From positions 1-27,879 of the IMG/VR virus record IMGVR_UViG_3300017912_002763: a DNA stretch of 27,879 nucleotides. One strand, written 5' to 3'. Of this stretch, positions 1 to 27,879 are shown one piece after another (the first letter of the stretch is position 1; every line of letters starts with the position of its first letter). Made by a program: the position numbers and the translations under genes. Origin of the DNA: a virus. Lineage: Duplodnaviria > Caudoviricetes. The notes under the pieces are model-generated. The model ran no database searches and was not told where the DNA came from. It worked only from the letters and a program-made list of their open reading frames with translations.

Positions 1-320
1 ATCCAATTCTCCAACTCGGGTAACGAACAGATAGGAAGGAAAGCAAGGTTTGGGGCCCGACCTTGAACAGAGTCCAGAAGTATTTGCCTTTTGAGATTAG
101 ACGTGAATATATGTTGTTCGTGTTTCGATAAATCATGGAAATCCTTTTTGTCTTTTGACACATCGACTTCTTCCGGTCTCCAGAAGAATCCTAATTGTTT
201 TTCTGTTATCTTTTCGATTTGTGGGTATTTAACTTGATCGTACCTTGCGATGTCAACACCTTCATCAAAAAACATATTCTTTTTTAAATGTGATTGTTTA
301 TTCTTTTTTAGAATTGGCAA
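1..320 (-). CDS. nrdB: Ribonucleotide reductase class Ia beta subunit, 5' part (runs off the window)
   Basis: Not in the ORF track. Manual translation from TTG at 320 (GGAG at 331-328): [61 protein letters not shown]...[19 protein letters not shown], typical NrdB; lies directly after nrdA. Confidence 0.95.
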
Positions 321-390
321 TTTCAAACTCCTTCAGTTTTTCTAATTCTTTATTTACTATTTTTTCGACATCTTCTATGTCAGGTAGCAT
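298..390 (-). CDS. Possible 30-aa peptide between nrdA and nrdB
   Basis: ATG at 390 gives [30 protein letters not shown]-stop, filling the intergenic gap and overlapping the nrdB start. Confidence 0.35.
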
Positions 391-400
391 ACACCAATCT

Positions 401-2698
401 TCAGATGACGCAGGCTTCGCAGTCTTCTTCGTCGATTCCCTCTGCAGTTTCGTTGATTTGGATTGGCTCATCTTCTATTTCTCCGGCTCCATCGTATGTA
501 TTAAAGTAATATAATTGTTTTAATCCATACTTATAAGCAGTCACTAAATCAGTTAACATCTCAGACATTGGAATCTTATTATCCTCATAGTGTTCTGGAT
601 TATAAGATGTATTGACCGAGATTCCCTGGTCTATATATTTTTGTAGTATACCACAAATGGCTAAATAACCTTGTGGTGATTTTTGGTCCCATAGTAAATC
701 GTACTTATTTTTTAGATGATATACGCCTGGTACAACCTGTGCCATTACACCATCTTTACTTTGTTTGTATGATACTAAAGCTCTAGGAGGTTCAATACCA
801 TTAGTACTATTACTAATCTGAGCGCTGGTTTCAGCCGGCATTAATGCCATTAAAGTTGAGTTTCGTATTCCGTTTTCTATGAGTTGTTTTCTTAACTCTG
901 CCCAAGGTAATCGTTCCTCATGCTTTATTAAATTATTTATCGCTCTTTTATATGTATCATTTGGGAGTTTTCCACGGGCATATTTTGTCTCATTTGATGA
1001 TAAACATGCACCTTTTTCTACAGCTAAATCAGCTGATGCTTTAATTAAGTAATAACTCCATGCTTCAGCATATTCATCTACAATTTTATATGCTGATTCA
1101 TCATACTTCAAATCTCTCTTTGCTAAGAAATATGCGAGGTTGATGATTCCCACTCCAAGGGGGCGTCTATTCTCAGTACCTCTTCTTGCCGCGGGAATAG
1201 GATACGATTGATAATCAAGTAGCTCGTCAAGAGCGCGAACAGCAAGATTACAATATTTTTCAAATTCATGTGGTTCATTTATTAGTCCCCAATTTATTGC
1301 TGATAGAGTACATAAAGAAATCTCTCCGTTTTCATCATCATAAGAATCTAAAGGAGTTGTTGGTAAATCTATTTCACAACATAGATTACTCATTCTTATA
1401 GGTGCTTTATCTGCATCAAACGCACCATGGTCATTTGCATGGTCCACGTTCATAAGATATATTCTACCAGTATCTTTTCTTTCTGTTAAGAACATTTGAA
1501 ATACATCCATGGCTGGTAAACTTTTCTTACGAATAGATGTAGCCCTTTCATATTTCTCATATAGTTCTTGGAATTTATCTTGGTCTGCAAAGAAAGCATC
1601 ATATAAACCTGGTACATCATTAGGGTCAAAGAAAGTTATATTACCACCTTCTAATAATCTCTCATACATCAACTTATTAAATTGAAATGCATAATCCATG
1701 TGACGTACTCTTGTTTCTTCAGTACCTTTATTATTTTTTAATACTACTAAGTCCTCAAACTCATAATGCCATAAAGGTAGATATACTGTAGCAGCTCCAC
1801 CCCTAACACCACCTTGAGAACATGATTTGACAGCCGATTGAAAGTATTTTAAGAACGGGATTAGCCCTGTATGTACAACAGAGCCATCTCCAATCTTAGC
1901 ACCTATTGCCCTTATAGAACCTGAGCCTATTCCTATTCCAGCTTTCTTACTTATATAACGAACAATGCTAGTAGCAGTAGCATTAATGGAATCCAAACTA
2001 TCTCCGGATTCAATAAGTACACATGACGAAAACTGTCTAGTAGGTGTTCGAACTCCTGCCATAATTGGCGTAGGTAGCGATATATAAAATTGACTAATCG
2101 CATCATAATACTCCTTGACATATTTAATTCTATTTTCTTTATATGCACTAAACAACGTAGCGGCTATCATCATATATAAAACTTGTGGTGTTTCATATAT
2201 TTGTTTTGTCCTTCTATCTTGGACTAAATATTTTCCACGGAACTGTTCCATTCCTGCGTATGTAAAACTATCATCTCTATCGTGTTTGATATAATCATTT
2301 AACTCAGCTAATTCTTTCATTGTATAAAGATTTAATATCTCTTTATCGTATACACCTAGGTCAACGTTCCTTTGAATAATCTCACATAGCCTTGGTGGAT
2401 TATATTGGCCATAAGCTTCTTTTCTCATTTTATATGATATAAGCCTGGCTGCTACAAATTGATAGTTGGGTGTATGTTCTGATATTAATTCAGCTGCTGA
2501 TTTAATTAACAACTCATGTATATCATAAGCTGGTATTTTATCATATAGTTGAATATTAGCTTTTAACTCGATTTCAGACATAGAAACATTTGTGATGCCT
2601 TCTACAGCCCACTCTAATACTTTGTGTACTTTATCGAGATTAAACGATTGTGTTGAACCGTCTCGCTTAGTGACAGTTATACCATTAATTCCATTCAT
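401..2698 (-). CDS. nrdA: Ribonucleotide reductase class Ia alpha subunit
   Basis: N-terminal ATP cone (VTKRDG), PTPIMAG, QFSSCVL, SNLCCEI catalytic motif, MPAETS, LYY, C-terminal CEAC. Confidence 0.98.
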   Translation of the reverse strand: MNGINGITVTKRDGSTQSFNLDKVHKVLEWAVEGITNVSMSEIELKANIQLYDKIPAYDIHELLIKSAAELISEHTPNYQFVAARLISYKMRKEAYGQYNPPRLCEIIQRNVDLGVYDKEILNLYTMKELAELNDYIKHDRDDSFTYAGMEQFRGKYLVQDRRTKQIYETPQVLYMMIAATLFSAYKENRIKYVKEYYDAISQFYISLPTPIMAGVRTPTRQFSSCVLIESGDSLDSINATATSIVRYISKKAGIGIGSGSIRAIGAKIGDGSVVHTGLIPFLKYFQSAVKSCSQGGVRGGAATVYLPLWHYEFEDLVVLKNNKGTEETRVRHMDYAFQFNKLMYERLLEGGNITFFDPNDVPGLYDAFFADQDKFQELYEKYERATSIRKKSLPAMDVFQMFLTERKDTGRIYLMNVDHANDHGAFDADKAPIRMSNLCCEIDLPTTPLDSYDDENGEISLCTLSAINWGLINEPHEFEKYCNLAVRALDELLDYQSYPIPAARRGTENRRPLGVGIINLAYFLAKRDLKYDESAYKIVDEYAEAWSYYLIKASADLAVEKGACLSSNETKYARGKLPNDTYKRAINNLIKHEERLPWAELRKQLIENGIRNSTLMALMPAETSAQISNSTNGIEPPRALVSYKQSKDGVMAQVVPGVYHLKNKYDLLWDQKSPQGYLAICGILQKYIDQGISVNTSYNPEHYEDNKIPMSEMLTDLVTAYKYGLKQLYYFNTYDGAGEIEDEPIQINETAEGIDEEDCEACVI

Positions 2699-2709
2699 AA
2701 TAATTATAT

Positions 2710-2743
2710 ATTATATCACAAATCAGTCGATTTGTAAACTGTT
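2710..2743 (-). promoter_or_regulatory. Sigma70-like phage promoter for nrdA
   Basis: AACAG-TTTACA(2738-2733)-17 nt-TATAAT(2715-2710), with extended TG. Confidence 0.85.
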
Positions 2744-2746
2744 ATT

Positions 2747-3286
2747 TTAGTCTTTTAACTGAACTTTGGCACCTACTGCAGGTTTGTCGTTAATAGTGAC
2801 ATTCCTATAATATACAACTACTTCTTGAACTTCTCTAATATATCTACGAAGCTCTTGCATATTACCACTCATTATTTCATAGTCGCCAATAGATATAGCC
2901 ATGAAAACTATATCGCCATTGTTTTGTTCTGCATTTTCCTCAAGGAATCTATCTAGATATGAATAACCTTCTGGCCAATCAGGATTTTCTTTACCATTCT
3001 TACATGAACCATCTTCATTTCTTTCTCTTTTACCTGATTCAGCATCCTTTACACATGGATTTGCAATTGGTGCTGTTGATACTACATGCCATTTAATATC
3101 TTCTAAATCAATGCCTCTAGGCATTTGTGGTTGAATGATTTGTATATCAATTGGTTTAGAACTAACTGTTATTGGTTTAGTTCCACCAAATGATGAACAA
3201 CCACTAATTATTAGGATTGATATCGCCGCTAGGATCGTCGAGCGAATCGAGTTCCCTGCTGTCGTTTTCAATTGTGTCAAATACAT
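2747..3286 (-). CDS. Outer-membrane lipoprotein, probable o-spanin (Rz1-like)
   Basis: Hydrophobic signal ending in lipobox IISG-C; overlaps the 3' end of the upstream TM/coiled-coil gene. Confidence 0.6.
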   Translation of the reverse strand: MYLTQLKTTAGNSIRSTILAAISILIISGCSSFGGTKPITVSSKPIDIQIIQPQMPRGIDLEDIKWHVVSTAPIANPCVKDAESGKRERNEDGSCKNGKENPDWPEGYSYLDRFLEENAEQNNGDIVFMAISIGDYEIMSGNMQELRRYIREVQEVVVYYRNVTINDKPAVGAKVQLKD

Positions 3287-3599
3287 CTTTCGTTCCTCTG
3301 TTAACCTTAGTTTCTAATAAACCAGGTTTTGCTATTGCTAATTTATTTAGGTTATGTCTTTTAAATATATCCATATACCTAGCTGCCTCAGCTTCAATTT
3401 GTGCATTTTTATTTATCATAGCATTCAAGGATTCACCTTGTTTTTCATATGATTCTTTTATTGCTTCAATTGCTTCTTTTTGTTGCTCAATAGCAACTTG
3501 TAGTTGGGCATTGTTTTGTTGTAATGTTTGGTTCTCTCCATATAACCACCAACAAGCTAATCCTAGAAGGAGAGTTAAACCGATAAAAAATTGTTGCAT
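3204..3599 (-). CDS. Membrane-anchored coiled-coil protein, probable i-spanin (Rz-like)
   Basis: N-terminal TM helix followed by Q/E-rich heptads; paired with the lipoprotein gene. Confidence 0.6.
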   Translation of the reverse strand: MQQFFIGLTLLLGLACWWLYGENQTLQQNNAQLQVAIEQQKEAIEAIKESYEKQGESLNAMINKNAQIEAEAARYMDIFKRHNLNKLAIAKPGLLETKVNRGTKDVFDTIENDSRELDSLDDPSGDINPNN

Positions 3600-3850
3600 T
3601 ATTCTTCCTCTATCTTATATCTTAATCCATTCATACCACGTATATGAACTTCTCTTCTATCTTCAGTTCTAAATTTTAATTCTTTGAAATTAGATTTAAT
3701 TATCTTTCTGACATGCTTAAACTCTTGGTCATCTGAGTTTCCCCATTGACTGTCGTAAGAAATGTTTATGGTATATCTGGTGCTAAACCAGCGTAGAATT
3801 CTTAACCAGAGTTCGTATAGGTAATCAAGTATTTTTCTTAATATTTTCAC
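3599..3850 (-). CDS. Hypothetical protein
   Basis: 83-aa ORF, stop overlaps the next start. Confidence 0.65.
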   Translation of the reverse strand: MKILRKILDYLYELWLRILRWFSTRYTINISYDSQWGNSDDQEFKHVRKIIKSNFKELKFRTEDRREVHIRGMNGLRYKIEEE

Positions 3851-4064
3851 GTGCTGCTCTCCTTGCGAGGATACGTTCTACAAACTTTTTACCCTCTTTA
3901 GTTCTGCCATCATATACTGATTTTTTGACTCTGTCTTTATGTTTTTTATGTTTATCTTTAGGCATCATATCTGCTGGCATTGATACACCACCATGACCTA
4001 CTGCATTTGCTGCAGCATCTTCCCATTGCTTGTTATATTCTGCGAATGACATTCCGTTTCTCAT
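3825..4064 (-). CDS. Small basic hypothetical protein, possibly virion-internal
   Basis: MSFAEYNKQWE-DAAANAVG N-terminus and K/R-rich body; coupled to neighbours. Confidence 0.65.
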   Translation of the reverse strand: MRNGMSFAEYNKQWEDAAANAVGHGGVSMPADMMPKDKHKKHKDRVKKSVYDGRTKEGKKFVERILARRAARENIKKNT

Positions 4065-4645
4065 CTTGTTATATCCTGATTTGATACATATATCTTTTGC
4101 CCAGTGGGAATATGTTTTACCTCATATATATTTATACCATTTACAACCTTAACTGGTATAAGAAAATCATCAACTTTTACTTTTGTTCTAGCAAAAGCAA
4201 TTAGTTCTTTATTCTTATTATCTAAATGGTCGTTTAATAACATATACGTTCCAGGCATTAGTTCATCATCTCTCATAAACCATGAACTCTCATATATATC
4301 TACTGGGTCAAATTCGTATCCTAAAGCTTCTTCAATTACTTCTTTTATTTTTTTATCTGACATACCAGTTTGTTCTTTTAATAATAACATGGCAGCTGCG
4401 TATGAAGCCACAGTTGATTTGCCACCTGGTACTTTCATTATTAATCTTTTAATATTAAAAACTATTCTATGGAATATAGTATAATTTTTCTTTTGTTCTG
4501 ATGTTCTTTCTTTTGCTGGTACTAGTACTTTATAGTTCTTATCAATAACACCTGTTTTAAATGCACCGGTTTTTTCAACTTTCATAGTCAATAACCGTAA
4601 GAATCTTACGGCGTATCCAAAATCTGCTAGTGCTGAAAAACTCAT
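4061..4645 (-). CDS. Conserved hypothetical protein of T4-like aquatic phages
   Basis: 194 aa, ATGA-type overlaps on both sides; YAVRFLRLL...AFKTGVID and YTIFHRIVFNIKRL segments resemble a family I recall from marine T4-like phages. Confidence 0.75.
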   Translation of the reverse strand: MSFSALADFGYAVRFLRLLTMKVEKTGAFKTGVIDKNYKVLVPAKERTSEQKKNYTIFHRIVFNIKRLIMKVPGGKSTVASYAAAMLLLKEQTGMSDKKIKEVIEEALGYEFDPVDIYESSWFMRDDELMPGTYMLLNDHLDNKNKELIAFARTKVKVDDFLIPVKVVNGINIYEVKHIPTGQKIYVSNQDITR

Positions 4646-5010
4646 AGTTTTCTTAGTACCTCTACAATATATGGGTCCAAGCCCACATCTACTTTCTCAT
4701 TTTCTGGTAGGTAATGTAAGTATACTAAGAATGGTTTGATATAATGCCAATGTTCTTCATTGATTTTAAACCACATCATTTTATTACATGGTTCAATTCC
4801 AAAGACATTATATAGAACTATTATATGATTTAGTATGAGCCTTTCCTGGAGTTCACCATGTTGTTCATACCTTTTTAATAATCTCTTAAGATACTTAAAC
4901 CTATTTAGGTCTTGTTTAAACTCTTCTACATCAACACATTCTGGATTATTATAATGGTTTGCTGCAAAAAGTTTAAAGTTCCTATTTGTCAATTCATCAA
5001 ATATTTTCAT
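4642..5010 (-). CDS. Conserved hypothetical protein of T4-like aquatic phages
   Basis: HYNNPEC...DLNRFKYLKRLL...ERLILNHIIVLYNVFG, a family common in cyanomyovirus-like genomes. Confidence 0.8.
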   Translation of the reverse strand: MKIFDELTNRNFKLFAANHYNNPECVDVEEFKQDLNRFKYLKRLLKRYEQHGELQERLILNHIIVLYNVFGIEPCNKMMWFKINEEHWHYIKPFLVYLHYLPENEKVDVGLDPYIVEVLRKL

Positions 5011-5043
5011 TATAAATTATATATACCAGTTAAGTGGTAAGTT

Positions 5044-5553
5044 TTATTTTACGAAGTCGTATTCCATATCATCAGCCCAATATATAGACCATTTGCCATA
5101 TATTGCTGATGAAATATAAGTGTATCGAGGGGTACCTTTATACTCACCCTCCATTGGTTCAAAAATAATTGTTGTATAACCAGGTTTCCACTTTCTAGTT
5201 TTTTCTCCAACAGCCTGTACTAAATAATGTATTTTTTCAATAGCGTTATGTTGAGCATAATCTCTCTCAACTGACTCATCGGATAATATATCACCAATTA
5301 CTTTAGCGTATTTCTTTTTAAAATCATCTACACTTTTTGCTATAACTTGTCTTGGATTAGCTTGTTGTCCATAAGGCGTTACCCCTAATCCAAGTATTTT
5401 AACTCTTACATCTTCTCCAAAAGGATTATCTCCTTTTTTAAATCCAGACCTTTTAGCTAAACTGCCTTTCGCATGTACTTCGACTTTATCACCAGCTTTA
5501 ATTTTGCTTTGATTTATTTTACCTTCTGATAAATACTGTTTAAAATTTTTCAT
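5044..5553 (-). CDS. Putative internal head protein
   Basis: N-terminus MKNFKQYLSE resembles the T4 capsid-targeting sequence MKTYQEFIAE. Confidence 0.65.
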   Translation of the reverse strand: MKNFKQYLSEGKINQSKIKAGDKVEVHAKGSLAKRSGFKKGDNPFGEDVRVKILGLGVTPYGQQANPRQVIAKSVDDFKKKYAKVIGDILSDESVERDYAQHNAIEKIHYLVQAVGEKTRKWKPGYTTIIFEPMEGEYKGTPRYTYISSAIYGKWSIYWADDMEYDFVK

Positions 5554-5556
5554 AGC

Positions 5557-6024
5557 TTAACCTCTAAATGGTTCTCTCTTAATTGCTGAAGGAGCTTGGT
5601 CTTGTCCTTCAGGTGCTTTACTAAAGTCTCTGACTTTATCGCTGATTTTTATTACTCTCTTCATATTTTCTTTTGCATCTTTTGCTGCAAATTTCTTTAG
5701 TTCAGCAGCTTTCAATGTACCTGTTGAATCGACCATATACATCATACCTTGGTCGCCACTACCGCCATCTGCAACTTCTTTATGACCAGCAACACCTAAT
5801 ACATATTTACCATCACTATAGTAAATATAATCTTCGTTTTCGCCATCAAAGTTTATACCTTGAGCAACTACAGGTTTTCCAATAAGATGGAATCGCATAG
5901 GATTATAATTAACAATACTTAAATCAGGATAATCACCACGTCCACCAGTAGATTTCCATAGCCTCTCTCCCATAGGACCTTCTTGTAAATTTATTACTTT
6001 CTTTTTAAACTCAAAGTAATCCAT
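5557..6024 (-). CDS. Hypothetical protein, possibly internal head protein
   Basis: 155 aa; N-terminus MDYFEFKKKVINLQE ends in an LxE site. Confidence 0.6.
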   Translation of the reverse strand: MDYFEFKKKVINLQEGPMGERLWKSTGGRGDYPDLSIVNYNPMRFHLIGKPVVAQGINFDGENEDYIYYSDGKYVLGVAGHKEVADGGSGDQGMMYMVDSTGTLKAAELKKFAAKDAKENMKRVIKISDKVRDFSKAPEGQDQAPSAIKREPFRG

Positions 6025-6923
6025 TAGTCAGACTCGTTATCACCTTTATAGTTCTTATCTACGTAATTAAAGAACTCTTTTTTCTTAACATCATCTAATT
6101 CAGCTGGAGATTTAACACCATACTTTTTCAATGCTTTGTTAAAGAACGCTTGATATTTCTTTTGCTTCTCAGATTCCTCTTTTGCTGCTTCGTCGGTTTC
6201 GTCTTCATCGTCATCGTCGTCGTCATCATCATCGTCATCGTCGTCGTCATCATCGTCCTTTTTACCATTGCCATTTTTCTTTGGCTCAGCCGGTTTTACA
6301 TCCATGGCCATTTCTTTTTTAGACTTAGCTGCTTCAAATAACTCTGGGAATACATCTTCAATATCACCATCATCCATACCATACATTTCAGGGTCTTGCA
6401 AGAATTTTAAAATCATTGCTTTATCACCTTTAATATCAGCTGTTTGGTTTGATGTAGGTTTAATATCTACTTTATATTTTCTTTTAGCGTCGGCTCTCAA
6501 TTTATTGTCGCCGATAAAATCTATATCTAGAGCTGTTTTACCTCGACCTGGTCTCTTTTTTAAGCGCTCGTTTATTACCGCCTCATCTATTTGAACTACA
6601 ACTTCTTCTTTCATGACTGAACCATCAGGTCTTTCACCAGATTTCTTAACAGCATGCTTTCCTTTAAAGCCTCGTTCTCCCATTTTTGAACCCATGTTTC
6701 CATCAGGAACTCTTGGCTCATCTACTTCAGCTACAACAATATTCAATACTTGTTTATCACGGTTATCTACTACGTATTTATTGGCAGCTTCTTTAGTAGC
6801 AAAGCCTTTTACTACTTTACCGTCAGTGTCAACAACATTGAATTTAACTGGAGCTGGTTTTCCTTCCATAACATTCTTAACAGAATTTGCTATGTCAAGA
6901 GTAATGTCGTCATTAAATTTCAT
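6024..6923 (-). CDS. Charged low-complexity protein, putative prohead core/internal protein
   Basis: AGGAG RBS; several [ILVM]xE sites, a 17-Asp run, C-terminal YQAFFNKALKKYGVKSP module. Confidence 0.65.
   Translation of the reverse strand: MKFNDDITLDIANSVKNVMEGKPAPVKFNVVDTDGKVVKGFATKEAANKYVVDNRDKQVLNIVVAEVDEPRVPDGNMGSKMGERGFKGKHAVKKSGERPDGSVMKEEVVVQIDEAVINERLKKRPGRGKTALDIDFIGDNKLRADAKRKYKVDIKPTSNQTADIKGDKAMILKFLQDPEMYGMDDGDIEDVFPELFEAAKSKKEMAMDVKPAEPKKNGNGKKDDDDDDDDDDDDDDDDDEDETDEAAKEESEKQKKYQAFFNKALKKYGVKSPAELDDVKKKEFFNYVDKNYKGDNESD
6207..6257 (-). repeat. GAT/GAC trinucleotide tract encoding poly-Asp (17)
   Basis: Read directly from the sequence; mixed GAT and GAC codons. Confidence 0.9.
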
Positions 6924-6948
6924 TTCTTTCTCCTAATTAAAATCTATC

Positions 6949-7266
6949 CTATCCTGGATAGTTGTGGATTATAAATTCCCACGTAATAGCTGATATTAAA
7001 CCAACTACTACTACCCAAAATACTTTGTTGATTAAAGTGACTGTAGAACTGTTTTGGGTGACCATATTTTCTACCTTGTCTATTCTATTTATAAGATTTT
7101 GAATTTGTTCAGACTGTTGTTTACTAAAAGCTGTTAAAGTATGAATCTTCTCTTCAGCTCTGGCTAATGCTATAACTGCATCAGCTAAGCTATCAAGTTT
7201 CTCTTCAATACGGTCTAATCTTTGTGACTGTACCGTATATACTTGACTCATTTCTTTATCTGACAT
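6949..7266 (-). CDS. Coiled-coil protein with C-terminal TM helix
   Basis: Heptad repeats (RLDRIEEKLDSLADAV...) then FWVVVVGLISAITW. Confidence 0.7.
   Translation of the reverse strand: MSDKEMSQVYTVQSQRLDRIEEKLDSLADAVIALARAEEKIHTLTAFSKQQSEQIQNLINRIDKVENMVTQNSSTVTLINKVFWVVVVGLISAITWEFIIHNYPG
7086..7093 (-). promoter_or_regulatory. Possible internal T4-type late promoter TATAAATA
   Basis: Exact TATAAATA about 160 nt upstream of the 6923 start; could arise by chance in AT-rich DNA. Confidence 0.4.
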
Positions 7267-7529
7267 TTCTTTACTATCCTACATTTTAGAATATTATAAC
7301 CTTTAATAAGTCTATGATACTCTCCTTCCGGTATATCAAAGACCATCCCTTTTTGAAGATGATATGGCATACAATTTTCGTATTGAAATTGCCACCCTTC
7401 ACCTTCTAAAACTTCTATTTCTCGTTCTTCTTTATCTCGATGCCAAACAAATTCAGCATCATCACGAGAGGGGTCAAACTCCCTTATATCGCCGTCTTCC
7501 CAGTACGGTTTACCAAAAGTAATTTCCAC
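7248..7529 (-). CDS. Small cupin-like protein
   Basis: WHRD...E.EVLEGEGW...IPEGEYHRL pattern fits a cupin beta-barrel with metal ligands. Confidence 0.6.
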   Translation of the reverse strand: MEITFGKPYWEDGDIREFDPSRDDAEFVWHRDKEEREIEVLEGEGWQFQYENCMPYHLQKGMVFDIPEGEYHRLIKGYNILKCRIVKKCQIKK

Positions 7530-7890
7530 CGCCCTTTAACCCCAATTCTTTAGCATACTGTGGTAATCTACATGCCCAGTATCCTGCTTTCGTTTTATCT
7601 TTTTTCATATCACAATTATGACGTGAAGCAAAGTTTCTTGCTGCATCTCGGTCATTTATATCTGACCTTAATCCACCTTTCACATCACCAAATTCTATTT
7701 TGATAACATTTCCTGTGTCAGGTTTCTTAACGTATACAACGTATTTTTTATCTCCACCACTACGACTAGGTTTATTTAATTCAACCTCTCTACCATCGTA
7801 AGTTGCTTCTACCATAGGTTGTTCTAAAGGAACCCATGCACCTTCGTATAATCCAAATCTTTCGTCTGAAAACTTAGCCACCGAACTCAT
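7510..7890 (-). CDS. Conserved viral hypothetical protein
   Basis: KKYVVYVK...IEFGD...NFASRHNC...AGYWAC motif string, familiar from aquatic phages. Confidence 0.7.
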   Translation of the reverse strand: MSSVAKFSDERFGLYEGAWVPLEQPMVEATYDGREVELNKPSRSGGDKKYVVYVKKPDTGNVIKIEFGDVKGGLRSDINDRDAARNFASRHNCDMKKDKTKAGYWACRLPQYAKELGLKGGGNYFW

Positions 7891-8395
7891 GACCTGCGAC
7901 CCTCTTCATTTGTTTTACAAACTCTGCATAGCTTGGTTTTGTTTTATATAACTTAATTGAAATCTCATCACGTTCTTTTCCTTTGATTCTCCAATTAATT
8001 CCTTTGTCCTTATGTTCTGGTTTAGTTGCTTTTACAACTCTTCTTTTATAACCATCTTCCCATGATTCACCTTTTCTTTTACCAGTACCTTCTTTAAATC
8101 CATATTTCTTTTTAAGCATATTCATAGCGGTTGCAATCTTTACAGATTTCCAATCCTTTCCATACCTAGCTTTAAAATCTTTATCAGGTAAATCCTTTGC
8201 TAGTTTCTCTAACTCTTTTTCTCTCGCTGGAGTGAGTTTGAAATCACTAGCCTCTTGAGCTGCTTTCATAGCTGCTGCAGTTGGTGCACCCTTCTCACCT
8301 TTCTTACGCATTCTTTCACCACGCTTTCTTTTAGCATGTATGTTAGCCCATAAGCCTTTGCTTTTTTCATCTATAAATTCTTTAAAACTTATCAT
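7874..8395 (-). CDS. Basic modular putative internal head protein
   Basis: MISFKEFIDE N-terminus; K/R-rich modules separated by Glu sites. Confidence 0.7.
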   Translation of the reverse strand: MISFKEFIDEKSKGLWANIHAKRKRGERMRKKGEKGAPTAAAMKAAQEASDFKLTPAREKELEKLAKDLPDKDFKARYGKDWKSVKIATAMNMLKKKYGFKEGTGKRKGESWEDGYKRRVVKATKPEHKDKGINWRIKGKERDEISIKLYKTKPSYAEFVKQMKRVAGHEFGG

Positions 8396-8796
8396 TTCTT
8401 TATATCATACCTATATAAGTAATTCTTTTGTTGACCTTTATCTGTGACTTTATAACCAGCCATTTGAGCTAAATTATCTAAGTAAGCTAATCCATCTTTC
8501 TTATTTCTTTTAATTCTTTTTTCTATTTGTGCTTTTAAACCTTCTAAAATCGAGTCTATAATAAATCTTTCAGGCATCACTAATGCTGATTCATTCGTTT
8601 TTCCTTCATTTACATCCTCATACATAGGTGCTAAAGCTTTAATTACTTTACCTAATATAAATGGGTCTATAGCTGCTATCATATCAGCATCTTTTCTACT
8701 AAGATTTTTTATACCTTTTATTTTATTATAAATGTTAGTATATCTAACTTCTTGTAGTCCTATTGATTGTAGGTGTGCATCTTTCCAATTTGGCAT
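8392..8796 (-). CDS. Hypothetical protein
   Basis: 134 aa, coupled on both sides; LQE/VNE/TNE sites. Confidence 0.65.
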   Translation of the reverse strand: MPNWKDAHLQSIGLQEVRYTNIYNKIKGIKNLSRKDADMIAAIDPFILGKVIKALAPMYEDVNEGKTNESALVMPERFIIDSILEGLKAQIEKRIKRNKKDGLAYLDNLAQMAGYKVTDKGQQKNYLYRYDIKK

Positions 8797-10121
8797 TACC
8801 TTATTCTCCCTTTGACTATATCATCTAAATTTTTATCCAACCAATCAATGAATTCATCTGGATCGTCAGTCCTGACTTCACCATTATTCATAGCCCATTG
8901 ATATAAATCGTTTTCAACATCCATAGGTAATTCTAAATTGCCTAACCTTACAGCTTTCTTTAACTCTCTTCCATGTTTACGAACAATATCTCTCATGGAC
9001 ATTTCTCTTATTTCACTAAAGGTTAATTTACCTTCGTTCACTTGAGCCATTATAGTATCTTGTCTTTTATACTTAAGATTACCACGTGGTCTTTTTCTTT
9101 CAAGTTTTGCTTTAACGGTTGATGATTTTGTTCTCATTTTAGGATTATCCTTTTCATACCAATCCCTTGGCATTTGAACAATTTTGTTTCCTTTAAATTG
9201 CATATCACCACCAGTCCAATCTGTTAATGCTTTCATTAGAACTATATTTAAATCAGTTCCCGGCTTAATTTTGTTATATGACTTAGCTCTCGCCATCATC
9301 TTATCAGAAACTTTCGATTTATCGTAAGGGTCAATATCTCCACCCGGCATAGTATGATAATATGCATCTATCATATCTGAGAAGGAATCATCACCATAGA
9401 ATCTATCTACATCTATATGAAACTTATGAACCTCTCTTGCAGTCTTTGCTTTATGAGGTGTCTTTAAGAATCTTTGTAATGCAACCAATTCAGGATAACT
9501 ATCTGGAATTTGCCATGTTCCTTCTTTTACTTCTTTTGATTCTTTCATAGCTACTGACATTTGAGATTTGAACTCTTCCATCTTCTTAGCATCACCTACT
9601 ACTTTTAGATGATTCTCTTCTCTGGATATTTCAACACCAATATCTTTTGCTATTTTATTCAGTTTATTATAAGTACTTGAACTAGTATCTGATACTTTTA
9701 ACTCAGATGTTTCAGCTTCTGGTAATTTCTTTTTCTCTTGCTTTGATTTGACTTTAGCTTCAACTTTATCTTTTATGAAATCAGCTAATTTCATTTTATA
9801 TTCTAATTCTTTCATTTTAATATTAAGCTTTCTTTCTCTTGTATCCATTGCACTTTCTTTAACTGATTCATTTGCAAACTGTAAAGCTTGTTGAACTTGA
9901 GGATGTCTGGATATCCCTCTTTTCATTTTTTCGATATTTTTAATTGCGTAATTCATTGCACCACCATGGTCCAATGCAAACTCAATTGCCTTTTTAAGTA
10001 CAGGGTCTCTGGCAGCCTTTTTAGCCAAAGGATTCTCTCTGTAATAAACAGAAAGTTCCTGACCAGTAAGCTTACTTCCAGACATCTTACTTAATCTTTC
10101 TTTTAGTTCTTTGAACTTCAT
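8796..10121 (-). CDS. Modular putative internal head protein
   Basis: MKFKELKE N-terminus; repeated VKE/MKE/VNE/IRE junctions. Confidence 0.7.
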   Translation of the reverse strand: MKFKELKERLSKMSGSKLTGQELSVYYRENPLAKKAARDPVLKKAIEFALDHGGAMNYAIKNIEKMKRGISRHPQVQQALQFANESVKESAMDTRERKLNIKMKELEYKMKLADFIKDKVEAKVKSKQEKKKLPEAETSELKVSDTSSSTYNKLNKIAKDIGVEISREENHLKVVGDAKKMEEFKSQMSVAMKESKEVKEGTWQIPDSYPELVALQRFLKTPHKAKTAREVHKFHIDVDRFYGDDSFSDMIDAYYHTMPGGDIDPYDKSKVSDKMMARAKSYNKIKPGTDLNIVLMKALTDWTGGDMQFKGNKIVQMPRDWYEKDNPKMRTKSSTVKAKLERKRPRGNLKYKRQDTIMAQVNEGKLTFSEIREMSMRDIVRKHGRELKKAVRLGNLELPMDVENDLYQWAMNNGEVRTDDPDEFIDWLDKNLDDIVKGRIR

Positions 10122-10122
10122 T

Positions 10123-11517
10123 TTAATTTCCTCTTACTTTAGCGGCTAAGTCCTTATCGGCCTTACCCCATGTTCCTGATGATTTAGTCACAAATGAATT
10201 AACTCTTGCTAATCCCCATTGTGTTGGATTGGTTCCAGGCCTATGACCTGTTCTCCAAGCTGCAACACCTCTATTAAAAACTTGTCTTAGTATACCTAAT
10301 GGCATACCAGATTTGTCAGCCTTCTTCTTCAAAGCGGCATCGGCTTTTCCTTTTTCTACCATGAAATCTTCAAAGGTTAAATGGTCAGCCATTTCACCGT
10401 ACATTTGTTTAAATTTCTTGGTATGTTTAGATGGTTTCGTCTTTGCAGTTTTATCACCAGGAGCAGGTTTATATGCTCTTGGGTCATCGTCATCCATCTT
10501 AGTTTGTTTATTAAATTGTGCTTGTCTTTTATCCTGTGTAGATTTACCTAAACCTTTATGGTACGCTTTATTTCTTTTTTGTGGTTTTTTATTCTCTTTT
10601 TTAGTTTTAGCGTGTGGATGTCCTACAATTCCTGAGTAAGGAGTATCTTTTAGAAATCTATTCAGAGCTTTTGCTGTCCCAAAGTCTCCTGCTCCACCTT
10701 CTTCTGCGAGCTCTACGGAGTCCAGCCAATATCTTTTTCTTATGTCGTTGCTTTCTACCATTACGTAATTCGAACCGCATACGATGATTCTCCCTTTTTC
10801 GTTATTTTCTTTTATTCTAACAAGGTCTCCGACTTTAAAGAGACTTCCTTCGATATACTCTTCACGAGTTTGTGAGACTGGAGGTAATTCAATATGTTGC
10901 CTAAAAGAACGTGTCTCAGTGAGTCCCATTCCTTTTCTAACTGCGTTGAATAAGCCAGAAGTATCCTTAAAGCCGGACGGTAATCCTTTAGCAAAACCTG
11001 CTAGGTCGTTTTGTTGAGCGAACGCTCTCATTTTTGAGGCCGACATGCCCGATGCTCCTTCAGCATCTGGGTCACGTTCACCTGCGGAAACTACATTTAT
11101 TTGCTCAAAATTATAGAATCCATGTCTTCCTTTTTCTCCATTATACTTCTGTAATAGTGTATCAAATTCTATTACTCTATCGGAACCGACAACCATTGTG
11201 ACTTTTACAAAGCCTTGGTCATAGAGTAATGTGACTATATCGAATACTGTACGTATGTTCTTATCTCCCATAATAGCTCTTGCATGTTTAGGAAACATTT
11301 TACGTACGAACTTTATTTTATCTTTAAATTCTAATGGATTCTTTTTTGAGTCTTGTGACTTAGATGTATATATGCGATAAGCACCAGAACGTGCTTGTTT
11401 TTTCACTGCATCAAAGAGCTTTTCATGCCCTATGGTTGGAGGGTTATACCTCCCGAATGTAAATGTGACTTCTTTCGTTGCTTCAGTTAAAAAGTCACTA
11501 AATGATTTAATTGACAT
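10123..11517 (-). CDS. Cytidylyltransferase-family (HxGH) nucleotidyltransferase fused to basic C-terminal domains (DUF5824-like)
   Basis: FGRYNPPTIGH, VVGSDR and SASKMR motifs; C-terminal VFNRGVAAWRTGHRPG...QWGLARVNSF module. Confidence 0.8.
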   Translation of the reverse strand: MSIKSFSDFLTEATKEVTFTFGRYNPPTIGHEKLFDAVKKQARSGAYRIYTSKSQDSKKNPLEFKDKIKFVRKMFPKHARAIMGDKNIRTVFDIVTLLYDQGFVKVTMVVGSDRVIEFDTLLQKYNGEKGRHGFYNFEQINVVSAGERDPDAEGASGMSASKMRAFAQQNDLAGFAKGLPSGFKDTSGLFNAVRKGMGLTETRSFRQHIELPPVSQTREEYIEGSLFKVGDLVRIKENNEKGRIIVCGSNYVMVESNDIRKRYWLDSVELAEEGGAGDFGTAKALNRFLKDTPYSGIVGHPHAKTKKENKKPQKRNKAYHKGLGKSTQDKRQAQFNKQTKMDDDDPRAYKPAPGDKTAKTKPSKHTKKFKQMYGEMADHLTFEDFMVEKGKADAALKKKADKSGMPLGILRQVFNRGVAAWRTGHRPGTNPTQWGLARVNSFVTKSSGTWGKADKDLAAKVRGN

Positions 11518-11535
11518 TTATATCCTCGGTTCCCA

Positions 11536-12777
11536 TTAGCCAGGATTGTCCCAGCCCTTTATAATATCTGGCGAAAAGTTATTGGTAGAAAATTCTAATC
11601 TATCAACTAACTTTACCGCTCCACCTTCCGTACGGTCTATAGCTACAAAGCCCTCAGGGCCGGTGACTTTAAACCCGGATTTAGTTTTTACAAACGTATC
11701 AATATTTGATAACGTCTTTAGTTTATTTATAATAATTAGTTTTGCATCTGTGACTAAAGTGTGTAAAATAAACACTTGTTCAAGGATTCCTAGGTTTTTA
11801 TCAGAAAAAAACTCTAATAGTTTATCCCTTTCACCTTCTTTTTTACCTCTACCTTTAGGTGTTTTTAACTTAGATATTTGTTTTGCATATCTTTCATTTA
11901 CAAATTTAATTAATCCTTTTGCGTGTTTCTTCGGATCTGATATTCTTTCACCTCTTCTCACAGCTGTATTGTTATATATGTTTACTACTAAATTTAATTC
12001 TTTATTGTTTTCTAATTCTTTTAATACAGGTGCTTCTACTTTTCTAAATACTGAACCTGCTTGTGATAGTAAACCATTTAATTTTTTTGTTGTACTTGAA
12101 TCTAGTAAAGCTTTACCTGAAACATCAGGATATGTTGCATCAACCATCCAAACTGCAGATGTTTTCTTTAATCCTGTGGCTATTGATTTACCAAAGGATG
12201 CTTTCATATTTTCAAATTTAGTACCTGTATACATTGTATGCCATACTATTCCTATCTTAGCTTTTGCTATTTTCTTTGCTAATGGCGTACCAAAAGGTAT
12301 AGCATAAACGATAGTATTAGGATGGAAAGTAATATGTCTAACTCCATTTATTTTCTCCGCTTTTAAATCACTTGCTTCAAACATAAAGTCACCTTGTATA
12401 ACACCTCTTATACCAACATCCTTTAAATTATCAAAAGCGAGTTTTAGTTTTTTATTTAAATCACCTGATGTATCAGCATCGATATCAGCATGATTCTTAT
12501 AAACTTTTGGATTCTTTGCAAATATACCTTTTTTGGCTACAAAGAACTGACCATCTTCTGGGTCTACACCTGCAAATACGGCGGGGGCTCCGTCCCATTT
12601 GACAGAAATGTCCACAGGTGCTTTTGCATTTCCGCTCAACATATCCCTCAATGACCTTAGCGCTAGGATAGCTTGGCGAGCCCCCTTAACTCCACCGTCT
12701 AAGATTAAATCCTCAATATGTGTCATATGAGTATTCTTAGCTTCGGTTATGTAGTTATGGTTTATAAAACTTTTCAC
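11536..12777 (-). CDS. Ligase-like covalent nucleotidyltransferase-fold protein (DUF6267-like)
   Basis: NTHMTHIEDL, KWDG (motif I), IQGDFMF (III), PEGFVA (IV), VKLV (V). Confidence 0.65.
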   Translation of the reverse strand: MKSFINHNYITEAKNTHMTHIEDLILDGGVKGARQAILALRSLRDMLSGNAKAPVDISVKWDGAPAVFAGVDPEDGQFFVAKKGIFAKNPKVYKNHADIDADTSGDLNKKLKLAFDNLKDVGIRGVIQGDFMFEASDLKAEKINGVRHITFHPNTIVYAIPFGTPLAKKIAKAKIGIVWHTMYTGTKFENMKASFGKSIATGLKKTSAVWMVDATYPDVSGKALLDSSTTKKLNGLLSQAGSVFRKVEAPVLKELENNKELNLVVNIYNNTAVRRGERISDPKKHAKGLIKFVNERYAKQISKLKTPKGRGKKEGERDKLLEFFSDKNLGILEQVFILHTLVTDAKLIIINKLKTLSNIDTFVKTKSGFKVTGPEGFVAIDRTEGGAVKLVDRLEFSTNNFSPDIIKGWDNPG

Positions 12778-13130
12778 TTATTCATTTCCTTTGTTTTCTT
12801 TTTAAGTTTCTCTAAATGTGCTGTCCAAATTTCGTATGCTGATTTAAGGTTTGCTTTTTTCTCTGGGTCCTTAGTCCTTTTGATAGCTTCCTTTGCTCTT
12901 TGTTGCATAACTAATGTAGCTTGAACTTTATGTGCATGTTCTCTACTAGCTTTATTAATTATGTTAACACCTTTTCGTGCTGTTTCAGCATCTTTAAATC
13001 CTAACCCATGAATAGTTCCTCTTGGGTCTTCATCTGTATATAAATCACTATGACTAGAACTACCTTTGTGTTGTCCTTTTTTACGAGGTGTTCTTTTGTC
13101 TGCTTCTAAAAATAATTTAAAACTTATCAT
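12774..13130 (-). CDS. Basic hypothetical protein
   Basis: MISFKLFLE N-terminus; DLYTDEDPRGTIHGLGFKD motif. Confidence 0.7.
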   Translation of the reverse strand: MISFKLFLEADKRTPRKKGQHKGSSSHSDLYTDEDPRGTIHGLGFKDAETARKGVNIINKASREHAHKVQATLVMQQRAKEAIKRTKDPEKKANLKSAYEIWTAHLEKLKKKTKEMNK

Positions 13131-13779
13131 AGTTCATAAATTGCATAATCTTATGAGCAAGTTCTATACCTGCATCATAATCTGATGGGTAATGTAAACC
13201 AGCTACTACTCTTCCATATCCACATATTTTAGCACCTCGGATTAATTCATCTTTATGCTCAGGATACTTTTTACTGTAATGTAATGCAACTACCATTGGC
13301 TGCATAGCGTGTCCTGATGGATATGCTGGTGTTTTAGCTGTTCCTGTTTTAAATCTATTTAAAACTTTATTATATAAATCTGCTACTTGATATGGTCTAG
13401 GTCTGTTAAAATGATTTTTGTAATGTCGAATAATTGGTGAACATTGTTTCTCAATATATTCTATTACATCCTCATCAAACTCTAAACTATTTTTTCTCAT
13501 GTGTTCTTTAATATAGTATGATGCATCTTTATCACAGTTTTTGTAATCCTTTTTCTGTTGTTCGGTAGCTCCTTCAACAGCTGCGATTACAGCATCTATT
13601 TCTCTGTCTTCTCTTGGAGGTGATGGTAATATAATTCTTTGCCAACCATCTTTCCATATTTTCATATCATCATAATCAGGGTCTTTCAAATCATCCTGAG
13701 ATTTAAAAACTAAATGTTTTAACGCACTATCAGGGCGGTCATCTAGTCTTGCTTCTCTTATAAACGCTTTGAAATTCAT
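13117..13779 (-). CDS. PAP2/vanadium-haloperoxidase family phosphatase
   Basis: All three motifs present: KxxxxRPRP (KNHFNRPRP), YPSGH, GRVVAGLHYPSD. Confidence 0.9.
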   Translation of the reverse strand: MNFKAFIREARLDDRPDSALKHLVFKSQDDLKDPDYDDMKIWKDGWQRIILPSPPREDREIDAVIAAVEGATEQQKKDYKNCDKDASYYIKEHMRKNSLEFDEDVIEYIEKQCSPIIRHYKNHFNRPRPYQVADLYNKVLNRFKTGTAKTPAYPSGHAMQPMVVALHYSKKYPEHKDELIRGAKICGYGRVVAGLHYPSDYDAGIELAHKIMQFMNYDKF

Positions 13780-14885
13780 TTACTTTGTCCTAACTTAGGG
13801 TCTAATTTAAGAGCTTTGTAATTAATCCAATTTTCTCTTATAACCCACCCACCTTTATCATCTTTAATAAAGACTGATGAATTTTTAACTTCATTAGAAC
13901 CCCTAAAGTCTAGACCAAGATTAACTTTACCGGCCATTTCATCAGTTGTTATCATTCTATCAATCATTTCCGATATAGTGTCTGGTACTTTACCGGCAAA
14001 GAAACAATTTGCTGTAGCATCAGTTTTACCAAACTTAATTTTACCTGATGTAGCTTCTTTCTTTTGATTTTTATCTAACTTAACACTATTGTATGGCGCG
14101 TTCTTTATAAATGGACAAACTGTTATGGATTTAAATCCTGATCTGCCTATTTTATTATTTTTATTTAATTGTGCAAGAGCATCTTCAATTAACTTTTTAC
14201 CTTGTCTTGGAAATATTGCATAAAATCTTTCTGGTAGCATCCAATTCTCAAAGTAAGTTGCGTTTTCATCTTTTAAACTAATATAAAGTTTATCACCTAA
14301 GCCTGGTAATTTACTATCTAGTTCTACAACTACATCGGTTTTTGGATTACCTGCTGTTTTAGTAGTAGGTGCACCTAAGTATGTGATACTATATACTTTT
14401 CCTTTATGTTCAAATTCCCACTTAGGACCTGAACTATTAATAAATCTTTGTACTACTTGACCTTCATGGCCATGGCCGGCTTTAAAGTTTTTAAATACGT
14501 TTGGATTTTCTTTTTCTGATAAGTCAGCTTCAATAGGCTTAACTTCTTTTCCTGATGGTTTTAATATTTTTGATAATGGTATTCGATACTCTTTTCTTTT
14601 ATATTTTATATGAGCCATTAAAGAACCACGATCGTTTAATGTTAATGTCTTTTCTTCACGACCAACTATTTCTACTTTTTCACCTTTTTTAATATCTTTT
14701 CCAGATAAAGTATTATCCATTTGATATAAGAAAGATGGTCCGTCTAATTTAAATATCTTTAATTCAGGATTCATTTCTACATATTGATAGAAATTACCCG
14801 AAGCTTTTCCAGCAGTATTTCTTTTGTATTTAGTAGAATTACCAGATAAACTAGCTTCGTATATAAAACTTTTGAATGATTGCAT
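13776..14885 (-). CDS. Putative PD-(D/E)xK restriction-endonuclease-like protein
   Basis: GHGHEG helix Glu, then NPKTDVVV...YISLK; MQSFKSFIYE N-terminus. Confidence 0.55.
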   Translation of the reverse strand: MQSFKSFIYEASLSGNSTKYKRNTAGKASGNFYQYVEMNPELKIFKLDGPSFLYQMDNTLSGKDIKKGEKVEIVGREEKTLTLNDRGSLMAHIKYKRKEYRIPLSKILKPSGKEVKPIEADLSEKENPNVFKNFKAGHGHEGQVVQRFINSSGPKWEFEHKGKVYSITYLGAPTTKTAGNPKTDVVVELDSKLPGLGDKLYISLKDENATYFENWMLPERFYAIFPRQGKKLIEDALAQLNKNNKIGRSGFKSITVCPFIKNAPYNSVKLDKNQKKEATSGKIKFGKTDATANCFFAGKVPDTISEMIDRMITTDEMAGKVNLGLDFRGSNEVKNSSVFIKDDKGGWVIRENWINYKALKLDPKLGQSK

Positions 14886-14921
14886 TGAACACAGTCCCCA
14901 TATAAATTAAGTTATCATAAC

Positions 14922-14929
14922 TATTTATA
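14922..14929 (-). promoter_or_regulatory. T4-type late promoter TATAAATA
   Basis: Exact gp55 consensus in the intergenic gap, 36 nt before the ATG at 14885, heading a long coupled operon. Confidence 0.85.
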
Positions 14930-14934
14930 CAAGT

Positions 14935-15117
14935 TTATGCGTCAAAGAAAGGGTTAGGACGAATATTTCCCATATTATCATAGGAAATTATTTTAGCTTC
15001 GTGTAATTTATCTATAGTATTGGAAGCACCTTCTCTTAAACCTAGCTTATAAGCACGTTTACTAGAGTACCATATTAGTATTCCTAAACATATTAGTTGA
15101 ATAAAGAACATTTCCAT
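14935..15117 (-). CDS. Small membrane protein
   Basis: N-terminal hydrophobic helix; TAATG coupling with the upstream ORF. Confidence 0.65.
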   Translation of the reverse strand: MEMFFIQLICLGILIWYSSKRAYKLGLREGASNTIDKLHEAKIISYDNMGNIRPNPFFDA

Positions 15118-15287
15118 TAGATTAATTCTCTTGTAAGATTCGTATCGTATCCTTTTTTCTGCATACCAACTTGAAATAAAATAGCTTCTTGTAATTTAGC
15201 AAATGTATATTCTATCTTATTGATATGTTTATCATAGAACGTTACTTTGAAACATGGTATTTTAGCTTTGTTCGTAGATGTAGACAT
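15117..15287 (-). CDS. Hypothetical 56-aa protein (not in ORF track)
   Basis: GGAG RBS; MSTSTNKAKIPCFKVTFYDK...GYDTNLTRELI-stop; TAATG overlap with the next gene. Confidence 0.65.
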   Translation of the reverse strand: MSTSTNKAKIPCFKVTFYDKHINKIEYTFAKLQEAILFQVGMQKKGYDTNLTRELI

Positions 15288-15561
15288 CGTATCTCTCCGC
15301 TTTGCTTAATGGTAAAGACCTATCATAAGCTCTAGGATGCCTTCCTTCAGCTCTTGCAACTGAAGCTCTTGGACCTCTACCCTGGCACTTAACTCTGTAC
15401 CTAGGAAACTTCGAATTGAATGGATTTCTATAAGAACTTTGTTCATTTCTTTTAGCTTACATATTAATAATCTTAACTGCTTTTCTGATGTTTTCCAACT
15501 CAAGCATATCGCCAGCACATTCAACGTGGGCTGTCATCACGTAATTTTGTGAACCTCTCAT
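15262..15561 (-). pseudogene. 99-codon gene interrupted by one in-frame TAA (15459-15457)
   Basis: AAGGAG RBS and TAATG coupling; reads MRGSQNYVMT...VKIINM*AKRNEQ...RYRVKCQGRGPR...YDRSLPLSKAERYDVYIYEQS in a single frame. Confidence 0.6.
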
Positions 15562-15806
15562 TATAACTCCTTTATTTGTTTTAAAATTAATTCAACTTCA
15601 TCTTCAGTAAGATGACCTATTACATCTTCAGTAATTGGACTAGTATAACAAAGCTCATCACCTTCTAATACTGCTAATTCCCATTTACCTTGAGCATATC
15701 CATAAGAACCTTTATGCCTGATAACTGAAGCACCATATCCATTATCAAACTTATAGGTCTTTTGTATGCCACCATAATGTTCGTTTATTTCTGTTGGTTT
15801 TAACAT
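15561..15806 (-). CDS. Conserved phage hypothetical protein
   Basis: YKFDNGYGASVIRHKGSYG...WELAVL motif; start moved to 15806 (AAGGAG RBS, TAATG overlap). Confidence 0.8.
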   Translation of the reverse strand: MLKPTEINEHYGGIQKTYKFDNGYGASVIRHKGSYGYAQGKWELAVLEGDELCYTSPITEDVIGHLTEDEVELILKQIKEL

Positions 15807-16114
15807 TAATGACTCCTTAATCTTCCGTTGCAAAAGACACCTTCGAAAAAGTATTGATTGAAAAACTCTTCGATATCATCTTCAGCAGGACCTGTGTTAG
15901 TTCTAATTTCTGTATCTCTTAACCACATGCTTAACCATGCTTGGTCTGTCTTTTTATCCATATCGACCTTTGATGTAAGTAATTTAAACTCATGTTCAGT
16001 GAGTTCAATTTCTAAAGGGATGGTTGTAGCAATATGTTCGAACTTGGCTGTAAAAACTTCTGGTTTCATTTCTTCAGTTTTTCCAGTAATTGGATTCATA
16101 ATAAATTTTTTCAT
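15806..16114 (-). CDS. Hypothetical protein
   Basis: Start moved to MKKFIMNP at 16114 (GGAGG RBS, TAATG overlap). Confidence 0.65.
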   Translation of the reverse strand: MKKFIMNPITGKTEEMKPEVFTAKFEHIATTIPLEIELTEHEFKLLTSKVDMDKKTDQAWLSMWLRDTEIRTNTGPAEDDIEEFFNQYFFEGVFCNGRLRSH

Positions 16115-16383
16115 TACGCTACCTCCAAGATTGAAAGAGGTGCGTTGTATTTCGTACCTTTGATATTGATTGTAGCCCATGAACGTCTGATGTCCATGAT
16201 GGTAGCTTTTTCTTTTCCAGCTTTGCTGTTGCAAATAACTGTATCACCAACTTTAAAAGTTGCTCTAGCTTTTCTAGAGAGTTCATTTTTCAGAAATGCT
16301 CTTCTGATTTTAAGTGAAGCGATAACACTGTTCATGTCTTTCATGTTATCGATTTTGTTAATTTCATTTATCAATTTATTCAT
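16114..16383 (-). CDS. Early hypothetical protein, C-terminal SH3/KOW-like region
   Basis: Strong AAGGAG RBS, own promoter; FKVGDTV motif. Confidence 0.75.
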   Translation of the reverse strand: MNKLINEINKIDNMKDMNSVIASLKIRRAFLKNELSRKARATFKVGDTVICNSKAGKEKATIMDIRRSWATINIKGTKYNAPLSILEVA

Positions 16384-16415
16384 AATTTAACTCCTTATTT
16401 TTTGAATATATGTAT

Positions 16416-16450
16416 ATTATAACACGTTCTTTTGAAAATGTAAACGGTTT
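16416..16450 (-). promoter_or_regulatory. Early promoter
   Basis: AAACCG-TTTACA(16444-16439)-17 nt-TATAAT(16421-16416). Confidence 0.85.
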
Positions 16451-16456
16451 TTTCAA

Positions 16457-16564
16457 TTAATTTCCTACAATAAATGGAATGGTTAGCATTCCAAAAAACA
16501 TTAATAGAAACTCTAAATCTAATAGGTCGTGCCTAATTAAAAAATCTTTAAATTTATTGTTCAT
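16457..16564 (-). CDS. 35-aa hydrophobic peptide (not in ORF track)
   Basis: TAATG-coupled; MNNKFKDFLIRHDLLDLEFLLMFFGMLTIPFIVGN. Confidence 0.5.
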   Translation of the reverse strand: MNNKFKDFLIRHDLLDLEFLLMFFGMLTIPFIVGN

Positions 16565-16767
16565 TATTGTGGTCCCTCTGGCATAGCTTCGAATCTTTGG
16601 TTAACTAATCTTTCTCTTAGCATATCCATATCGGCAAAAGCTAAGAACTCATCAAATGAATCAGCAATAGGTGTTATACCTAATTCATCAACTACTGACA
16701 TTGGTGATAACTCAGAAACCTCTTCAGCTATTCTTTCGAGGATTTGTTCGTTTATGTGATGTGACAT
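16564..16767 (-). CDS. Small acidic early protein
   Basis: AAGGAG RBS, own promoter; E/D rich. Confidence 0.75.
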   Translation of the reverse strand: MSHHINEQILERIAEEVSELSPMSVVDELGITPIADSFDEFLAFADMDMLRERLVNQRFEAMPEGPQ

Positions 16768-16798
16768 TTAAAACTCCTTATTTTTAAATTATAGTTCT

Positions 16799-16833
16799 AT
16801 TATACACCTTTTAAACATAAATGTAAACGGTTT
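16799..16833 (-). promoter_or_regulatory. Early promoter
   Basis: AAACCG-TTTACA(16827-16822)-17 nt-TATAAT(16804-16799). Confidence 0.85.
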
Positions 16834-16841
16834 TTTTAAAA

Positions 16842-16885
16842 GTTTACACAATTGTTACGTTCTTGTAACATTCCTGTAACGTTCT
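16842..16885. repeat. 11-bp tandem direct repeats, putative regulator binding array
   Basis: TGTTACGTTCT (16853), TGTAACATTCC (16864), TGTAACGTTCT (16875), plus degenerate GTTTACACAAT (16842). Confidence 0.7.
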
Positions 16886-17441
16886 AAGATTTCGGTGGTA
16901 GTTGAACGTAAGATGATATCACGTACTTAGGTCCTGATGTAGGTGTGACTCCTCTATGAGGATATAAGAAGTTAGGTGGAAAACAAACGACTGAACCTCT
17001 TTTCGCTGGATTACTGATTATTTCATCACCAATAGCAAATTCTGTTTGTCCGCCTTCTTCGACATCATTTAAATACCAAAACATTACTAATAATCTTTTA
17101 CCTGTTTCAGCTGATGCTGAATCAATATGCCAATTAAAGTACCCATCGTTTGGTTCATACTTTTTTATTCTTGGAGCTTCGTAAGCTAAATCTTGTGGCC
17201 AAAAAGCTTTTGTATAATCTCTATAACTTTCAGCTATCCTTTTGGCTTTGAATAAAAATAGTTCTCTAAATGATTCGAACTTAGGAGATTCGAATATATT
17301 AATTTCATTAAATTTCATGAGAGTATCATTTCTTTGCTCTACATGATTTGGACTTTTATTATATGTATCAATTAAGATTTCACACGCGGTTTCATCTAAA
17401 ACGTCGTCAAATACTACAATATAATCTTCTAATGATTTCAT
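16884..17441 (-). CDS. 2OG-Fe(II) oxygenase (prolyl-4-hydroxylase-like)
   Basis: WHID, WYLNDVEEGGQTEF, FPPNFLYPHRG, KYVI motifs. Confidence 0.9.
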   Translation of the reverse strand: MKSLEDYIVVFDDVLDETACEILIDTYNKSPNHVEQRNDTLMKFNEINIFESPKFESFRELFLFKAKRIAESYRDYTKAFWPQDLAYEAPRIKKYEPNDGYFNWHIDSASAETGKRLLVMFWYLNDVEEGGQTEFAIGDEIISNPAKRGSVVCFPPNFLYPHRGVTPTSGPKYVISSYVQLPPKS

Positions 17442-17449
17442 AATTCTTT

Positions 17450-17481
17450 AAAAAAATGCAGGGTTTTTACACCCCGCATTC
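17450..17481 (-). terminator. Rho-independent terminator
   Basis: Minus strand AATGCGGGG-TGTAAAAA-CCCTGCATT followed by a T run. Confidence 0.75.
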
Positions 17482-17503
17482 ATCACATTATATAGTTTTT
17501 ATG

Positions 17504-17686
17504 TTAAACTTGTGGTTTAACCAAGGTGTAAATACCATAGATGAGACCTACCCATGCTCCCCACCAAACTAAATCTCCTAAAAGAAGTAGTGATAGTGAA
17601 ATAGCAACAAGTAAAGCTCCGTCCCAGGATGTCCTTTCGGAAAATCTGGCTAGTATCCAATCCTTAACTGAACTAAGCATGTTCAT
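17504..17686 (-). CDS. Small two-helix membrane protein
   Basis: AGGAG RBS; ERTSWDGALL followed by hydrophobic segments. Confidence 0.75.
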   Translation of the reverse strand: MNMLSSVKDWILARFSERTSWDGALLVAISLSLLLLGDLVWWGAWVGLIYGIYTLVKPQV

Positions 17687-17695
17687 ACATTTCTC

Positions 17696-19087
17696 CTATA
17701 TTTTAAAGTCGGCAAAGGTATCGGGATTCTCCCTTTCACCAAACTTGTTTATTGGTTTGTCCGGAGTCATGTCATTCATAATATCTGACTGCGCGGACTC
17801 CTCCACATCATATAATTTCATGCGGGAACGATCGATGCCAATAACGAATCTTCGATATTTGGTTGGATCGTTATATCTATTTTTCAATTGCTTTACCATC
17901 ATTTGACCTAACTCATCTAGTTCCTCTGTTGATATCAGAGCAAACATTAAATCAGCTGTCGCTGGTAAACCAAATGATTCAGATGTATCCTCTAGTCCAA
18001 GGTCTGTATTACTATATCCCGCCCTTGTTGTCTGCGTTGCAGAAACTATTGGTACATTGAACTCTACTGCCAAACCACGTAGCTCTTCAGCTATTGCTTT
18101 GACATAACTATAAGTATTTATACTTCCACCTAACCCACGCATACGGCTTGAAGCACAAATATTTAAATAATCTACAAAAACCATATCAGGTTCAAAGTTT
18201 TTCTTTAATTTTAATTCATTTAACAAAGCTCTAAAATGGCCAGTATGTGCTGAGCCAGTTGGATACTCTTTTACAATTAGTTTTCCAATAGAACCTTTTG
18301 CAATCTTTTCAATCTTTTCATTAAACACTTTTTGTGGTAATGAACTCAGTTGCTCTATTGGAATGTTCATTAGATTAGCATCCACTCTCTCGGCAATTCT
18401 TTCTTCAGCCATTTCCATTGTAATATACAAAACGTTCTTACCTTGTTCTAATGCTGATGCTGCCATATGACACATGAATAATGATTTACCTACACCCGTA
18501 CCCGCGAGCGCGATGTTAAGTGTTTTGTTTGGCAAACCGCCTTTTGTAATTTTATTAAAGTAATCTAAATCAAAAGGTATTCTTGATTCTTTGTGGTTAT
18601 AAAAGTCAAACCTTTCATCACTATTATCAATATAATCATGACCTATTTGTTGGTCAAAGGAAACTCCAAGAGCATCAGATAATAATTCAGGTATAGCACC
18701 TTCAGTTCTAATGTCGTCCTTTCCATCGATTATTTGAATTGATTCCATGATAGCATTATATATGGCTTTCTCTTTACACCACTTTTCAGCTTCTTGGATT
18801 AGATATTCTGTATCAATATCAGATTTTTCTCTTATAGCATCTATGAGATGAGAACTATTATTGAGTATATCTTCTGGAGCATTTACTTTTCTCAATTCCA
18901 AATCAAGTACTTTTGATGTTGGTAATCGATTATGCTTTGCAACGAATTGCACAATTAAATCAAAAACATTCTTATGTGAACCTTCAAAATATTCAGGTTT
19001 TAAATAAGGTATAACTCTTCTACAAAAATCTTCGTTATTAAGAAGATGATTCAGTATCTGAGTTGGTAGTTGATTCGTTGTTTCCAA
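17696..19087 (-). CDS. 41: T4 gp41-like replicative DNA helicase
   Basis: Walker A AGTGVGKS, YITMEMAEERIAERVDAN, VDYLNIC, SESFGLPATAD, KQLKNRY. Confidence 0.96.
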   Translation of the reverse strand: METTNQLPTQILNHLLNNEDFCRRVIPYLKPEYFEGSHKNVFDLIVQFVAKHNRLPTSKVLDLELRKVNAPEDILNNSSHLIDAIREKSDIDTEYLIQEAEKWCKEKAIYNAIMESIQIIDGKDDIRTEGAIPELLSDALGVSFDQQIGHDYIDNSDERFDFYNHKESRIPFDLDYFNKITKGGLPNKTLNIALAGTGVGKSLFMCHMAASALEQGKNVLYITMEMAEERIAERVDANLMNIPIEQLSSLPQKVFNEKIEKIAKGSIGKLIVKEYPTGSAHTGHFRALLNELKLKKNFEPDMVFVDYLNICASSRMRGLGGSINTYSYVKAIAEELRGLAVEFNVPIVSATQTTRAGYSNTDLGLEDTSESFGLPATADLMFALISTEELDELGQMMVKQLKNRYNDPTKYRRFVIGIDRSRMKLYDVEESAQSDIMNDMTPDKPINKFGERENPDTFADFKI

Positions 19088-19394
19088 TTCCTATCCTCGC
19101 TATGTTATTTTGTTGACCCCACTCAAGGGAATCCATTATTATATATCTAAGTACATCGCCTAAGTAATTTTTAAACGATTCATCTTCATTTAGTTCATCG
19201 ACTGTATGGTCGGCAGGGTCTAACACTGTATAATTGAATGATAGCTTACCTTGATCGTTTTGAGTATCTTCTTCAAAACTTACTGTACCATAAGTCATAA
19301 TCACATCCTTGTATTTGCCTTTTGCAAATTTAACACCAGTCATCGGGTGATTGGGATTCTCTACAAAGGTGTAGTGTGATTCGTCAATTTTCAT
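19038..19394 (-). CDS. Hypothetical protein at the gp40 position
   Basis: Between uvsX and 41 as T4 gp40 is; function inferred from synteny only. Confidence 0.6.
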   Translation of the reverse strand: MKIDESHYTFVENPNHPMTGVKFAKGKYKDVIMTYGTVSFEEDTQNDQGKLSFNYTVLDPADHTVDELNEDESFKNYLGDVLRYIIMDSLEWGQQNNIARIGIGNNESTTNSDTESSS

Positions 19395-20449
19395 TACTCT
19401 CCCTCTATTTCAATATCAAGGTCAACTTCCAATAATGGCTTATGACCTATAGAGTAATAAGTTCTTACGAACTCTTTGAAATCAGTATCATTTAAGATTG
19501 GGTCCCAGAACTTTTTATTTAAAGTATCTTTTTCTCTTACTTTTGGTTGTACAATCTCACCTGTTTCTTTATCAACTCTTGCGTACCAACCTACGTTTGG
19601 TTTAGTGACATACCCACCAGCAAGAGCAACTTGTAGTAATCCAGAGTATGGTTGTATTCCACCTTCCCATGATACACTTACTGGTATCTTGGATTGCTCT
19701 TTTACAAACCTTGATTTCTCTACTTTAATTACAAAGTTATAACCTGATACTTCAGTACCTGCTTTTACTTGTTGCCTTCCAATAATCCAGATATTATCAG
19801 CTGAGTAATAAATACCTGTACCGCCACCAACAACATCTCTTGGGAATAATCCTATTTCCTTGTATGTATGGTTAACGGCGAGTAAAGGGACGTTCTTCAT
19901 TGTTAAATAAGGAGTGACCATTCTGAACAGTCCCTTTAAGGCCTTCGCTCTCGACATATCCGCAACAGATTTTTCATTGAGCGCATCTTCTAACTCTTTT
20001 TTACTTGCTAAATTACCGATAGAATCTATTACGATAATTACTTTATCTTCTCTATCGATTGCTTCTAATTGATTTACTAAATCAAATTTTAATTGTTCCA
20101 CATCAGTGATTGGTGTATGTAATACTCTACTTGTATCAATTCCAAATGATTCAAAATAATTTTGTGGTGAACCAAACTCAGAATCATAGAATAACATAAC
20201 TGCATCTTCGTACTCGTCCAAATATGCTGCACCCATCAGTAATGCAAACGATGTTTTAAAATGTTTTGATGGACCTGCTAAAACAGTTAGTCCACTTGAT
20301 AATCCACCATCCATATCTCCAGATAAGGCTACGTTCACCATTGGAACGTTAGTCGGTATGACATCTTTATCCTTAAATAGCATTGAATCCGCTAACACAT
20401 CTGTTGTAGATACTCTACTATTCTTTTTTAATTTATCCATTACGCCCAT
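19394..20449 (-). CDS. uvsX: UvsX RecA-like recombinase
   Basis: AGPSKHFKT P-loop, FYDSEFG, IDSIGNLASKKE, GGGTGIYYSAD; start moved to MGVMDK at 20449 (AGGAGG RBS). Confidence 0.96.
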   Translation of the reverse strand: MGVMDKLKKNSRVSTTDVLADSMLFKDKDVIPTNVPMVNVALSGDMDGGLSSGLTVLAGPSKHFKTSFALLMGAAYLDEYEDAVMLFYDSEFGSPQNYFESFGIDTSRVLHTPITDVEQLKFDLVNQLEAIDREDKVIIVIDSIGNLASKKELEDALNEKSVADMSRAKALKGLFRMVTPYLTMKNVPLLAVNHTYKEIGLFPRDVVGGGTGIYYSADNIWIIGRQQVKAGTEVSGYNFVIKVEKSRFVKEQSKIPVSVSWEGGIQPYSGLLQVALAGGYVTKPNVGWYARVDKETGEIVQPKVREKDTLNKKFWDPILNDTDFKEFVRTYYSIGHKPLLEVDLDIEIEGE

Positions 20450-20450
20450 A

Positions 20451-20702
20451 TTAATACCTCCTTTCTGGTCTAAGTTGCATGGCTTTTTCTTTTTTTCTCC
20501 AACGTGCAATTGCTTCCTTTTTTATACGTTGGCGTTTTTGATTAGGCTTTTCGTAATATTCTCTTTTACGAACTTCTTGTACAATGCCAGCCCTTTCGCA
20601 TTGTTTCTTAAATTTTCTCAAAGCAACATCAAATGGCATTGGCTTAGCCGGACGTTTATCTCTGGGATGCCTCTTACGAGGTCTTAAATCTACACTTGGC
20701 AT
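20451..20702 (-). CDS. rpsU: 30S ribosomal protein bS21
   Basis: [31 protein letters not shown], a canonical S21 signature; AGGAG RBS. Confidence 0.93.
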
Positions 20703-20735
20703 ATATTCACTCCTATATTTTTCATAAGTATATCT

Positions 20736-20770
20736 ATTATAACATAAAATCAGTTAATTGTAAACTGTTT
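20736..20770 (-). promoter_or_regulatory. Sigma70-like promoter for rpsU-uvsX-41, inside the 3' end of the MTase-like gene
   Basis: AAACAG-TTTACA(20764-20759)-17 nt-TATAAT(20741-20736). Confidence 0.85.
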
Positions 20771-21933
20771 TTTTCATATTCGTACGTTCTTTTTTTATTG
20801 TCAATAAGCATGTAAGGTGTTTCAATCAAATCTACTTTGTTATCAAAATAAGCTAATAGATTCTCAACCATATCTTCAGCAGTTTTTACTGGTACGTTCT
20901 GACATATATGATTGATTTGATTGCTTACTAAGTTCATGTCTTCTGGTAAATGCATGATTCTCATTGATTCTCTAACTGTTAAGTATCTATCTTCGTATGG
21001 ATGGCATGTTTGTACTGGCAAATGACCTACAAAAGCTCCAATATAATTCTTAGCCCATGTGGTAGTTCTTCTCATAACATTTCCACCAGCCTTTATTTTC
21101 TTATTCATTCTATCTATAATTTTATAGTGCCTTTCATGTCCTTGCTCTTTTAGCCATGGTAAAAGGTTATCATAGGAATCGTTATCTTCAATATAATCAA
21201 AACAATTATTTGAATGTTCTAAAGTATCGTAAAATTCTCTATGGTTTATACCACCATGTAGCTCTTCAAGTATGTATCTATAGAAGGGCAAATCAGATGG
21301 AGTATGTTGATTTGGTAGATAATTCATTGGATCTGCTTCAGATCGAGGCCCAGAGGTGATGACTGATTCAATTCTTTCGTTAGGCCAACGGTTTACATAG
21401 GGTAATAATGGTGCCTGATGCCCTTTAAAAAAGAAATAAAATGTTCTATCTCTGATTTGACTATACCCTTGTACTAATGATTTGGTCTTCAGAAGTACAA
21501 AGGTATAACCATACTGCTCCCCTATTTTTCGTAGTTTCTCTACTACAGGTACACCAGTCTTTTGTGCTAACCTTGGTGCATTCTCTCCCCAAAAAACTCT
21601 TGGTTCTATTTTACCTAAAACATAATGTGCTGTTTCGTACATCCAATTATTTGCTGGTTTATCAGCAGCTGAATGAGTTGATAGTGTGGATAAACCTGCG
21701 CATGGACAAACTGTATTGACCATATCTACTTTCTTTGGTTTATGATTTTTGTTCTCATCTAAATGTATATAATCTCCTTGCCAACCTTTTTGTCTAATGT
21801 AGTTTATATAATGAGAATCGTTTGGTTCAAAATCTGAATATGATAAAACTTCCTCTGGCATTTGACCATTGAGTTTATTCATAACTGCTATGCTTTCACC
21901 ACCTATTAGTGGTACAATACTACTGTATTTCAT
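20737..21933 (-). CDS. DNA cytosine-C5 methyltransferase-like protein with atypical SAM-binding motifs
   Basis: PCAGLS (IV), ENAP (VI), QIRDRTF (VIII), [12 protein letters not shown] (IX); motif I reads VPLIGG and motif X reads ICQNVP. Confidence 0.8.
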
Positions 21934-23413
21934 TCATCACCTTTGTTAACATTCTTGTTTGTCTTTCCACATCATCGTAATGCAGTGGTATACAAGTTGC
22001 AAGTAATAGTAATCCACCCATAAGTATTTGGTCCTTCGGTAGATTATATTCATCTAACTTTCTTAAAAATAAATCTTTTACGTATTCATTATGTGGAACA
22101 TCAGCAACAATAGCGTTATATCCATAGTAACAATCATGAGCTAACTTAGCCCAGTCATATATGTTATCACCCATTGTTCCATGCCAACTACCATACTTTC
22201 CTCTTGGGTCTAATAATTTAAACTGGTCTGTTTGTTGATTATATAGAATGTTTGCTAAATGTAAATCACCATGCATTCCATTTATTGGTGAAGTATGTAG
22301 ATAAACTTGTTCAGCCATTTCATGTAATTGAGCTACTTTCCAAGCTTCCATTACATTATAGAATTCATGATTTAATCTTTCTTCGGTTTTATCGACCCAC
22401 ATCTTTTTTGAATTCTTACTAAAATCATCAATCAATCCTTCATCTTCAACTGGATTATTAAAATATTTTAACTTAATTCTAAATATTCTATCTATAATAT
22501 AATCCCAATGTGACTCAGGCATATTTTCATATAACATCAAATCACTAAGTAATGTACCACTTTCATATGACATAATTAATTGAGTTGGATGTTTTAATAT
22601 TCTTGGTACGAACATCGATTGCTCATCGTTTAAACATTTATACCAATACTTTTCGTTTTGTAATGTTTCCCTTGAATGTTTATCATGATAATCTGGTAAT
22701 TTTGTAATGGTTCCAAGCTCTGGATTAAATTCCAAATTATTAAATGCTCTTGCTTTTCTATTCAATAGCGATGCACAGGTTTTATAGTATGTTGGCAGAT
22801 CACCTATGTCGTACCATTCTTTAGTAATATATTGGCTAAAGTTTCCATAAAGTTCTAGTGCACCTGATATATCGTATGCCCTACTTTCATTGAAAGCCTG
22901 TTTAGCTCTCATACCTTCGCTAAATGAATATAGGCCAACTAAAGCATTTGCATTTGGTATTGGTTTTTCTGGTTTATTATAATATTTAGTACCATCCCAC
23001 ATACACCAAGCTGATTGATTATCAACTTCTTTTGTTAATAAAAAGTTTGTACCCAATGGCATATCTTTTTCTAATATAATCGCATCACCTAACCATACAA
23101 CAACTGGTTTCAATGGATTGGTCAATGCGTTCATTCCAATCTTAATAGCATCTCTTGGTCCATCAAAAGATGGTTGATTAGCAAACCTTACCTTGGGATG
23201 TTTTACAGCACAATACTCTCGGATATCCGTATACTTTCCATCAACCACGACTATTTCATCAACGCTGCCATTGACTGCCTCTATTATATAATCTAGGCAA
23301 GGTTTACCATTTACACGTACCATAACCTTCGACGTGCCAGAAGATAGAGGTCTTAGTCTTGTTGCTGCTCCTGCAGCAGGGATAACTAAATTGAATCCAT
23401 TTTGTTTGTCCAT
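21920..23413 (-). CDS. Sugar-phosphate nucleotidyltransferase fused to APH/choline-kinase-like domain
   Basis: IPAAGAATRLRP...KVMVRVNGKP, WLGD, WYDIG; C-terminal HGDLHLANIL, LLDPRG, YDWAKL. Confidence 0.85.
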   Translation of the reverse strand: MDKQNGFNLVIPAAGAATRLRPLSSGTSKVMVRVNGKPCLDYIIEAVNGSVDEIVVVDGKYTDIREYCAVKHPKVRFANQPSFDGPRDAIKIGMNALTNPLKPVVVWLGDAIILEKDMPLGTNFLLTKEVDNQSAWCMWDGTKYYNKPEKPIPNANALVGLYSFSEGMRAKQAFNESRAYDISGALELYGNFSQYITKEWYDIGDLPTYYKTCASLLNRKARAFNNLEFNPELGTITKLPDYHDKHSRETLQNEKYWYKCLNDEQSMFVPRILKHPTQLIMSYESGTLLSDLMLYENMPESHWDYIIDRIFRIKLKYFNNPVEDEGLIDDFSKNSKKMWVDKTEERLNHEFYNVMEAWKVAQLHEMAEQVYLHTSPINGMHGDLHLANILYNQQTDQFKLLDPRGKYGSWHGTMGDNIYDWAKLAHDCYYGYNAIVADVPHNEYVKDLFLRKLDEYNLPKDQILMGGLLLLATCIPLHYDDVERQTRMLTKVMNEIQ

Positions 23414-23760
23414 TTAACAAATTCCTCCAAGTTCATTGCTTTATCATCTACGTAATATGTTCCTGAGTAAGGTTTACCCCATACTAATTCATCGTATGGT
23501 ACATCATATCTTTCCAACCAATCGGTTGTTATCTTACCTACATCTTCTATGATTTTCTCAATATCGCCATCATGTGTTAGCATTCTTCTGGCAGTTAATA
23601 AAATAATATGGAACCCTAAATTCTTCAGTACTCTCATACCTTTGATTACCTTATTATTAGGTAGTGCGTTTCCATATTTTTGTTGTGCATCTTGATAGTT
23701 GTGATTTGTAAAACAAATCGTATCATCTATATCGATTACTATTGTCTTTTTCTTATCCAA
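23386..23760 (-). CDS. HAD-family phosphatase (BcbF/EcbF capsule-biosynthesis type)
   Basis: DIDDTIC, LTAR, GKP, YVDDKA motifs; capless 124 aa. Confidence 0.85.
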   Translation of the reverse strand: MDKKKTIVIDIDDTICFTNHNYQDAQQKYGNALPNNKVIKGMRVLKNLGFHIILLTARRMLTHDGDIEKIIEDVGKITTDWLERYDVPYDELVWGKPYSGTYYVDDKAMNLEEFVKWTNKMDSI

Positions 23761-25108
23761 AGAAATCCTCCAAACTAGTTGTATTTAAATCTTTCATCTT
23801 AGTATGTACAATTCTTTTCTTCTTTTCGAAATAACTTAATTGTTGTTCTATGACTTCTTTTGCTCCAAATGCTGGAATGTGATTATTAAAAATATCCATG
23901 AAAGTATCTATAGAAGTTATTCCAAAGCATTTTTCAAGTAATTGAGTCACTGTCATTTTGTCTGTTTGCTTTCCAACTGTCTCTATATGTTTTAACATAG
24001 GTGGTATTACATTAGACGCATCAGCTTCCTGATAGAGGAACTCAATACCGTCCGCCAAATAATTGGCATATAACATTTCATTATTTGCTAACTCATGAAT
24101 TCTATCTCTTGTTTCTTCTAGATTATTTCTATCTGACCAAATGGCAATATCATTCTTTATAAATGCTCTACCTTTTTCATCGATATTATTTTCACCATAA
24201 TCTTTATCAAATACTGGAACTGTACCTACAGCAATTATTTCCATTTGAGCATATTCAAACCTATCACCATAGTTGTGTCTTTCCTTTGGAAGGTTATAAC
24301 CACTATAACCAAACAATGAGTTTGATATTAGGTTCATACCATCTTCATATTCATAAGGACCAAAGCTTTCACATATATCGCTATCATAATTATAACCATC
24401 AAACTTATCTGTCCAGTTAGTGATATCAATAATATCAAACTTAGCACCAATAGACCTTTCAATACCATGAATTGAATAATGGAAATCTTTATCTAAGTTA
24501 AACATTTCAACCATTCTTTTTGGGTCCTTCATAGTTGTCCAACGACTTGCGTATATACAACTTCTTCTTTTATCTTTAAATGGAACCCAATACTTCTCGT
24601 AATCAGAAACAGTAAATGGTAATTTCATACGAGCAATCCTTTCGCCAAGTTTCTTATCGGTCAGAATACTTGATATATCTTTTGCGTAAGATGTTTCTGT
24701 TGAGAAGTTAAATATAATATCACATGCATTTGCAATAGGTATGTGCATTGGTATTCTATCAAAGTTCATTCTTTTAATCTCATGCATCATACCAACAAGA
24801 ATCGGTTTCTCTATTTTAAGAACTAAATCTTCAAAGAAGCTTTTAACTGTTGATTGTTTATGTAATGGACTTGGATAAGAATTAAGCATAACAATATCAT
24901 AATTGTCATTTAACTTTTTAGCTACCTCTGGTATTTCTTCAGCTTTGAATGAGATGGAATCTTTTATATGTCCACCTGAGCGAGTAAATCCACGTTCTTG
25001 TAAATCATATATGTCCACATCATCAGGCATATATCTTTGGAATTCATATCCAAACTTTTCTACTCCGCAGCCATCTAGGCCTTTTCCAAATACTATTGCA
25101 ATTTTCAT
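23753..25108 (-). CDS. agt: DNA alpha-glucosyltransferase-like (T4 AGT family)
   Basis: GKGLDGCGVEKF (T4 ARGLEGCGVTKF), RWTTMK, GIERS, EYAQMEIIAVGTVPVF. Confidence 0.88.
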   Translation of the reverse strand: MKIAIVFGKGLDGCGVEKFGYEFQRYMPDDVDIYDLQERGFTRSGGHIKDSISFKAEEIPEVAKKLNDNYDIVMLNSYPSPLHKQSTVKSFFEDLVLKIEKPILVGMMHEIKRMNFDRIPMHIPIANACDIIFNFSTETSYAKDISSILTDKKLGERIARMKLPFTVSDYEKYWVPFKDKRRSCIYASRWTTMKDPKRMVEMFNLDKDFHYSIHGIERSIGAKFDIIDITNWTDKFDGYNYDSDICESFGPYEYEDGMNLISNSLFGYSGYNLPKERHNYGDRFEYAQMEIIAVGTVPVFDKDYGENNIDEKGRAFIKNDIAIWSDRNNLEETRDRIHELANNEMLYANYLADGIEFLYQEADASNVIPPMLKHIETVGKQTDKMTVTQLLEKCFGITSIDTFMDIFNNHIPAFGAKEVIEQQLSYFEKKKRIVHTKMKDLNTTSLEDFFG

Positions 25109-25118
25109 AATTAGTTAT

Positions 25119-25153
25119 ATTATATCATAAAATCAGTGATTTGTACACTGTTT
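25119..25153 (-). promoter_or_regulatory. Sigma70-like promoter for the agt operon, inside the 3' end of the upstream GT gene
   Basis: AAACAG-TGTACA(25147-25142)-17 nt-TATAAT(25124-25119). Confidence 0.75.
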
Positions 25154-25971
25154 TTTTCTAAATCTTTCACGTGCTTAGGTACACCTTTTGGTATAACCTT
25201 TAGGTTGATTTTTCTATTGTGTGTTTTGTCTTTAAGATTGACAAGTGTAATGTGTCTTGGATATAGTTTATGTAAGTCATAAGCAGCTTGTTGCATCACG
25301 TCTGCCTTACGTGCGGACGCGTTACCACCTTCTTTTTCTTTTCCAATAATTAGTTGCCATTTAGTAATAAAGAAATTATTATATCCTTTTTCAATAGCTC
25401 CACAAAATGCTGCTATATCTTCGTAGTATCTTACTTTAGTATAACCTAAATCATCAGCTGTAAGTTTTTCTAAATTAATAAAAGAACTAAATGCACCCCA
25501 ACGATTTAATCCTATAGGAAATATATCTTTACCTTTTGGAAATGTTGCAGTTGCGATTACACCAAATGGCATATCTTCAAGTAATCCAATTGAGTAATTA
25601 ATTAAATCATAGAACGATTCTTCTGATAGTTTCTTCTCTTTAATTACATAATCCTTTTCTTCTGTAATATGACAAGGTACTATCTTTATATCATCATCCA
25701 TCATCCAAATCTTTTGGTTCTCAAACATCCAATGCCTACATATAGCATCTCTTTTTTCTGGTATACCCGAATATTTTGGCACATCAATAGGAACTAAATT
25801 TACACCTGGATAATCAACTGTAATTTTTTTATAACGTTCCATTTCAGATACTTCTCTTCTAATACAAACGTAAACTCTTTTGTAAAAACTTTCAGGAATC
25901 CATCCATTTTCCAATGCATCTATTTTACCATCAGGTCTTTTATATGTTGGTATAACTATTTTCATAACCAA
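25120..25971 (-). CDS. Beta-glucosyl-HMC-alpha-glucosyltransferase-like GT-A enzyme
   Basis: IVIPTYKR, IWMMDDD, KLTADDLGYTKVRYYED, GG.ASAR; collinear with the T2/T6-type enzyme as I recall it. Confidence 0.8.
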   Translation of the reverse strand: MVMKIVIPTYKRPDGKIDALENGWIPESFYKRVYVCIRREVSEMERYKKITVDYPGVNLVPIDVPKYSGIPEKRDAICRHWMFENQKIWMMDDDIKIVPCHITEEKDYVIKEKKLSEESFYDLINYSIGLLEDMPFGVIATATFPKGKDIFPIGLNRWGAFSSFINLEKLTADDLGYTKVRYYEDIAAFCGAIEKGYNNFFITKWQLIIGKEKEGGNASARKADVMQQAAYDLHKLYPRHITLVNLKDKTHNRKINLKVIPKGVPKHVKDLEKNSVQITDFMI

Positions 25972-26261
25972 AGGTACTCAATTAAATTTCTAATTAACAA
26001 TACTAATCCTATTCCGTTTAACATAATCAGTGCTCTATCTCTCCAAATAACTGATACGATTAACCATAAGAATATTCCAATAATTGATAACACTAAATCA
26101 TAAAATTGAAACTCTGCTATTCCTCTCATTGACATAGCAGCAAGTACGAATGCTGATGCTATCCATTTTACATACCAATCAACTGTATATTTTGGAGTTG
26201 CACTTTTATATATACGTTTAGAATTTTCTATTTCTTCTGGACTAAACTTCTGTGAAGTCAT
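25962..26261 (-). CDS. Small multi-TM membrane protein
   Basis: Three hydrophobic helices; WYVKW and WRDRALIMLN motifs. Confidence 0.75.
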   Translation of the reverse strand: MTSQKFSPEEIENSKRIYKSATPKYTVDWYVKWIASAFVLAAMSMRGIAEFQFYDLVLSIIGIFLWLIVSVIWRDRALIMLNGIGLVLLIRNLIEYLWL

Positions 26262-26682
26262 AAACTACTCCTGCCTCTTTAAATATTTCGTTTGTTTTTC
26301 CTATTGCTTCAACCCATCTATCTGGAGTTCCTTCTGATACAGCAACAACTCTTGATACTCCAGCTTGTATAATACCTAAAGCACAATCACCACAAACTGG
26401 TAAACCATATATGTAGAGTGTTGAATCTCTTAATGATATTCCATTTTCAGCTGCGTTATATATGCAATTCATTTCAGCATGTACCACATATTGATATTTT
26501 GTTTCTCTATCGTTATATCTTTCTTCAGTATCTTCAATACCTTTAGGAAATCCATTATAACCTGTAGCTAGTATTTTTCTATCTCGTACAGCGATAGCAC
26601 CTATTTTTCTACTTGGGTCTTTACTCCATGTAGATATTTCATATGCAATACCAAGAAATCTTTTATCCCACTTATTCAGCAA
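26242..26682 (-). CDS. cd: dCMP deaminase
   Basis: WSKDPS, ATGYNGFP, HAEMNCI, PVCGDC zinc motifs. Confidence 0.92.
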   Translation of the reverse strand: MLNKWDKRFLGIAYEISTWSKDPSRKIGAIAVRDRKILATGYNGFPKGIEDTEERYNDRETKYQYVVHAEMNCIYNAAENGISLRDSTLYIYGLPVCGDCALGIIQAGVSRVVAVSEGTPDRWVEAIGKTNEIFKEAGVVYDFTEV

Positions 26683-26923
26683 ACAACAAACTCCATTTCA
26701 TTAACTTTTCTTTTTTAACTTTCATTCTGTCTTCTATTTGTTTATCATCAACGAATCCACTCATTTTTAATATTTCTATCATACACATAACATCGCCTAT
26801 TTCATCTTGTAAATTTCTTACGTATTTAGTATCTTCTTTTGTTCGTATTACTTTACTACAAGCTTGAATTAACTCGCCACATTCTTCCATAGTAATTACT
26901 AAAGCTTCTTCTCTTTTGTTCAT
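26672..26923 (-). CDS. MazG-like nucleotide pyrophosphohydrolase
   Basis: MEECGELIQACSK...LQDEIGDV pattern (EExxE...ExxD). Confidence 0.85.
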   Translation of the reverse strand: MNKREEALVITMEECGELIQACSKVIRTKEDTKYVRNLQDEIGDVMCMIEILKMSGFVDDKQIEDRMKVKKEKLMKWSLLFAE

Positions 26924-27597
26924 TTAACTAAATCGAAATGCCTCTCATAAACATGTAAGTTTTGAACTTGCCAATAGATATTACCACCAGATTTTAAAGG
27001 ATGTCCACTAAAATATAAAGCTTTTTCAAGTTGTTCCAATACATACTTTTGCCAAGCATAATCATTCTTATAACCAAACACTACATCATTACTTCTCATT
27101 TGAACTACACAATGTAATCTTTCATCACGAATATAATATGTCACAGCGTTAGTACATATAAAATCATTCTTATCATTTTCTTTATACTCATGCCAGATAC
27201 TTGGCCTTTGATAAATCATTGATGCTCTACGTGAGTCTGGATTATCGGTTAGTTCTCTTAAAACTTTATCGTATTGTTTAAAATACTTCTTACCATAGAT
27301 TAGATGACCATAGTTAGAATTGATTTCACCATGTACATTAGCAGAATATTGCCAAGCTTGTGGTGGTTCTCTATCTCCTTCGGGATAGATATCAGTAATG
27401 TTTGTTGACTTAGATTTATACCAGTTAATTTCAGCTTTGATATAATCTTCATTAGGTTTGCCAAAGATTGATTCTTCATCAGCAACAAATGATGCACCAA
27501 TCAATTCAATTGTTTTTGCACCAGTCTTATCAGTAGTAAAGTTTTCTTTTTCTAACTCACTAATAAAATGTTTTCTTATATCAGCTACTTTCATCAT
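26920..27597 (-). CDS. 42: dCMP hydroxymethylase (T4 gp42-like, thymidylate synthase fold)
   Basis: DKTGAKTIELIGASFVADE, GEINSNYG, DFICTN, MRSNDVVFGYKNDYAWQ closely match T4 gp42, including the cytosine-specifying Asp. Confidence 0.92.
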   Translation of the reverse strand: MMKVADIRKHFISELEKENFTTDKTGAKTIELIGASFVADEESIFGKPNEDYIKAEINWYKSKSTNITDIYPEGDREPPQAWQYSANVHGEINSNYGHLIYGKKYFKQYDKVLRELTDNPDSRRASMIYQRPSIWHEYKENDKNDFICTNAVTYYIRDERLHCVVQMRSNDVVFGYKNDYAWQKYVLEQLEKALYFSGHPLKSGGNIYWQVQNLHVYERHFDLVK

Positions 27598-27879
27598 TAT
27601 TCACCGGTTGATTGAACATATCTCTGTTAGGGTCTTGGCCTTCCATTTTACCACGAAGATACGCTACACAAAATGATGCATAATTGATTAAGTCTTTGTA
27701 TGAATCTTCCAGGGATTCAAAGTTTGGTTCTTTTCCTGACTCAAGCAAAGATGTGGCACGTATTAGTTTACCTAAACATGCATCATGTAAAGTATCAATA
27801 CCTCTACGATAATGCATCTCGTGTGTTATCGTACTCTTAGCACTTGGGTCACCTTCAGATTTTCTATCTTGTGGCCTTG
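27581..27879 (-). CDS. Nucleotide-modification-associated (DUF1599/Nmad1-like) protein, 5' end outside the window
   Basis: PNFESLEDSYKDLINYASF motif; frame stays open upstream of 27817 to the window edge. Confidence 0.65.
   Translation of the reverse strand, partial: RPQDRKSEGDPSAKSTITHEMHYRRGIDTLHDACLGKLIRATSLLESGKEPNFESLEDSYKDLINYASFCVAYLRGKMEGQDPNRDMFNQPVNNDESS

Follow-up and report, generated by a model that had tools for sequence, protein, structure and literature searches.

A predicted hmC-modification cassette with its own sugar-activation genes in an uncultured marine T4-like phage

Described systems

The sugars known on modified phage cytosines are glucose, galactose, arabinose, heptose and amino sugars. 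Here, we compare a cassette of tightly packed genes from an uncultured marine T4-like phage with the closest described systems; "the window" means the whole stretch of DNA analysed (27,879 nt).

Phages T2 and T6, which carry glucosyl- and gentiobiosyl-hmC, share with the window a gp42 ortholog, transferases of the AGT and TAGT families, and a dCMP deaminase. Unlike T2/T6, the window possesses its own sugar-activation genes and a methyltransferase (MTase), and its AGT shares 27% identity with T4 AGT and 37% with phage G gp306. The donor-pocket histidines of this AGT are altered, and it ends in a clamp-type tail that is absent from T4 AGT.

In the available text of PMC13326640 and PMC12838424, the arabinosyl-5-hydroxycytosine pathway of RB69, DLP3, HY126 and Thanatos employs a nucleotidyltransferase-kinase fusion and a small HAD phosphatase, as does the window. 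AfhE and AfhF make UDP-arabinofuranose in RB69-type arabinosylating phages, with AfhE converting arabinose 5-phosphate (Ara5P) to Ara-1,5-bisphosphate (available text of PMC13326640). In both systems, the fusion and HAD genes adjoin a thymidylate-synthase homolog and DNA glycosyltransferases (GTs), between polymerase and uvsX. The window differs in having a synthase of the hmC type (no D169N), AGT and TAGT instead of RB69 gp46:47, neither an isomerase nor a homolog of U32, a kinase and HAD outside the arabinose clade, and an attached C5-MTase-like gene. Because the fusion and HAD are homologous to AfhE/AfhF-type genes (F48 gp91, E 5e-13; RB69 gp51, E 1e-7), the sugar-activation logic of the original prediction is already known, being the AfhE/AfhF route of the arabinosylating phages (available text of PMC13326640). 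We found no description, in the literature searched, of this route combined with hmC and a transferase of the AGT kind.

Four cultured phages carry parts of the same gene set, none of them all of it. Bacillus phage G (gp301-gp319) has a kinase, HAD, nucleotidyltransferase, MTase and two AGTs that share the Phe of the window's AGT (see below), but its sugar genes are separate and more distant. Pseudoalteromonas phage XG4 and Enterococcus phage 9183 have the hmC synthase, HAD and fusion with an unrelated 416-aa putative GT, and in Stenotrophomonas phage DLP6 the module is accompanied by TAGT-like and TET-like genes. The literature searched yielded no nucleoside analysis of these four phages, and nothing usable on the nucleosides of S-TIM5.

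Outside phages, the closest homologs of the kinase domain and HAD lie in bacterial loci of the BcbE/BcbF/BcbG type, where the two genes are likewise adjacent. We take the Pasteurella multocida B/E and Escherichia coli K4 loci to belong to this type, EcbF/BcbF being presumably P. multocida capsule genes and KfoE of K4 presumably a BcbE homolog; none of the four E. coli stretches examined held the K4 kfo locus. In these bacterial loci, unlike the phages, a separate BcbG-like gene follows, and the product is used for surface glycans; the fused N-terminal domain scores weakly there. None of the phage GTs matched a bacterial-locus gene, so the two have no GT in common.

Gene content and distribution of the cassette

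All eight genes named in the original prediction are present on the minus strand (20737-27597) and belong to the families claimed (Pfam, PHROGs, NCBIfam). They are contiguous and mostly coupled, as was stated: of the nine junctions that link the DUF1599 gene through to that of the MTase, eight overlap by 4-28 bases and the other is an 11-base gap. Two genes had been overlooked, those for DUF6552 and DUF1599/Nmad1. The features are as follows.

27581..27877, minus: DUF1599/Nmad1 protein associated with nucleotide modification; truncated at its 5' end by the edge of the contig (the relative L001, 99% identical, has 110 aa)
26920..27597, minus: predicted dCMP hydroxymethylase of the T4 gp42 type; catalytic Cys148, and Asp at the positions that correspond to L143, D169 and N177 of ThyA
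26672..26923, minus: small MazG-like NTP pyrophosphohydrolase (Pfam, PHROGs); many close relatives lack it at that position
26242..26682, minus: dCMP deaminase (Pfam, PHROGs)
25962..26261, minus: DUF6552 small membrane protein, weakly SemiSWEET/MtN3-like (Pfam, NCBIfam)
25120..25965, minus: GT-A glycosyltransferase of the TAGT/beta-glucosyl-HMC-alpha-glucosyltransferase family; DDD motif, C-terminal clamp-type motif
23753..25108, minus: AGT-family GT-B DNA glycosyltransferase; Phe at T4 His140, C-terminal clamp-type motif
23386..23760, minus: HAD phosphatase; kin of the EcbF/BcbF family, with AfhF/RB69 gp51 as more distant relatives
21920..23413, minus: fusion with the architecture of AfhE; a sugar-phosphate nucleotidyltransferase of RmlA/GalU fold (residues 1-220, approximately) is followed by a kinase of the APH/choline-kinase type (222-497, approximately)
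20737..21933, minus: C5-cytosine methyltransferase-like protein; invariant catalytic residues, deviant motif I, C-terminal clamp-type motif

The kinase, phosphatase and nucleotidyltransferase described as a trio are thus three predicted activities encoded by two genes. Nor is the cassette the self-contained island that had been proposed, since the window holds neither a dNMP kinase nor a sugar-phosphate isomerase, and the cassette is one of at least six exchanged at a fixed slot. A compositional island was dismissed as well: G+C is 0.31-0.35 in the cassette and 0.30-0.39 in the remaining contig, with no step along it. The cassette is swappable, and the presence of at least six alternatives in the slot suggests rapid turnover against modification-dependent defences.

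Relatives of the fusion, taken from the best 80 of 118 loci, were clustered at 90% identity into 39 clusters. Within this sample, the neighbourhood of the fusion includes HAD in 38 clusters, a putative DNA GT in 37, MTase in 35, hmC synthase in 32 and TET/JBP in four; hmC synthase or TET/JBP is found in 36, and the other three are cut within 700 bases upstream. Among these phage relatives the fusion therefore usually sits beside a putative DNA GT (37/39), contrary to the outcome that would have refuted the original prediction (a trio usually found without DNA GTs), though cluster L077 has the module with no recognisable GT. Viewed from the transferase, the fusion is visible in 22 of 26 close AGT loci, and the remaining four end before reaching it. 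The module is also present in Enterococcus phage 9183.

A pattern scan of 185,579 cellular genomes, which misses distant relatives, gave 17 matches, one of which was confirmed and resembles a binned phage contig. A host capsule locus misread as phage was ruled out by this single confirmed cellular match together with the T4-like neighbour genes.

Base, sugar supply and transfer

The synthase has a thymidylate-synthase fold and matches T4 gp42 far better (E 7e-71) than the RB69-like hydroxylase (E 7e-10). By alignment it has the catalytic Cys, Asp/Glu at L143 and Asp at N177 expected of the gp42 type, and retains Asp169, where the RB69-like chain has the Asn (D169N) of the 5hodCMP synthases; retention or loss of this Asp separates hmC-type from 5hodCMP synthases (available text of PMC13326640). 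The enzyme is thus of the T4 gp42 type, predicted to make hmC, and not an RB69 hydroxylase. A 5-hydroxycytosine reading of the base was rejected because the active-site signature is hmC-type.

Within the fusion, the nucleotidyltransferase domain is recognised at E 2.7e-11 and the APH kinase match is weak (E 0.04). The best family for the HAD is the NCBIfam EcbF-BcbF model (TIGR01689), at 90.5 bits against a curated cut-off of 162. With the kinase-domain profile, five BcbE-like proteins from bacteria reach 102-128 bits and five arabinose-clade proteins 33-53; with the HAD profile, bacterial BcbF-type proteins reach 66-86 bits and the arabinose clade 34-45. Scores are 1.5- to 4-fold higher on the bacterial proteins. 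The fused nucleotidyltransferase domain, in contrast, scores 29-43 bits on the arabinose clade and 13-32 on BcbE-like proteins. In the trees, support values of 97/99 (kinase) and 100/99 (HAD) set the arabinose clade apart, and the window clade sits on its own long branch, distant from both arabinose and bacterial reference groups. In a quick tree, grouping the window clade with the arabinose clade was disfavoured (AU p 0.018) compared with grouping it with the bacteria (AU p 0.14), with long branches limiting certainty on the deeper branching order of both kinase and HAD trees. Judged from these sequences, the kinase and HAD lie outside the arabinose clade; their similarity of 23-43% does not fix the substrate.

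One way of approaching the donor is through fold. The structure model of the fusion, built from 39 sequences to replace an earlier 7-sequence model (pLDDT 59), ranks RmlA/GalU-type sugar-1-phosphate enzymes first in a fold search. This fold makes the NDP-polyol, one of the two dedicated donors originally proposed, less likely. The other, an NDP-sugar used by DNA GTs on hmC, is a prediction supported by the gp42-type synthase, the AfhE/AfhF homology, the clamp-type motifs and the co-occurrence. In 39 of 39 rows the nucleotidyltransferase has Asn or Asp before the invariant Lys147-Pro148 instead of Glu, a residue that we take to have a role in RmlA. There are also weak matches to HddC-like and choline-phosphate cytidylyltransferases.

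Both transferases are assigned by PHROGs (AGT, phrog_2888, E 1.6e-79; TAGT/beta-alpha-GT, phrog_842, E 7e-19). TAGT is an accessory part of the cassette, being present in four of nine AGT clusters and missing in five (best 80 of 118 loci), and across the 39 fusion clusters of that sample the sugar module is retained while the GT changes among three families. Four columns of T4 AGT (His114, Glu306, His116 and His140) are presumably donor-pocket residues, with His140 taken to bind glucose O6; the literature search on these histidines found nothing usable. The His114 and Glu306 columns are conserved in the window AGT, and those of His116 and His140 are altered. The His140 column is Phe in 20 of 20 AGTs tied to the fusion/HAD module or from phage G, kin that represent one or two evolutionary events, and His in four of six more distant AGTs with other sugar genes.

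The C-terminal clamp-type motif of the polymerase (76/92) recurs in AGT (26/28), TAGT (14/18) and MTase (60/76). It is found in 0/58 fusions, 1/52 HADs and 1/1123 proteins of other families.

The proposed pathway and its alternatives

Taken together, the cassette probably replaces cytosine with hmC and decorates it with a sugar from a phage-made, non-glucose donor. The sugar is likely a furanose, and the leading candidate is fructofuranose, a prediction to which we give slightly less than an even chance. The lead towards fructose is the higher scoring of the kinase and HAD on the bacterial BcbE/BcbF-type proteins. One set of bacterial homologs sits inside an O92-family O-antigen cluster, O92 being a homopolymer described as fructan (PMC7685785), and the P. 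multocida B and E capsules contain fructofuranose (PMC10627249); a fructose role for the bacterial BcbE/BcbF-type genes would follow by association.

In the fructofuranose pathway, the gp42-type enzyme would make hmdCMP, and the dCMP/dCTP pools would be depleted by the deaminase and pyrophosphatases. By analogy with the AfhE reaction, the kinase domain would take a furanose phosphate from the host and phosphorylate its anomeric OH (Fru6P to Fru-2,6-bisphosphate), the HAD would take off the distal phosphate, and the nucleotidyltransferase domain would form the NDP-sugar, with UTP as the probable nucleotide. Carried by the sliding clamp, the AGT-family enzyme would move the sugar onto hmC in new DNA, and TAGT, where present, would add a second sugar or fill other sites. 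The purpose may be to evade nucleases, including those recognising glucosyl-hmC; we infer an anti-restriction role from other phages only. More tentative again is the idea that widespread aquatic T4-like phages borrowed the fructofuranose-activation route of bacterial capsules to place fructofuranosyl-hmC on DNA, possibly with a second sugar, the same donor serving both gp42 hmC and TET/JBP base chemistries and GTs from three families that are not related.

If true, hmC bearing a phage-made furanose would be a further base type, AGT-family enzymes would be seen to switch donors by pairing with new sugar-supply genes, and the phage enzymes would reveal the NDP-fructose step of bacterial capsules, which is poorly defined. 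Fructose and glucose are equal in mass, so surveys that rely on mass alone would take fructosylated bases for glucosyl-hmC.

The same pathway could instead run on UDP-D-arabinofuranose, made from host Ara5P, to give arabinosyl-hmC. We consider this unlikely, although the fused architecture is the same, the nucleotidyltransferase domain shows no greater similarity to bacterial BcbE, loss of His140, given its presumed role, would suit a pentose, and the S21 of the phage looks proteobacterial in our reading, proteobacterial hosts making Ara5P for Kdo. The only phage homologs with measured chemistry do make UDP-arabinose (available text of PMC13326640). The arabinosyl-hmC assignment of RB69 has been called erroneous (PMC13390438). 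Against arabinose stand the separate arabinose clade and its disfavoured union with the window clade, the module's presence in a phage of Enterococcus, and the want of any match to an RB69 gp46:47-type arabinosyltransferase in the window or 185 viral loci. An Ara5P isomerase homolog was likewise found neither there nor in the 19.6 kb stretch of phage 9183, which is uninformative since the F48, JS98 and Thanatos-2 stretches also lack it. It is quite unlikely that the module makes some other dedicated donor, be it NDP-ribofuranose (with ribose 5-phosphate as its source), a heptose by HddA/GmhB/HddC logic, or a polyol phosphate: no SIS (sugar isomerase) gene lies near the fusion/HAD, and the fold search and nearest bacterial homologs point to RmlA/GalU and BcbE/BcbF types, even though kinase-phosphatase-nucleotidyltransferase logic is general, the window clade is far from both reference groups, weak HddC-like and cytidylyltransferase matches exist, and heptosylated hmC occurs in TET-type clusters (available text of 10.1101/2023.12.21.572611).

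Improbable, too, is ordinary glucosyl/gentiobiosyl-hmC, with the fusion and HAD merely boosting or salvaging UDP-glucose. AGT with beta-alpha-GT is the T2/T6 pair, the nucleotidyltransferase has a glucose-1-phosphate nucleotidyltransferase fold, and phage G couples its AGTs with a G1P-thymidylyltransferase-like gene; the altered His116 and His140 columns, the replaced Glu, the persistence of the module across GT swaps and the frequent lack of TAGT all speak against it. The notion of fusion/HAD-type genes as purely DNA-modification genes is not supported, given homologs in bacterial capsule and O-antigen loci and in the fucose/GT non-DNA glycan cluster of cyanophage S-SRM01. These homologs, with the small membrane protein of the cassette, would fit a module that supplies a glycan for a virion protein or the host surface and merely occupies a DNA-modification slot. 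Such a role is highly improbable in view of the hmC synthase or TET/JBP in 36 of 39 clusters, the clamp-type motifs of the flanking GTs and the single confirmed match among the 17 from the pattern scan of cellular genomes.

Returning to the fructofuranose pathway, the MTase would methylate cytosines that escaped substitution. Dinucleotide odds yielded no target for it (those for CpG were 0.64 for the window, 0.82 for the stretch of S-TIM5 and 1.05 for that of RB69). The protein is C5-MTase-like (E 6.5e-14), and the catalytic Cys of motif IV, the Glu-Asn of VI and the Gln-x-Arg-x-Arg of VIII are invariant in 53 of 53 sequences. The canonical SAM-binding motif I of C5-MTases is F-x-G-x-G-G; at its position, all 53 have an invariant P-L-x-G-G.

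Gene content and setting

Every gene named in the original prediction was found in the window, mostly overlapping its neighbors, together with two that had been overlooked: DUF6552 and a DUF1599/Nmad1 gene cut by the contig end. The principal genes of the cassette are as follows.

26920..27597, minus strand, T4 gp42-type synthase
25120..25965, minus strand, TAGT-family glycosyltransferase (TAGT)
23753..25108, minus strand, AGT-family glycosyltransferase (AGT)
23386..23760, minus strand, HAD phosphatase (HAD)
21920..23413, minus strand, nucleotidyltransferase-kinase fusion
20737..21933, minus strand, C5-methyltransferase-like protein (MTase)

The record (27,879 bases) is about 15% complete and also carries T4-like nrdA, gp41, gp40, and uvsX and a ribosomal protein S21 gene, with no G+C step between the cluster and the rest of the window. 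A 99%-identical relative continues beyond the window's contig end, with a DNA polymerase, a PRA-PH/MazG-like pyrophosphatase, and a primase-like gene upstream; the cluster is therefore positioned between polymerase and uvsX, as are RB69's own modification genes. At least half of the region's sampled words were present in 19 public runs from 8 studies, labeled seawater, estuary, marine, or plain metagenome, and the best run may be the source sample.

The S21 gene (20451-20702) lies directly downstream of the cassette, a position kept in many marine relatives. In many cassette types, the gene after that for dCMP deaminase encodes the DUF6552 membrane protein (25962-26261 in the window), which is weakly similar to SemiSWEET/MtN3. 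Elsewhere in the window, 10123-12777 and 6024-6923 hold cytidylyltransferase-like/DUF5824 and DUF6267 genes and one for a 299-aa protein bearing a long run of aspartates. In several relatives (loci L093, L096-L098), the hmC synthase has a beta-ketoacyl synthase gene close by.

Predicted base and sugar activation

The synthase matches T4 gp42 at E 7e-71 versus 7e-10 for the RB69-like hydroxylase chain, and the alignment places Asp at the ThyA L143, D169, and N177 positions. In PMC13326640, L143D/E with N177D marks dCMP modification and D169N marks 5-hydroxy-dCMP synthases; the predicted product is hmdCMP. For RB69, the earlier arabinosyl-hmC assignment was wrong, according to PMC13390438.

The idea that a kinase, phosphatase, and nucleotidyltransferase make a dedicated donor is well supported. 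A confident model of the 497-aa fusion, built with 39 sequences (pLDDT 90, pTM 0.78), matches RmlA/GalU structures in its N-terminal half (E 3e-12). The C-terminal half is similar to ESM Atlas clusters of the APH family (0.97-0.98; APH on 11-81% of members where given), and its kinase residues E254, H381-G382-D383, N388, and D402 are invariant in 39/39 rows. The fusion is homologous to F48 gp91 (E 5e-13) and RB69 gp53 (6e-5), and the HAD to RB69 gp51 (1e-7). According to PMC13326640, HY126 AfhE and AfhF make UDP-arabinose from arabinose 5-phosphate, with the 1,5-bisphosphate and then the 1-phosphate as intermediates. PMC12838424 assigns pyrophosphorylase activity to TH1_063 and not to the fusion TH1_060; therefore, enzyme roles in these clusters are partly provisional. 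APH phosphotransferases beside phage glycosyltransferases had already been recorded, and left unresolved, by Pyle et al. (bioRxiv 10.1101/2023.12.21.572611).

The activation route is thus of a known kind, here recombined with hmC and AGT/TAGT-family enzymes. Neither this combination nor its product was found in the literature by searches aimed at targets other than fructosylated bases, and the primary Afh papers may survey further combinations.

Candidate sugars

T4 AGT His140 is the residue that we take to bind glucose O6. In a 27-row alignment, its column holds Phe in all 18 module-tied AGTs and both phage G proteins, and His in T4 and four of six distant AGTs (the others having Tyr and Gln); the His116 column varies in parallel. 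A cultured test case is offered by Bacillus phage G gp301-gp319 (L021), which encodes these two AGT homologs, a kinase, a HAD, and a nucleotidyltransferase as separate genes, an MTase of the same family, and a synthase bearing the hmC signature.

The sugar may be fructose or, less probably, arabinose. The top NCBIfam model for the HAD is EcbF-BcbF, at a score below cut-off. In plasmid and E. coli searches, capsule and O-antigen loci turned up in which a HAD gene, a kinase-bearing gene, and a BcbG-like gene are grouped. One such set lies upstream of wzm/wzt genes annotated as O92 family; the kinase gene of this set is broken up in the annotation, and the comparison used an intact cluster with 74% identity over 4.9 kb. 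We presume kfoE to be homologous to this kinase family. O92 is a homopolysaccharide for which "New fructan" is cited (PMC7685785), P. multocida B and E have fructofuranose side chains (PMC10627249), and K4 fructosylation is linked to kfoE (PMC8858990, PMC10609508).

The kinase-domain profile scored 102-128 bits on five bacterial proteins versus 33-53 on five arabinose-clade (Afh-type) proteins, and the HAD 66-86 versus 34-45; the arabinose proteins form separate supported clades (97/99 for kinase, 100/99 for HAD). Grouping the window's clade with the arabinose clade was disfavored in an AU test (p 0.018), but grouping it with the bacterial proteins was not (p 0.14); the test rested on a quick, long-branched tree that excluded four long rows, and its groups were named once a first tree had been built. 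Against fructose, however, the nucleotidyltransferase half scored 29-43 bits on the arabinose clade versus 13-32 on the bacterial proteins, and no phage glycosyltransferase matches any gene of the bacterial loci. The D-arabino furanose ring common to fructose 6-phosphate and arabinose 5-phosphate would account for a single family serving both. The search for an isomerase homolog came up empty in the window, in 185 overlapping viral loci, and in the stretches of XG4, 9183, DLP6, G, and RSL1, but equally in those of F48, JS98, and Thanatos-2.

Homologs also occur outside DNA modification. Bacteria use them for surface glycans, and cyanophage S-SRM01 carries a distant module amid fucose and glycosyltransferase genes, with no synthase annotated within 12.9 kb. 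For the subfamily itself, 17 pattern hits in 185,579 genomes yielded a single confirmed match, on a contig equal in length to a viral contig.

Cassette exchange and associated proteins

The survey of co-occurrence proposed originally bore out the association: a putative glycosyltransferase lies within 3.2 kb of the fusion in 37/39 clusters (90% identity; the 105 full-length copies, some of which share a contig, come from other scans and the best 80 of the 118 confirmed IMG/VR loci). In this set, the HAD (38/39) and MTase (35/39) lie within the same distance, and for 32/39 clusters the locus includes an hmC-type synthase. The neighboring glycosyltransferases were a 416-aa family (24), AGT (9, four of them joined by TAGT), and TAGT accompanied by a TET/JBP oxygenase (4). 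The 416-aa family is a putative assignment, with a weak Pfam match in one member and none in another. Of the two remaining clusters, one is truncated 572 bases upstream, and the other (L077) has no recognizable glycosyltransferase.

Starting from the synthase, 49 of the best 80 of at least 518 loci had at least 5 kb downstream, giving 39 clusters.

Contents of the cassette slot (39 synthase clusters; best 80 of at least 518 loci)
Epimerase with or without UDP-glucose dehydrogenase: 9
Inositol-phosphate synthase: 7
Galactopyranose mutase: 7
Unnamed set: 7
This fusion/HAD module: 6
HAD-kinase fusion with cytidylyltransferase: 3

The MTase is present in 29/39 of these clusters. Most glycosyltransferases in the slot travel with their own sugar-supply genes, and distant AGTs (22-25%) accompany the other sugar sets; therefore, what had been described as a self-contained island is instead a swappable cassette.

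The inositol-1-phosphate synthase cassette (L121, L125, L148, L151) follows the dCMP deaminase and includes a HAD and two clamp-motif proteins. The unnamed four-gene cassette (L145, L164-L166, L170) encodes proteins of 391, 328, 314, and ~360 aa with no Pfam matches at E 0.01. The HAD-kinase fusion and TagD-like cytidylyltransferase (L144:5176-6216, L159:13127-14161, L162, L184), beside an AGT-like or 416-aa glycosyltransferase, are the same three activities differently arranged. Fusion and HAD with TET/JBP oxygenase and TAGT, lacking hmC synthase and MTase (L054, L055/L056, L060/L062, L063, and DLP6, L019:7733-12023), suggest that this donor is also used on a hydroxymethyl-pyrimidine resembling base J.

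A clamp-type C-terminal motif, presumably for gp45 binding, resembles the ends of these phages' own polymerases. Using a pattern defined after viewing the window's termini, and among distinct complete proteins that are kin, it occurs in AGT (26/28), TAGT (14/18), MTase (60/76), and polymerase (76/92), versus fusion (0/58), HAD (1/52), synthase (0/114), and unlabeled-family proteins (1/1123).

The MTase (METHYLTRANSFERASE) has invariant catalytic residues and a fixed P-L-x-G-G motif I in 53/53 rows, with M.HaeIII as top profile match (E 1e-10), and is missing from all four TET clusters. We infer that it methylates leftover cytosines; it may instead have a non-methylating role on hmC. Cultured homologs occur in XG4, S-TIM5-group cyanophages, and phage G. 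In S-TIM5, the N177 position of the thymidylate synthase is Asp and the synthase gene lies near one of the same MTase family (L022:4757-5593, 7977-9194), and the source of that phage's modified cytosine may therefore merit re-examination.
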